From the NCBI GenBank assembly GCA_048939245.1, contig JBHLPR010000001.1, forward strand, positions 1 to 64,000: a DNA stretch of 64,000 bases, in the 5' to 3' direction. This DNA is from Promethearchaeota archaeon. GTDB taxonomy: Archaea; Asgardarchaeota; Hermodarchaeia; Hermodarchaeales; Hermodarchaeaceae. Below, piece after piece: positions 1 through 64,000 of the stretch (its first letter is position 1; each line of letters starts with the position of its first letter). The notes under the pieces are model-generated. The model did no database searches, was not told where the DNA came from, and saw only the letters and a program-made list of their open reading frames with translations. The translations under genes were made by a program, and so were the position numbers.

Positions 1-702
1 TTGGGTAATGGCTTTGATAGGTTTTCGAATTATGCTCTCTTCGAATTTCGTTTCAACTTTGATATCAACAATTGGCGTATTTTCGTTCTTGGTGCTAATA
101 ATTCCTGCTAGATGTGTTTTTCCTTTCACGGTATCGTAACGCAGGCCAATCATGAACTCATCAAATTGGGCATGTAGCGCAAACCACTCCTCAATGTGCC
201 AATTGCGAACACCCCAACTTTTATCTCGCTGCCCTAAACCCAAAAAATGATGAACTCGCCCCTCTGGAAGCTCTATATGGCCTGTTATTTGTCCAGATTG
301 TTCAAGGTGTCGACCCCAACTTGTACCACTTCCTTTTCCAAAATCTCCTGGAGGGAAGCGTCCTTGCCAGTGGATTTCTGCAGATAGTCGGGGGCTTGAA
401 TAATGTATCCGCCAATCGGTATGCGGTTTGACTAGCTCATAGGATAGTGTTCCGTCACTCATGGCGGTATTGAAATCCTTAGGAATGGGGGCCTTGTATT
501 CATTGAAATAGAATTCCGGCGTTCCTTCAATGAAGAGTGCGAACACAAACTCCCGTCGTGGTACATGAGGGACAATGCCAATCGTGGTAAATCCGCTTAT
601 TTGGGTTTCTAAATCAACCCAGTTGAAATAGAAGCTCTCGCGCCAAGCTTTGTGTTTGGTGGGTTTGTGGAAATAATCATCTTGATCAGTAAAAGGTTTC
701 AT
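1..702 (-). CDS. Uncharacterised beta-rich protein (DUF7064/DUF7065, AttH/tocopherol-cyclase-like); 3' end runs off the window
   Basis: Not in ORF track. Manual translation from ATG at 702: MKPFTDQDDYFHKP...WRESFYFNWVD...HLEQSGQITG...GLGQRDKSWGVRNW, open to position 1. WxESxYF and GxRDxSWGxR are typical of this family. Confidence 0.7.
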   Translation of the reverse strand, partial: MKPFTDQDDYFHKPTKHKAWRESFYFNWVDLETQISGFTTIGIVPHVPRREFVFALFIEGTPEFYFNEYKAPIPKDFNTAMSDGTLSYELVKPHTDWRIHYSSPRLSAEIHWQGRFPPGDFGKGSGTSWGRHLEQSGQITGHIELPEGRVHHFLGLGQRDKSWGVRNWHIEEWFALHAQFDEFMIGLRYDTVKGKTHLAGIISTKNENTPIVDIKVETKFEESIIRKPIKAITQ

Positions 703-727
703 GCTTGTTATGTCTCCGTGATGTTGC

Positions 728-1888
728 TTATTTTTCGGGAAGTTTATAGAGCGTTGGGTCCTTAGCCCGTTCCTCGGGGGGTCGGAACATTCGGGCAAAG
801 GCATTATCCCCATCATGGGTCATGAAATAGGGAACATATTCTTTCATAGAATGCGGCGTTAGATCCCAACTAATTTTGTCAGTTATATCGACTTGATTTG
901 TGTATCGGGCAAATCCCCGCATATAGGCTTTCGCACCCGCGATGAGCCGTTCTTGTTTATCCCAGTCCGCAAACCGCAGGAATAGTTCTTGTTGTGCGGT
1001 ATCAGCTGCTTCAGCATATGCGGCTATTTCATCTAATCCAAGGTTCTTGAGCTTGTCACCGTGTTTGGTATACGCTGCCATTTGTTCGACATGGTCGCCA
1101 TATTCAGCAGGATCCAAGGTCATAGTTCCAGTATCACTGAATTTCGCTTTTACATTCTTTAGCGTCATTGCTACGCCTAAGGATGCTGATGGAAGGGGTG
1201 TTTCTGTTTCTGACCATGGCAACCAAAGGTTCTCTTTACCATCGTAGAGGTGAGTGTACTCGGTGATAACTAGGATCTTTTCCTCAGTGAGGGGATAAGG
1301 ACCGTGTTCGATGATTTTGGCTCGCGCTTCACACTCATCCATAAACGCATAAAGGTCCACTGTTCCGATGGATTTTCGTAACTCAGCTACTTGCGCACGA
1401 GTGACGGGTTCAAGTCGGTCCTGTAACCAGGAAAGCACTTCTTTACCAAAAGCAAGATTCGTATAATCAGAGGCTTCGATTGTCGGTTGACCCGAATTGA
1501 AGTAATGCGTTCCAAGCTGATACCAGTGTTCAAGGAGATATCGCCATTGTTCTTGTTTTTCCCTTGGTTCGTTGGCTGGCTCATTATCATACTTGTTGAA
1601 TATCATTCCCATTCTCCCTAGCCCATAGTAAAGCCATTGATACATAATCGAGAGGCCCTGAACCTCTGAAAGTAGGACTTTGCTTTGCTGGGCTAATTTT
1701 TCAGGAGTGATTCTGTCCCAGACCTGTTTCATAATCTCAAATTGAGTTTCATAGGTGTTATAACAGGACAAAGAAATGTACGCATTGACAGGGAATAGTT
1801 GGGACTCCAAAAGACCCCGGTCTAAAAGGATATTCGTGAAGACATTTGAAATATGGGCGATTTGCTGATTGATGGCTTGAAGCTCCAA
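728..1888 (-). CDS. Hypothetical soluble protein (386 aa)
   Basis: Long ORF with natural composition, 25 bp upstream of the previous gene on the same strand; no motif assigned. Confidence 0.75.
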   Translation of the reverse strand: MELQAINQQIAHISNVFTNILLDRGLLESQLFPVNAYISLSCYNTYETQFEIMKQVWDRITPEKLAQQSKVLLSEVQGLSIMYQWLYYGLGRMGMIFNKYDNEPANEPREKQEQWRYLLEHWYQLGTHYFNSGQPTIEASDYTNLAFGKEVLSWLQDRLEPVTRAQVAELRKSIGTVDLYAFMDECEARAKIIEHGPYPLTEEKILVITEYTHLYDGKENLWLPWSETETPLPSASLGVAMTLKNVKAKFSDTGTMTLDPAEYGDHVEQMAAYTKHGDKLKNLGLDEIAAYAEAADTAQQELFLRFADWDKQERLIAGAKAYMRGFARYTNQVDITDKISWDLTPHSMKEYVPYFMTHDGDNAFARMFRPPEERAKDPTLYKLPEK

Positions 1889-1968
1889 AGCGAATTCACC
1901 ACGTAATTTTTTTTCTATGTTATTTGGACGTTATACAAAAGCACAGGCGTCCGTTCGAATTTTATGAT

Positions 1969-2454
1969 TCATTTTTTCTTTTTAAGTCTTGAAACCCTGT
2001 CTTTTTCTCGTCGGGATTTTGGTTCCGGGGGTCCTCTAATTCCTGGGATGATGCTTAATATGCCTCCTACAATCGCAAGGATTGCTCCAACAAAGTGCAC
2101 AATTCCAGGATAGAAGGCTACGACTAATAACATCCAGATTCCGCCAGCAATCACTGCTATTCCGAAGAAGAGAGAGAGAAATCCTCCGATACCTCCGCTT
2201 CGAAAGAAAGAAACGATTCCTCCGACGATGATCACAGATCCACAGATAACCATTACAATAATGATTATGATCATCATTTGAGCGATTAATTCGTACAATG
2301 GTCGAATATCTGGGGGGTACAAGGGAATTGAAGCGAAAAAGGGCAAGAGCGTGAGATATATCGTAATCTGAGCTCCTAAGACAAGGATGCCTGCAAAAAC
2401 TTGGATTAGTCCTCCAAGATCAGAAAGACAGGATTTCTCTTTAGTATCTGGCAT
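1969..2454 (-). CDS. Membrane protein, about 4 TM helices, basic C-terminal tail
   Basis: Hydrophobic Gly-rich segments; likely start MPDTKEK at 2454 rather than 2592. Confidence 0.7.
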   Translation of the reverse strand: MPDTKEKSCLSDLGGLIQVFAGILVLGAQITIYLTLLPFFASIPLYPPDIRPLYELIAQMMIIIIIVMVICGSVIIVGGIVSFFRSGGIGGFLSLFFGIAVIAGGIWMLLVVAFYPGIVHFVGAILAIVGGILSIIPGIRGPPEPKSRREKDRVSRLKKKK

Positions 2455-2675
2455 GTTTAAATTACCATCCCGACATGGTCCTACAGCTATCACTGTCTCA
2501 CAATTTAAAAATTCGGGCGTTCCATCCTCTGAATTGGATTCTGAAACAGGATATTGAAATCCGAACCAAGTGTATAATAATTTCTCCTTCACAGTTAGCT
2601 CTGTGGGTTTTTTCTGAACCCTGCGGTTGCCATGAATAAATAACAGACCAAGCTGCGGTAAACCATGGAATTCAA

Positions 2676-3077
2676 ATGAAAGCCGAAGAATTACTCGAAA
2701 AATATCAGGAACTAACCGCTACACCGTTAGATTCTCCCTCTATAGAAAATGAATCCGGGGAATCTGTGGCCGCACTTTATCAAAGTTCTTCTCTACGAAT
2801 CTTACTGATTCGGACTCTAGAAAACCCGGATATTACTTCTATCGAAGTCGAGGTGTGGCTCCCAAGTATGAATTCAGACTATGATTCCGCTAAGTCAGAA
2901 GATGAATTACTTGGCGAAGTCTTGTCTAAGATGATTGAGCACTTATCATATCTACTCAAGTTGCATCAATCGGGGTTCATATTGGATGTAATAAAAAACG
3001 ATTGCCTCTGGACCGCTTCTAAAACATTTGAGAAACCACCCAGCCATGAAATTTTTAATTTACTTCTTCCTCCTTAG
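2676..3077 (+). CDS. Hypothetical protein
   Basis: 133-aa ORF with globular composition. Confidence 0.65.
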   Translation: MKAEELLEKYQELTATPLDSPSIENESGESVAALYQSSSLRILLIRTLENPDITSIEVEVWLPSMNSDYDSAKSEDELLGEVLSKMIEHLSYLLKLHQSGFILDVIKNDCLWTASKTFEKPPSHEIFNLLLPP

Positions 3078-3239
3078 CTGTTAGTTCCTCTGCGAATGCA
3101 GCTATGAGTCACTTTAAAAGTAGAAGCCCACGAAGACATGCAACTTTCGAGTATTGCTTACAGAAATATTGGATCACTGGTTCGTAAGCTACGTTCCCCT
3201 ACTCGGTTAGCGATGCTTCCCTGCTGCGTGGTATTTGCA

Positions 3240-4208
3240 ATGGACCTCATTGATAAAGGCATTTTCTATGCCTTAGATGGCAATTGCCGTATTTCATATG
3301 AGGCTTTAGCCCGTCAATTCGACATCAGTGCGAATGCCATCAAAAAGCGGGTAACTAAACTCCAAGCCACTGGCATCCTCAAAAGCTTCAGTGTCTGGTT
3401 AAGTCTGAGTATGATTGATGCTGAAATGATGGTGGCATTCATCCACACCGATGGAAGCCAAGACGATGAAGTCCTCATGAATACCATCGGTAACAATCCC
3501 ATGGTTCATCGTGCAGCCTACCTCTCCAACGGAGATATGGTTGTTTTTGGTGAATACGTTGGAGCCACAGGGCTAAGTGACCTTGGTAGGTTCCTCCGAA
3601 GTCAAGAAGGCGTAGCTGAGGTGGAAATTCATACACTACTAACTGAAAAGGGTGGCAAGATGTCATTTACTCCTATTCAACTAAAAGTCCTAAACCAACT
3701 CCGTCATGACGCCCGCATGTCCATCGTAGACTTGGCCAAGAACACTGGATTAACAGCTCGAACAATTCGTCGCGTTCTTAATCAACTTGGTGGAAACAAA
3801 TCGACCACACGTGCGTTTGTTATTCGCGATCGGCTGCCTCCTGAGGAACGCGCTTCCAGTGAACCTGTTCATTTTCGAAGTTTTTGGAACTTGAATGCGG
3901 CAGGCAACATTTCTTATGCAGTCCGGATTACCTACTCTGAAGATCGAGGAAACCCCGCAGACCTTGATGCATGGTTACGAAAGAAGTATCCTGTTGAACT
4001 ATGGTATTCATATGCCTCGGCTTCTGATCCCCTTCTTTTCAGCACCTTTATAGTAGAGAATGTGGGAACCTTTGAAAAAATCCATCAATCGTTGAAACGA
4101 GGACGCATGGTTGATGCAATGGAAATACTTGCTTTTTATCCATATCGACATTTCAAGGGGCTACGGCAAATACGCCTCGAAGAATTGCTAGCAAATGCTG
4201 GATTCTAG
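3240..4208 (+). CDS. Tandem Lrp/AsnC-type winged-HTH transcriptional regulator
   Basis: Two HTH units (DKGIFYALDGNCRISYEALARQFDISANAIKKRV; QLKVLNQLRHDARMSIVDLAKNTGLTARTIRR); likely start MDLID at 3240. Confidence 0.85.
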   Translation: MDLIDKGIFYALDGNCRISYEALARQFDISANAIKKRVTKLQATGILKSFSVWLSLSMIDAEMMVAFIHTDGSQDDEVLMNTIGNNPMVHRAAYLSNGDMVVFGEYVGATGLSDLGRFLRSQEGVAEVEIHTLLTEKGGKMSFTPIQLKVLNQLRHDARMSIVDLAKNTGLTARTIRRVLNQLGGNKSTTRAFVIRDRLPPEERASSEPVHFRSFWNLNAAGNISYAVRITYSEDRGNPADLDAWLRKKYPVELWYSYASASDPLLFSTFIVENVGTFEKIHQSLKRGRMVDAMEILAFYPYRHFKGLRQIRLEELLANAGF

Positions 4209-4389
4209 CAGGTCTCAACAGCCGCTCGCAGGTCATTTATCCTAATAAGAAGATTAGTGAACCATCCAGTTCGTTTTCTTGTTAGTGTCCTTTTATTGAA
4301 GTCCACTTTTCGAACTTGCCGGTTTCCACGACTATAAACCTCTGAATTTGTAAGAAACTGCTAACTGGTCCTCTCAAGGAAGGACACGG

Positions 4390-5610
4390 ATGACTCTCAA
4401 ACGCTTGGCTCCTATCATTTGTCTACCAATTCTGATTCTCTGCTGTGTACTCATTCCAATAGACGGGACCCAGGTACAATCTAGATGGGTTCCCGATTAC
4501 TGGCCCACTCTTGACTGGCAAACCTCAACTCCCGAAAACCAGGGTATGGACTCATCTCTTCTCTCCGCAATGGATGACTTCATTGACACTGCCAATTGGG
4601 GCTTTGCAATGGTGGCATCTGTGGTGGTTAAGAACGGCTACATCGTTCATGAAAGTTATTATGGCTCATATGATGAAACTGATCGCCGCAATATTTTCTC
4701 ATGCACCAAGAGCTTCATTTCGACTTTGGTGGGGATTGCACTCTCAGCAGGATACCTCAGTAGCCTTGACGAAAACGTCGTTGATTACTTCAGCGATCGT
4801 ACAATTGCGAATCTGGATTCACGCAAACAGGCAATGACCATTGAACACCTTCTTACCATGACCGCTGGATTTGACTGGCCTGAACATCCCTATGGAGCAG
4901 CTAGTCCCTACAACCAAATGACCAGTAGCGAAGATTGGGTACAGTTCGTTTTAGACCGCCCTATGGCTCATGAACCTGGTGAAGTATGGAACTACAATTC
5001 CGGTGCCTCTCATCTTCTCTCTACACTCGTCAATATTACAACTGGACAATATACCCAAGATTACGCTGAAGAACACCTCTTTGCTCCTTTGGGAATTACT
5101 CAGTATGACTGGGGTGAAGATCCAGATGGAACTGCCTTCGGTGGCTCCAGTCTCCGATTAACTCCACGAGATATAGCAAAATTCGGCTTCTTGTTTCTGA
5201 ATAATGGCACTTGGGACGGTGAGCAAATCGTACCCGCAGATTGGGTTTCAACAGCTACTACGAGTCATTCATTCCTTGATGGACAGATGGGTTACGGTTA
5301 CCAATGGTGGACTTCCCCCCTTATTGAGGCATACTCAGCCCGTGGCCATCTTGGCCAGCTCATCTACGTCTTTCCTAATCTGAATATGGTTGTTGTCTTT
5401 ACCGCATCGACCAATTCTCTTCAAGATGATATTCTCATCGAAGATTATGTCCTCCCCGCAGCTGGAGTTGTGGTTGGTGCTGGCTTGCCACTAAATCCAG
5501 AATTAATCGCAGCACTTACCATTGGTGTGCTAGTAATCCTAATCCCCCTACTAGCAGTAAGCGCCTATACCCTCCATCGGCGTAGAGCTATTTCATCCAC
5601 ATCAAGCTGA
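4390..5610 (+). CDS. Secreted, C-terminally membrane-anchored serine hydrolase (class C beta-lactamase/NylB-like)
   Basis: SxxK (SCTK), LLTMTAG, WNYNS; N-terminal signal peptide; C-terminal TM followed by RRR. Confidence 0.9.
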   Translation: MTLKRLAPIICLPILILCCVLIPIDGTQVQSRWVPDYWPTLDWQTSTPENQGMDSSLLSAMDDFIDTANWGFAMVASVVVKNGYIVHESYYGSYDETDRRNIFSCTKSFISTLVGIALSAGYLSSLDENVVDYFSDRTIANLDSRKQAMTIEHLLTMTAGFDWPEHPYGAASPYNQMTSSEDWVQFVLDRPMAHEPGEVWNYNSGASHLLSTLVNITTGQYTQDYAEEHLFAPLGITQYDWGEDPDGTAFGGSSLRLTPRDIAKFGFLFLNNGTWDGEQIVPADWVSTATTSHSFLDGQMGYGYQWWTSPLIEAYSARGHLGQLIYVFPNLNMVVVFTASTNSLQDDILIEDYVLPAAGVVVGAGLPLNPELIAALTIGVLVILIPLLAVSAYTLHRRRAISSTSS

Positions 5611-5618
5611 CTCCTCCA

Positions 5619-5770
5619 ACGGCTCCCTGTGGACATCCGACTTTCCGTCTTTCCGAAATCCGTTGTCCACCAGCAGTAGGCCCCAAGCATTGGAAAACAT
5701 TGGAAAATTTTGGACTAAGCTCCAATCCCCCCCCAACCTCTTGGTCCAATTCGGATGTCCCGGGAGCCGT
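5619..5770. repeat. 152-bp element bounded by long imperfect inverted repeats (structured RNA or MITE-like)
   Basis: acggctccc-tgt-ggacatccga (5619-5640) pairs with tcggatgtcc-c-gggagccgt (5751-5770); inner stem ttggactaag/cttggtccaa; tandem cattggaaaa x2; T-tract follows. Confidence 0.75.
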
Positions 5771-5848
5771 ACTACTTTTTTCACACATCAATACACAATG
5801 CTTGAATTCCTTCTCTCTTCAAGGAAGTAAATGGATGAACCAAATTGA

Positions 5849-5992
5849 TTATCCTATTAGCATGGCAACAAAGAAGATAATGATTATTACTATTGCACAG
5901 CATCCAAAGGCTCTTCGACGGAACGAAGATTCTTCAGCTATTTCGTTGGGATCTAACTCAACTTCCTCAGCAAGGATGTGCAGATCGACCAT
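5849..5992 (-). CDS. Small tail-anchored membrane protein (47 aa)
   Basis: Below the ORF-track cutoff. MVDLHILAEEVELDPNEIAEESSFRRRAFGCCAIVIIIIFFVAMLIG*. Confidence 0.6.
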   Translation of the reverse strand: MVDLHILAEEVELDPNEIAEESSFRRRAFGCCAIVIIIIFFVAMLIG

Positions 5993-6081
5993 ACTTTAGC
6001 AGATATACAAAAGCGATTAAAACTCTTCAGTTGAATAATCTCAATTGATTCTAACCTTCTTTATAGGCAAAGTCAAATGAA

Positions 6082-6840
6082 TTGACGGATAGAAAGGTCA
6101 TGGTTGACTATAACGCACTTGCAAAGGACTATCAGCAGCATCGCCATGTTCATCCAGAGGTTCTCAAAATACTCATAAAAACTATTAAAGAGACTCATGC
6201 ATCAGAAGTCTTAGAGATTGGATGTGGAACAGGCAATTACGTTATCAACCTTCATAAGGCAACCAAGGTCCATGCATGGGGAATCGATCCATCAGAGGAA
6301 ATGCTCAAACAAGCCTCTCAAAAGTTCCCACAAATTAACTTCAGGAAAGGACAAGTGGAAGCACTTCCATATGAAGACAATTTCTTCGATTTTGTCTTCT
6401 CAGTCGATGTAGTCCATCACCTTGACGATGTTATTCCCTATTTTTCTGAGATAATACGGGTTCTGAAACCCGCAGGACAAGTATGTACAGTAACCGATTC
6501 AGAGGATATCATTCGCAACCGTCGACCTCTCGCCTTCTACTTTCCAGATACTATAACAGTTGATCTCCAACGCTATCCATCAATCCTCGTATTACGGAGG
6601 CGAATGCAAGACACCGGTTTTCAAAAAATTCGTCAAGCTCAAGTTGAATATTCCTTCCAACTTACCGATATCCAGCCCTACAAAGACAAAGCCTTCTCAT
6701 GTTTACATCTTATTTCGCCAGAAGCCTACCAGCAAGGTATTGTCAGAATGGAAAACGATTTGAAACAAGGTACAATCACTGCTAATAGTTGCTATTTGCT
6801 GTTGTTTGGCACTAAACCGAAGCGAATCGTTTACGTCTAA
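6082..6840 (+). CDS. Class I SAM-dependent methyltransferase
   Basis: VLEIGCGTG motif I, GIDPSEEML, LPYEDNFFDFV, RVLKPAG. Confidence 0.9.
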   Translation: MTDRKVMVDYNALAKDYQQHRHVHPEVLKILIKTIKETHASEVLEIGCGTGNYVINLHKATKVHAWGIDPSEEMLKQASQKFPQINFRKGQVEALPYEDNFFDFVFSVDVVHHLDDVIPYFSEIIRVLKPAGQVCTVTDSEDIIRNRRPLAFYFPDTITVDLQRYPSILVLRRRMQDTGFQKIRQAQVEYSFQLTDIQPYKDKAFSCLHLISPEAYQQGIVRMENDLKQGTITANSCYLLLFGTKPKRIVYV

Positions 6841-6980
6841 AAGTTCTCGTTGATTCCTATTTCCGAACCATGATTTTCAGAAACCCACATTTTTTCCAGG
6901 TTTTTTGACCCATTTCATAACCAGATAGAAACTCTAACTTTATACCTGCAAAATCGAGAAGGAAGCAAGGACGGATTATA

Positions 6981-8171
6981 ATGAAAAGAGTTCACTTAGC
7001 CATTGTCACATTTCTCCTCCTTTCCTTCACCTCATTATTTTCTTTCGCTGGAAATCCGGTCATTTCAGCTCAAGTGACTGAGCCTGATTATTGGCCAACA
7101 GAGGATTGGCAAATAGCTACCCCAGAATCACAGGGTCTTAATCCTGGGTATTTAACGCAAATGGAGCAATATCTCGATAGCCAACTATGGAGTTTTACGT
7201 TGCGGTCTATACTGATTATCCGACATGGCTATCTTGTTTATGAGAATTATATGGGAACGCCTGAGCGTATAGACCAACCAAGCAATATCTATTCTTGCAC
7301 AAAAAGCGTCTCTTCAGCACTTATCGGAATAGCTATCGACCAAGGATACCTAGACTTGGATGATCGACTCGTTGATATCTTTTCGCACTTGACTATCCAA
7401 AATTTGGACAGCCGAAAAGAAGCAATCACGGTCGAACACTTGCTTACCATGACCTCCGGCTTGCCCTGGGATGAATGGACCTACCCTTACGGGAACCCGA
7501 ACAATGATTGGGATCGAATGACGACGAGTCCCAATTGGGTGGAATTCGTAATCAATCGACCCATGGACTCCTCACCCGGGTCACGATGGGTTTACAATAC
7601 AGGAGGTTCTCACCTCCTTTCAGCGATTGTCCATGAAACGACTAATATGTCCACCCTTGAGTTTGCAGAAACGAATCTATTCACGCCCCTTGGGATAACG
7701 GACTACTATTGGTCCGATGATCCGCAAGGAAATGTGAACGGCGGTTCTGCTCTTCAATTGCGGCCACGCGATATGGCGAAATTTGGATTTCTCTATCTCC
7801 ATAATGGCACCTGGGATGGTACTGAGCTTCTCCCGGCTTCTTGGATTGCTGCTTCCTCGTCCAGTCATGCCACAGTAGATAGTTACACAGAATATGGGTA
7901 CCAATGGTGGATTCATCCACACATCAATGCTTTCGCGGCGCATGGATATCTGAACCAACATATCTTTGTCATTCCAAACCAAGATATGGTTGTAGTCGCC
8001 ACAGCCCGTAGTTCAGAATTTGATCCGCTCCATCTCCTTGAAGACTATATCATACCTGCCGCAAGTGCGCCTTTGAATCCTGTCCCATTGGCAATTGGTT
8101 TTACAGTGGTCATTCTAACACTCATTGTTGCGGGTGTGTCAGTTCTTCGAATTCGCCGCAAATATAACTGA
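6981..8171 (+). CDS. Secreted, membrane-anchored serine hydrolase (paralogue of 4390-5610)
   Basis: SCTK, LLTMTSG, WVYNT; shared PDYWPTxDWQ N-terminus; signal peptide; C-terminal TM plus basic tail. Confidence 0.9.
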   Translation: MKRVHLAIVTFLLLSFTSLFSFAGNPVISAQVTEPDYWPTEDWQIATPESQGLNPGYLTQMEQYLDSQLWSFTLRSILIIRHGYLVYENYMGTPERIDQPSNIYSCTKSVSSALIGIAIDQGYLDLDDRLVDIFSHLTIQNLDSRKEAITVEHLLTMTSGLPWDEWTYPYGNPNNDWDRMTTSPNWVEFVINRPMDSSPGSRWVYNTGGSHLLSAIVHETTNMSTLEFAETNLFTPLGITDYYWSDDPQGNVNGGSALQLRPRDMAKFGFLYLHNGTWDGTELLPASWIAASSSSHATVDSYTEYGYQWWIHPHINAFAAHGYLNQHIFVIPNQDMVVVATARSSEFDPLHLLEDYIIPAASAPLNPVPLAIGFTVVILTLIVAGVSVLRIRRKYN

Positions 8172-8247
8172 AGTTTTTAGTCAATAGGATAATGCATGTA
8201 GTTTTTAGGCTACACCATCCAATATGTGCCACTGATGGTGCATATCG

Positions 8248-8910
8248 ATGAGTGAAGGGACCCTATTGAAAGAACTGGCTTGTCCCAAAGGGAGTAATCT
8301 GCGAGCTATTAAAGCCGTCATTCGAAAAGAAAAGCTCAGCTTTATGGAACGAACCGCTAGTGAAGCCCTTGAAAAGGAACACCGTAAACACGCAGAAACC
8401 GATCCGGATGAGTTCCAACGGGAAATTCATCGCCAACTCGCAGATGCCCAAGCGAAAATGCGAAAAGAAGGCACGGTTGAACTCCAGCTCCAATGCCCAG
8501 ATCATCCCGGCAAAGGCGAATACTCCTTCTTCTTTGAAAATCTCCACCAATATGCGCCAGTCATTAAAGCCAATCTCCTCCGGTGTCTCAAATGCGGGAC
8601 CCCGGTCACACTTGAAGACACAAAAACCTCAGGGGGATTTAAGCTACTTACTATCCGGTGCCCTCAACATGGTTCAGGACAACGTAAAATCTCCTCTTCT
8701 ATTCATGACACAATTATGGAAGCTGAAGCCAATCAGCCTTCACTCACTCCCCCTCCCATAGAAACGGATATTCAACCGCTACAAGTCGAACCCACTCCAC
8801 CTACTGAAGGCGGTACAACGATTAGTTTCTGCTGGAATTGTGGAGCTAAAGCTATTGATGCCACTTCTCAATACTGTTACAAATGTGGTGTCACTTTAAG
8901 GCCCCCATAA
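8248..8910 (+). CDS. Multi zinc-finger protein with C-terminal double zinc ribbon
   Basis: CPDH, CLKC, CPQH; Pro/Thr linker; CWNCG...YCYKCG. Confidence 0.8.
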   Translation: MSEGTLLKELACPKGSNLRAIKAVIRKEKLSFMERTASEALEKEHRKHAETDPDEFQREIHRQLADAQAKMRKEGTVELQLQCPDHPGKGEYSFFFENLHQYAPVIKANLLRCLKCGTPVTLEDTKTSGGFKLLTIRCPQHGSGQRKISSSIHDTIMEAEANQPSLTPPPIETDIQPLQVEPTPPTEGGTTISFCWNCGAKAIDATSQYCYKCGVTLRPP

Positions 8911-8914
8911 TAGT

Positions 8915-9385
8915 ATGATCCTTGATGAGATGAATCCGATGAAAAAATCTGAAAAGAAAAAAGAAACCAAAGAAAATTCAGACCAAATTCTCACCTTTAA
9001 TACAGGAGCTTTATCCCACGAGGATTTGCATGGCATGTTTACGACCTTACCAGTTGACATTACTTTTGTGGATAAAGATGACAAGGTGCAATTCTATAGT
9101 GATTCAGGGCACCGCATCTTTGCCAGAACCAAGGCAGTCATCGGACGTAGCGTTCAAGCCTGCCATCCCCCCAAAAGCCTCCACAAAGTCCAACAAATTC
9201 TTGACGACTTCCATGCTGGGAAACGAAACACCGCAGAATTTTGGATCAATTTAAAGGGTCGATTTATTTACATTCGCTACTTTGCGGTCCATAATCCGAC
9301 TGGGAAATACATCGGTTGTCTTGAAGTCTCCCAAGATGTTACTGATATTCGCGCGCTGAAAGGCGAGAAACGGCTCCTCGACTAG
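8915..9385 (+). CDS. Stand-alone PAS_10 domain protein (DUF438-associated type)
   Basis: LPVDITFVDKDDKV, RIFART..VIGR.VQ.CHPPKS, AEFWI, YIRYFAV, GCLEVSQD. Confidence 0.85.
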   Translation: MILDEMNPMKKSEKKKETKENSDQILTFNTGALSHEDLHGMFTTLPVDITFVDKDDKVQFYSDSGHRIFARTKAVIGRSVQACHPPKSLHKVQQILDDFHAGKRNTAEFWINLKGRFIYIRYFAVHNPTGKYIGCLEVSQDVTDIRALKGEKRLLD

Positions 9386-9465
9386 CTCTGAAACCCCCAC
9401 CAAATACTGGTTCGTGGAGTATTTCAACTCCACTGGGAATACCCTTTTACCAGAGAGGTGGACCC

Positions 9466-9873
9466 ATGCTCCTCGAACTCACCATCGGAACCCTCCTACT
9501 GATCATACTTGGCCTCATCCTCTACAATATCTATCAAAAACGTATGATAAACATTCACGTCCAAGAGCAAGTTCAGAAAGAAAAAGAGCGGATACGGAAA
9601 GATGCGTTAACAAGGAGTCGCGCTGTACTGAAAGGGAAAATTGGCGAACAAATGGCTCCTCTGCTCGATGCTTTTCCCTTCCAACCAGCCGACGCTCGAT
9701 TCATCGGTTCACCAGTCGACTATATTGTGTTTGATGGCTATAGCAGAAATAATCCACGCGAAATAATCCTCATCGACATTAAAACAGGCAATGCACAACT
9801 GAGCTCCACTGAAAGACGAATTGCACAATTAGTAAATACAAAACGGATCCGATGGATGACCATACGCATCTAA
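9466..9873 (+). CDS. Membrane-anchored Holliday-junction-resolvase-like endonuclease (Endonuc_Holl, PD-(D/E)xK)
   Basis: N-terminal TM; SRAVLKGKIGEQMAP, RFIGSPVDYIVFDG, DIKTG. Confidence 0.85.
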   Translation: MLLELTIGTLLLIILGLILYNIYQKRMINIHVQEQVQKEKERIRKDALTRSRAVLKGKIGEQMAPLLDAFPFQPADARFIGSPVDYIVFDGYSRNNPREIILIDIKTGNAQLSSTERRIAQLVNTKRIRWMTIRI

Positions 9874-10078
9874 CAAGCTCCTTTTCTCAACGCTTCTTGT
9901 AGGCATAAGCTGCTGCTCCAAAGATAACCCGCACAAGAAGTCCACCTCGAAAAGAATAATCTTATTACTCTGTCCAACCTGCACTGCATCTCTTAAGAGA
10001 GATAAAGAATTCTGTCGAAATTGCGGTCTTGCCATTCACTAGGATCAGCAAGATATTGGGTCCATTTATATTATTCAG

Positions 10079-10558
10079 CTAAAATTCTGAGATGAACTTC
10101 GGTTGTTTTCGCCACACCAAGTAGGTTTCATACCAGAAAATACACATTGACATTAATCCAGGGAGCAAGGCAAAAACTGTAATGTAAGAAAAAACTGGCA
10201 ATAAAATCAGTGTACAGAAAATCATAATGGTGGTCATTATGATTGCGTATATGGCGTATATTGGGATAAAGTGATGTCCAAGAATAAGGAATGCCTTCAT
10301 TTCGCCAATCCTCTCTTTCTTACAAATTTGGTACTCACCATTTCGATGTTGAAGGATAAGCTTCATTTCCACGAGTCTTTTCAGATGAAAGATTGCAGCA
10401 TTTGGACTTGAGAAACCCATTACACGTTGTACTTGGCGGACTCCTGCCTTCTGTTGGGAACGTGATAGTAAATACCAATAGACTTTCAATGTATTGCGAT
10501 CTGGTACCTTTCGTTCCAAGGGTATTTTGCTCGATTTTATTTGAGCTTCCCTCATCAT
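10079..10558 (-). CDS. Winged-HTH protein with two C-terminal TM helices
   Basis: TLKVYWYLL...GVRQVQRVMGFSSPNAAIFHLKRLVEMKLI...NGEY followed by two hydrophobic helices. Confidence 0.8.
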   Translation of the reverse strand: MMREAQIKSSKIPLERKVPDRNTLKVYWYLLSRSQQKAGVRQVQRVMGFSSPNAAIFHLKRLVEMKLILQHRNGEYQICKKERIGEMKAFLILGHHFIPIYAIYAIIMTTIMIFCTLILLPVFSYITVFALLPGLMSMCIFWYETYLVWRKQPKFISEF

Positions 10559-10615
10559 GCTAGCTCCTCTGCTACAATCGGCATTATCTAGCTAAAACCG
10601 TATGAATGTTGTCTT

Positions 10616-12448
10616 TCATTGTGCTTCTTTGTTTCGTGTTTTTATTCGTCGAAGTTCAAATAGTGATAGTGTAAGGACAATAACGCCAAAAATAGCAATT
10701 GCGGTAATAAGGATGTTCCACAATAGTGCAGTTAGAGGCGGTGGGGGTGGTGGAGGGGGCGGAATAATGGGTCTTCCACTTAGAAACGCTATATAGAGTG
10801 GATCATGTTCAAGGGCATAGCCGTCCCACTGGGGATAATTCACACGATAGATTAAACTGCTATTTTCAAAGTTATAGTCACTGGCTAACGTAAGATTACT
10901 GATTTGCGGTAGCAAAGTGGTCAGAAATCCTCGGAAGGCGTTGAAGGGCTCACGGTATTGAACTGAATGAACATGAGGATGGACACTGGATGATGGACAT
11001 GCTGCTGATGGGGCAGGCAGCATATTAAGTGGCGTAGTATAGAGCGTATAGTTTTGATCAAAGAGAAGGTCATAATAATCCACAGCTGTCCCTGAAATCG
11101 TGGCATTCGTCATTTCTAAAATAGGGTCTCGTTGAGAGTCATATTCTGTTGAATTGATTACTACTCGTGGCGTGTCAGAACTAGCGAGCAGAATAGTGCT
11201 ATGAAGTGCTGTAAGACCTAATCCAGTATAAGCTACACCTACTGTAAAGTTTTCAAAGTCAATAACAGGACCTAGAGTAAGATCGGTTTTAAGGTGGGTG
11301 ACATTGTCCTGAATGAAGTAGTCATAGGAATATTCAAGATAATCAAGCCAAATTACGCCTGCAGTATCGCCTATTCCAGCAATGGGACCTTCAGGAAATT
11401 TAAGAAATCCCCAAACATCTTCATGGCGTAGGCTCCAATTATAATGCCAAACACCGTCTACTAGTATTTTCTGAACAGATGTGGGTGTAAAACCTGTAGA
11501 AATGTTGAGATCAAGATAATAGGAAGTTTCAGCAAAGCCAAGATCGTAATCGGCGTCGAGGATTCCATTCTGGTTTACATCATCAAAGAGTTCATAGACT
11601 AATAACAAATGACCGATTAGAAGCTCGTTTCCGTCAGGAGCTGTAAAATGCTGTCCTAAGAAATGAAAGGATGGAAAGTAGGTGTCATAGTCAGGGTTGA
11701 CACCTGTTATATATATGAGCTGGACGGTTCCCAAATTAACCCAAGTATACCAAAATCCTTCATCGATGTAGCCGCTTTCATACTCAGCACCAGTATTAAT
11801 TCCTTCTGTTGCTCCTCCAGGAATGTAACGCACTGCAATTTGGGCATTACCGCTTCCGGGATATACACCCTCATGGGCATAGAAGTATCTTATTCCCTCT
11901 TCTTCTGCTTTTATGACAATTGTTACATTTCGTGAATCAATTGCCTGGATCACAGCTGAGGTTATGTCAAGTCTAGGTGTGACATCACTCGACACTATTG
12001 TATCAACTGGTTGACTCGAAACCGATGCCCAAGGTGCATTATTCCAGGTAATTGTTTCCTCCGACCAACTATTATCGCTACACCAGTAGGCCCCTATACT
12101 CAATGTTGGGCTTTCAGGAAACGCAGGGTAATATTTGTGAAGTGACAACATGGCTTCCACAATGCCGTCACTTGGGCTAACGCTGGTAAGGTTGAATTTT
12201 AGAAAAATCGCCACTTCAATTCCTTCGGAAACGTTACGGTGTAATTCAAGGATATTGCCTGTGCCAAAATTAGTATCAGGGCTGTTCGCTACTACATTCG
12301 CATCACATTCAGTATGAGACCAAGCGGAAACATCCATTCGCCTACTTGTCGTCTTCCATTCCGGATTGGTAATAAATGGCATTACTGCAAGAAATAATGC
12401 TAAAACTAACCAGATTCCACGAGCTCTTTTATAATTTATACCCCTCAT
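10616..12448 (-). CDS. Cell-surface protein with DNRLRE/CBM96-like domain, poly-Pro linker and C-terminal TM
   Basis: Signal peptide; DANV...PDTNFG...FLKFNL...WSEETITWNNAP...DITSAV; P9 tract; TM plus basic tail. Confidence 0.8.
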   Translation of the reverse strand: MRGINYKRARGIWLVLALFLAVMPFITNPEWKTTSRRMDVSAWSHTECDANVVANSPDTNFGTGNILELHRNVSEGIEVAIFLKFNLTSVSPSDGIVEAMLSLHKYYPAFPESPTLSIGAYWCSDNSWSEETITWNNAPWASVSSQPVDTIVSSDVTPRLDITSAVIQAIDSRNVTIVIKAEEEGIRYFYAHEGVYPGSGNAQIAVRYIPGGATEGINTGAEYESGYIDEGFWYTWVNLGTVQLIYITGVNPDYDTYFPSFHFLGQHFTAPDGNELLIGHLLLVYELFDDVNQNGILDADYDLGFAETSYYLDLNISTGFTPTSVQKILVDGVWHYNWSLRHEDVWGFLKFPEGPIAGIGDTAGVIWLDYLEYSYDYFIQDNVTHLKTDLTLGPVIDFENFTVGVAYTGLGLTALHSTILLASSDTPRVVINSTEYDSQRDPILEMTNATISGTAVDYYDLLFDQNYTLYTTPLNMLPAPSAACPSSSVHPHVHSVQYREPFNAFRGFLTTLLPQISNLTLASDYNFENSSLIYRVNYPQWDGYALEHDPLYIAFLSGRPIIPPPPPPPPPLTALLWNILITAIAIFGVIVLTLSLFELRRIKTRNKEAQ

Positions 12449-12654
12449 GAAACCACTACTCTTTCAATTATCTGAGTACTATATTATTCAATGCCATTGA
12501 ACACCATCACTACCTGTTTGTGAAGGCTACAAGTCAGTGGACTGCTAGAACGAGTTAAGATAGAACGAATCCAACACCATTTACGCCAATCCTACATACC
12601 GCTACGTTAATTATCCAACTTTGAAAATCAAATTAGCTAAAAATTTTCCAAAGA

Positions 12655-13593
12655 TTAAGCGTCTGCTATGCCTTGCGCTATAATAGTGAAAAGAGCTTCG
12701 CCTTCAGGTAAGTAAGGTGAATCAATTAAGGTGGCAATTCGACGTTCAGCCTTACTCTTGCGAAGATAAATTCGAGTTTGTGCCGCGTGCGCCACGATGT
12801 GTCCGCCTGTTGGCCTATCCGGTGCCCCGAAGAAGACGTCTGGCTGCGCATGGACTTGGTTGGTGGTGACGACGGCGATGTTGCTGATTTCGGCGACGCG
12901 GAGGAGGTCGTGGAGGTGTTTGTTGAGTTTTTGTTGGCGTTCGGCGAGCATGCCGCGTCCGAGGTATTCGGCGCGGAAGTGGCCGATGAGGCTGTCGACG
13001 ATGAGGAGGCGGACTTCTTCGAATTGGGGGTTGTCTTGGATTTGTTGGACGAGGAGCATTTGGTGGTCGCTGTTGTAAGCGCGACCCACGATGATGTTTT
13101 TAAGAGCTTGGTTGGGTGGGATGTCTTTGGCTTGGGCCATGTTGATGATGCGTTCTGGACGGAAGGTGCCTTCGCTGTCGATGTAGGCGGCTTTGGCGCC
13201 ACAGCCACCTTGTTCGGCGGGGAGTTGGACGTTGACGGCGAGTTGGTGGCAGATTTGGGTTTTTCCCGAGCGGAATGCGCCGGCGAATTCGGTCATACTG
13301 CCTGTTTCTAGACCGCCGCCTAGGAGGGCGTCGAGTTCTCGGCTGTTGGTAGTGATGCGTTCGACGGTTTGGCGTTTCTTCCAGAGTTTGTCAGCGGTTT
13401 CAAGACCGATACTGGCGAGGCGTTGGGCGGATTCGATGATTTTTTGGGCGGTGCTAGCGCCGATGCCAGCGAGGCTGGTGAGTTCTTTAACGGAGGCGGC
13501 GGCGATTCCTTCGATGGTGCGGAAGCCGCATTCTTCGAGTTTTTGGGCGACGGTGGGTCCGACGCCTTCGATTTTTTCAAGTTCTGAGGGCAT
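12655..13593 (-). CDS. radA: DNA repair and recombination protein RadA
   Basis: N-terminal HhH; GAFRSGKTQ Walker A; YIDSEGTFRPERI; LLIVDS; ERQQKLNKHL; GGHIVAH. Confidence 0.97.
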   Translation of the reverse strand: MPSELEKIEGVGPTVAQKLEECGFRTIEGIAAASVKELTSLAGIGASTAQKIIESAQRLASIGLETADKLWKKRQTVERITTNSRELDALLGGGLETGSMTEFAGAFRSGKTQICHQLAVNVQLPAEQGGCGAKAAYIDSEGTFRPERIINMAQAKDIPPNQALKNIIVGRAYNSDHQMLLVQQIQDNPQFEEVRLLIVDSLIGHFRAEYLGRGMLAERQQKLNKHLHDLLRVAEISNIAVVTTNQVHAQPDVFFGAPDRPTGGHIVAHAAQTRIYLRKSKAERRIATLIDSPYLPEGEALFTIIAQGIADA

Positions 13594-13656
13594 GGTTCTT
13601 CCTTCCGAAGGGGCATGCGTACAGGTGTTATAGACACGTTGGGTGGGGAGACCTAA

Positions 13657-13678
13657 CCGAAAGTATTCGGATATATAA
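13657..13678 (-). promoter_or_regulatory. radA TATA box with adjacent palindrome
   Basis: Minus strand TTATATAT (13678-13671) immediately followed by CCGAA-tact-TTCGG (13670-13657). Confidence 0.55.
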
Positions 13679-13842
13679 CAGGGGGAGGTCCCGTGTGAAG
13701 TTGTGTGGGCGGTGTCCCCTATTATAGCTACTGGTTTTCTAAGGAAAGGCTCTACCCTAACGGTTCTCCTGCCCTGTTCCTTGATGGGACTTTATAATCC
13801 TTAGCCACCCCTCTATGAAAGTGAAAAGAAAACTGCGTTACT

Positions 13843-15696
13843 CTAGCCATTAACCATAGAGGATAGTTCAAGTTCTTTTAGTGCGGCCCTGGTGGGATGT
13901 CCTTCAGGATTGCATCCTCGTCGTTTATATAACTCGGTGAGTGATTCTTCAAAATCTTGATGGCTGATGAAGGCAGTATATCCTTTGGTGGGTCCATCAG
14001 GAATTGGCTCATTCATGAAGCGGTGAGGGAGTTTATCATATTGGCGAGCAGGTTCATCAAATTCTCGAATATTGAACATCCGTGCTAGTATCCATGTCCG
14101 GTTGGCGACTTCATTGACTGAATCTGCTGTGCATTTGATGCCTGTGACAACATTAAGAATCTTAGCACAGTCTTCGATTTCAAGCCTAGGTGCGATTGAA
14201 TGTGTGAAATGGCAGATGATGAGTGAGTCTTTGAGAATCTTAAGGTTCTGTTGTTCGATCAGTGAGTCAAGAACCGGTATCGCACCAGTTTCAGGAGGTT
14301 TCCTGGTTGATGGCCACCCTCGTAAATGGCTTGCCCCTGCGGCTGCTGTGGCATAGCTGAGTCCTAAACCGAGTTTTCCTCGGGGATCCCAAGCTGGATA
14401 TTCAAGGCCTTTGGTATGTAATGCTAGATTTTCTGCGGCTGCTCCGATGTCCTTAGCAAATCGTCGGACACCTTCTGCGAGGCTATTTCCAATGCCTTTT
14501 CGGGTGGCGATTTTCGAAACAAGCTGGATGACGTTCTTAGCTTCGCCAAATGTAATGGCTTCTGATTTTAGGTTATAAGGCAGCAGTTTCCGTTGAGTTA
14601 ATTCCATGAGGAATCCGATCACATTTCCTGTGCTAATTGTATCTAAACCTAACGTGTTGCATAAATGGTTCAATTGAATGATGGCCGTTATATCGCTGAT
14701 GCCCAAGTTTCCTCCCATAAGACCTAACGTTTCGTATTCAGGTATTGCGATTTTTCCCGTTTTCTCCATGGGTGCCCAGGGAAATTTTGGATCTTTGAAA
14801 GTCCAAGCACAACTAATCACGCACCCTTCACAGGGGGTTCTCCGTTTCTGTTCTCTAAATTCCGTTTCAATGGTTTCATCATCAATTTTCTCAAACGATT
14901 CGAAGTTGGCAGTTTGAAAATTGCGGGTGGGAAACATTCCTATGTTATTCGAGTAATCGACTAGCCACGGTGTGCCACGATAATGAAGCGAGTGTCCCCG
15001 TTCTTTCGCATTGCGTGCACGTTGGGCTAATTCAATCACCATCTCCCGTTCTTTTTCTACATCCGGCGTTACTATTCTCTTCTTTGGCCCTCGAATAGCA
15101 ATGGCTTTCAGGTTCTTTGCTCCAAATACTGCGCCTAATCCACCTCGCCCGAAATTCCGAAAATAATTGTGAGTTAAACAGGCGAATCGGACTAGATGCT
15201 CACCCGCCGGTCCCGTAGAAATGACTTGAGTTTTGGGGTCCGATTTCCGGAGTGCCCGTTCGGTTTCATGGATGGTAGTTCCCCAATACTTCTTCGCATC
15301 TTTAATTGCTACGACATCTTCGGTAATGTGTATCCAGACCGGTTTCTCCGCTTGTCCTTGAACCACAAGTAAGTCATATCCTACCCGTTTGAGTTCTGGA
15401 CCAAGGTAGCCACCCATGTTACTATCAAGATAAAGTTGCGTGAGGGGACTTTTGGAAATAGCAGAACATCGACCTGTTATAGGAATCCTTGTTCCTTGTG
15501 TAGGACCCGTTGCGAGGTAAAATCGATTTTCTGCCGTTAATGGATCAATCCGTGCTGGCACTTCTTTATAAAGATAATATGTTCCCAGTCCTTTTCCGCC
15601 AATAAACTGATGGAGCACTTTCTCAGGGATTTTTTCATCACGAATTGTTTGTGTGGTTAAATCAACCCGGAGAAGTTTGCCAATCCAACCATACAT
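13843..15696 (-). CDS. aor: Tungsten/molybdenum aldehyde:ferredoxin oxidoreductase family protein
   Basis: MYGWIGKLLRVDL start; KSPLT; GRGGLGAVFGAKNLKAI; CEGCVISC; EYET; GLDTISTG. Confidence 0.93.
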   Translation of the reverse strand: MYGWIGKLLRVDLTTQTIRDEKIPEKVLHQFIGGKGLGTYYLYKEVPARIDPLTAENRFYLATGPTQGTRIPITGRCSAISKSPLTQLYLDSNMGGYLGPELKRVGYDLLVVQGQAEKPVWIHITEDVVAIKDAKKYWGTTIHETERALRKSDPKTQVISTGPAGEHLVRFACLTHNYFRNFGRGGLGAVFGAKNLKAIAIRGPKKRIVTPDVEKEREMVIELAQRARNAKERGHSLHYRGTPWLVDYSNNIGMFPTRNFQTANFESFEKIDDETIETEFREQKRRTPCEGCVISCAWTFKDPKFPWAPMEKTGKIAIPEYETLGLMGGNLGISDITAIIQLNHLCNTLGLDTISTGNVIGFLMELTQRKLLPYNLKSEAITFGEAKNVIQLVSKIATRKGIGNSLAEGVRRFAKDIGAAAENLALHTKGLEYPAWDPRGKLGLGLSYATAAAGASHLRGWPSTRKPPETGAIPVLDSLIEQQNLKILKDSLIICHFTHSIAPRLEIEDCAKILNVVTGIKCTADSVNEVANRTWILARMFNIREFDEPARQYDKLPHRFMNEPIPDGPTKGYTAFISHQDFEESLTELYKRRGCNPEGHPTRAALKELELSSMVNG

Positions 15697-16036
15697 TGAA
15701 TTTTCGCTCCAATATCTGCCTGATACCACAAATAAGGATAAAATCTTACTGTATCTTTCAATCACGAGATAGTTCTCTGCTAGTCCACCAAACCTTTGAC
15801 ATATTCAGAGAACTTTGCTAGTGTTGCTTTTCTATAACAGCTTGTTGACATTAGACTAATAATCTGCAAAAAAATCTTTGATTCTGTTTTAGTAAGATTA
15901 TTTTCTCATTTGATGAGTCTCTTTTTTGGCTCTTATCATCCGCAATAATAAGGGATTTAAGGAATAACTATCCTTGTGTGACGGTATCGTAGCAGAAGCT
16001 ACGATTCGGAAAAACGCCAAGAGGTTTGAAACCACA

Positions 16037-17905
16037 TTGGAGCAAAAAACAGTATACAAAATTTTTGCTATATTGATTCTGGTTTCCCTGATACCAATGT
16101 TTCTGATATACGCTGGTCATGAACCCTTTCCCAACGCTGCTGCTGAACCTGTACAAGATGGCGAATGGAATCCTATCGGTCCTTATGCTGACAAGGTTAT
16201 CTTCCGCGTCATTGTCGGTGAAGATATTCAAACAGCGGCTCTTCTTTCTGGCCTAGTTGATCACCTAACCGACGACGTCCAACTCGATTACATTGAAGAA
16301 CTCGAGGGAGATCCGAATATCTACTTGTCAGAAACCGATCGTCTAGCGTTCGGTCACTTGACAATTAACTGTATTAACTATCCGTTTAGCATTGCCGCCC
16401 TTCGACGGGCATACGCCTACTGTTTTGATAAATTCCAAATGTCAAGCATTATGAAAGAGGGTGTAGGCTATGCTATCGACTCTCCCCTACCACCTTCTGC
16501 GGGTGCCTGGTATAATAACAATACCCAAAGTTTCAAGGAACCCAACGTTGCTGCTGCCATCGCTGAACTTGATGCAGCAGGCTTTGTCGACCTTGACGGG
16601 GATGGTATCCGAGAAGCCCCCAACGGCGATCCATTCATACTGGATGTCTGGTACGGTGCATCTGCACCTCAATGGGGTGCCGCGTTCACTGCCCAGGAAA
16701 CCCGCTGTACTGAAGCAGGTCTGGCAATCACAACATCACCGATTGACTGGACCTATCTTTCTGGAACCCTACTTCACCAAATTCCACGACCCTACGATGC
16801 TGTATCTTATGCATGGCTAACGGGCACCAATCCGCTCATCCTTGAGACCTGGAACACTGAAAACATTCCCAATCCTAACGGAAATGGCTGCAACTGGAGC
16901 AACGCCAGCTATGACGCTGCAATTGATGTCATGATGACTGCTCCTGATTACGAAACTGTTCTAGCGGCTGCCCACCTTGCTCAAGACATCATCGTCGACC
17001 AATGTCCTATTATCCCATTCTACAGCAACTACATTATCAACGGTCAACGCATTGATCGTTGGGACCAAGATTCCTTTGTTGTTGCCACAGGTTGGGGTAC
17101 CGCTACCATGAACCGCTGGAATCCTCGTACAGTTCGGCTGCGAGAAGGTGATCCAGAGCGTGATCCTGTTACTGGTTGTGGTGGTACTTTCACCTCCCAA
17201 ATTGGTTCGGCTATAACTGGACAGAATCCTTTGACCTCACAGGATGCGGTAACTAACTACGTTATGTACCAGATTTATCCTGAAGGGCTCACCGGTTATG
17301 ATCCCATTAACCACATTGATAGTACTAATGGTGGTCTTGCTTGGGAGTGGTCAACCACAGAACTCGCAGATGGAATGCAGTATGACTTCACCCTTGTGGG
17401 AAGTGACGCAGATCATCCTGCTGCATACTGGCATGACATGGGTGGCGAGTATGGTGGTATGGTTACTGCCTACGACGTCGAATTCACCTACAACTACATC
17501 GCTGATAATAACATCCCATTATATTTGACAAACATTCAGTATCTCGAATCCGTAGAAGCTATTGATGAATGGCACGTTCGGATAATTAGTAATACGAAGA
17601 GCTATTGGTCCTTTGACTACCTGAGTGGCTGGAATATTCTCCCAATGCACATCTGGGAAGATGTTATCGGTCCAACCACCTTTACGAACCCACGACCCGT
17701 TGGATACGGACCTTACAAATGGGATCAACGACTTGAAGGTGAATACATCCAGATGGTCTTCTGGGAGAATTACCACTATGGAATAGAAGGTCACACTCTG
17801 AGAGAAGAAGAAGCACCAAGTTATCTCCTCCTCTACATTGCAGTTGGAGTACTTGTCATCGTTGTTGTTCTTCTCGGCAGTGTCTGGTATCTCCGGAAAA
17901 CATAG
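16037..17905 (+). CDS. Family-5 (peptide/nickel) ABC solute-binding protein, apparently circularly permuted, C-terminal TM anchor
   Basis: GPYADKVIF, LRRAYAY, WHD..VTAYDVEFT, GYGPYK; signal peptide from TTG 16037; C-terminal TM. Confidence 0.85.
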   Translation: MEQKTVYKIFAILILVSLIPMFLIYAGHEPFPNAAAEPVQDGEWNPIGPYADKVIFRVIVGEDIQTAALLSGLVDHLTDDVQLDYIEELEGDPNIYLSETDRLAFGHLTINCINYPFSIAALRRAYAYCFDKFQMSSIMKEGVGYAIDSPLPPSAGAWYNNNTQSFKEPNVAAAIAELDAAGFVDLDGDGIREAPNGDPFILDVWYGASAPQWGAAFTAQETRCTEAGLAITTSPIDWTYLSGTLLHQIPRPYDAVSYAWLTGTNPLILETWNTENIPNPNGNGCNWSNASYDAAIDVMMTAPDYETVLAAAHLAQDIIVDQCPIIPFYSNYIINGQRIDRWDQDSFVVATGWGTATMNRWNPRTVRLREGDPERDPVTGCGGTFTSQIGSAITGQNPLTSQDAVTNYVMYQIYPEGLTGYDPINHIDSTNGGLAWEWSTTELADGMQYDFTLVGSDADHPAAYWHDMGGEYGGMVTAYDVEFTYNYIADNNIPLYLTNIQYLESVEAIDEWHVRIISNTKSYWSFDYLSGWNILPMHIWEDVIGPTTFTNPRPVGYGPYKWDQRLEGEYIQMVFWENYHYGIEGHTLREEEAPSYLLLYIAVGVLVIVVVLLGSVWYLRKT

Positions 17906-17928
17906 AGGAACAGTTACCCTCTCAAAAT

Positions 17929-17966
17929 AGGTGCCAATCTGGCACCTCCCTTCTCTTTTTTTCTTT
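17929..17966 (+). terminator. Hairpin plus T-tract terminator
   Basis: aggtgcca-atc-tggcacct followed by ttctctttttttcttt, just after the SBP stop. Confidence 0.65.
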
Positions 17967-18100
17967 GCCCTTTAAGTCACTAGTGTTGAAATCTCAGAAA
18001 GTAGGGATATGCCACTTTCGGTAATATTATAGCTTGAATTATTGATGATGGCTCCATTAATCAAGAAACCTTACCCGAAAGCAATCAGGATGAAATCTCA

Positions 18101-19000
18101 ATGGCTGAAGAAGCAACACAGATGGGCTGGCGAAATCGGTTGGTTTATCTTTCTCCTCCGATTTTTTCGATGCTTTTTTCACTAATCATTACTTCAATCA
18201 TACTGCTCGCAAATCCCCTTTTGGGACCAGGTATTTTCCCTCCGGTGACGGACCCTTTTGAAAGCCTATTGGTTCTGTTAATCATTGGTTTTGTTGGAGG
18301 CTTAGCGACTTTTGTAACCTACATCATATTTCAAAGAGGAAGCGAAAGGCTTCATCGAATTATTATCGCGGCATTCCTTTCTCCACTCTTCTTTATCCTC
18401 ACAGTATTTATTGGTCAAGCCATCTTTTTGCTCCTGCTTTTTCAAGGTCTAAACTATCTCCATTTGTCCCTTATCGCGATGGCATCCATAATGTTCTCCG
18501 CTTTCGCGATTGTGTTTATCTTTTCGGATGCCCTTGGGCTAACTGCTCGCAATGTACTCTTTGCGGGTTATGGGATTATCCTCGGAGTATTTGTGGCAAC
18601 CAACTTCACTTGGGTAATCTCTCTCGCCATCCTTATCATTTTAGCAATCCAAGATACATTCTTTGCGATTCGACTTGGACCCACCATAGTTGAGGGTGAC
18701 CCAAAACGACATGCTCGAACAGCCTTTACATTCGTTATAGGCCCTTTAATCATCGGAGTTGGTGATCTCATTGTCTATGCAGCATTAGTGGCCTATTCAC
18801 TAAGGTATCTTGGCTTCTTGATTTCAGGACTAACACTTATTGCTATAACCTTCGGTTGTATCATAAATACACAAATCGTTGTCAAATATCCGAATAAGCC
18901 AATACCTGGATTACCTGTACCCTTAATATGCGCCCTCGTTCCTATTGGGGTAGGGCTAGCCTTTTCCCTAATCTTCGGAATTATGATTCTGCCTTTCTGA
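18101..19000 (+). CDS. Presenilin/SPP-like GxGD intramembrane aspartyl protease
   Basis: About 9 TM helices; TM6 Asp in QD; GVGD; PGLP (PAL-like). Confidence 0.8.
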   Translation: MAEEATQMGWRNRLVYLSPPIFSMLFSLIITSIILLANPLLGPGIFPPVTDPFESLLVLLIIGFVGGLATFVTYIIFQRGSERLHRIIIAAFLSPLFFILTVFIGQAIFLLLLFQGLNYLHLSLIAMASIMFSAFAIVFIFSDALGLTARNVLFAGYGIILGVFVATNFTWVISLAILIILAIQDTFFAIRLGPTIVEGDPKRHARTAFTFVIGPLIIGVGDLIVYAALVAYSLRYLGFLISGLTLIAITFGCIINTQIVVKYPNKPIPGLPVPLICALVPIGVGLAFSLIFGIMILPF

Positions 19001-19109
19001 AATTAGTACCCTTCATTTTCTAACAATATGGGAAGAAATAGAGAATTCTGAACGAAACCTTTATGCTTCTTTATCGTATGTATCGCTTAGGGAAAAACCT
19101 GGGAAGGGT

Positions 19110-19700
19110 GTGACCGTGTCAGAGAAACTGGCTCCAACAGATGTCCATGAACGTTTCAAAGAGAGGCCCACTGACTTTGGCTTAAAAGTGGTCATGATGG
19201 GCGATGGAGCCGTAGGTAAAACCTCTCTGGTCCTCCGTTACACACAAAACACGTTCTCACCAGAATATAAACAATCACTAGGCGCTAGTTTTGCAGTGAA
19301 AGATCTGGAAGTGCAAGAACAAAAAGTCAAATTGGTGATTTGGGATGTCGCCGGACAGCCCTCATTTCGACAAGTCCGACGGCACTATTATAGTGGTGCT
19401 CACGGGGCGCTTCTCGTCTTTGATGTTTCAGAGCCCAGCTCCTTTATGACTCTTCGGAATTGGTATAGTGATTTTCGCCGTATTGTTCCAAATGGCGCTG
19501 TCGTCCTCATTGGGAACAAAGTGGATTTAGCGGAGAAACGAATGGTCCCCCCCGAAGCGGCTCAAATGTTAAAAAACTGGTGGAATATCCCCTACATTGA
19601 AACATCCGCTGCTACTGCTTCTGGTGTTCAAGATGCATTCCTCCTTCTCTCCAACCACGCGTTAACTCGTGCATTTAGCCAAATCCAAAATCGCGAGTAG
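19110..19700 (+). CDS. Rab-like small GTPase
   Basis: GDGAVGKT, WDVAGQ, NKVD, ETSA. Confidence 0.93.
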   Translation: MTVSEKLAPTDVHERFKERPTDFGLKVVMMGDGAVGKTSLVLRYTQNTFSPEYKQSLGASFAVKDLEVQEQKVKLVIWDVAGQPSFRQVRRHYYSGAHGALLVFDVSEPSSFMTLRNWYSDFRRIVPNGAVVLIGNKVDLAEKRMVPPEAAQMLKNWWNIPYIETSAATASGVQDAFLLLSNHALTRAFSQIQNRE

Positions 19701-19732
19701 TCCGCTTCAGTTTAGCTCTATTTCTCGTTTTC

Positions 19733-20146
19733 TTAGGCGTCATCATGCATTGTTCTAACACATAAGGTCAATCCCTTAAGGTCATACACCCAAATACGTG
19801 TATTTGGGGCAATCATTTCATTAGCCTGTGCTTTCCATCTTTCGCCCCGAACTACAACAGTTCCCACCCAATGATCCCCTTTTTTACTAAATTCCGTTAA
19901 AGCTGTTCCTTCTTGGTTAATCAAGGGATCATACACTGGAATCTTAGTACTTGACCAGTATGAATAGATCTTCACAAGGGAAAAAATGACCAAACCAATT
20001 GTAACGATAATCATTCCAGAAATCAGAAAACTAGGAAGAAAGACAAAAAGGATAATGAATGCGATAATTGCAATGATCGCTTCCTCAATGACGCTGAACA
20101 AAATGAATCCATACAAACGGCGTCGGTCCTTTTCTTGTGTGCTCAT
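19733..20146 (-). CDS. NfeD-like protein (2 TM plus OB fold)
   Basis: G.V.VRGERWKA and GLTL.V motifs. Confidence 0.85.
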   Translation of the reverse strand: MSTQEKDRRRLYGFILFSVIEEAIIAIIAFIILFVFLPSFLISGMIIVTIGLVIFSLVKIYSYWSSTKIPVYDPLINQEGTALTEFSKKGDHWVGTVVVRGERWKAQANEMIAPNTRIWVYDLKGLTLCVRTMHDDA

Positions 20147-20288
20147 TTTAATACACCGAAAGTGGCTTGTTAATTTCTTATGATGGTTTACGTGCTAGCA
20201 AAAATAACCCTATCGTCATAAAAAGCTGAGGTATCGGTAGGCTTTTCTTATTTTAGACCAGCATTTACAACTGGAGGTATAGCAGGTC

Positions 20289-21509
20289 ATGGCAGAAGCA
20301 GAACTTGAATATGAACTGAATCTGTTACGAAAGCTTGTTGAAATTAATACCACCGTGACTAGCGAAAGTCGCATGGGCTATGCTGAATGTTCTGAGATGA
20401 TTCGGCTGACAGCCCAGCAACTGGGACTTGGTACCGAGGTGCTTGATGGGCGTAATGTCACAATTGATGGAGAATCACGCCCCAATGTAATCGTTTCTCT
20501 CGAGGGAACCTCGGAAATCGATTTACTTTTTGTCACTCATTTAGATGTGGTTCCTGCGGATGAGTCAAAATGGATAACTCCGCCCTTCCGGCTTCGCGTT
20601 ACCAGTGATCGGGCTTTTGGACGAGGTGCAGCTGATGATAAATCGAATATTGTCGCTGCGATGAGCGCTATGAGTGAACTAGCGAAAGGAGAACCAGAAA
20701 TCAACATCAAACTCCTAGTTACTGTTGATGAAGAAATAGGGGGTCGAGCTGGAATCGGCTACCTTTTTGATGATATTGGCATTCATGGACATGCGGGTGT
20801 TGTCATCGATAGTGCGCCGAATTATATTAGCATTGGAGCAAGTGGTGCCCTATGGGGGCGGTTCATCGTAAAAGGTGAAGGCGGTCATAGTGGTTACCCT
20901 GAACAAGCTGATAATGCAATCTATAGGGCCACTAGGTTTATTGAAAAACTCAAGCGCTACCATTCGAATGTTTCGAAAATCCGCAGCAAACTACAAGCAC
21001 CACCCGAAGCCCCCTATTCGAAGGTCCATGGGCGGTTCACCGTCACCATGTTGCATGCAGGGGAAAAAGAGAATGTCATTCCTGGTGAATGTGAAGTTCG
21101 ATTCGACCGACGATTGATCCCAGAAGAAGATGCTAAGCAAGCGGAAGATAGTTTACAGAATTATATAAACGAATTAGCAGAAAAAGAGGAAACCACCATT
21201 GCGGATTTTAAGATTCTCAACAAGGTAGCTGGATATCATACTGATGCAAAGCACCCATTTGTACGCCACTTCTCTAAAATCACTAAAACGGTGGTAGGTA
21301 AATCCTTGCCTCTTGCTGCAGATCTGGGTGGAAATGACGGTGCCCATCTGGCACAAGCTGGTATCCCCGTGGTTTGTTTTGGGACAATTCGTCATGACAC
21401 AAACTATCATAACCATAATGAATTCGTTTATCTGAAAGACCTTCAAGTTGTTCGGGATGTTCTGATCGAGTTGGGTAATAGTCCTGCAAGTGATTTCAAT
21501 TCTCTCTAA
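20289..21509 (+). CDS. M20 family metallohydrolase (ArgE/DapE-like)
   Basis: HLDVVP, GRGAADDKS, DEEIGG, GGHS, ENVIP, HNHNE. Confidence 0.92.
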   Translation: MAEAELEYELNLLRKLVEINTTVTSESRMGYAECSEMIRLTAQQLGLGTEVLDGRNVTIDGESRPNVIVSLEGTSEIDLLFVTHLDVVPADESKWITPPFRLRVTSDRAFGRGAADDKSNIVAAMSAMSELAKGEPEINIKLLVTVDEEIGGRAGIGYLFDDIGIHGHAGVVIDSAPNYISIGASGALWGRFIVKGEGGHSGYPEQADNAIYRATRFIEKLKRYHSNVSKIRSKLQAPPEAPYSKVHGRFTVTMLHAGEKENVIPGECEVRFDRRLIPEEDAKQAEDSLQNYINELAEKEETTIADFKILNKVAGYHTDAKHPFVRHFSKITKTVVGKSLPLAADLGGNDGAHLAQAGIPVVCFGTIRHDTNYHNHNEFVYLKDLQVVRDVLIELGNSPASDFNSL

Positions 21510-21744
21510 TACCCCCCAGTACGCTTATAAGGCGCGTAAATTCTTCTCAAAATCAAACTCACAGGTATCCGCGCCTTATTATTATGGCGCCAGCAACTTT
21601 AAACCTAGCAAGAAGGAGTCTCAAGATATTCTCAAAATATCAGAGACGTCTTCTAACCTTAACACAAAGATTTAAGGTATCCTCTTCATTGTCAACCCAG
21701 TCAACGGTTTTAGTCGGTGCCTAATTCCAAGCGGGGTAATAAAG

Positions 21745-23634
21745 ATGGGAAAAACCACACCAAAAGCTAAACCTAAGGCAGCTCCACTCTCTGAGCAGAA
21801 TAGCGTGATTCGTCGTGGTGAAGTCGCAGAGTTCTTTCGAAAACGTACCCAACTCGTCGGCTTTTCCATGGAGATGCACAAATTCACCCAGTACTGTGCA
21901 GAGTTTAGTGATAATGGTCTTGATGCGATTGAGACCTATTATTGGCAGCGAGTAGCTAAGCCCAAAAAGAAAAGTTCAATACCATTGCTGCTTCCTAAAC
22001 TTCCTGAACAAGTATCCTATACATCAGTTCCACAACCGTTAAAGACAACTCGGCGTCCAACCTCAGCGAACGCCATCTCTGAACGCATCAAATTACTGGC
22101 TACTCCGATCCGATCCATCATCAATAATGAACCCATACTACTCATGGTACTTCAAGAGCTTGAAAAGCCCGAAATTCTACCTGACGAAGTCGCTGGAAGA
22201 AACCTAATGATGTATAGCTTTGAATCCCTGGATACTGGAATCGGGATGACAAAGCGCGACCTTCAACAATATGGTCTTTATCTGGCAAGCAGTAAAAGTT
22301 TCAAACTATGTCAGACGCGAGGCAGTCAGGGATTTGGTGCATCCAGCGCATTCAGCGATTCGCAAAATACGACAGGACGCCCTATAGTTGTGGCCACTCG
22401 TCACCCAGCAAATCGCCAAGGATATGCATCGATTTTCTTCACCACAAGTAAAAACAAGAAAGATTATCTGTTGAAAGAAACCCCAACGCCAATGTCATTC
22501 AACCACGGAACTTATCTCCAGCTTTCGTTTCTCAATCTTCCTTATCGCCGAGGATATGCAGATGAATATGTTCGCCAAACCTCCTATCTGAATGCCCATG
22601 TCAATATCATTTTCATTGACCCCTATGGTGACATCTACATCTATCCTCGTCGCGTACGCGAATTTGTCCGTGAACCTAATTATGCAATGCCACACCCTGC
22701 ATCCACAAGCATCGGAGACTTTCAAGATCTGATTCGAAACACCACACAAACCTCCCTAACCGATTTCCTGTCCAAGAGTTATTGTCGACTCAGCAGACGC
22801 AAAGCCAAACAAATAATTAACAAAGCTGCAAAACAGCTGCGAAGCGACCCAATCAATTCGCAACACTCACCGAAGCAGCTCTCACAAGCCCAACTCAAAG
22901 CCCTCTATGCTAGTTTCATCTCTGAGAAATATTATGCACCACCAACGGAAACAGTGGTCCCCGTGGGAGAAGAGGTGATACGAAGAACCTTACAAGAAAT
23001 TTTTGTAGCAGAATTTGTTGAAGCTGTGAGTCGCCCCCCAACCAGTAGTAAGGGATTAGCTTTCGCAGTTGAGGTGGCGGCGGTATATGATCCTAAGCTT
23101 TCTAATCAATCCGGAGTTGGTGTTCTATATCGATTTGTAAACCGGACACCCAAACTTCGTGACAATTCTGACTGTGCCATCTGGAAAGCCGCATCCTCGG
23201 TAAATTGGCGAAACTATCGAATGGATGTTGCGAGTAATGGGTTACCAACGGGGTCAGTACGGTTATTCGCTAACGTAGTTGGTCCTTTTGTACATCTAAT
23301 CTTTAAGGCGCAATCTAAGCAAGCCCTTGCTGAAGATGATATCCTTATGCGTGAATTGAAGCTGGCTTTTGAAGAGGTTGGTCGAAAACTCCGTCGTCAT
23401 ATTGTCCGTGTCATTGCTCGACGTGAACAAGAACGTCGTGCGGATGTTCTCCTTCGGTATTCGCGAAAGGTGGCTCAATCCCTCGTGAATATACAACAAA
23501 CTGATCCCAAAATGTCAAAGAAGCATCTCAAAGCACTTCCCAAACAACTGGAGCAGGTGATAATTCAAGTTGCAGGAATTGATCCCTCTAAATTGTCTCC
23601 TATTGAAGAAGCAGAGGAGGTGGCTACCGAATGA
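21745..23634 (+). CDS. top6B: DNA topoisomerase VI subunit B
   Basis: GHKL motifs EFSDNGLDA, DTGIGM, RGSQGFG; PHP; H2TH; RFVNRTP; transducer region. Confidence 0.9.
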   Translation: MGKTTPKAKPKAAPLSEQNSVIRRGEVAEFFRKRTQLVGFSMEMHKFTQYCAEFSDNGLDAIETYYWQRVAKPKKKSSIPLLLPKLPEQVSYTSVPQPLKTTRRPTSANAISERIKLLATPIRSIINNEPILLMVLQELEKPEILPDEVAGRNLMMYSFESLDTGIGMTKRDLQQYGLYLASSKSFKLCQTRGSQGFGASSAFSDSQNTTGRPIVVATRHPANRQGYASIFFTTSKNKKDYLLKETPTPMSFNHGTYLQLSFLNLPYRRGYADEYVRQTSYLNAHVNIIFIDPYGDIYIYPRRVREFVREPNYAMPHPASTSIGDFQDLIRNTTQTSLTDFLSKSYCRLSRRKAKQIINKAAKQLRSDPINSQHSPKQLSQAQLKALYASFISEKYYAPPTETVVPVGEEVIRRTLQEIFVAEFVEAVSRPPTSSKGLAFAVEVAAVYDPKLSNQSGVGVLYRFVNRTPKLRDNSDCAIWKAASSVNWRNYRMDVASNGLPTGSVRLFANVVGPFVHLIFKAQSKQALAEDDILMRELKLAFEEVGRKLRRHIVRVIARREQERRADVLLRYSRKVAQSLVNIQQTDPKMSKKHLKALPKQLEQVIIQVAGIDPSKLSPIEEAEEVATE

Positions 23635-24863
23635 GTTCACCTAATGGTCGACGTCATTCCAGCAAAGGCACATCCTTAGACGACCATATTTCCGAAACAG
23701 TGACTTCTACTAGGAAATTTACAGCCGTACAAAAACTTCAAGATAGCCTTCAAGGCACGCGAACTATCGAAAAGCTTCCACGTGGAGTTAAACTTGTTAC
23801 AGAAAAAGACGCTGAAAGTTTACATAACGAAATCCACACTCTTATGCGCGCTCTTATTAAGGAGATTAAAAAGGGCAAGCCTCCCTCCTTAGAATTGCCG
23901 CTACGGGGAAGTAATAACATAATCTGGGATGAAGAAAATGATCTACTGCTTCTAGGCGAAAAGACCACAATCCGGTCGCTTGGCAGCCTTCGCACAGCTA
24001 AAGATGTCACCCGGCTAATTCGGGTCTTAGAAATTGTACATGAATTATTGGAAAAAGATATCCATGCAACAAAGCGAGAAATCTTCTATAACGATGTGAG
24101 ACTCTTTCAGGAACAACGCCAAAGTGATAACGCTATTGATGATATTGGTCCTCTCTTAGGCACAAATCGCGAGTCAACCCATATCGTGGCCAGTGCCAAG
24201 GGAACTGTGTTAGGCCGGTTAATCCTTCAGGATAGTGGTGATCGCATTGATTGCACTCGACTAGGAACTGGTGGCTGGTCGATTACTCCCTTTCTTGACC
24301 GAGTAGAAATCGTTGAATCTGATGCAGAATTCCTCCTTATAGTTGAGAAAGATGCGGCCATGCTTCGATTAAGTGAGGTCAAATGGTGGAATAAACATCC
24401 CTGTATCCTATTAACCGCCAAAGGTTCTCCTGACATCGCTAGTCGAATCTTTGCCCGACGTTTATCTAAAGAACTCAAAATGCCTGCATTCACTTTGGTA
24501 GACGCAGATCCCTTTGGACACTATATTCACAGTGTTTATCTTCGGGGTAGTAAACGCTTGAGCTATGAAAGTCCTTTTCTAGCGACTCCCGATCTCCGGC
24601 TCTTGGGGGTCCTTGGCCGAGACCTTGATGAATATAATGTCCCCAAAGAATGTCGTCTTCGCATGACCCCTCAGGATATCAAACGGGCAAAAGCTGTGAT
24701 GAAAGAACCTTTTGTTGCTCAAAACCGTAAATGGATGGCCGATATTCGACTTATGGTCAAACGGAAAGAAAAAGCAGAAATCCAAGCACTTAGCAGTCAC
24801 GGCTTTGAGTTCCTCGCTGAAACCTATCTCCCAACAAAATTGGAAACCGGCGATTGGATTTAG
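23631..24863 (+). CDS. top6A: DNA topoisomerase VI subunit A (Spo11 family)
   Basis: KREIFY catalytic Tyr; VEKDA; KG.PD; DADPFG; KAEIQAL; ATGA overlap with top6B. Confidence 0.95.
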   Translation: MSSPNGRRHSSKGTSLDDHISETVTSTRKFTAVQKLQDSLQGTRTIEKLPRGVKLVTEKDAESLHNEIHTLMRALIKEIKKGKPPSLELPLRGSNNIIWDEENDLLLLGEKTTIRSLGSLRTAKDVTRLIRVLEIVHELLEKDIHATKREIFYNDVRLFQEQRQSDNAIDDIGPLLGTNRESTHIVASAKGTVLGRLILQDSGDRIDCTRLGTGGWSITPFLDRVEIVESDAEFLLIVEKDAAMLRLSEVKWWNKHPCILLTAKGSPDIASRIFARRLSKELKMPAFTLVDADPFGHYIHSVYLRGSKRLSYESPFLATPDLRLLGVLGRDLDEYNVPKECRLRMTPQDIKRAKAVMKEPFVAQNRKWMADIRLMVKRKEKAEIQALSSHGFEFLAETYLPTKLETGDWI

Positions 24864-24901
24864 GCTTCAGTATGGCTTGAAAAACTCCCAACGTCTTGAT
24901 G

Positions 24902-26923
24902 CTATTGGGTCGCTGAACTAAAAAGGGACTCAAGGAGCATAGATGAACAGATCCACTCCTGCCCTACGGTTTTGAATAAAGCTAGAGGGAGTTCATGAAT
25001 CTGAGGTAGCTTCTCTGATATGATTAGGGGAGTGATTTGGACTGAATCATGGAAGTTTATTACCTCTTGAAATACTGTTGAAAAGGGTACTAATGCACCT
25101 AAAGGAAGATTGACAGTAAGAAGGAATTTGGTAGGCTTTTCATCTTGTTTGGTAGCTAGCTGCCAAACTTGGTAAGCAGGTAATAATCGAAGTCCTGCTA
25201 TGAGGTGTTTGCAGGATTCCGTTGAAAAACACTCTACTAGTACAATGACGCTTTCGGGTAAGGGTGGGTTGGTGAATCCAAGGTAGGGAGTAACGACATC
25301 TGGGATAAATCGATTATAATGATTTGCTGCGGTTGTAATTGAAGTTTGGGCGGTCTCAGCTAGTTGGCGTTGGCTAATTCGCATGTTATTTTGAAGTATC
25401 AGAAGCACACGTAATGCTTCTCGGGTTAGTTTGACAGAGTCGGTTTCATACCGAATCGAGTTTATTGAACTAAATTTTGAATCTTCAGATCGAAGAACAC
25501 TGCTTGCTAGGATCTTCCATTCAACGGGAGAGAATTTCTCCCAATAAGTGAAGCCTAATCCCCATTCAAAGCGATTGACTCGAAACAATCGGGTTGATAC
25601 TCCTGTGTCTTGTTCCCATTGTTCCAGATTGTGTAGAAACTTAGGAATTGCGTTGTCAGGTAAGGCGAGAAGTGAAAATAATGTTGTACTGGTTAATGAT
25701 ACAGGCACATTAAGTCGGAAACAATACGGGAATGTACTTAGTTGTTGATGAAGGTTAGCGACAAGGGCGTGCCTGAGCGGTTCCTTGATTGCTGCTTGTG
25801 CCATGAGAAAAAGTGGCGTGAGCCCGAGTTTGTTGTAGTTCACTTCTCCTGCTACTTGAATACCAAACTGGTCTTCTAAAGTCAGAAGATTGCGATTGAT
25901 TGTGCCACGAGCGAGTTGAGTTATTTTTGCTAGTTGGCGTTCACTGGTCATCGGATTCTTTGCTAGAGTAAGAAGGATTTGTTGTTGAATTTTCGTAATG
26001 GTCGGAACTTGTTCAATTCTGCCCAATTCTTGCTGTGTCATAATTGTAAAAGAACCCGTTGGGACTCTGGAAACAAAGCTATCGATTCGCTTTAGGCGCT
26101 TGTAGATGGATGGGAGACGCTTTTCTTCTATCAGTGTTGGAGTAATAGTTGATATTGTCGATACCCATTGATTCTGTTCTGGTGTGGGTTGAGTACCATT
26201 CCACCTAATCTCTGACCAAAGCTGGCCTTCAGTCTGACCCAAGAGTTTAGTGACGAGAATATTTGCAAATTCTTGGACATCCATGGCATCCTGAAAGCTG
26301 GTCGGAAGAAACACTCGTACAGCATCACGCAACACCAAACCCTTACTCACAGCAGGAAGAAAAAGAAATGGTGGCTGCACATTCACCATATTTGCTTCAC
26401 GATGATAGGTAGTTCCCCACCATTCATGCTCTGATACAAAGAATGAAGTTAGACTGGGGGTTGGTTTTGAGTTCCATTTGGTTTTGAAAAGTGTACGAAG
26501 AACATGAAGGCCTTCCTGGAAGTGTTTTGTAAGGGTTCGAAGTTCATACCGCCAAAATGTGCTCGGATCAAAAGCTTCTTGGGTAAGCTTATGAATTTGG
26601 CTCAGAAGCTTTTTGGGAACCGGTTTATGAAGGAGAATATCAGGGTTCTGGAAAAAATTGAACTCGTCAAGGAATGCTATTAACTCAGATGGTTTGGGCT
26701 TTGTTTCATTGATCGCCTTTGCGATTAAACAGGCGCTATAGCGTGCTGTAGCTCTCTGTTGTCCCATCGCGTCGGGAAATTCAAGAGGGCGTTTGAGTAA
26801 TTCCTCTAAAATTCGGGGATCTCCCTGAAACGTATCCGGAGCGACTGCAGAGACCCACAGCATAGTATCGCTGGGTTGGATGGCTTTCTTAAACCATGTT
26901 CGCAACATCGTCTCTGAAGTCAT
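24902..26923 (-). CDS. Large protein with two C-terminal winged-HTH/Lrp-like units
   Basis: ILLTLAKNPMTSERQLAKITQLARGTI and VLLILQNNMRISQRQLAETAQTSITTA. Confidence 0.75.
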   Translation of the reverse strand: MTSETMLRTWFKKAIQPSDTMLWVSAVAPDTFQGDPRILEELLKRPLEFPDAMGQQRATARYSACLIAKAINETKPKPSELIAFLDEFNFFQNPDILLHKPVPKKLLSQIHKLTQEAFDPSTFWRYELRTLTKHFQEGLHVLRTLFKTKWNSKPTPSLTSFFVSEHEWWGTTYHREANMVNVQPPFLFLPAVSKGLVLRDAVRVFLPTSFQDAMDVQEFANILVTKLLGQTEGQLWSEIRWNGTQPTPEQNQWVSTISTITPTLIEEKRLPSIYKRLKRIDSFVSRVPTGSFTIMTQQELGRIEQVPTITKIQQQILLTLAKNPMTSERQLAKITQLARGTINRNLLTLEDQFGIQVAGEVNYNKLGLTPLFLMAQAAIKEPLRHALVANLHQQLSTFPYCFRLNVPVSLTSTTLFSLLALPDNAIPKFLHNLEQWEQDTGVSTRLFRVNRFEWGLGFTYWEKFSPVEWKILASSVLRSEDSKFSSINSIRYETDSVKLTREALRVLLILQNNMRISQRQLAETAQTSITTAANHYNRFIPDVVTPYLGFTNPPLPESVIVLVECFSTESCKHLIAGLRLLPAYQVWQLATKQDEKPTKFLLTVNLPLGALVPFSTVFQEVINFHDSVQITPLIISEKLPQIHELPLALFKTVGQEWICSSMLLESLFSSATQ

Positions 26924-26961
26924 AAGGAACTCACTTAATATCTATCATGACTACGAACCGG

Positions 26962-27023
26962 GTAAAAAGGAAAGGGGTAGGGCAATGATTTCCTTGGGGC
27001 TTGTCCCAAGAAGCCATTCGCCC
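26962..27023 (-). terminator. Imperfect hairpin plus pyrimidine tract downstream of the 27040 gene
   Basis: Minus strand gggcgaatgg-cttcttggg-acaagc-cccaagga-aatcattgccc, then tacccctttccttttt. Confidence 0.5.
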
Positions 27024-27039
27024 TTAATATACCGCTAAG

Positions 27040-27777
27040 CTAGTCGACATCAACTTCGATACGACGGAGAAGATGAAGAATCTTGGTCTCAACAGAGTTG
27101 ATGTTTGGAATATTATCAAGCATGATAGCTGTTTTTCGTCCCGGAATAGTGAAGGTTAATCGACCAGAACGTAACAAGAGATACTCGAAAAGGTCTCGAA
27201 TTTCCTTGTGCACCATAACATTAGTCGTCCCATAACGTTCAACATCCCCCAGGATTCCTTTCTTATAGATGATTTCGTTCGGAGTGATTCTAAAGTAATA
27301 CATTCGGGTTTTAATCCAAGAAAGGAATATTACGAATACGAAAACAAAGAAGAAGGCGGTATAGGCTTCAACGCTTATGTAAAGTCGAAGAGATGACGGG
27401 TTAATCAAGAAGAGATAGCCATACCAGGTAAAGACCAGAACCACGATCAGGACTATGATGACAAGAACAAGTGCTAAGGCAACTATAACTGATTTTCCGA
27501 ATTCAAAAGTTACAATGAGTAAATTGAAGAAAAACATTACAAACCAAATGAATGCGATTGAGAAGAGCCATGTTTCGCGAAGGTTAGGATCTAAAATGAG
27601 GGCAGGGATAAGGTAGGTTACAATGGAAAGAATAAGTGATACAAATAGCATTGGGTAGAATAGGACGGTTTTGGGGTATTCGCGTACTGTAACATCTTCG
27701 ACTTCCATTTGAATTTCCTTTTGTGGCAGTTCTTCAGTAGGTATTGGTTCGTCATTTTCCCAAGTTTCATCAGACAT
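27040..27777 (-). CDS. 4-TM membrane protein with C-terminal bacterial-PH-like domain
   Basis: TM helices then YFRITPNEIIYKKGILG...LLRSGRLTF; start MSDETW after a GGTGA SD. Confidence 0.75.
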   Translation of the reverse strand: MSDETWENDEPIPTEELPQKEIQMEVEDVTVREYPKTVLFYPMLFVSLILSIVTYLIPALILDPNLRETWLFSIAFIWFVMFFFNLLIVTFEFGKSVIVALALVLVIIVLIVVLVFTWYGYLFLINPSSLRLYISVEAYTAFFFVFVFVIFLSWIKTRMYYFRITPNEIIYKKGILGDVERYGTTNVMVHKEIRDLFEYLLLRSGRLTFTIPGRKTAIMLDNIPNINSVETKILHLLRRIEVDVD

Positions 27778-27852
27778 TGTATATTTCACCAAAAGCTAGT
27801 GTGTGTCGATTTGGTGTTTCTAGGCGCTAATCCTCTGGAACCTACTTAATCT

Positions 27853-28416
27853 TTACTCCGAACTTGGCTTCTCTCTCTTATATCTTAGTAAAATTGGGTC
27901 AATGACTCCCTGGGCTAGTATGATTGCGACTACTATCCAAATTCCGGCTTGGATTCCATCAACACTTGCTGTTATTGCGGCAATAGTGGTTGGAAGACCA
28001 AAGATTAGCACTTCGATTGAGAATGTAGGTAGGAATCCTCCAATGATAACCACAGCTAGAATACATGTTACGATCCAGGATAATTGGTTGAGTTTGTGGC
28101 GATAATAGGTTGGAATACCAGTGCTTATTCCAAGTGCAATATTACCTATAAGTGGAATCAAAAACGGCTCCCATAATGCTCCACTTATCCCAACGAAAAT
28201 TCCACATAGAATTCCACCAAGGGGACCTAATATAATGCCTGCAAGAAGTGGAATGATAAAGCCGGGTGTGAGAGTAACGTAAGGTGAAAAAGTGGGAATA
28301 GCTACTTGGCGAAGAACGATTCCAACTGCTGAGAAAATCGCGAGTATTCCAATCCAAATTGAAAGAGGAAAAATTCCCACATGGGAGGGTTGAAAAGTCG
28401 GATTTGTAGAAGCCAA
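27853..28416 (-). CDS. ECF-transporter S-component-like membrane protein
   Basis: About 6 TM helices; LAGIILGPLGGILCG signature. Confidence 0.7.
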   Translation of the reverse strand: MASTNPTFQPSHVGIFPLSIWIGILAIFSAVGIVLRQVAIPTFSPYVTLTPGFIIPLLAGIILGPLGGILCGIFVGISGALWEPFLIPLIGNIALGISTGIPTYYRHKLNQLSWIVTCILAVVIIGGFLPTFSIEVLIFGLPTTIAAITASVDGIQAGIWIVVAIILAQGVIDPILLRYKREKPSSE

Positions 28417-28436
28417 TAGCTTCCCTCCCCAAGCAA

Positions 28437-29153
28437 CTAGGTGTCCTTTAGCATAATTTGTTTATCAGATTCAAAAAGCTCAGTCGCTGTCTTGACAACT
28501 TTTTCAAATTCTTCGGCAGGAAAGGCTTTCTCTTCTTCATCGCAAACGTGGATTTCAAGCATTTCTTCTCCAAGATAGAGAAAAGCACTGTAATAACCCC
28601 ATGCAGACACTAAGACGAAGCTGAGGGAAGGTTCTTGGAGGTGGAGATGACCACCTCGGTAAGTTACAAAGAATTCATTGCCCTCCAATCCTCGACCACC
28701 ATGTTCACGAATCGCACCATCAAGGGCAGTTAAAAAACGGGTAACTGAATTGAGTGAATAAAGAAGCCCATAATCCAGTGGCCAGCTGTAGACTTCTGCG
28801 GTAGTTGTTTCGGTTTCGATTGTTTCGCCTTCGTACTTGAATTTTACTCGGCGCTTCGAGGGACCTATTGTTGCCTCAGTTTTGGTTTTTAATTGGGTCG
28901 TCACTTCTTTTAATAAATCAAGTTGGGTTGTAATGACGGGAAGATCAATGTATGCCCACAAGGCTTTTCCTGTGGAGACAAAGAGATTCAACGTAAGTGG
29001 TTCAATGTTTTGTCCAGCGCTGATACTCATCTCAACCATTTCACCAAGGGGGTGCATGTGCACTTCCCATTTATCGGTTAAAGCTTGATGAATATTCGCT
29101 AGTAGTTTACCGGTTTTCCAGACAAATAAGGGGCACTGGTAATTCTTAGCCAT
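28437..29153 (-). CDS. Hypothetical protein
   Basis: Long ORF; likely start MAKNYQ at 29153. Confidence 0.7.
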   Translation of the reverse strand: MAKNYQCPLFVWKTGKLLANIHQALTDKWEVHMHPLGEMVEMSISAGQNIEPLTLNLFVSTGKALWAYIDLPVITTQLDLLKEVTTQLKTKTEATIGPSKRRVKFKYEGETIETETTTAEVYSWPLDYGLLYSLNSVTRFLTALDGAIREHGGRGLEGNEFFVTYRGGHLHLQEPSLSFVLVSAWGYYSAFLYLGEEMLEIHVCDEEEKAFPAEEFEKVVKTATELFESDKQIMLKDT

Positions 29154-29266
29154 TTTTACTCGCCTTGGGTGGATGTTCCTTCTGCAATTATTCAAATATG
29201 TTTCGAAATCGCAGTTCCAACGAAAATCTGGTTATTCTATGTTATAACTGCTTGTTGAGTAGTCTG

Positions 29267-29887
29267 TTAGGTACTTTGGGAATGTGCTGCAATGAGATCT
29301 TCATGACTTTTGTTAAATCGTTTGACCAACTCTGCGATAACCCCATCTAGAAAGACTGCTGCTGCAATTTCAAATTGAGTGCCTTCAGGCGTAAGGCTTG
29401 CATCCTCGCCCTTCTCTTTTCTCGCAAGATCAATTTTGGTTCGTCCTTGGAGTTTAACTGCTAGGTCACTCATCCGTCCAATCCAACTCTCAGGGTAGCT
29501 AGTAATCGAGATGATATGCGGGTTCTGGTCAAGATAACTTTCAATAATGGCTTTTACAATTGATGTCCGTCCGCTCCCTGAGATAACGATGATAAGATCA
29601 CCTTTATCAAGGTGTGGTACAGAGCGGCTATTTGTAATGAAATACACAGGGACGTTTAAGTGTTCCAAGCGGGTTTGAAACATCTGACCAACCATCGCGG
29701 ACCGACCACTTCCAACCACAAATATACAACCCCCTTTCCGTGCAGTATTTTCGATTGCATCGACAAACTGTTTTACGTTCTTGGTGTTTTTACGAAGAAA
29801 ATCAATATTCATCTGAATATTATCTGTGATTAACTGCATGGCTCGAAGAAATGTGCCATCTTTCTCGGTTCCCGCTTTCCTTGACAA
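29267..29887 (-). CDS. hxlB: 6-phospho-3-hexuloisomerase-like SIS-domain protein
   Basis: FVVGSGRS, ISGSGRT, ITSYPES, PEGTQFE. Confidence 0.85.
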   Translation of the reverse strand: MSRKAGTEKDGTFLRAMQLITDNIQMNIDFLRKNTKNVKQFVDAIENTARKGGCIFVVGSGRSAMVGQMFQTRLEHLNVPVYFITNSRSVPHLDKGDLIIVISGSGRTSIVKAIIESYLDQNPHIISITSYPESWIGRMSDLAVKLQGRTKIDLARKEKGEDASLTPEGTQFEIAAAVFLDGVIAELVKRFNKSHEDLIAAHSQST

Positions 29888-29996
29888 GGGGACTAGTCAC
29901 CGTTGCCCACAAAGATGTTATTGTATAAAAGCGCTTGTCTTTTTGTGTTCTTTCAACTCATATTTTTGTTGAATTATGACCGAGAAAATAAGGAAT

Positions 29997-30800
29997 CTAT
30001 TTTTTGAGAAGTGGTTGGAAAAATTTTCGGGTTGCCTCGATGAGTGTGTCATTGGAGAGTGTGATGCAAATTGGACTAATAACAATTTTCTTTTCTTTTG
30101 TCGCTAAATAGACATCACTTGTTCTTTGTGGTCTTGCTTTCTCTCTCCCATGTATCCAGTGATATTCCATTCCGTGAGGGTCGGTTCGTGGTTTTAATTT
30201 ATTATTGAAGCGAACTCGTAACGGTTTTGCTATCTTAATTGGAGTCTCTTCATCGACGTTTGCAGGAAAGCTGACATTGAAGAAATCAATGTCTTTGGGC
30301 AATCCATGAGTTAATACATGGTCAATAATCTCGTGAGCTCGTTTTGCTGCTTCTTGATAATTCGCACCCGAATCTCCAGGGATAAACCATGTGTTACTCG
30401 GTGTGTCGATTGAAAATGCAATACTTGGTAGGTTCCAGAGTGCGGCTTCGATTGCGGCTCCTACAGTACCACTGGTTAGGATGCTATGGGTACTGACATT
30501 CAATCCTAAATTAGGACCTGATATTACCAGATCAATTTCAGGGAAATACGTTCGGCACCAAGTTACAGCATCTCCCGGTGTTCCAGAGGTTTCAATGATG
30601 GGTTGATTTTCGATGGTTGGTCCTTCTGTAAATCTGATTGGTTCGTTGAATGAAATTGCCTTTGATATACCACTTTTTGGCTGGTTTGGAATCACGACTG
30701 TGAGTTCATAAAAGGGACCAAGGGTTTTAATGAAATATCGTAGTGCTGGTGAACGAGCACTATCATCATTAGTATAGAAGATATGTGGTCGATTTCTCAA
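29997..30800 (-). CDS. surE: 5'/3'-nucleotidase SurE
   Basis: TNDD, SGTPGDAV, SGPNLGLN, SGTVGAAIEA. Confidence 0.92.
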   Translation of the reverse strand: MRNRPHIFYTNDDSARSPALRYFIKTLGPFYELTVVIPNQPKSGISKAISFNEPIRFTEGPTIENQPIIETSGTPGDAVTWCRTYFPEIDLVISGPNLGLNVSTHSILTSGTVGAAIEAALWNLPSIAFSIDTPSNTWFIPGDSGANYQEAAKRAHEIIDHVLTHGLPKDIDFFNVSFPANVDEETPIKIAKPLRVRFNNKLKPRTDPHGMEYHWIHGREKARPQRTSDVYLATKEKKIVISPICITLSNDTLIEATRKFFQPLLKK

Positions 30801-30913
30801 TTTTGGTATAACTCCTATTTTTCTCTTCGTCGAAGTAGTGATAATGAAGGTCGAACTATTAAAAAAAGAGTATTAAGCTGTTACAATATCGCTTAGCAGG
30901 GAATTAAGAGTTC

Positions 30914-31537
30914 ATGGCGCATTATTCAGGAATTGTTGAAAGAACAGAAATCAGTAACAAGATCTTGACCTGTTTGGCAAGGCACGTTGAGTCACAAATG
31001 TCTCCAGGTGAACTCGTTACCATTATTCATTCAGGGAATAGTGACTATATTCGTCTAGTTCATATCCTGATGGCACAACTGCTTATACAGAATCGCTGGG
31101 TCTATGTGTTTGATTATCAACGACGAATTAAAACGGTCTATTTACAACAGCTGCTGACTAAGCAAAAAGTGAGTCTTAGTAAGGTTCTTCGAAAATTTGT
31201 TCTTCGAGTCATTCTTGATGAAAACCATGGAATAGACGAGCTCCTGAGAATGCAACGGCGAAAACCGTCCAGAAAAAAACCACCTGCTTTTTTCATAATT
31301 GATCCTTCAGGCTTATTTGGCCGTCTTAGAGGCGGAGTAAAACAATCTGCGGAAGGGCTTCAATTCCAATATGATGCAGCTAGACTCTTTGCACAGAAGG
31401 GGTATTCTGTTGTGATATCTGATTTCGGTGGTCGGCATTTTCATCGAGTTGAATCAGTGGTCCCAGCTCAATTGGCAGAAACATCGACTTTGGTTCTTCA
31501 GTTTCTACCAAGGCAGATTCTGTTGGCTCCAAGTTAA
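30914..31537 (+). CDS. Degenerate RecA/RadA-fold protein lacking the Walker A lysine
   Basis: Strand/helix pattern collinear with the RadA core in this window (see findings). Confidence 0.6.
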   Translation: MAHYSGIVERTEISNKILTCLARHVESQMSPGELVTIIHSGNSDYIRLVHILMAQLLIQNRWVYVFDYQRRIKTVYLQQLLTKQKVSLSKVLRKFVLRVILDENHGIDELLRMQRRKPSRKKPPAFFIIDPSGLFGRLRGGVKQSAEGLQFQYDAARLFAQKGYSVVISDFGGRHFHRVESVVPAQLAETSTLVLQFLPRQILLAPS

Positions 31538-31541
31538 CAGG

Positions 31542-32585
31542 TTACAGCTTATCTTTAGTTGGTTTTCCGCATTGAGTGCAAAAAGTTAGGTCTGGTTCTA
31601 GTAGTTTTCCACAATATTGACAGATGCTTTTTTCATCGTGGATTTCTCCTTCACTTGGAGCAGAGTCAAGATGTTGAGGAGGTTGATAAATTTGTACTTG
31701 GCGCATGTATTTTTGATGTTGTTTTTCCCGATAGGCGCCGCGAGCTCCTCCGAAAAATGCTACTGAAAAAAGTGGTATTAATGGTGCAACCATAGCTACT
31801 GGGATCTGAGTAAAAATACTTAGAATAATAGGGCCTGCGAAGCCAAGGGTTATTCCATACAGACCCACGATTGTATCAATATTCAGATAGATCGTTAAAC
31901 CTAGAACCCCCGCGAATGTAATCAAGACGTATCCCAAGATTAGAGTGCTTAAAATGCGTCCCCAATGCTGAACTCGCATACCAATACTAATAGTAAAAGA
32001 TTTGGTTAGCGAAACTTGTCCAATAACCAGTATCATTGGGAGAAAAAAGAAGAGCAGTTGAAGAATCGTAACAAGAATCGGAATGACACTAGCAAGGGCT
32101 AGGATAATCGAGGTAATAAAGGCGGCAAGAATGGTTGAACCAATGGGAAACCGGACGTTGCGCTCATCAGCTAAAAGAGTGTGTAATGAAGATTCACTCT
32201 TGAAGAGATGATAAATGGAAAGCGTCCACAAAATAAAGGTCCCGAAGAATATCACGAACTTTTGTAGAAGACCCCAAGCCATACTCAAAATGAGAAGATC
32301 AAATAATAGAAAAAAATCGGGGACTGGGGCAAGAATTTCATTGGCAATCAAGGTATCAATTGTTGTGATTAACGAATCTACGGGGAGAAGAATGATTGAT
32401 AAAATGAATCCGCCAATGAAAAATACCACAACGAGCCTTTGAAACTGTTGTTGTAACAGTAGAATACTGCGTTGGAATGCCGCACTAAAGGAAGCATTTG
32501 CTAACCAGTCTTTCCCTTTGAATGGGGAGGGCTTCTTTGGTAAACTGGAGCTGATTGTAGCCTGTGCGTCTACAGGTTCTGACAT
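31542..32585 (-). CDS. Polytopic membrane protein with C-terminal double zinc ribbon
   Basis: About 6 TM helices; CQYCG...FCTQCG. Confidence 0.8.
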   Translation of the reverse strand: MSEPVDAQATISSSLPKKPSPFKGKDWLANASFSAAFQRSILLLQQQFQRLVVVFFIGGFILSIILLPVDSLITTIDTLIANEILAPVPDFFLLFDLLILSMAWGLLQKFVIFFGTFILWTLSIYHLFKSESSLHTLLADERNVRFPIGSTILAAFITSIILALASVIPILVTILQLLFFFLPMILVIGQVSLTKSFTISIGMRVQHWGRILSTLILGYVLITFAGVLGLTIYLNIDTIVGLYGITLGFAGPIILSIFTQIPVAMVAPLIPLFSVAFFGGARGAYREKQHQKYMRQVQIYQPPQHLDSAPSEGEIHDEKSICQYCGKLLEPDLTFCTQCGKPTKDKL

Positions 32586-32702
32586 CTATCCGCCTCGTAA
32601 TGGATTTAGTGGGTACTGCGAGTGGAACTATCTTAAACTTGATGGTAAGGTAAGTCTCTCTTGGGTAGCGAAAAATTCGCAATAGACTAAGATGCAGTGA
32701 AA

Positions 32703-33278
32703 TTATGATGCAAAGGACGAATAAATGAAGGGATGTAGTTTTTCACGTAGTTCCGCCAGTCGATTATATATCAATAATCTCGTCACTTGGTCAAATAACT
32801 CTCCGACGTTTTCTCCGGATCGTGCAGAGGTTTCAAAGTAATTATCAAATTCCAAGTTTATGTGCCGCTGGTACGCTTCAGCCATCGAAATCACCCGTTT
32901 TGAAGCCAAGTCCACTTTATTCCCCACTAAAACACTGGGGGCTTCATCTGGTACTGCTTGTCGAAAGGCCTGTAACCATCCCTCAACATTGTCGAATGTT
33001 TCTGCACGTGTTAAATCAAAGCTGACGATTACCGCATCGCTGCCTAGTAAGAATAGCTTCCTAACACTTTCAAATCGAGGTTGACCTGCAAGGTCCCAAA
33101 TAATTAAACGTATTAACACGTCCCCGACTACAATCTCCGAACAATTTAGCTGCGTCCCCAATGTCTGATGATATGAATGCTCAAAGGTTTTCGAAATGAA
33201 GCGGTTGATGATGCTGGTCTTACCGACCATCGGGTCCCCAATGATTACTAACTTGAAAGTGTGTTCGTTCAGTGACAT
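32703..33278 (-). CDS. Rab-like small GTPase
   Basis: GDPMVGKT, WDLAGQ, NKVD, ETSAR. Confidence 0.93.
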   Translation of the reverse strand: MSLNEHTFKLVIIGDPMVGKTSIINRFISKTFEHSYHQTLGTQLNCSEIVVGDVLIRLIIWDLAGQPRFESVRKLFLLGSDAVIVSFDLTRAETFDNVEGWLQAFRQAVPDEAPSVLVGNKVDLASKRVISMAEAYQRHINLEFDNYFETSARSGENVGELFDQVTRLLIYNRLAELREKLHPFIYSSFAS

Positions 33279-33549
33279 GGGGATTCGCTCGCTGCTTTAG
33301 CATTCTTTTTCTAGTCGTCTGGAAAGGAAATTTAAATTATGTTAATACTGGTATGACAAAAATGATATTGCCTAAATGGCTTTTCCTCGCTTAATATCGG
33401 CATTTCCTGCTTTTCTATAGCATATTTACTCCTCGACAGAAGGGATTTAGGATAAGTTAATGGCGCAACATCCCCGTTTAAGAAGTTGGGTTTATTGCTG
33501 CGATAGATTTAAGCTGAAAAAGTCGTAGTGCCTTGCAGGAGTTTCGATT

Positions 33550-34878
33550 GTGACTATCCAAATTGATGATGCTGGTTGGGGTGATCCGGTTGGTGGTGTA
33601 CTAATTGGTGTTTATCGAGTCGAAACCAGCGAATATGTCGTCAAAGAGATTGAAGTCACTCATTTCCAAGAACTACATTTTGCAAACAAAACATTTCTCG
33701 CTCGCGGCCTAGAACTTGTTTTAGAAGCCCTCACGTGTTTGCAGGTTCCAAAAGCTGAAGCTATCCAAGTATGTCGAGGGGCAGTCCTGGATGAGGTTCG
33801 GGCTGGTCTCAAGGCTCGTGGGTTTAAAGTGATTCCAACAAAGATTGAAGGGCATCTACAGGAATTAGTTGAAGCTAATTTTGTGACCTCGTTAGAAAAA
33901 CTTGGACTCCAGGATATTCCTCGGGTGAGTGGCAAAGAACGCTTCTTTCGTCAGCTTGAATGGATACAAGAGGATCTCCTAAAGCGTGAATGTTTTGCAA
34001 AAACAGGTTGGAAGAATTGGCCGAAGAGACTTCGGAATTGGCAACCGAGGTGGCGACAATCCCAACGAAGAAATCATGCTCCACCAATCATTGTCAAATT
34101 AGGTGGCAGCATTATTTCAGATAAAACAAAGCGGTCGACTGCCCGACTAGCGACTATTAAATTATTAGCAAAGGAAATCACCGCAATAAAAAAGCATCCT
34201 ATTGTGGTAGTGCATGGAGGTGGTTCCTTCGGGCATTTCCCCGCCAAGGAATATGAAATTCATCGGGGTGGACGGAGCCGGAAAAAGAAAGTAGGTCTAA
34301 CTGAAACAGCACTGGAAATGACAAATCTCGGCAAAATTATTCACCATGCTTTTTTGGAATTAAAGCAGCCAGTGATTCCTATTCGGTCATCTTCTGTTAT
34401 TGTGGCGCTAGATGGTCGCATCTCACATATGGACCTTCAAGCTTTACAGGAATTTATGCGGCAGGGCTTCATCCCCATACTTTCTGGTGATGTAGCAGCT
34501 GATACAGTTACAGGTTTTACGATTGTAAGTGGAGATCAAATTTCGATGTATCTAGCTCGATTATTAGGTGCCCATAAAGTTATTTTCGCTACTGATGTTA
34601 GTGGCTTGTATACTGCTGATCCCAAAGAAAATCCACACGCCCAATTAATCGAAACAATAACTCCTGACACGTTGGATCAGGTACTTGATGAAATTGCCGT
34701 AGGAACAGCTTCAGAAGCTGCAGATGTAACGGAAGGTATGCGAGGAAAGCTCACTGAAATCTTCAAAGGTCTTCCAAAGGGTTGTGAAGTTATTATCACT
34801 GATATTCGGCCACCGGGAACCCTGGACCGTTTAATAATGGGAAAACCGGTACCTGCTACACGTCTTCGACACGATTAG
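33550..34878 (+). CDS. ipk: Fusion: RNase HII-like N-terminal domain plus isopentenyl-phosphate kinase
   Basis: N-terminal IQIDDAGWGDPVGG; C-terminal VKLGGSIISDK, VHGGGSFGH, SGDQI, TDVSG, DVTEGMRGK. Confidence 0.85.
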   Translation: MTIQIDDAGWGDPVGGVLIGVYRVETSEYVVKEIEVTHFQELHFANKTFLARGLELVLEALTCLQVPKAEAIQVCRGAVLDEVRAGLKARGFKVIPTKIEGHLQELVEANFVTSLEKLGLQDIPRVSGKERFFRQLEWIQEDLLKRECFAKTGWKNWPKRLRNWQPRWRQSQRRNHAPPIIVKLGGSIISDKTKRSTARLATIKLLAKEITAIKKHPIVVVHGGGSFGHFPAKEYEIHRGGRSRKKKVGLTETALEMTNLGKIIHHAFLELKQPVIPIRSSSVIVALDGRISHMDLQALQEFMRQGFIPILSGDVAADTVTGFTIVSGDQISMYLARLLGAHKVIFATDVSGLYTADPKENPHAQLIETITPDTLDQVLDEIAVGTASEAADVTEGMRGKLTEIFKGLPKGCEVIITDIRPPGTLDRLIMGKPVPATRLRHD

Positions 34879-34946
34879 CCTTCTACCCAATTAATTAGGG
34901 AAAAGGTATAAACTCAGCCACCTCTCAAAAAGTTTCGACTCAGAGG

Positions 34947-35615
34947 GTGAGTCTCCAAATGTTCTCTTTCACTTATTTTGGGTACGCAGCGATTTTAGTT
35001 AATTTTGAGAAGCACATTCTTTTTGACCCAGGAATCATTGAAGGGGTTCCACTGATCGACATCGGGACGGTCCAAGCTTCCTATCTCCTTGTCACCCAAA
35101 CACCGATTGAACATTTTGGAAATGCTGTAGATTTTGCAAATGACAAAGGAAGCATTCTGGTTGGAAATAGCGCCGTGTGTCATCAAGCGCGACAAGAAGG
35201 CATCTATAGCTATGACCTCTTTGAAATTGATACAAGCAAACCACTCGATATTGGTGCTAATATCCAAATCATTGGATATCCTTTGCGTCGTGGCGGGTTT
35301 CTTGCACCAAAAAATACCGCATTCTTGGTGAAAAGCAATCAGGGGTCAGTTCTACATTTAGGACATGCAAATGAATTAGGACCGCTTTCAAATTCAGAAC
35401 CCGATTTGCTTTGTGTCTCAGTGGCGGGTAAGAAACGGGGAACCTTTTCACCCGTTGCCGCAGTTGAAACAACCCTTGCGATTCATCCCCGGTATGTATT
35501 ACCAATCAGCGGGTCTTCTACTCAAACCAAACAATTTCTGGGGCAGCTCGGACAAAAAGAAACGGATATCCACTCAATTGCTTTGAAAGCAGGCGAATCC
35601 TTCACACTGATATGA
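34947..35615 (+). CDS. Degenerate metallo-beta-lactamase-fold protein
   Basis: ILFDP; TQTPIEH replaces THxHxDH; HLGH replaces HxGD. Confidence 0.7.
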   Translation: MSLQMFSFTYFGYAAILVNFEKHILFDPGIIEGVPLIDIGTVQASYLLVTQTPIEHFGNAVDFANDKGSILVGNSAVCHQARQEGIYSYDLFEIDTSKPLDIGANIQIIGYPLRRGGFLAPKNTAFLVKSNQGSVLHLGHANELGPLSNSEPDLLCVSVAGKKRGTFSPVAAVETTLAIHPRYVLPISGSSTQTKQFLGQLGQKETDIHSIALKAGESFTLI

Positions 35616-35632
35616 ATCGGTACGTCAGCCGG

Positions 35633-36481
35633 TCAAACCTGTAAGAGCCGTTTATACAGCTCAACACGTCGATCCTGAATGATGTGGTTTGTTTTAGTGA
35701 GAAATTTGTCTCGAGCCTGTTTAGGATCAATTTCCGCGATTATAAGTCCAGTTCTCTTCGTTCCGCTCCGTGAAATAATCTGACCCTGCGGGTTAGTAAT
35801 CTGGCTCCGTCCAGTAAAGGTGAGGGTCCTCTCGGAACCAATACGATTTGCTAAAATAGTGAAAATCCGATTTTCAATGCTTCGTGCAATCATTGTCTTC
35901 TGCGCGTAAGGCAGGACCAGATTGGCAGGCAAACACAACACCTCACAGCCCTCTAACATCAGAATTCGTGCTACTTCAGGGAATGCCCAATCAAAACAAA
36001 TCAACACTCCGAGGTTTGCAGTGGGGATTTTCCATACTCTCGGAGGGTCATCTCCTGGATAAAACCACTCTTTTTCACGAGCGAAAAGATGTATTTTACG
36101 ATATACTCCCAAATAGCCTTTGGGGCCCACAATGACTGCAGAATTATACACGTTATTATCCAGTCCAAGTTCTGCTATCCCTCCAACAATCGTCATCTGG
36201 TATTCTTGTGCTAATCTAATCCACAACTTGGATGTTTCTCCATCGGGAACTTCCTCAGCTAAGGAATGCACCTGCTTCTTTGAAGTGAAATTATAGCCAG
36301 TTGCACACAACTCTGGAAAGACAACTAACTCGACTTCCTGAATCGCAGCTTTTTGGCAATAGTGCTGGAGGAGGGTGCGATTTTTTTCCGGTTGTGCAAA
36401 TCGTGGATGCATCTGTGCTGCTGCCACCTTCACTCTGTTCACACTCGGTAATTGCTCTTCACAATAAGCATATTTCAGCAT
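35633..36481 (-). CDS. Nitrilase/carbon-nitrogen hydrolase
   Basis: FPEL, YRKIHL, ICFDWAFPE (Glu-Lys-Cys triad). Confidence 0.92.
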   Translation of the reverse strand: MLKYAYCEEQLPSVNRVKVAAAQMHPRFAQPEKNRTLLQHYCQKAAIQEVELVVFPELCATGYNFTSKKQVHSLAEEVPDGETSKLWIRLAQEYQMTIVGGIAELGLDNNVYNSAVIVGPKGYLGVYRKIHLFAREKEWFYPGDDPPRVWKIPTANLGVLICFDWAFPEVARILMLEGCEVLCLPANLVLPYAQKTMIARSIENRIFTILANRIGSERTLTFTGRSQITNPQGQIISRSGTKRTGLIIAEIDPKQARDKFLTKTNHIIQDRRVELYKRLLQV

Positions 36482-36621
36482 TCCTACTTCAACTTATGTC
36501 AGGAACGCAAAGAATTCCCGTTTATAGGGTATTTTTTGGGCATTTCTTTGGTGTGGTTTTGGCGCTTTAAGTAGGGTAGTCTGGGGAGTTCATCAGTGGC
36601 TGACCAACGGAGACTAGGCTC

Positions 36622-37584
36622 TTGGACGCTGATTCCCGAATTCAATTAGAATTGGAGCATCTTCGCAGTATCAAAGGGGTTGATAATAGTTTTCTTGCTC
36701 AACGTGATGGTTATCCAATAGCCAGTGCTGGAGTATGGCTTTCACCTGATGAAATCTTTGGAATCTCCGCTGCAGCCTCAGCCATTTATGCTGTGGCCCG
36801 TCGGCTTCATCGTACACTCAACTATGTGTTAGTTGAAGGAGATCAAGTAAAATTTCTTGTTGTGGCTTTTCCCGAAAATGAAGACTATTTTCTATCGCTT
36901 ACCACCCGGACTCAAGCGAATTTGGGTGTCATCCTTCAATCCCTGCAACAGTGCACTCCAAATATCAGTCCCCTTCTTTTTCAAGCGGGTACACTCCCTC
37001 CGCTTCGAAGTTATTCCAATAGACAAGAAGCTTCCATCCTGAATCGGTTTAAAGCACAGGAGAAGCCAATCCATTCGTCAAGTCCATCCATTCGTTCCCT
37101 CTCTCTTATCCTCACCGCACCCATGGTCATGAAGCTTCGAGCATTGTTGGCGGATTTTACCAACCTCTTGGGTGGCGCCCATCCCACTTTCATTTCTCTT
37201 CATGGTGGATACCCGATTGCTCCAAAAAATCATATGAGTCCTTCAACAAGTGGTATGAGCGCGTTTACCTTTGCTCTGTATGATACTTGTCGGAAAGTCG
37301 CTTGGATTACTAAACGAACAGTAATCAATCAAGTGATGGTTGATCTTGGACTACAACACCACTTCATCTATAATACGGGAACAAGCATTTTCAGCACAAC
37401 ACTCCAGAAGAGAAACTATCGTCTCGGGTACCTCCGTCTCCTTATTCCCACCTATACTGCTCGTATCGAAGAGACATTACAACAGGCTTCACACGTCATT
37501 GACCAGACATCGCTGAAGCAACCAATGAATCGCTTTCTGAATGGGTTGTTCTCATCCTTCCAAACCTCAACTTTATCGGGTTGA
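36622..37584 (+). CDS. Tandem roadblock/LC7 (MglB-like) protein
   Basis: Two repeats (RDGYPIA...SAAASAIY...ANLGVI; HGGYPIA...SAFTFALY...YRLGYL). Confidence 0.8.
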   Translation: MDADSRIQLELEHLRSIKGVDNSFLAQRDGYPIASAGVWLSPDEIFGISAAASAIYAVARRLHRTLNYVLVEGDQVKFLVVAFPENEDYFLSLTTRTQANLGVILQSLQQCTPNISPLLFQAGTLPPLRSYSNRQEASILNRFKAQEKPIHSSSPSIRSLSLILTAPMVMKLRALLADFTNLLGGAHPTFISLHGGYPIAPKNHMSPSTSGMSAFTFALYDTCRKVAWITKRTVINQVMVDLGLQHHFIYNTGTSIFSTTLQKRNYRLGYLRLLIPTYTARIEETLQQASHVIDQTSLKQPMNRFLNGLFSSFQTSTLSG

Positions 37585-37590
37585 TAGGAC

Positions 37591-38145
37591 ATGCTCATCG
37601 ACTGGAGTAGCAAAGTTATTCAATCAAAAATTGTCTACTACGGACCCGCCATGAGCGGGAAAACCACCAGCATACGCGCTCTCTTTGGTGCGCTCGGTCA
37701 ATCCGAGAAAATTGAATCTATTGAAACAACTACCGGTCGAACTTTATTCTTTGATTTCGGTTCTCTGGAATTAACACGGAATGACTGGGCTCTTCGACTC
37801 TACATATGGTCTGCTACTGGTCAAGACTATTATGCAGAAACCCGTTCAACAGTGCTTGCAGGAACCGATGGAATTGTCTTTGTGGTTGACGGTCAATCTC
37901 ACTTGCTCCCCGATAATATTCGATCGTGGGACGAGCTTCAGCAGTTCTTTGGCAACAAACTTGGTCAAGCCCTTCCTGTTGTGGTTATGCTGAACAAATC
38001 AGATATGCCTAATGCCATCAGTCGTCACCATATCACAGAGGCACTTAACCTAAGCAATGGGATTCACATCTATCCAACGATCGCCACTGAAGGAGTGAAT
38101 GTATCCAGGTCCTTTTCCACTATCCTCCGACAAATCTTCCAATAA
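37591..38145 (+). CDS. mglA: MglA-like small GTPase
   Basis: KIVYYGPAMSGKTT, RTLFFDF, ATGQ, DGIVFVVD, NKSD. Confidence 0.9.
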   Translation: MLIDWSSKVIQSKIVYYGPAMSGKTTSIRALFGALGQSEKIESIETTTGRTLFFDFGSLELTRNDWALRLYIWSATGQDYYAETRSTVLAGTDGIVFVVDGQSHLLPDNIRSWDELQQFFGNKLGQALPVVVMLNKSDMPNAISRHHITEALNLSNGIHIYPTIATEGVNVSRSFSTILRQIFQ

Positions 38146-38222
38146 TCCTTTTGCTTTCCTTTTTTTTACAATGCACAGTCTTTTCAACTTGATATCCACA
38201 TAAGAGGTGCTGGTGGAACCCT

Positions 38223-39599
38223 ATGAAACCCAAAGTCTTGACAGAAGAAGAAATTGTCAACATGCTCACCAAAGTTACTACACAAGAAATCGAAGAATGT
38301 AACGAACATATCTTGACACCCTTAAAGGAAATTCTACTTACACAGGGAATCCCTGGAGGCGCAGTTGTTAGAGATAGCGAAGGTAATGAGTACCTCGATT
38401 GCACAAGTCAGGCCTGGACCCTAAATGTCGGATATGTCCACCCCGACATTATTTTTGCAGCCCAATTCCAAGCGGAACGCTTGACCCATGTCCGATATGG
38501 ATACCCGACTGTGCCCCGTATTAAACTCGTGAATAAACTTAGCCAAATAGCGCCAGGTAGGCTCAAGAAAGTCTCAATCCAGAATCAGGGAGGCTCATCT
38601 GCCATTGAAGCAGCGATGAAATTGTCTATGATCCATAAGCCTGGTTCTTCCCTTTTCGTTACGCATTGGCTTGGATATCATGGAGCCACTTTAGCGACAA
38701 TTTCAGCAAGTAACTGGATGCCCAATCCGTTGATACGGATTCCCAATTTTGGATTACAGCATTTTGTAAAAGCCCCCTATCCCTATTGCTATCGATGTCG
38801 TGGGAATCAAAATCCAAAAGATTGTGATCTTGAATGTTTACAGTATCTGCAGAATCTTGTTATGTATGGGACGAACGCTCCAGTCACGGGAGTTATCATT
38901 GAACCGATGCAAGGGCCTGGAGGACAAGTTCCTGCGCCTCAACGTTACATCGAGGGTCTTCGACAACTCTGTACTGACATGAATATATCACTCATATTTG
39001 ATGAATCTCAAACAGCCTTCGGTCGTGTTGGTAAAATGTTTGCTTCGGAAATTTATGGAGTAACTCCTGATTTGATGGCTCTCACAAAGGCCTTAGGCGG
39101 TGGGTTTCCTCTTGGGGCAACTTTAGCTGATGAGAAATATGGGGGGTTCACTCCAGCAGAAGAACATAGTACCTTCGGTAGTAGTCCACTATTGATGGCA
39201 GCAGGTCTGATTAACATTGAAGTCATCCAACGGTTGGATTTACCCAAGCGATCTGAGCAAATGGGTACATACATTACCAAACGGCTTCTCGAAATTCAAG
39301 AACGAAGCAACCATATTGGGGATGTTCGTGGTCCAGGACTTTTCATTGGTATTGAAATCGTGAAGAATCGAGATAATAAAGATCCAGCGAATTCCCTTGC
39401 GGATGCTATTGTGCGAGAAGGTTTGAAACGTGGTGTTATATTCGATTTGAGTATGCCGTTTATGCGGCATATGACCTTCCAACGAAATGTGGTGAAAATA
39501 AAACCTCCTTTAACCATTTCTCAGGAACAAGCAGATCAGGCCGTGGATGTATTCGAGGACTCGCTCCACACTGCATTAAAAGAATTAACGATTTTGTAA
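38223..39599 (+). CDS. Class III PLP aminotransferase (GabT/ArgD-like)
   Basis: YHGAT, IIEPMQG, DESQTAFGRVG, TKALGGG. Confidence 0.92.
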   Translation: MKPKVLTEEEIVNMLTKVTTQEIEECNEHILTPLKEILLTQGIPGGAVVRDSEGNEYLDCTSQAWTLNVGYVHPDIIFAAQFQAERLTHVRYGYPTVPRIKLVNKLSQIAPGRLKKVSIQNQGGSSAIEAAMKLSMIHKPGSSLFVTHWLGYHGATLATISASNWMPNPLIRIPNFGLQHFVKAPYPYCYRCRGNQNPKDCDLECLQYLQNLVMYGTNAPVTGVIIEPMQGPGGQVPAPQRYIEGLRQLCTDMNISLIFDESQTAFGRVGKMFASEIYGVTPDLMALTKALGGGFPLGATLADEKYGGFTPAEEHSTFGSSPLLMAAGLINIEVIQRLDLPKRSEQMGTYITKRLLEIQERSNHIGDVRGPGLFIGIEIVKNRDNKDPANSLADAIVREGLKRGVIFDLSMPFMRHMTFQRNVVKIKPPLTISQEQADQAVDVFEDSLHTALKELTIL

Positions 39600-39677
39600 T
39601 GAAAAATCAGTTCTCGCCACAGGATTCTAAAAGGTTAAAACCAAACCAGTATAGCATAGTACTAAGAGGCTGCAAAA

Positions 39678-40229
39678 GTGATCGGGATACTCAAGGTTGT
39701 TCTAATAGGTGAGGGTGGAGTCGGCAAAACCAGTCTCCTTAAGCGATATACTTGGAACACCTTTGATGAAAGCATGAAGCTTACAATTGGCGTTGACTTT
39801 GCAGCCAAAAACGTACAGCAAGATGGTTGGGCTGCAACACTTCAAATCTGGGATTTGGGTGGGCAGATTCGATTTCGGGACCTTGCTATTTCCTATTTTC
39901 GAGGAGCAAAATTAGCTATTGCGGTCTTTGACATTTCAAGTCGATATACTATGGAACGACTAAACGATTGGATCACTAGTCTCTTTGAATCTGTCCCCGG
40001 TTGTCCAGTAATTATAGTTGGGAATAAATGCGATTTACGCGAAACTCTGCGATCGACTCAGCCTTTGGTTACATTACAAGAAGGAATCGAATACGCGGCG
40101 CATTATAATGCTCCTTTTATTGAAGCTTCTGCTAAAGATGGGTATGGAGTTCAAGAGGTTTTTGAAGCAGTAACACAAATTCTTGCTGAACGTTATCCTA
40201 CCCGCGAAGCTGCAGGTATGGCTTTCTAA
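39678..40229 (+). CDS. Rab-like small GTPase
   Basis: GEGGVGKT, TIGVDF, WDLGGQ, NKCD, EASAK. Confidence 0.93.
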   Translation: MIGILKVVLIGEGGVGKTSLLKRYTWNTFDESMKLTIGVDFAAKNVQQDGWAATLQIWDLGGQIRFRDLAISYFRGAKLAIAVFDISSRYTMERLNDWITSLFESVPGCPVIIVGNKCDLRETLRSTQPLVTLQEGIEYAAHYNAPFIEASAKDGYGVQEVFEAVTQILAERYPTREAAGMAF

Positions 40230-40427
40230 GACTCCTTTATTCACCAAAAAAGTTCAGGAAATCTCATTGGGCTTTGTACTCCTTACTTTGATGTTGAATC
40301 TAAATCATCATGAAGGTAGAAGTGACAAAGATTCTGAACACTTTTGATAACTTTTTACTCTGTTTTAGCAACACGCTAATGCAAGTTGCAAAAATATAAA
40401 GCACCAGGGGAGTGAATTCCTTGAGAA

Positions 40428-43016
40428 TTGGTGGTGGCCGCCATCACAAAAGCCAAGAAATCTAAGAAACTCAAGAAATCCAAGAAACCCAAGGAATCAA
40501 AGGAAGAAAAACCTCGTGTAGGTGTATTCGTTTGTGAGTGCGGGCGAAACATCGCTGGCGTTGTTGACTGCCAAAGCCTAGCTGAAGGCGCAGCTAAGCT
40601 GGAGGGCGTCGTCGCAACAAAGGTCAATAAGTTCACTTGTGCTGACCCTGGGCAAGAAGAAATTAAACGCATCGTCAAAGAAGAAAATCTCGACCGTGTC
40701 GTTGTGGCAGCGTGCACTCCACGTATGCATGAACCCACCTTTCGACGATGTACCGAAGATGCCGGCTTAAACCAATTTTTCTTTGAAATGGCTAACATCC
40801 GCGACCAAGGCACATGGTGTCACGCTAGCGACCCCGAAGGATGCCAGGAAAAAGCAGCTGATCTTATTGCCAGTGCTGTCGCTAAAGCGCATCATCTCCA
40901 ACCCCTCGAAGTCCTCAAAGTTCCGGTCACCCACACAGCGCTCGTTATTGGAGGCGGAGTTTCAGGTATTCATGCGGCCTTAGATATTGCAGATGCTGGA
41001 TACAAAGTCTGTCTCGTTGAACGCTCTCCAACCATCGGAGGTATCATGGCTCTCCTCGATAAGTGCTTCCCGACGCTCGATTGTTCGATTTGTATTCTAG
41101 GTCCAAAGATGGCTGAGGCGGCACGTCATCCAAATATAGAACTTCTCACCAATGCTGAGGTCACCAAGGTCGAAGGGTTTGTAGGGAACTTCAAAGTTCA
41201 GGTCACCCAGCGCCCACGGTATGTGGACGTCGATAAGTGTAATAGCTGTGGAGATTGTCAGGATGTGTGCCCGGTTCTTGTACCAAATAATTTTGATGCG
41301 AACTTAGGCTGGCGCCATGCTATTTACATTCCCTATCCACAAGCGGTACCTGCCGCTTATCTGATTGATCCTGATCATTGTCTGGGATTGAACCCAAATG
41401 CGTGTATGATGTGTTATGATGCTTGTAACAAAGCAGGACAGGAAGCCATTCTCCCCGATGAAACTGAAAAGGTACATGAATTTGATATAGGGGCCATTAT
41501 CGTCGCAACAGGTTACGAGCCATATGATCCCACACCAATCACCGAATATGGGTATGGTGTCTATACTAATGTCATCACAGCCATCGAGCTCGAACGGTTA
41601 ATTAACGCTGCAGGACCGACAGAAGGAAAGGTAATTCGTCCCTCTGATCAAACGAAACCATCCCGCTTCGCTTTCATCCAATGTGTGGGAAGCCGAGACG
41701 AAAGAAGCAACATCTACTGCTCAGGTTTCTGCTGCATGTACACGATCAAGAATGCCCTTCTTTTGCATGAAAAATACCCTGATGCTGAAATTGCAATCTA
41801 CTACATGGACATCCGCACTAACTTCAAAGACTATGAAGAATTCTACCAACGCGCCCGTCGCGCGGGTATCCGCTTCCAACGAGGACGTCCTGCCAACATT
41901 TCCGAAGATCCCCAAACCCATAATCTCTTTATCCAAGCCGAAGATATAGCCACAGGCAAACATACTAAACGCGAATACGACATAGTCATCCTCAGTACCG
42001 CCGCAGTTCCCAGTAAAGGAACCGAAGAACTTGCCCGCGTCCTAAATGTCCCTCTTGGTCCCTCCGGCTTCTACATGGAAGCTCACCCCAAACTCAAACC
42101 TGTCGACGCAGCCACTGAAGGCGTCTTCTTCTGCGGCTCAGCACAAGGTCCCAAAGACATTCCTGCAAGTGTTGCTCAGGGCAGCGCTGCTGCTTCACGA
42201 GCACTCCGAATAATCACTCAAGATGAATGGGAAATCGAACCTATTGTTGCCGTGGTAGACCCTGACCTTTGTCGCAGTGCAACCGGTAAATGTGGTATAT
42301 GTGTTTCCCGATGCGCATATGGAGCGATATCAGCTGAACCGGGAAAACCGGCTGTTGTCACTCCTGCTAAATGTCATGGATGCGGAACCTGTGTCGCAGA
42401 GTGTCCCGCTGGCGCAATAACACAGATGCATTTCACGGATGCGCAGATTATGGATCAGATACGTGCGTTGTTAAAGCATAATCCTGAGGACAAGATCTTT
42501 GCAATGCTTTGTAATTGGTGTAGTTACGCTGGAGCTGATTTAGCTGGAATTAGCCGGTATGATTATCCATCAAATGTCCGTGGTATCCGGGTGATGTGTT
42601 CTGGACGAATGTCGGATAAATTCATTTTAGAAGCTTTTCGGTTGGGAGCAGGAATGGTGCTTATGTCAGGTTGCCGATTGACAGAAACTGGGAGTGATTG
42701 TCATTACATTGGTGGTAATGTGTGGGCTGCAAAACGGGCTAAACGGATGTCAGCGTACCTAGAACGGATCGGAATGGATCCTCGGCGATTCCGGTTAGAA
42801 TGGGTGTCTGCTGCGGAGGGAGATAAATGGGCGGCTGTCACGACCGAAATGGCCAAACAGCTCAAAGAACTGGGTCGTGATTATATCGCTAAAGAGAATG
42901 AACGTGTACGTCCTGAAATTGAGAAGAGGCTTGCTAAACTTATGAAGAAGGACAAACCCAGGCCAGGGGTAAAAACACAAGCCAAACCGAAAAAGGCGAA
43001 GGTGCAAGCGAAATGA
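40428..43016 (+). CDS. hdrA: Heterodisulfide reductase subunit A fused to MvhD
   Basis: GVFVCECG, VAACTPR, GGGVSG, FPTLDCSIC, QCVGSR, ferredoxin motifs; C-terminal CNWCSY..AD..G, RVMCSGR, DCHY (MvhD). Confidence 0.95.
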   Translation: MVVAAITKAKKSKKLKKSKKPKESKEEKPRVGVFVCECGRNIAGVVDCQSLAEGAAKLEGVVATKVNKFTCADPGQEEIKRIVKEENLDRVVVAACTPRMHEPTFRRCTEDAGLNQFFFEMANIRDQGTWCHASDPEGCQEKAADLIASAVAKAHHLQPLEVLKVPVTHTALVIGGGVSGIHAALDIADAGYKVCLVERSPTIGGIMALLDKCFPTLDCSICILGPKMAEAARHPNIELLTNAEVTKVEGFVGNFKVQVTQRPRYVDVDKCNSCGDCQDVCPVLVPNNFDANLGWRHAIYIPYPQAVPAAYLIDPDHCLGLNPNACMMCYDACNKAGQEAILPDETEKVHEFDIGAIIVATGYEPYDPTPITEYGYGVYTNVITAIELERLINAAGPTEGKVIRPSDQTKPSRFAFIQCVGSRDERSNIYCSGFCCMYTIKNALLLHEKYPDAEIAIYYMDIRTNFKDYEEFYQRARRAGIRFQRGRPANISEDPQTHNLFIQAEDIATGKHTKREYDIVILSTAAVPSKGTEELARVLNVPLGPSGFYMEAHPKLKPVDAATEGVFFCGSAQGPKDIPASVAQGSAAASRALRIITQDEWEIEPIVAVVDPDLCRSATGKCGICVSRCAYGAISAEPGKPAVVTPAKCHGCGTCVAECPAGAITQMHFTDAQIMDQIRALLKHNPEDKIFAMLCNWCSYAGADLAGISRYDYPSNVRGIRVMCSGRMSDKFILEAFRLGAGMVLMSGCRLTETGSDCHYIGGNVWAAKRAKRMSAYLERIGMDPRRFRLEWVSAAEGDKWAAVTTEMAKQLKELGRDYIAKENERVRPEIEKRLAKLMKKDKPRPGVKTQAKPKKAKVQAK
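40455..40508 (+). repeat. Six degenerate 9-bp tandem units encoding a Lys-rich HdrA N-terminal tail
   Basis: aagaaatct aagaaactc aagaaatcc aagaaaccc aaggaatca aaggaagaa. Confidence 0.75.
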
Positions 43017-43570
43017 ATATGGATGAGCAACTCGAAGAAATTTCATCCAAATTGGCAAAGCGGGTCGACACACAATCCTGCTATAGTTGTGGAACTTGCG
43101 TGGCCGCTTGCCCTGTCTCTCGTTTGGTTGGTTCAGACATTTATCATCCTCGCCGGGTGGTCAAGGCTACACTAGAAGGGAACGCAGCTGCCCTCCTTAC
43201 AGATCCTCATTTATGGCTGTGTACCAGCTGCCATTCTTGTTTAGAACATTGTCCCCAAAAAGTACCGGTATCTGAACTAATTCAGGATTTACAGAATATC
43301 GCTAGTTCAATGGGAATTACTCCAGATGACATAGTATCTGAAGTTGAGAACATTCTAGCAACGGGGTGGGCATTAGCACCCAGTGAACAAGCGAACAAGA
43401 AGCGTGCAGAGTTGGGTTTACCTCCAATATCTTTAGGCGATCGCGTAGGAACCGATCTTCAAAAAATTGCGAAAACCACTGAGCTCCTTGAACGCCTTGA
43501 AAAAATTAAACAGCGAAAATTGGAGGAAGCTCAAGCAGCTGAAATCGCTGAAGAAGGAGGCAAGGTCTAA
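43013..43570 (+). CDS. hdrC: Heterodisulfide reductase subunit C
   Basis: CYSCGTCVAACP and CTSCHSCLEHCP. Confidence 0.92.
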   Translation: MNMDEQLEEISSKLAKRVDTQSCYSCGTCVAACPVSRLVGSDIYHPRRVVKATLEGNAAALLTDPHLWLCTSCHSCLEHCPQKVPVSELIQDLQNIASSMGITPDDIVSEVENILATGWALAPSEQANKKRAELGLPPISLGDRVGTDLQKIAKTTELLERLEKIKQRKLEEAQAAEIAEEGGKV

Positions 43571-44454
43571 TGAGTGATACAGCCTGGGCTCTTTATATGG
43601 GCTGTGTGATACCAAACCGTCTTCCGTATATGGAAGTCGCGATGCGTGAAACGTTGCAGCATTTTGAAATTGAATCACATGACATCGATGGCTTTAGTTG
43701 TTGCCCAAATCCATTAACACTTCCCCACATAGACCATCACGCTGCCCTCGCTATTTCAGCTCGTAACCTAGCTATTGCAGAAGAACAGGACATGGATATC
43801 CTTACTCCTTGTAATGGTTGTTTTGAAATGTTAAAAGGCGCTGCTGTTTGTCTTCAAGAAGATAAGGAACTCCGTGCAGAAATTAATAGCATTTTAGCGA
43901 AAACTGGTCATGAATACAAAGGCGACATCAAGGTAAAGCATTTTATCCAGCTCCTTTTCGAGGATATTGGACTGGGAACCATTGCCGAATCTGTAGTTTA
44001 TCCACTTACTAATCTCAGGGCAGCCACCCATGTGGGTTGTCATTTACTACGCCCCAGTTCTGTACTTAACATTGATGATGCTCAACGGCCAACAATTCTT
44101 CATCAACTCGTTCGTGCTTTAGGTGCCAAGACAGTACAATTCCCAGATGAGATGGATTGTTGTGGCTACGGTTCACGTCCCGCAGATCGAGATCTTGCAC
44201 TTAAAATGACAGGAATAAAGTTAGAAAACATGAAACGGGCTGGAGCTGAAGCCTTAGTACTCATTTGTCCAGCATGTACTCTTCAATTCGATTTAATGCA
44301 ACGTCTCGCATTACGCGGCTTTGAAGATAAAACACCACTTCCCGTTTTTTATTACCCCGAGCTCCTGAACCTTGCCTTAGGGACTCCTCCCCAAAAACTT
44401 GGGTTTAGTGATCATCGAGTCAATGTTGACCCAATTTTATCGAAGCTCATTTGA
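43570..44454 (+). CDS. hdrB: Heterodisulfide reductase subunit B
   Basis: Two CCG domains (SCCP/PCNGC; GCH/DCCG/CPAC). Confidence 0.93.
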   Translation: MSDTAWALYMGCVIPNRLPYMEVAMRETLQHFEIESHDIDGFSCCPNPLTLPHIDHHAALAISARNLAIAEEQDMDILTPCNGCFEMLKGAAVCLQEDKELRAEINSILAKTGHEYKGDIKVKHFIQLLFEDIGLGTIAESVVYPLTNLRAATHVGCHLLRPSSVLNIDDAQRPTILHQLVRALGAKTVQFPDEMDCCGYGSRPADRDLALKMTGIKLENMKRAGAEALVLICPACTLQFDLMQRLALRGFEDKTPLPVFYYPELLNLALGTPPQKLGFSDHRVNVDPILSKLI

Positions 44455-44627
44455 GCTCCGAGGCTAATCTGTTTATAACGTTTGCAAATAACTTGTTAAA
44501 ACTGGTTTCTCTTGCCAGTTTAGCCTTTATTCAGAAGAAGGTGTAATTGAGATTTCCCTAATGGTTCCAAAAGTCTCTTTTGTTAAACATCTATATACTC
44601 GATGTAGTTCATAGGTTGGAGCGTCTT

Positions 44628-45362
44628 ATGTTAAATTCATTAGCTGTAGAAATTCGCGATAATGCTGCTAAATGGGGCGCAGACCTTGTGGGTTTTGCTC
44701 CGATCGAACGCTTTAATCGATATCCACCAGAAAATCGTCCGACCTTTTCTTTATCCTCTGCACGAACAGTCATCGTATTAGGTCTCCAAATGGTGGACCC
44801 CCTCCTTGATCTCTGGCTTCATGCCCCACCCACTACAGGGGTAGGGCGTTCACCAACAGGTCGAGCTTTTGAGGATGAGATTCTTCTAGCAATTTCGTAT
44901 CGACTAGCATTGGATATGTATAAGCGGAAAATTGAAGCTAAGGTTCTTCCCTATGGCCCGTCACCTCAGAAGGAGCACACCGGATTTATCTATCTCAAAG
45001 AAGCTGGAGTATTGGCGGGTCTTGGAGTCATCGGGAAGAACAATCTTTTAATTACCCCTGAATTTGGTCCACGAATCCGACTACGGGCTATTGCAATTTC
45101 CGAAGAGTTACCTCCAAGCAAAATTATCACAGAAAATCCTTGGTGTCCAGGTTGTGATGATTGTATTCGCGCGTGTCCAGTTAATGCCCTTGAGGATGGA
45201 AAATACGACAAAGAACGTTGTCTGACGAGTCCACACCATCAACGACAACTTTCTCCCAGTGCAGAATTGTGGTGCACACGTTGTAGCTGTGTATGTCCGG
45301 TTGGTGCACGAGTGCCCTGTGATGATACCATCAAAATCCATCCTATTTCACTAAACAGGTGA
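44628..45362 (+). CDS. QueG/reductive-dehalogenase-like 4Fe-4S protein
   Basis: GADLVGFA, AGLGVIGKNNLLITPEFGPRIRL, CPGCDDCIRACP, CTRCSCVCP. Confidence 0.85.
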   Translation: MLNSLAVEIRDNAAKWGADLVGFAPIERFNRYPPENRPTFSLSSARTVIVLGLQMVDPLLDLWLHAPPTTGVGRSPTGRAFEDEILLAISYRLALDMYKRKIEAKVLPYGPSPQKEHTGFIYLKEAGVLAGLGVIGKNNLLITPEFGPRIRLRAIAISEELPPSKIITENPWCPGCDDCIRACPVNALEDGKYDKERCLTSPHHQRQLSPSAELWCTRCSCVCPVGARVPCDDTIKIHPISLNR

Positions 45363-45414
45363 GGTTTTAAGTACCCCCTCTATGGAAGGAACACTACGTC
45401 ACGGAGGTATCTTT

Positions 45415-46779
45415 GTGTCTCAACATGACTTAATCGTTGTTGGAGCTGGACCTGCTGGTGCGCATCTCGCGAAAGAGACAGCCCAACTTGGATTAGATGT
45501 CTTAGTCTTAGAACGGTTACCAAAAAATCGTGTAGGTGACAAAGTCTGTGGTGAAGGCATCGCGCTACATCATCTAAAAAATGCGGGCATCCCATACCCC
45601 GCTGGCAAGGAACTTGGCAATGTGATTAATGGTATTGACATCTATCCGCCAAGTATGGAGAACTATATCACCATCAGCCAACGTGTTGAAGGCGAACCCT
45701 GTGACGGGTGGACCATCGATCGCATCCATTTTGGACAACGACTCCTAGGTTACGCAGAAGAGGCGGGTGCTAAAATCCAGGATAACGCCCATGTTCTTGA
45801 ACCTCTATCTGATAATGGTACCATCACTGGGGTGAAATACAAAGACACGAAGACAAACCGCCTAAACGAAGTTTACGCCAAAGTTACCGTTGATGCCAGT
45901 GGTATGTCTGCAACGCTCCGACGAAAACTGAATGATCCACTCATAGAACAAACTGTTGAACTTCGGGATCAAGCTGTTTGCTACCGGGAAATTCTCGAAC
46001 TTCAAGAGCCCTTCAAACCAGCTGATCGGTGCTGGATTATTATGGACGACCGCTATAGCCCTGGTGGCTATGTCTGGATTTTTCCACGGGGAGGTAGAAT
46101 TGCTAACGTTGGACTTGGCACTCAGGGCGGTCAAGGTCATCGACCCAAGGAGCTGTATAAGCATTTTCTCACAACTAACTCCATTTTCAAAAATGCAAAG
46201 GTGATTCATGGGGGTGGAGGCGCCGCACCCATCCGGAGACCTCTTTGGAGTTACGTCACCAACGGAATTGCATTCATTGGAGATAGTGGTTGTATGTGTA
46301 ATCCCATTCATGGTGGCGGCATCGGATCTGCTATTGAGGCAGGACATGTGTTAGCTCCAGTTATCAAACAGGCAGTTGAAGCAAACGATGTCTCAACCTC
46401 TGGTCTTTGGAGATTCAATGTTGCGTACAATCGAGAACATTATGGGCAAAAGATCGCCTCGTTGGATTTGATGCGGCATCTTCTTCAGGAAGTTGGCAAT
46501 GATGAATTTGATTATGTAATCAATAATCGCATTCTGACAACTGAGGACCTGATGCGAGCGAACGCGGGTGAAGGGATTCAGTTATCTGCCCTTGATAAGG
46601 CAGGACGCCTTTTTCGTGGTCTTCGCAAACTGGGACTACTCCGCCGAATTCAAAAGGTGTCAGAAGCAATGCGCAAAATGCTTTCTCTTTACCAGAACTT
46701 TCCCGAAGCTCCTGATACATTCGAATCTTGGAAACAACGCGTCATCACACTCTATCAAGATTTAGGCTTTCAACCATAG
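45415..46779 (+). CDS. Geranylgeranyl reductase (DGGGPL reductase family)
   Basis: VGAGPAG, KVCGEG, GGYVWIFP, GDSG, NPIHGGGI; GTG start after GGAGGT. Confidence 0.9.
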   Translation: MSQHDLIVVGAGPAGAHLAKETAQLGLDVLVLERLPKNRVGDKVCGEGIALHHLKNAGIPYPAGKELGNVINGIDIYPPSMENYITISQRVEGEPCDGWTIDRIHFGQRLLGYAEEAGAKIQDNAHVLEPLSDNGTITGVKYKDTKTNRLNEVYAKVTVDASGMSATLRRKLNDPLIEQTVELRDQAVCYREILELQEPFKPADRCWIIMDDRYSPGGYVWIFPRGGRIANVGLGTQGGQGHRPKELYKHFLTTNSIFKNAKVIHGGGGAAPIRRPLWSYVTNGIAFIGDSGCMCNPIHGGGIGSAIEAGHVLAPVIKQAVEANDVSTSGLWRFNVAYNREHYGQKIASLDLMRHLLQEVGNDEFDYVINNRILTTEDLMRANAGEGIQLSALDKAGRLFRGLRKLGLLRRIQKVSEAMRKMLSLYQNFPEAPDTFESWKQRVITLYQDLGFQP

Positions 46780-46891
46780 CCAGTAAATCCCAGACCGTGA
46801 TGTTGCACGTGACGTTTTTTATTCATATCACACCATGTTTAAACTAGAGTATAGCCCTCATAGTATTGGCTGGGTATATTTGGTGAATATC

Positions 46892-47788
46892 ATGGAACCC
46901 CCAATTGTAATTGACGCACATACTCGGCATGTTTCAGGAGTAATTTTTTCACCCGATAATACTATGCTCCTTTCGTCTGGCATGGATAATCTAGTCCAAG
47001 CATGGGCTACAGAAGAATGGACACAACAACACACCTTCTTCGGTCACACAAATAGCGTGAATGCACTGGCAATAACGCCGCAAGGTGATTTTTTAATTAC
47101 AGGTTCTACTGATACGACAGTTCGGGTTTGGGTTTTTCCATCCGGAGAAGTTGAACATACACTCAGTGGACATAAGAAAACGGTATCGGCTGTCGCAGTG
47201 TCAGCATCGGGTAAATACATCGCTTCCGGGTCCTACGATGGTTATGTAAAGATTTGGGAGTTAGCCTCCGGTCAAGAAATCCTATCACTCACCGAATTTG
47301 GACGAAATATCTCTTCTGTTGATTTTTCTCCTGACGATAAATATCTAGTAGCTGGAGGCTTGGGTGATGATGTTCACTTGTGGAGTTTTCCTTCTGGCGA
47401 GCTTGTTCAAAAAATAAAAGGACATGAGACCGCGGTCAACTCCGTAACCTTTTCTCCAAATGGAGAATTACTTGGATCGATAGGATATGAAGAAACTCTG
47501 ATTATCCGGGATACTCGAAATTGGAATCCCATTCATACCATTACCCTAGAATCACGGGCAAGTGATCTAACCTTTACAGCTGACAGCAAAAAAGTAGCTG
47601 CGGCTATTGATTATGGAGTCCGAATGTGGAATCTCCGAACCGGTGAAATCGATAGGCAATATGAGTTACCGATACAAGGTGTCTATACCGTAGCGGTCTC
47701 GCCCACGCGAAGATGGCTTGCAGTGGGTTCAGCAGATGGGAAGGTTAGAATCTGGCAAATTCGAAAATCACCAAAAAAGTCCAAATAA
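46892..47788 (+). CDS. WD40-repeat beta-propeller (about 7 blades)
   Basis: Repeated GH..V..V.FSP.G..L.SGS.D..V..W units. Confidence 0.92.
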   Translation: MEPPIVIDAHTRHVSGVIFSPDNTMLLSSGMDNLVQAWATEEWTQQHTFFGHTNSVNALAITPQGDFLITGSTDTTVRVWVFPSGEVEHTLSGHKKTVSAVAVSASGKYIASGSYDGYVKIWELASGQEILSLTEFGRNISSVDFSPDDKYLVAGGLGDDVHLWSFPSGELVQKIKGHETAVNSVTFSPNGELLGSIGYEETLIIRDTRNWNPIHTITLESRASDLTFTADSKKVAAAIDYGVRMWNLRTGEIDRQYELPIQGVYTVAVSPTRRWLAVGSADGKVRIWQIRKSPKKSK

Positions 47789-47809
47789 GCCTAAACGCAA
47801 TTACCAAAA

Positions 47810-48024
47810 TAGAAGTGTTGGAGGCCTCACCAACCGAAGCTATAGCGCTGGAAGGGTCATCGGTTCTCCCCTGATGCTTCCCAGGCATCTGCTGCTGTTA
47901 CTAATCGGAAAAGGAGCGAGGGCGTCGGAGGTTAAGCGGCGCCCTCCGCCAAGAGGCAACGCCAAGAGTATTGCCTAATATGGAATCGTTAGTAACAGGT
48001 AACAACGGGTGTTGGTTATTTTTT
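47810..48024. ncRNA. Candidate structured non-coding RNA (about 200 nt)
   Basis: GC-rich intergenic segment between convergent genes with nested stems; no family recognised. Confidence 0.5.
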
Positions 48025-48075
48025 AAAGGGCTGGTGTAAAAAAAGGCACATCAAATACCCAATCGTTTCTGTGTG

Positions 48076-49281
48076 CTAATGTGAAGCGATATTGCTCAGC
48101 GATGGTCTGGTCAACTGTTGTTTTAATATGGATCGGACATCAGTCCAACTTAAGGCAACAAGAAGGGAGAATCCTACATAAGAAGCTCCAAACCATCGCC
48201 AGATTGCATAATCCATCCAATATAACGCAAAATCGTTGATATGGGTGGTGGCTGCAAAGAAAATGGGAACTAGCCAAAGTGTAACAGCAAGGCCAAGAAA
48301 TGAGATGGGCGGGGTCTGGCGGGTTTGAATTAGCCTAATTATCCACCAGCCGAGTGTACCCCAGACCAGAATCATTTGGAACACTAAAATGGCGTAGAAA
48401 ATGGGAATAGGCAAAATCGCTGGAACTGGATTAGTCGGATAATAACCATCAAAGGTTACGGGTGCTAAGACATTAAATGCGAGGACTCCAAAGCCGAACC
48501 AGAGAAAGGCACCAAGGTTATGAACGAATTCGGGTAAACTTGCAGTCAGCATCATCGATGGATCTGGGGTTGGCTGAGCAATGATAGTATGAACCAGATA
48601 CAAAATCAGCGATACTGCAACTAGACCTGAGACACTTCCTACTGCTCGCCATTGACGACGTAACAGGAAAAAGATAAGAATTGCTGGTAGTGCGAAAATG
48701 AATGTCTCTTTAATAAGAAATGCAAAAGCGATGAATCCACCCGCAAGCAAGGGCCGGCCTTTCCACGCCCAATACACTGACAAAATTGTGAAGGGCATAG
48801 CAAATAATGCAATTTGAAAGAGCGGTATCACATTAAAAAAGAAAGCATATTGCACGAAACTTGCAGCTAGTGCAGCCCAACCTGAATTCGTAATCTGGTT
48901 AACTACCCAAAACGTTAGCACCAAGTTCAACGCTGCAGCAAATACACAAAGAACACTAAGAGGAAAAACAAAACTAGTTCCTGCCCAACCCGTTAGAAAT
49001 GCTATTGGGTAAAATACCAAGGGTGTGCGATAAATCCTCAGATCACCCAGATCTCCGGTAATAAATGCTGCATGCCGCCAGGCAGTATAGAAGTCTTCGC
49101 CATTCAGCATGTAATAAATTACCGTTTTGTGCATCGTATCATCATCAAGGGCAAGGCGGGGTACAAACTCTGTTCCCCATGAATAGGAAAGAAATACCAT
49201 CCAGATTAGACTGCATACAGAAAGAAAAACGATGAACGCTGCTATTCCTTCTCGTCGAAGAAAGTCTGTAAGCGAAGGCAC
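48076..49281 (-). CDS. GT-C-fold membrane glycosyltransferase-like protein
   Basis: About 10 TM helices; DD in the first loop; YRTPL; LIKET motif. Confidence 0.7.
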   Translation of the reverse strand: MPSLTDFLRREGIAAFIVFLSVCSLIWMVFLSYSWGTEFVPRLALDDDTMHKTVIYYMLNGEDFYTAWRHAAFITGDLGDLRIYRTPLVFYPIAFLTGWAGTSFVFPLSVLCVFAAALNLVLTFWVVNQITNSGWAALAASFVQYAFFFNVIPLFQIALFAMPFTILSVYWAWKGRPLLAGGFIAFAFLIKETFIFALPAILIFFLLRRQWRAVGSVSGLVAVSLILYLVHTIIAQPTPDPSMMLTASLPEFVHNLGAFLWFGFGVLAFNVLAPVTFDGYYPTNPVPAILPIPIFYAILVFQMILVWGTLGWWIIRLIQTRQTPPISFLGLAVTLWLVPIFFAATTHINDFALYWMDYAIWRWFGASYVGFSLLVALSWTDVRSILKQQLTRPSLSNIASH

Positions 49282-49404
49282 AGAGACTACACCACTCTAT
49301 CAATGGAGAATATAATGTTCTTCTATTTGAAGAGTAACCATTCAAAAGATTTCGGCATCACGAGGGAATTAGATGTTCAAAAAGTGTCGCCAACTGTTAG
49401 CCTT

Positions 49405-49719
49405 TTACACATCACAAACAGTACAGGATTTACGAACGGTTTGACAAATGTTACAGACCCCTTTCGTAATTTGCTCTTCTGTAAGCGAGCCTTTACTAAT
49501 TTTACGCGCAAGTTCTTCAATAGTTTCTTGGACGTCTTTTCCTAAATCAACAGATGAACCGCGCTCTCCTTTCATATAATGCGAGATGGTGGCTTCAGTA
49601 GTTCCCAAGATTTTAGATACTTGGACTTGAGTCATTCCCTGCTTAACTAAGGCTTGCGCTAGCGAGGATTTAATCGCTGGAAGTGCCTTCCAAACTACAG
49701 TTTCACAAGGAAATGCCAT
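49405..49719 (-). CDS. XRE-type HTH regulator (COG2522-like)
   Basis: PCE..V...LPAI, TQ..VSK.LG.T.A.ISHY..G.RG, C..C. Confidence 0.85.
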   Translation of the reverse strand: MAFPCETVVWKALPAIKSSLAQALVKQGMTQVQVSKILGTTEATISHYMKGERGSSVDLGKDVQETIEELARKISKGSLTEEQITKGVCNICQTVRKSCTVCDV

Positions 49720-49914
49720 ATCTAAAACCTCTGTATTATGTGTAGCCAATATATTAACAATGTTAAGATTGTTTAGTGTGGCTCAAATGTTCAATTTAAG
49801 TCTTAGCCACTCACTAATCCACCTCTCTTTAAAGCGCAAGCTGGTTCTTCCCAACGTGGTTTTCCATAATTATATAAATCCAAGTTCAAAACCCAAGTCG
49901 GCATTCAACCGTGG

Positions 49915-51675
49915 GTGAATCGTGTGGATCAAAAAACATCGCTAACTCCTCGCTTATACCAGCTCAATGCCAGAGACCAGATTCTAGAAATACTTGAAAC
50001 AGGTGAACAACGAGTATTCATTGTACTACTTCCAACAGGAATGGGAAAAACCTTCATTTCCACTCTTACCTTAGAAGTCCTCTTCGAACGTGGAGTTTTA
50101 GCTGATGATGAGAAAGTCCTTTTTCTTGTACAAGATCGGAAGCTTAAGCACCAATTATATGAAATGGCGAAATCCTATGGATTAACATCGTATGGTTACC
50201 TTTTCCTTTTAGATGATCAGCAAAGTCTTCCAGCTCGAATGTGCCGCGACCATGCGGCCCTAGCTAAATTTATTTTTGCTACTCCAATTCTGTTGATGAA
50301 TGCTGTAGCAGGGAAAACCAAACGCATTGATAAAGAAACACTCGCTAAAGTCAAAGTAGTCATTATCGATGAAATCCTCGATATTTTTGCTCAAAGCTAT
50401 GGGAAGAAACGTCCAAGGGCTGACACAATTGCATTTATCGAAAAACGATTTGGAGACGGGCGAAACTTTCAACAGATAATTATGGACTTGAAGCACGAAC
50501 TCGAAACTAGTGGAACACTGGATTACGAAATCGATGAGACGCGATTAGCTGACCAAGTAATACGAGAATTCTCCTTTCAAAGCTACCGCATCAACAAGAC
50601 CTATGACCCAATCATTCGATTTCTGGACCTTCTGAGCAAAGAATCCTACCGTATCGTTATTGGGCTAACTGCGTCGCTCTCTCAAGATGTAAAAATTGAC
50701 CTTCTGAAAAAGACCTTCGGAGGCGACGATGTAGTTGCTGAAATCCGGCCTATAGGAGATGACTTTGAATCTCATCAACCTGCCTATGAGCTAAAACGAA
50801 TTCGTGTCTTTGATGAATGGGTAACCGAAGTTGATGACCTAATTTCTGATATTAAACGAGTGCACCTGAGACGACTAAACAGCGCTTATCAGATAATAAC
50901 GGGGATACAGGAAATACCTAGCGATCGGATTCTCCTTTTCATAACTGATCTTCTCAGGAAGAAAGGACAACAGACTAAACTCCTTGAACATTTCAGAGGA
51001 GACAAGCAGCAATTACTCTCTATACTCAGCACTGCTCGCGCTTATCTACTTATGACTGTAGCACGTCAACATCTCCTCGAAGGAACCTTCCGTTCTTTTA
51101 GTGCATTCATCAAAAAAATCACGAATCGAGTTTTACAATCTAACTCCGAGTTTTCCGTCATCCTAAAAAAAGTAGAAACCAGAACACAAAATGTAGATCC
51201 CGATAAAAAAGAAGAAAGAATGCTTTACTGGCTTAATCGATTTCACACCCAAGGAAAAAGGGTTCTAATATTATGTCGGTTCGTTGACATGACCCGTCAT
51301 CTTGCCAACCAGGCAGCCCGTGAAGGCATTAAATGTACCTATGTTCATGGGAAAATGCATGGAGCTCAACAGTATGCACAAATTCAATCATTCAAGGATG
51401 GTAAGGTTTCAGCTTTGTTTGCATCCGAGCGGTTGATTGAGAAGGGTACCGATTTACCCGAAGCTGACGTGGGAATATATTATGGCACAACGCTCTCATT
51501 AGCTCGCTACGAACAGAGCTTAGGACGTATTCGCAGTAATGTACAAAACATCAAAACATTCTACACACTGAGTTATGATCAAACCATTGAAGCGGAAAAA
51601 TCATTGAAACGTGATACGATGTTCCTAGAACTTATGGGCAAGCGATTGAAGCGATTATTTCCATACAACGAATAA
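49915..51675 (+). CDS. SF2 helicase, Hef/FANCM-like, divergent
   Basis: YQ Q-motif, LPTGMGKT, FATP, IIDEIL, GLTAS, EKGTDLP, QSLGRI. Confidence 0.8.
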   Translation: MNRVDQKTSLTPRLYQLNARDQILEILETGEQRVFIVLLPTGMGKTFISTLTLEVLFERGVLADDEKVLFLVQDRKLKHQLYEMAKSYGLTSYGYLFLLDDQQSLPARMCRDHAALAKFIFATPILLMNAVAGKTKRIDKETLAKVKVVIIDEILDIFAQSYGKKRPRADTIAFIEKRFGDGRNFQQIIMDLKHELETSGTLDYEIDETRLADQVIREFSFQSYRINKTYDPIIRFLDLLSKESYRIVIGLTASLSQDVKIDLLKKTFGGDDVVAEIRPIGDDFESHQPAYELKRIRVFDEWVTEVDDLISDIKRVHLRRLNSAYQIITGIQEIPSDRILLFITDLLRKKGQQTKLLEHFRGDKQQLLSILSTARAYLLMTVARQHLLEGTFRSFSAFIKKITNRVLQSNSEFSVILKKVETRTQNVDPDKKEERMLYWLNRFHTQGKRVLILCRFVDMTRHLANQAAREGIKCTYVHGKMHGAQQYAQIQSFKDGKVSALFASERLIEKGTDLPEADVGIYYGTTLSLARYEQSLGRIRSNVQNIKTFYTLSYDQTIEAEKSLKRDTMFLELMGKRLKRLFPYNE

Positions 51676-51775
51676 TTTTATCCAATATGCAACTAGCACG
51701 AAGGTTTTGAGGGGAACCTTCAATAAAGACAGAAATAATATGGGTCACTGAGAACCCGATTTCTGGAGGCTTATT

Positions 51776-53050
51776 ATGCTGCCTGAAGATATGCGTCGTG
51801 ACTTACCCATTACCCAACAATATATCTACTTAGATAATGCGGCAACAACTCCTGTTCCAAACCCGATAATTGATACTATAATTGAGTACTTCGAGGAATA
51901 TTGTGCAAACATTGAAAGAGGCGCTTACTCTATTGCTGCAAAAGCCTCGGAAGTCTGTGATGCAGCTCGTGAAGAAGTGGCCACGCGACTGCTCCATTGT
52001 GATGTTGAAGAATTCATATTTACTAGAAATCAAACACAAGCAGCAAATCACGTGGCTTATGCCTTAGAACATGCTTTTTTGAATCGATGGAGTACCGGTT
52101 TCCAATTTGCACCTCCTCTGGTCAAATGGACGTCAAAGAGCAAAATCGTAACAACTCTGCTTGAACATCATTCAAATTTCATGCCTTGGTTACGGCTAGC
52201 TAAACATGTTAATGCCCAATTCCATACTATCACTCCTACCATGGAAGGTCGTCTTTTACCCGAGATGTTTGCTGAAGTAGTAGATGAAGATACCAAGTTC
52301 GTTGCCTTTCAGCACGCTTCGAATGCAATGGGAACCAAACATGATGTTCCCGCCATCATTCACGCAATCAAAACAGCAAATCCAAATTGCTTGGTCTTCG
52401 TTGATGGCGCTCAAGGGGCAGGACATATGCCTGTAGATGTCAAAGCGCTCGGTTGCGATTTCTATTCCTTTTCAGGTCATAAAGGACCACTAGGACCGCC
52501 GGGAACTGGGGGGCTATTTGTTCGCGAGGAATTATTACGCCGGATGGCTCCAACGGAAGTAGGAGGTGGTGTTATCAGCTCTGTAACGGCGGAGGATTAT
52601 ATGTTACGTAGTGATCATCGTGCTCGAAGATGGAATGCAGGCACACCGAATATCATCGGATTAATTGCGTTGGGTGCAGCGGTCAGGTACCTCAACCGGT
52701 TTGGTCCTGAAAAAGTAGCAGAGCATGAGCACAAGCTCACTAGACATCTTTTAGAGGGACTTCAAGACATTCCCACTCTCGCTATCTATGGACCAAAGAA
52801 TGATATGACCTGGAAAGTTGGTGCCGTATGTTTCAATATTGAAGGATGGAAATCCTATGATGTGAGTCTAGCTTTGGACTCCCAATGGAAAATCCTTACA
52901 CGTGCAGGGCACCATTGCTGTCAACCCCTAATGCGCCTATTAGGTTTGTTGGACCAATATAACGGAAATGTCCGAGCGAGCTTTCATTACTTCAATCTTA
53001 TCGAAGAAGTTGATACTCTCATTGAGGCTATCAAAACCCTAGCAGGCTAG
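51776..53050 (+). CDS. sufS: Cysteine desulfurase (SufS/CsdA group II)
   Basis: YLDNAAT, LEHHSN, DGAQ, SGHK, RAGHHC. Confidence 0.9.
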   Translation: MLPEDMRRDLPITQQYIYLDNAATTPVPNPIIDTIIEYFEEYCANIERGAYSIAAKASEVCDAAREEVATRLLHCDVEEFIFTRNQTQAANHVAYALEHAFLNRWSTGFQFAPPLVKWTSKSKIVTTLLEHHSNFMPWLRLAKHVNAQFHTITPTMEGRLLPEMFAEVVDEDTKFVAFQHASNAMGTKHDVPAIIHAIKTANPNCLVFVDGAQGAGHMPVDVKALGCDFYSFSGHKGPLGPPGTGGLFVREELLRRMAPTEVGGGVISSVTAEDYMLRSDHRARRWNAGTPNIIGLIALGAAVRYLNRFGPEKVAEHEHKLTRHLLEGLQDIPTLAIYGPKNDMTWKVGAVCFNIEGWKSYDVSLALDSQWKILTRAGHHCCQPLMRLLGLLDQYNGNVRASFHYFNLIEEVDTLIEAIKTLAG

Positions 53051-53052
53051 AT

Positions 53053-53805
53053 TCAATCCGGTGAGTTACAGTTCGCACAAACCAGACAATCTTCATGTCG
53101 TGCGATGGGAAATTGGTCAAATCGAAGACTATTCAAATCTACAAATAAGAGATGTCCTGCTAATCTCGGTTGTAATCCCAAGATAATGCGCAGTGCTTCA
53201 TGAACCTGAATATTCGCAACAACTCCCAGAAGCGTTGGATACACTCCAATCGTTTCACAGGTTGGTTGTTGCTCATCATCGACGCCCCCATATATGCATT
53301 CTAGACAAGCAGTTTTACCAGGGAGAATCGTCGTTAGATTTCCTGTAGCTCCTAAAGCACCAGCAAACAAATACGGAATGCCATGTCTGCAGCAGGCTTC
53401 ATTGAGAAGATACCGGGGGGCAAACCGGTCGAGTCCATCAACCACCAAATCCATCTCATCAAGAATATCATCAACTGTATCCGCTGTTAATCGTGTTTCT
53501 ATTGGTTCTATCGTCACGTCAGGATTAAGCGGTTGTAACCTTCGCGCGGCTAAATGCACCTTGAGCTTTTCTAAATCCTTTTCACGGTATAGAAATTGAC
53601 GTTGTAGATTAGATGCTACTACCACATCCGGATCAACAATACGTAAGTGGTTTACTCCTAATGTTGCAAGTTTAGTAGCTGAGATGCTTCCCAGTCCACC
53701 AATTCCCACTACCACAACCTTTGCTCGCCGGATTTTTGCAAATCCCTTTTCTCCAATATCTCGCAGTACAGTGAAACGAGAATAACGGGCAGGGATTTCT
53801 GGCAT
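53053..53805 (-). CDS. MoeB/ThiF/UbaA E1-like adenylyltransferase
   Basis: VGIGGLG, SNLQRQ, CLEC, TCETIGV, CLVC. Confidence 0.9.
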   Translation of the reverse strand: MPEIPARYSRFTVLRDIGEKGFAKIRRAKVVVVGIGGLGSISATKLATLGVNHLRIVDPDVVVASNLQRQFLYREKDLEKLKVHLAARRLQPLNPDVTIEPIETRLTADTVDDILDEMDLVVDGLDRFAPRYLLNEACCRHGIPYLFAGALGATGNLTTILPGKTACLECIYGGVDDEQQPTCETIGVYPTLLGVVANIQVHEALRIILGLQPRLAGHLLFVDLNSLRFDQFPIARHEDCLVCANCNSPD

Positions 53806-53825
53806 GGAAGGTTCTCCACTAGTGG

Positions 53826-55343
53826 CTAGAGGGCTGCCTTCTGTTTTGCTTCTTCAAAAAGCTCTCGACCTTTATCTGACACTTCGATATTCGCTGATGG
53901 GAGTCCTCGTCCTGCTGTTCGATGGATGGAAACCAGGTCTTCTTCTTGAAGGTCAAGGAAGAATTTATCGAGCCAAGCTGCTAACGAAATTCCCAGTGAA
54001 GGACTAAATCCAAGTTCCTTTGCGGAAACATTGTACTTGCCTTCGACAATTTTTGCTGCAAAGGTTGTCAAAACAATATAATGTTGGTCTTTCTTGAGCA
54101 GGATATCCTGAATTTGGCTACGGGCCTCTAGTGCATTAAGGCGATCACGAATCTCTGCAAATCGTGCATAGTCTTCTTTCATCTTTTCTAGTTCTGCACG
54201 CGCTCGTTCGAGCTGATTTTCTAGATCCTCTTTATCCTTGCTGAGCGTATCTCGATCCTTTGAAACTGCCTTCAGACCTTTTTGCTCTTCTTCTAGTTCA
54301 GCTATCCTCGATTCCTGGGATTCTTTCAGGCTAGTCATTTTTTCTAATTGTGCTTCTAAATCAGCAATTTGTTTGTTGGCTTTAACGGTTTCAGCTTTGG
54401 CTGTTTCTAATTCTTGTTGGATTTCAACTACTTTCTCTGTTCCAGCTTCCGCTTCCGCCTTTACCTCTTCGAGTTGAGTAACAGATTCTTTAAGATCCAC
54501 AACTTCTTTTTCAACAGTCTCTAGTTTAGTTTCAGAAGCCTCTAATTTCTTACTTTCCTCTTGCAACCGCTGTTCTAAGATTTTGTTTGTCTCCTGAGCC
54601 TGCTCTAACTTCGTTGTTAATGATTTCACTTGATCCTCTAATTCCTTCTTTGAAGTCGTTGCAGCTGAAGCAGCTGTAGCTGCAGCCGCTTGTGCTGCCG
54701 CGAGTTTAGCATTAACTTCATCAAGTTCTTTGACCGCTGCTTCACGTTCGGAAAGAGCTTTCTTGCTATCTTCTTGGACCTTTAGTAAATCTGCTTCTGC
54801 TTTTTTCAACGATTCTGATAATTGCTTATTCGTTTCTCGCAGCTTGTCGATTCGACGCGCATCCCGTGTTGAGCGTGATTGCATTTGCTTCTCTAAATCT
54901 GCAATTTTTACTCGCGCATCCGCTAATTCTTTCTCCAATTCTTCACGTGTTTTCTGTGAAGCTGCAATTTCATCTTGTAACCGTTTTCGGAGTTCTTCAC
55001 GCTCTGACTCGGTCATCGAAGCTAATGCGCTAAGTTCGTCTGCAGCTCCTGATAAACCTGCTTTTGCTTGCGTAATTTCCTGAATTTTCGCTCGGGCCTG
55101 CTCACTAAATCGTTTAGACTCCGAAGTTACACCTTCTCGCACATCATTGACAATCGGTCCACTTAATCTTCCAAAACCAATTTGTTCCATGCGTTGTTCT
55201 ACCCGATCAGCAATCATCATAAGGCTTCGTTGAAGATCTCGAACCAGAACATCGAAGGCATCGACCAGATTCGTGGTTAGTACTTCAATTTGCCGTTTGA
55301 GCTCTTCGGACCGTTGAGCTTTATCTGGAGCTTCTTCTGTCAT
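53826..55343 (-). CDS. Long coiled-coil protein with C-terminal winged-helix-like domain
   Basis: About 350 residues of E/K/L/A heptads, then SAKELG...LQEEDLV...VSDKGREL. Confidence 0.85.
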   Translation of the reverse strand: MTEEAPDKAQRSEELKRQIEVLTTNLVDAFDVLVRDLQRSLMMIADRVEQRMEQIGFGRLSGPIVNDVREGVTSESKRFSEQARAKIQEITQAKAGLSGAADELSALASMTESEREELRKRLQDEIAASQKTREELEKELADARVKIADLEKQMQSRSTRDARRIDKLRETNKQLSESLKKAEADLLKVQEDSKKALSEREAAVKELDEVNAKLAAAQAAAATAASAATTSKKELEDQVKSLTTKLEQAQETNKILEQRLQEESKKLEASETKLETVEKEVVDLKESVTQLEEVKAEAEAGTEKVVEIQQELETAKAETVKANKQIADLEAQLEKMTSLKESQESRIAELEEEQKGLKAVSKDRDTLSKDKEDLENQLERARAELEKMKEDYARFAEIRDRLNALEARSQIQDILLKKDQHYIVLTTFAAKIVEGKYNVSAKELGFSPSLGISLAAWLDKFFLDLQEEDLVSIHRTAGRGLPSANIEVSDKGRELFEEAKQKAAL

Positions 55344-55532
55344 TTTACCCACCAATATTGAAAGGAACCCTTCTCACATAAGTTGAGCTATCGAACCTAG
55401 ATAAGGTTTGCTGCGCTCGCATAAAAAATCCCTCCTTCCTAAAGGCTGCGCAGAAACTGTTGGTTCAAGAAACCATAGCCTTTTTAGGTAAGCTCTCCTT
55501 CGAAACGATAATTCTCAAAGAAGCTGGTTATT

Positions 55533-55892
55533 ATGAAAACCGATGAAGTCATGAATGTCCTCCGGCGCGTTCTCGATCCTGAACACCCAGTCAGTGTCGT
55601 TGAAATGGGTCTTGTCAAAGAAGACGATGTTATAATCAAAGGCGACGAAATTCAAGTCCATTTCGCTCCAACCGTTCCCCAATGTCCCATGGGCGCGGTG
55701 ATCGGTATTGTTATTCGGAAGGCATTAGAGGATAAGTTTCCCAATAACAAAGTATCAGTGCAAGTGAAACCTGGCACACACATGCGCGAAGAAGCATGTA
55801 ACACCATGATTAACAATGATGAACAGTACCAAAACGCGATTGAAAAATTAAATGCATCAGGAGCACTTGATCGTCTCATTGTCAACGAATAA
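55533..55892 (+). CDS. DUF59 Fe-S maturation protein, eukaryote-type CIA2/MIP18
   Basis: DPEHP, FAPTVPQCPMG..IG, PGTH..E.A.N. Confidence 0.85.
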   Translation: MKTDEVMNVLRRVLDPEHPVSVVEMGLVKEDDVIIKGDEIQVHFAPTVPQCPMGAVIGIVIRKALEDKFPNNKVSVQVKPGTHMREEACNTMINNDEQYQNAIEKLNASGALDRLIVNE

Positions 55893-56040
55893 TTTTAATC
55901 TACATTCTCATGCTCCAATCATCCTAGAACTCATATAATGACCTTGCTTTTTTCGCAACCCCCGGCTTGTTTACCCTTAGTTCGATAAAGTTTTAAGAAT
56001 TAGCAAAACCCCGAACTAGTTGCTGGGGAGCCAATGAAAA

Positions 56041-56715
56041 ATGCGACCAATTAAATTGAATAAGGAACCCGAATCAGTTACGGTTCCCAAGAACATGCTA
56101 GAGGAGTTTATTAGAGCAGAGGATTTTGTCACTAAATATTTTGATACAACCCGCCATCTTACTAAAGAAGGCAAATACCTCATAGGTAACCAACGCTACA
56201 TCGCTTTACCCGCAGAATTTATCACTAAATTACGGGAACGAATCGCTATATCAGGAAGTGGTGAACTAGCCGACCTTATTATCTATGAAGTTGCGAAATC
56301 CTTTGGGCAACTAGATGCCCGAGATTACCAACAACGGATGAATGTTCAAGACCCCATGGGCATGCTTTCAGCAGGCCCAATCCAATTCAGTTTTCGTGGA
56401 TTTGCTCATGTCAATATATTCCCGATAAGCCACCCAACTCCTGATGAGAACTACTTGCTTGTCTATGATCATTTGAATTCCTTCGAGGTTGAAGCCGCTG
56501 TCAAACAACACGAGTACACCCAATCACCACGCTGCTATTTCAATGCCGGATACTCTGCGGGATGGTGTGAGGAAAGTTTCGGCATTCCTTTACAAGCTCG
56601 TGAAATCACCTGTCGCGCCATGGGTGATTCCGCCTGTCGTTTCGTTATGGCACATAAAAGCCGCATTCTGCAACATATCACCAGCGAAGAAGTTGAGAAA
56701 TACAAATCCCTTTAG
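56041..56715 (+). CDS. XylR_N/V4R domain protein
   Basis: G..DA, GPIQFSFRGFA, C.F.AGYSAGW, EITCRAMGD..CRF. Confidence 0.85.
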   Translation: MRPIKLNKEPESVTVPKNMLEEFIRAEDFVTKYFDTTRHLTKEGKYLIGNQRYIALPAEFITKLRERIAISGSGELADLIIYEVAKSFGQLDARDYQQRMNVQDPMGMLSAGPIQFSFRGFAHVNIFPISHPTPDENYLLVYDHLNSFEVEAAVKQHEYTQSPRCYFNAGYSAGWCEESFGIPLQAREITCRAMGDSACRFVMAHKSRILQHITSEEVEKYKSL

Positions 56716-56801
56716 TATGTTTTTACAGAGATGACTTGGAACTTTGCTGGAAACGTAAGTCTTTTTCATCGTTTACCATTGTTGTTGGTTGAGCTGATGT
56801 A

Positions 56802-58490
56802 ATGGGATACTCCCCTCGAACAACAGCACTTGTCCTGATTAGTTGTTTCTTATTGATACAACTACCTCCATTTCCAAGCACTTCTCTACCTCCCTCAATT
56901 TCACCCTTAACCAATCGATTGTTCGAAGTACTCTCCACCACACAGACACCAACCCAAACACCTCTTAAAAACCCAGGGAACATTTCTTGGATCTGGGATC
57001 AATATGCCAGCGCGCCTGGGCCGCTTCCAGGTGATGATGTTGTCCGCTGGGGATCAACAATGGGGCCCTATCACAATTATTCTGAGGTGCTAACCCACAT
57101 CAACGACCGCGTTGCTGATTTTTCCGACTATCTTGTTGTATTCAACATTGGGGCTAGTTATAATGGGCTCTCAATTCCCTGCATTCAAATAACTGCTCCT
57201 GGCGACTCTTCCAGTCGAAAAGGCTTTCTTCTTGTTGCACATCACCATGGACGAGAAGCAATTACTGTTGAAAATGCCCTCTTTTTCCTAGACTATCTGT
57301 TGGCGAATTCCAACCAATCAGAAGTTCAGCAAATCCTAGACAACTTCATACTCTACCTTATTCCTACGCTCAATCCGGATGCATTAGGAATGCTCCACAT
57401 CAATCCTTGGCAACGGAAGAATCTCCACCCCATAGATGAAGATGGAGATGGACTCACGGATGAATGGGAAATTCAAGATATCAATGGGGACTATATTGTC
57501 GACTTCTATGAAGTGGAAGGTGAATGGTATTACACCTATGAGGGCCTGGATTTGGACGGGGATGGAGACACAGGTGAGGATATGCCAGGAGGAGTCGATT
57601 TGAACCGCAATTACCCTGTTGCCTTCGCAGCTGGGGTCAATGAACCACGGGCAGAAGTATATCATGGTGAAGCACCTTTCAGTGAACCGGAAACCCAAGC
57701 CATGCATAACTTCACTCTCCATTATCATCAAAATCTAGCATTTGGGCTTTCTCTCCATAGTGGAATCGACGTGCTACTGACGCCTTGGGGTTATACAAAC
57801 GAACCTAGTTACCACGAACCTTTCTTCGAAAGGCTTGGTGCCGCGGTGGAAACAGCTTCCGGTTTTGAATGGTGGACTGCTACGCAGTTGTACCCCTCTT
57901 ATGGAACGTGGGACGATTGGCTTTATGGGGAATACGAAATCCCTGCAGTTACCTTGGAAGTGTACGGCAATGAATCCGCCTGGGGGCATAGTATTTGGGA
58001 CTACTTCAATCCCAGTGCAGACCAAGTCCTTGAAAACTGCTACAAAGTGCGAGACGCCATCTGCGCGATGTTTGAGGTCCTCATGGATGAACCAGGCGAT
58101 CCAATCATCGTTGTCCCCAGAGTCGTTTCCAGTGTCATTTCTACACTCATTTCCGTTTATATTGATGAGAGCTTAAGCGGCTTTGAAACCCTCTTCATCG
58201 AATACCGGTTTGATCCTGCTAACAACTATAATTGGGTTGGGCTAGCACTGACTCATCAAGGGGGAAATCGGTATGATGCGCTCCTTCCTGCTCCTGTAAT
58301 GGGTGGGGTTATGGAGGTTCACGTGTATGGTAAAGACTTTGCTGACCATGTTATCTATTCAGATTCTGTATTCTACTCGATATCTACATCACTTTTTGTT
58401 GGACTTGTTGCACTAGGCATTGCGATTATTGCTGTAATAATTCTCAGCATTGTCTTGGTGATTCGTAAGCGAGTCCGTAGAAGAACATGA
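56802..58490 (+). CDS. Secreted, membrane-anchored M14 zinc carboxypeptidase
   Basis: HHGRE, NPD, RKN, GVDLNRNY, FSEPET, LHS; DxDxDG loops; C-terminal TM. Confidence 0.9.
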   Translation: MGYSPRTTALVLISCFLLIQLPPFPSTSLPPSISPLTNRLFEVLSTTQTPTQTPLKNPGNISWIWDQYASAPGPLPGDDVVRWGSTMGPYHNYSEVLTHINDRVADFSDYLVVFNIGASYNGLSIPCIQITAPGDSSSRKGFLLVAHHHGREAITVENALFFLDYLLANSNQSEVQQILDNFILYLIPTLNPDALGMLHINPWQRKNLHPIDEDGDGLTDEWEIQDINGDYIVDFYEVEGEWYYTYEGLDLDGDGDTGEDMPGGVDLNRNYPVAFAAGVNEPRAEVYHGEAPFSEPETQAMHNFTLHYHQNLAFGLSLHSGIDVLLTPWGYTNEPSYHEPFFERLGAAVETASGFEWWTATQLYPSYGTWDDWLYGEYEIPAVTLEVYGNESAWGHSIWDYFNPSADQVLENCYKVRDAICAMFEVLMDEPGDPIIVVPRVVSSVISTLISVYIDESLSGFETLFIEYRFDPANNYNWVGLALTHQGGNRYDALLPAPVMGGVMEVHVYGKDFADHVIYSDSVFYSISTSLFVGLVALGIAIIAVIILSIVLVIRKRVRRRT

Positions 58491-58564
58491 AATTTGGGGA
58501 AAGTAAGCCTTAAGGGGAACGTTGAACCAAGACGAGTACCCTTCACATTTTGAGAGGTTCGCTT

Positions 58565-60028
58565 ATGACGAAAACGTCTGATCGACTCATTGCTGTAATT
58601 GACCTTGGAACCACAGGAAACCGCTCAGTACTTTACAACCTCAAGGGGAGAGAAATCGCTAAATCCTATCGTGAATTTCCCACTATTACTGATGAACCCG
58701 AACAAGCAGAGCAAGATGCGATGGATTGGTGGCGAACAACACAAGAAACAATGAGAGAAGTAACGAGTCAAAAAATGGTGGAACCAAAGGATATCGTTGC
58801 AGTTTCGGTTGTAACCCAGCGTGCAACCCTTGTTCCTCTAAGCAAGAATGGTGATCCTCTTGCTCATGCCATTACATGGATGGATATGCGGATTTCTCCT
58901 TCTGCTGAACAACATGAAGACTTGGTGAAGCAACGGACGAGTTTACGACGTGCATTATGGTTTAAGGATATGCAACCACAGGTCTTCAAAAAAACTGCGA
59001 AATTCGCGACTCCTGATGCATTCCTTTATCATCAGCTTACTGGAAATTTAGCATCTGATCTCACCAATCATCATTTTGGAATTCTCGATGAGGAAAAATT
59101 AGTACTTGATGAAGCACTTGGTGAAGAACTAGGTTTACCAATTTCCATGTGGCCAGACCTTGTTCGTTCAGGAAAAATAATTGGGAATGTGACAAAGGAC
59201 ACAGAAAAAGAAACGGGTCTTCCAAAAGGGATTCCAGTTGTTGTGGGGGGTGGTGATCAGCAATGTTCTGCTCTTGGGTTGGGTGTCTTAGAACAAGGAG
59301 TGGCTAAACTCACCTTAGGAACTGGCACTTTTATCGTTACGCCAGTTGATAAGATTCTCAAAGATCCTTTAGGTGTTCTCTTTAATCATCCACACGTCCT
59401 TCCTAATCAACGTGTGCAGGAAGGCGTTCTTCCTGGAATGGGGACAATTCTTCGGTGGTTCCGCGATGAATTTGGACATGTTGAATGTGCTGTGGCTGAA
59501 CGGCTTGGCACAGATCCTTACGAGTATATCGTTGATGAAGCAGCTCAGGCGCCACCTGGCTGTGATGGGCTGGCTATGTTTCCTTTCTTTATTTGGGGTA
59601 TGGGGGCTATCCAAAGTCTAGGTTTTCAACATACTCGTTCTCACATCGCAAGGGCAATTCTTGAGAGTGTGGCTTTTGCCTCCCGGTTTATAATTGACTC
59701 CATGTTCTCCGTGGGAATTACTCTTAATGAGCTTCGCCTTGATGGTGGTGGGGCGCGCTCTTTGCTTTGGCGGCAGATTATGAGTGATGTTTCAGGGAAG
59801 TCTTGTATCTATACACAAGCAGATGAAGGAAGTGCACTGGGGGCTTCCATCTTGGCCACAGTGGGGCTCAAGCTTTTTCCCTCTGTTGAAAAGGCAGTTA
59901 AGGTTATGGTTCACAAACGTGAAGAATTAACCCCGAATCCTAAAAATGCTGAAGTGTATGAACATGGGTATTCCACGTTCCAACAAACCGTGATGAGCAA
60001 TCTTCAGGAAATGGTAAAGCACGTCTAA
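58565..60028 (+). CDS. FGGY-family carbohydrate kinase
   Basis: IDLGTTG, WMD.R, GGGDQ, LGTG, DGGGARS. Confidence 0.9.
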   Translation: MTKTSDRLIAVIDLGTTGNRSVLYNLKGREIAKSYREFPTITDEPEQAEQDAMDWWRTTQETMREVTSQKMVEPKDIVAVSVVTQRATLVPLSKNGDPLAHAITWMDMRISPSAEQHEDLVKQRTSLRRALWFKDMQPQVFKKTAKFATPDAFLYHQLTGNLASDLTNHHFGILDEEKLVLDEALGEELGLPISMWPDLVRSGKIIGNVTKDTEKETGLPKGIPVVVGGGDQQCSALGLGVLEQGVAKLTLGTGTFIVTPVDKILKDPLGVLFNHPHVLPNQRVQEGVLPGMGTILRWFRDEFGHVECAVAERLGTDPYEYIVDEAAQAPPGCDGLAMFPFFIWGMGAIQSLGFQHTRSHIARAILESVAFASRFIIDSMFSVGITLNELRLDGGGARSLLWRQIMSDVSGKSCIYTQADEGSALGASILATVGLKLFPSVEKAVKVMVHKREELTPNPKNAEVYEHGYSTFQQTVMSNLQEMVKHV

Positions 60029-60035
60029 GTCAAAG

Positions 60036-60575
60036 GTGATGAAATTGGATATACTAGACGCTATTAATAATAGAAGGTCCATCCGCGCATTTACAAACCA
60101 AGAAGTCTCAAATGAACAAATTATGGCTTTGCTTGAAGCGATGATAATGAGTCCAAGTGCGGGGAACCGGCAGCCATGGCGGATCTATGTTATTCGGGAT
60201 GCCAAGGTAAAAGAACAACTAGCACTTGGTGCCAATAACCAGGCGTTCATCAAAAAAGCGCCTGTTGTTTTTGTTGTTTGTAGAGTGCCAGAGGAGTCAG
60301 GGGTACGATACAAGGATCGTGGACGCAATCTATACTCTATTCAGGATACAGCAGCCATGACGCAAACACTTCTCCTTGCCACTCAAGCGTTACAGCTGGG
60401 CGCATGTTGGGTTGGCGCTTTCAATGACAGTGCAATCGCCACTACATTAGATTGTACACCAGGTGTTTTACCGGTGGCAATTGTACCTGTCGGTTATCCA
60501 GCTGAATCTCCTTCATCTCGAAGCCGACGGGCGATTGATTCTATCGTCCACTTCATTCCGCCTATATTTGGTTAA
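60036..60575 (+). CDS. Nitroreductase family protein
   Basis: RRSIRAF, SPSAGNRQPW, LGACWVGAF. Confidence 0.9.
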   Translation: MMKLDILDAINNRRSIRAFTNQEVSNEQIMALLEAMIMSPSAGNRQPWRIYVIRDAKVKEQLALGANNQAFIKKAPVVFVVCRVPEESGVRYKDRGRNLYSIQDTAAMTQTLLLATQALQLGACWVGAFNDSAIATTLDCTPGVLPVAIVPVGYPAESPSSRSRRAIDSIVHFIPPIFG

Positions 60576-60577
60576 GG

Positions 60578-61255
60578 TTACATTTGCTTCTGCATGAGAA
60601 GCATTATACAGAGTGGATATACCCAGATGATTGCTGTTATAGCAGAAATGATTTCAGGGATTGCAACCCCTGTAAACGGTAATAGGCTCAAGTAGTAGGC
60701 AATCCAGATTAAAGCGCTAACGAGCGCTAAAATGAATGCAATTATACCAATTAGTCGAAGGTGTTTTTCTTGCATCAATCGAACCCCATAAATCATTCCT
60801 GCAAGCAAGAGTGTAACAAAAAAGCCCAGAGACACTACAAAATGGGTGAATCCAAATCCTTCATGAAAGATCCCAATGGCGATTAGAAAACACTGGGCAA
60901 TTGTTAAGAGAATTCCTGCTACGATACCAATTACCGATGCCTCAAAGAGTTGATGCCGAATCAACCAAAGAGTCAGAACGATGGTGAAAAGGCCTGCGAG
61001 AATAAGGCTGGTATTGAATATGGGCGCTGCAGGGTTCAATCCCGGAACCCCGTTTGAACCCCCAATCATTGTAGGGTGTCCTAAATCACTGAGAGCGTTA
61101 GTTAACCAATTAAACCATGATGAAATGGCTACTGCACCAATGATTCCAATTAACGCAATCAACGGTCCAAGGATACCGCATAGCCCTGCAAACCGGGATG
61201 AAATGATAAATTCCAGAACCGGGTGAAGCTCTTTTTGTTCCTCACTTTCTGCCAT
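60578..61255 (-). CDS. DUF998 membrane protein
   Basis: WFNW..NALSDLG, FN..L...G, IGIFHE...H, AIPE. Confidence 0.85.
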   Translation of the reverse strand: MAESEEQKELHPVLEFIISSRFAGLCGILGPLIALIGIIGAVAISSWFNWLTNALSDLGHPTMIGGSNGVPGLNPAAPIFNTSLILAGLFTIVLTLWLIRHQLFEASVIGIVAGILLTIAQCFLIAIGIFHEGFGFTHFVVSLGFFVTLLLAGMIYGVRLMQEKHLRLIGIIAFILALVSALIWIAYYLSLLPFTGVAIPEIISAITAIIWVYPLCIMLLMQKQM

Positions 61256-61357
61256 TACGAAAACCTTCTTGTGACGAAAATATATTCGATTAGACTTGAG
61301 GTTAGAGATAAGACTTTTGCCTTAAATTCTATCAACCATCAGACTTTTTATGAAGAT

Positions 61358-61990
61358 TTATTTTAAGGAAAAGGGACGAAGTTCAGTGGGTAATGGTTCT
61401 CCAATTGTCAAAAATTCTTGGGCTAATGCTTGCATGAAAGCGACAAGGAGCTGATGTCGAGGTTTGGCTAACTGTTTTCCCGTCTTTGTTAGCATTCTAT
61501 CTTGAAGTTTCAATAGTTTTCGATCCATGTGCTCGATCATTCCATGAAGTCCCCGTTGCTGGATGAGGCTTTCTGCGATGGTCCGGGCGAGTCCCAGCGC
61601 CCCCATCGCGTCCAATTTATCGGCATCGCTGAGAATTTCGCCCTCTAACACTTCCGGGATTTTTTTTTCACTGAATCGGTGCGTTTGAATAGCACTAGCG
61701 ATCTTGGGTAACTTCTCATTTGGAAATGAAGTTGTCGCCAGGAAAGCTACTGCCATATTTGCCCCGACTTTGGCATGGGACTCTCCTGTCACTTCTTCTT
61801 CGGGTCGACCAATATCATGTAGTAATGCTGCAGCTTCTAAGATTTCTAAATCCGCGCCTTCCTTTTCTCCAATCAATAAACATAATTGACGCACTCGCAA
61901 CGTATGTTCATAAGAATGGGCTCCTCGTTTTCCCGTACGGAGAGCATTATATGCAAATTTTTCGATTGCTCCCACTAATCTACTGTCCAT
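61358..61990 (-). CDS. HD-domain phosphohydrolase
   Basis: H..EH..RV, ALLHDIGR, HRFS, DADKLDA. Confidence 0.9.
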   Translation of the reverse strand: MDSRLVGAIEKFAYNALRTGKRGAHSYEHTLRVRQLCLLIGEKEGADLEILEAAALLHDIGRPEEEVTGESHAKVGANMAVAFLATTSFPNEKLPKIASAIQTHRFSEKKIPEVLEGEILSDADKLDAMGALGLARTIAESLIQQRGLHGMIEHMDRKLLKLQDRMLTKTGKQLAKPRHQLLVAFMQALAQEFLTIGEPLPTELRPFSLK

Positions 61991-62177
61991 TTTCCAATCA
62001 CCAAGGAATCAGTCTATTTTCAATGTATCTTATCAGCGAATAAGCATGATAAAAAATTAGCTTAGTTGCCGGATTTAGAGACACTAAGGATTCACAAGTC
62101 CAATACGTTAAACCCGTAAACTATAAGGGCGAAGTCTTAGCGACAATAGTTACAAACAATTATGGGTGTTGAACTAA

Positions 62178-62657
62178 ATGGCTTTGATAGGTTTTATTCT
62201 ACTCTTAATCGGTGGTGGGTTACTCCTCTACTCAGGCGCTTCGATTGCTCTTGATCCTTCTTATGGGGCATTATTGGCGAGTTTCATCAATACAGTTTTA
62301 GGACCACCGCTAGGAGATCAGATTGTGCTTGCGCTCACCATCTTAACCAGTCTGGGTGGTATCCTTACCATTATTGGGGCAATTATCTGGTATGCAGCTG
62401 GTTCTGGAATCTTGGCGACCATTGGCCGACTTATCGTTTCAGTAGCAACGTTTTCCGCCTTCTTCTATGTCGCGATGGAATTGTACAATGCCTTTGTTTT
62501 AGGTATCTTCAGTCAGCCAATTGATGTTATCCTTGCTTACTTCATCAGTCTTGGACTCGGATTTGCAAGTACCGTGATGATTGTAATTGGAAACTTCATT
62601 GGGGCTGGCCGGAAGAAAAAGCCTCCAGAATCTTATGCGGACACTGAAAGTGCCTAG
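62178..62657 (+). CDS. 4-TM membrane protein
   Basis: Four Gly-rich hydrophobic helices, basic tail. Confidence 0.75.
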   Translation: MALIGFILLLIGGGLLLYSGASIALDPSYGALLASFINTVLGPPLGDQIVLALTILTSLGGILTIIGAIIWYAAGSGILATIGRLIVSVATFSAFFYVAMELYNAFVLGIFSQPIDVILAYFISLGLGFASTVMIVIGNFIGAGRKKKPPESYADTESA

Positions 62658-62672
62658 CCATCGAACCGGTCT

Positions 62673-63914
62673 TTAATTGGTTCTTGTCCGTTTAAGCGTC
62701 TCTGGTACAAGTACTAAAACTACGCCTAAGGCGAAGATATTCGCTATCAAAGCAAATAACATATTACCTCGTAGCGTAAAGAACACAAATTGGAAGAGAG
62801 CCCCTCCAATAATTGGTCCGAATGCTGTTCCAAAGGAATTCGCTGTAGTGATGGTCGACATAGCACGTGCCCTTCTTTCCACCTCACTGAGATCCGCAGC
62901 AGCCGCATAACTCGCAGTAGAAATGAATGGATAGATAGGAATGATCCATAGGAGCATAGCAACCCAGGGATTTACGACGAATAGATACCCTAACATGAAT
63001 AGTACCCAGCCAGCAAATCCAGCCATCAGGACGGGTTTACGCCCAATACGATCACTGCTATGTCCTGCTGCTAAAGTCACTCCCAATCCGAATAAAGATG
63101 CAAAACCATTTGCCATTCCAATCATCAATGGAGTGCCACCAATTTCTGATACAAGATAAACTCCGAAGAAATAGGAAAAGGCATTGACTCCAATACTACT
63201 AATTGTAACGGATGCAGCAATGAATAAAAGACTTGTAAACTGGGGTTTCCACCAAGGCCTAGCGAAGGAAGTTGGGGCGGTTTGGCTCTCTGTAAGGGAA
63301 TTTTGGTTTGATGCTTTGAAGATTTCTCGAGGAATCACCAGAATGATAAGTGCACCCACAAGTGATGCGAAGCCACCAAGAAAGAAAAGACCGGTCATCC
63401 CAATTAATGAAAATAGAATTCCTCCCGCAAAGCCGCCTATTGACCAACCCACACTACTAGTGGCTATTAGAATTCCAACGGCGCCCCCTTTGAAGGTTCG
63501 AGCCTCGGTCAGGTAAGCGTTTGCCATTGGAACTGCTGCAATTGAGAAAAGATAAGCAGCACAGGTAATACCGAGGAAAATCAGACTATCCTGGATAACG
63601 ATGTACAAGAAGAAACTGATTGCTTGAGCTAAAAATCCAACGATGATAAATGGCAGACGTCGATGCCATCGATCAGAGAGTGAACCCCACAAATATACGC
63701 CCACGAGCCCAATAAGCACAGGTAATCCGCCGATTAGGCCGATGAGGAGAAAGGCGGTCTCGCCAATTCCAGTAAATAGATAAAAGCTCCCAAATTGCCA
63801 GAAAATTGACTGGGCAAAATGAAATAGTGAGAAGCCAAGAAGAATTCCCCAAATGAAATGACGGGGGACAATGGGCTCCGGAATGGTCGCCCTCACTTCT
63901 TCGAATGCCACCAT
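62673..63914 (-). CDS. MFS transporter
   Basis: 12 TM; GSLSDRWHRR and GHSSDRIGRK motif A; likely start MVAFEE at 63914. Confidence 0.9.
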   Translation of the reverse strand: MVAFEEVRATIPEPIVPRHFIWGILLGFSLFHFAQSIFWQFGSFYLFTGIGETAFLLIGLIGGLPVLIGLVGVYLWGSLSDRWHRRLPFIIVGFLAQAISFFLYIVIQDSLIFLGITCAAYLFSIAAVPMANAYLTEARTFKGGAVGILIATSSVGWSIGGFAGGILFSLIGMTGLFFLGGFASLVGALIILVIPREIFKASNQNSLTESQTAPTSFARPWWKPQFTSLLFIAASVTISSIGVNAFSYFFGVYLVSEIGGTPLMIGMANGFASLFGLGVTLAAGHSSDRIGRKPVLMAGFAGWVLFMLGYLFVVNPWVAMLLWIIPIYPFISTASYAAAADLSEVERRARAMSTITTANSFGTAFGPIIGGALFQFVFFTLRGNMLFALIANIFALGVVLVLVPETLKRTRTN

Positions 63915-64000
63915 AGGCAGCCATTTTAGCCACTTCTTGAAAAAGCTATGCCTAAAGACCAAATTTGTTGCTGGGTTCAGATTTCCAATGATTTTTTATT

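Follow-up and report, generated by a model that had tools for sequence, protein, structure and literature searches.

A candidate structured RNA gene of Hermodarchaeia in the gap between two convergent protein genes

A short intergenic stretch of a Promethearchaeota archaeon (contig JBHLPR010000001.1; the 64,000 nucleotides analysed are referred to as the window) most likely holds a real, conserved and uncatalogued structured RNA gene, predicted to lie on the minus strand and restricted to the class Hermodarchaeia. Stated more specifically, we hold with moderate confidence that this is a stand-alone minus-strand gene for a structured non-coding RNA (ncRNA) of ~195 nt that is specific to the class. 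The first-pass annotation of the window, made from the letters alone, had proposed an uncatalogued, multi-domain ncRNA at this place, and that reading is now supported by negative searches for Rfam families, tRNA, SRP RNA and RNase P RNA, by conservation, and by a closing helix that covaries. Single-sequence folding is unremarkable (z = -2.1 for the plus strand and z = -1.0 for the minus strand), so that the case beyond chance has to be made by comparison across genomes.

Genomic setting, distribution and known RNA families

The gap separates a plus-strand gene for a seven-bladed WD40 protein (46835-47788) from a minus-strand gene for a GT87-like membrane protein (48076-49281), and the region first singled out (47810-48027) falls between both stop codons. 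It had been described as a GC-rich island between convergent genes, which is borne out, the G+C content showing a modest peak of 0.61 compared with ~0.43 in the surroundings. In the genus of the window (genus 1), the WD40 gene is placed between a geranylgeranyl reductase gene and the RNA gene, whereas in genus 2 it is missing from this position and the geranylgeranyl reductase gene abuts the element instead (46835-47788 of the window compared with locus L033). The GT87-like gene, which lies upstream on the minus strand, is retained in genus 2 with 52% identity, and the spacer between it and the element measures 50 nt here and 140 nt in genome G018. Absence of the one neighbour and retention of the other indicate that the RNA is independent of the left-hand gene. 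The GT87-like gene has an apparent TATA box ~35 nt before its start codon (49282-49330), which suggests a leaderless mRNA. The sole T/A-rich box of the WD40 gene starts 20 nt before the annotated ATG (46810-46835), too near for a normal TATA-to-start distance, and allows no conclusion there.

The element is single-copy in its own genome according to BLAST, which also found homologues with 72-87% identity over ~230 nt in 11 of the 14 congeners and in one genome of the sister genus. A survey of Asgard homologues had been suggested in the first pass; using a covariance model of the core, we found exactly one strong match in each of 14 of the 19 Hermodarchaeia genomes, in both genera, and none in the 132 sampled genomes of other Asgard classes (151 genomes of the phylum were scanned). 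BLAST over 400 genomes likewise returned no homologue outside Hermodarchaeia, and a metagenome scan added two variants of the element. A 21-base gapped motif, searched against 185,579 species genomes, matched seven archaeal and four bacterial records. By title, two of the archaeal records are Candidatus Hermodarchaeota, one carries a Hermod isolate name, and four are labelled just Promethearchaeota or uncultured archaeon; the bacterial matches are due to chance and are rejected by the covariance model. On present evidence the element is class-restricted.

Within the genus, a 101-nt core of the element is 83-98% identical, and identity is still 81% in genus 2. For the 250 nt of either flanking gene that lie next to the element, identity is 73-84% within the genus, and no counterpart is detected in genus 2, which places the non-coding stretch under stronger constraint than its coding neighbours. 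Indels of 1 nt fall between the invariant blocks of the element, which thus does not behave as coding sequence.

The element matches no catalogued RNA family. The Infernal/Rfam search that the first-pass annotation had called for gave no match in the window at the gathering thresholds of Rfam 15, nothing meaningful at E<=10 in 47600-48250 (one spurious 15-bit match), and no match at E<=1 in eight homologous loci. ARAGORN detected no tRNA or tmRNA in the window or in the homologous loci. The RNase P RNA model (RF00373) does not match the element and instead finds the RNase P RNA of this genome on another contig with 167 bits. The archaeal SRP RNA model (RF01857) has no match at the element either, and a canonical SRP RNA of ~340 nt is found in 16 of 18 relatives at another locus, including in genomes that carry the element, so that a divergent SRP RNA is rejected. 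In relatives the SRP RNA adjoins a tRNA-Ser(GCU) gene (L015-L020). The assembly of the window (G000, 88% complete) has no detectable SRP RNA, probably because of an assembly gap. We also rejected the guide RNA classes: the boxes that define a box C/D sRNA are absent from the alignments, where the sole GAUGA is internal and no CUGA is conserved, and the length is ~195 nt; the ACA (ANA) box of a box H/ACA sRNA is absent as well, the triplet after the closing helix P1 being unconserved on either strand. Resemblance of the strings GAUUAG and GAUGA to U6, U3 or U4 was dropped, as no such Rfam model matched even at E<=10.

Predicted fold of the RNA

Structure was counted in a minus-strand alignment of 16 distinct sequences and 30 pairs (Table 1). 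Standard pairs occupy 92.1% of the cells, compared with 33-59% when the partners are slid against each other. Double-sided changes occur at eight pairs, and none of 500 shuffles reached the observed covariation score. Most of this signal comes from P1, a long-range helix that joins strands separated by 85 nt and in which three positions change from AU to GC or from UA to CG in three to four sequences each.

Table 1. Features predicted in and around the RNA gene. Positions refer to the window; fractions of paired cells refer to the minus-strand alignment.
Feature	Position	Strand	Observation
RNA gene, predicted, ~195 nt	47806..48000	-	from ~4 nt before P1 to the U-tract; corresponds to the block conserved among 16 sequences
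TATA box, TTTAAAAA here and TATAAAAA in relatives	48020..48027	-	invariant in all 16 sequences
Conserved block with inverted repeat GTG...CAC, upstream of the TATA box	48030..48052	-	nearly invariant in genus 1
P1, 5' strand of closing helix	47989..47996	-	pairs with 47897-47904; 98-100% of cells paired
P1, 3' strand	47897..47904	-	partner of 47989-47996
P3 hairpin, genus 1 only	47954..47976	-	78% of cells paired; cleanly deleted in both genus-2 sequences
Unpaired C/U-rich octamer, CCUCUUGG on the RNA	47949..47956	-	identical in 14/16; one substitution each in two
P2 hairpin, 9-10 bp	47918..47946	-	95% of cells paired
C/U-rich joiner between P2 and P1, CUCCUUUUCC on the RNA	47907..47916	-	conserved in 14/16; unpaired in all consensus folds
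Near-invariant linker and 5-bp hairpin with conserved 7-nt loop	47873..47895 (hairpin 47873-47889)	-	most conserved stretch
Kink-loop-like motif	47854..47871	-	GGG/CCC stem, tandem G.A/A.G, GAU bulge, tiny capping loop
Variable hairpin Pb	47838..47849	-	differing sequence at equivalent place in most homologues
Hairpin Pa, 5-bp stem	47817..47834	-	76% of cells paired, alignment partly shifted
U-rich tract after Pa, probable termination site	47806..47812	-	T-rich in most homologues, T4-T6 in several

The ends of the gene are predicted from the spacing to the TATA box at the 5' side and from a hairpin with a U-tract at the 3' side. Transcription would start ~25-30 nt after the TATA box and would end near 47806. 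The 5' two-thirds of the RNA would form a junction of P1 and P2, joined by P3 in one genus, with two C/U-rich strands left unpaired, and the 3' third would form a row of hairpins. P3 is a variable domain. For the octamer at 47949-47956, the 5' strand of P2 is a possible alternative partner. Within the 3' third, the 47873-47889 hairpin has 93% of its cells paired and carries double changes in genus 2. Pb reaches 9 bp in G008, 7 bp in G018 and G015, and 6 bp in G006, and its alignment is too poor to be counted. Pa has UU/AA in the window and AU/AU in relatives, and looks terminator-like on the minus strand in a simple scan. As a whole, the 3' domain has a folding energy no better than chance (z about 0), and no single minimum-energy fold is common to all species. 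In two genomes, G005 (L032:1451-1552) and G010 (L027:1451-1552), this domain is replaced, kink-loop included. The replacement in G005 is a near-perfect 15-bp hairpin (z = -6.9), whereas its close relative G006 retains the kink-loop, which looks like a recent remodelling or insertion.

All helices drawn in the first pass are present in the sequence, displaced by 1 nt at most. Its closing helix (ctgttactaa, 47895-47904, with ttagtaacag, 47989-47998) is exactly in place, as are the hairpin formed by gagggcg (47918-47924) and cgccctc (47940-47946) and the one formed by gttgg (47817-47821) and ccaac (47830-47834); the competing pairing of cggagg (47926-47931) with cctccg (47943-47948) is also present. 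The hairpin of aggcaa with ttgcct (47971-47976) is found as well, with aggcaa at 47954-47959, one base from the 47953 given for it. The hairpin of ctggaag (47848-47854) with cttcccag (47877-47884) is correctly positioned; as drawn it is not conserved in the second genus, and 47848-47884 is better read, judging from the alignment, as the 5-bp hairpin plus the kink-loop-like motif.

At 47854-47871, the alignment reads as a tandem G.A/A.G beside a 3-nt bulge, formed by a GA on the 5' side and a GAUGA on the 3' side that are invariant in all 14 sequences that retain the 3' domain. The stem on the non-canonical side is the 3-bp GGG/CCC, with 90% of its cells paired and one A-U replacement, and G.U pairs arise in it on the minus strand only. 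On the side of the bulge, where a canonical stem of at least 2 bp would be expected, a 3-nt loop is closed by a single G-C pair at most, so that the motif fits a kink-loop at best and not a full kink-turn. We therefore regard 47854-47871 as a possible kink-loop and a candidate site for L7Ae; genes of the L7Ae family are present, one of them on contig 64.

Upstream of the gene, the TATA-like box and the T7 tract reported in the first pass are both in place, as TTTAAAAA at 48027-48020 and as A7 at 48038-48044 (T7 on the minus strand). In genus 2, the position of the conserved block at 48030-48052 is taken by another inverted repeat. The block tracks the RNA gene and not the end of the upstream gene, whose stop codon lies at a distance of ~50 nt here and of 140 nt in G018. 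Two congeners have an inverted repeat, GTGTAAA...GCAC, upstream of the TATA box of their SRP RNA gene (L017:1438-1456 and L019). It resembles the block at 48033-48049 of the window and differs from it in spacing and orientation; the two could reflect a site for a shared factor or a coincidence.

Strand of the transcript and rival readings

The minus strand is favoured, in our estimate clearly though well short of certainty, by sequence evidence from pairing, promoter spacing, gene neighbours and the kink-loop that would form on this strand only. In the counted helices, the minus strand has 26 G.U cells that the plus strand would show as A.C mismatches, compared with at most ~10 cells in the reverse situation (counts taken from the tool tables of the alignment). 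P2 holds eight G.U cells on the minus strand that would be mismatches on the plus strand. In both genus-2 sequences, P1 extends to 11 bp on the minus strand and includes two G.U pairs, where the plus strand has two mismatches. In all 16 sequences, 31-33 nt separate the invariant TATA box from the first base of P1. TATA spacing in the lineage is similar for the genes of RNase P RNA, SRP RNA and tRNA-Ser (33-35 nt), and the TATA block of the element shifts together with the RNA between genera. The element thus has, as predicted from sequence, the promoter of its own that marks a stand-alone archaeal sRNA gene, while on the plus side no conserved TATA box is found at a fixed distance upstream. 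The first-pass annotation had preferred the minus strand with a start ~20-25 nt after TTTAAAAA; the box at a fixed distance agrees with this, and the minus strand remains favoured only.

Some features count against this orientation and for an RNA from the plus strand, which would be a long structured 3' UTR of the upstream gene (WD40 here) or an sRNA, ending at 48003-48024. The plus strand folds slightly better, in single sequences as well as in consensus energies. The minus-strand RNA contains an internal U4 (U5 in G012), whereas the body of a plus-strand RNA is free of T-runs and would finish in a small hairpin whose loop is often UUCG, which has G.U pairs on the plus strand only and is followed by T5-T7, much like a terminator. 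One position of the 47873-47889 hairpin is U.G in 8 of 13 sequences when read on the plus strand. Yet conservation continues at the level of the body just past the T-tract, more than a plain terminator would account for, and the upstream plus-strand gene differs between genera. Together with the missing plus-strand TATA box, the wobble count, and the invariant GA and GAUGA that form a kink-loop on the minus strand only, this makes a plus-strand RNA rather unlikely. It is improbable to a much greater degree that the region yields no stable RNA and owes its conservation to signals in the DNA itself: a bidirectional terminator shared by the two convergent genes, and their regulatory sites. The convergent setting, the terminator-like features on both strands and the inverted repeat at 48030-48052 would fit such signals, but terminators and operators need neither ~190 nt of near-invariant sequence nor compensatory changes in a helix with strands 85 nt apart, and the element is conserved more than the genes it would serve.

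A small protein or its remnant is very improbable indeed. The idea arises from the best-conserved 18-mer, which reads AADAWE in one minus-strand frame and recalls Asgard ATP-cone proteins, and whose BLAST and pattern matches fall in coding regions reading A-A-x-A-W-E. That frame, however, is open for 24 codons only and has no start codon, the conserved blocks are separated by 1-nt indels, and the matches are no better than chance (E-values of 0.003-0.05 per genome in a search of 400 genomes). We likewise discarded the 18-mer matches as paralogues or targets of the RNA: two sites in its own genome with two mismatches and a weak covariance-model match in G001 are all coding and at chance level, and the BLAST matches in other Asgard classes, e.g., in ATP-cone proteins, all lie in coding A-A-x-A-W-E and are due to chance. 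Two loci from another Asgard class (L071:1305-1549 and L065:1305-1549) encode small ATP-cone-like proteins that end in ...AADAWE... and share 19-22 nt of identity with the most conserved stretch of the RNA, which we judged to be a coincidence.

Possible function and comparison with known RNAs

For the minus-strand RNA gene, we propose with low confidence, from the sequence features described above, that its product may form a small ribonucleoprotein (RNP) that is stabilised by L7Ae and acts in trans via its invariant unpaired segments. The kink-loop-like member of the 3' hairpin row would recruit L7Ae, and the unpaired segments would pair with purine-rich (Shine-Dalgarno-like) sites in mRNAs or serve as a protein-binding scaffold. 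Complements of the C/U-rich segments at 47949-47956 and 47907-47916 are not enriched in the window or at the starts of neighbouring genes. In the window, AGGAG motifs of the Shine-Dalgarno type precede ATG 21 times compared with 12.8 expected, a modest enrichment that makes a role in masking ribosome-binding sites possible, though unsupported. More speculatively, and as an unlikely option, the RNA could be the core of a Hermodarchaeia-specific RNP in which the kink-loop anchors proteins and the unpaired segments have a function without a described archaeal counterpart. Such a particle might be, e.g., a dedicated regulator of translation or RNA processing, beyond another antisense sRNA.

No organisms are known to be more closely related to eukaryotes than the Asgard archaea, whose ncRNAs are, to our knowledge, almost uncharted beyond rRNA, tRNA, SRP RNA, RNase P RNA, and guide RNAs. 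A single-copy RNA of ~195 nt that is conserved more strictly than its neighbouring genes across a class, with a conserved promoter and a possible L7Ae site, is a concrete and testable candidate for a new RNP. The covariance model and the alignment are ready for annotating Hermodarchaeia genomes.

Several known archaeal systems share features with the element. The C'/D' kink-loop of archaeal box C/D sRNAs has tandem sheared G.A pairs and a short loop in place of the canonical stem, and the element likewise has a G.A tandem of the sheared type, a short closing loop, and a GAUGA string. Unlike in these sRNAs, the sheared pairs would be formed by the second and not the first GA of GAUGA, a 5' box C and a CUGA box D/D' are lacking, and the length is ~195 nt as opposed to 50-70 nt, with no guide-target arrangement found in the element.

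Outside the guide RNAs, L7Ae interacts with many ncRNAs and mRNAs according to RIP-seq in Sulfolobus acidocaldarius (Daume et al. 2017, PMC5539422). The likeness to the L7Ae-bound non-guide RNAs is that they are archaeal and recognised through a kink-turn, which corresponds here to the conserved tandem G.A/A.G with its 3-nt bulge. There is no sequence relation between those RNAs and the element, whose host is an uncultured Asgard archaeon and whose L7Ae site is a prediction.

Trans-acting sRNAs from archaeal intergenic regions offer a further parallel. Those of, e.g., Methanosarcina mazei pair with ribosome-binding sites. The element exceeds them in size and degree of structure, and the match between its C/U tracts and the anti-Shine-Dalgarno sequence extends over only 4-5 nt; it shares with them a stand-alone gene, a predicted promoter and terminator of its own, restriction to one lineage, and exposed C/U-rich segments.
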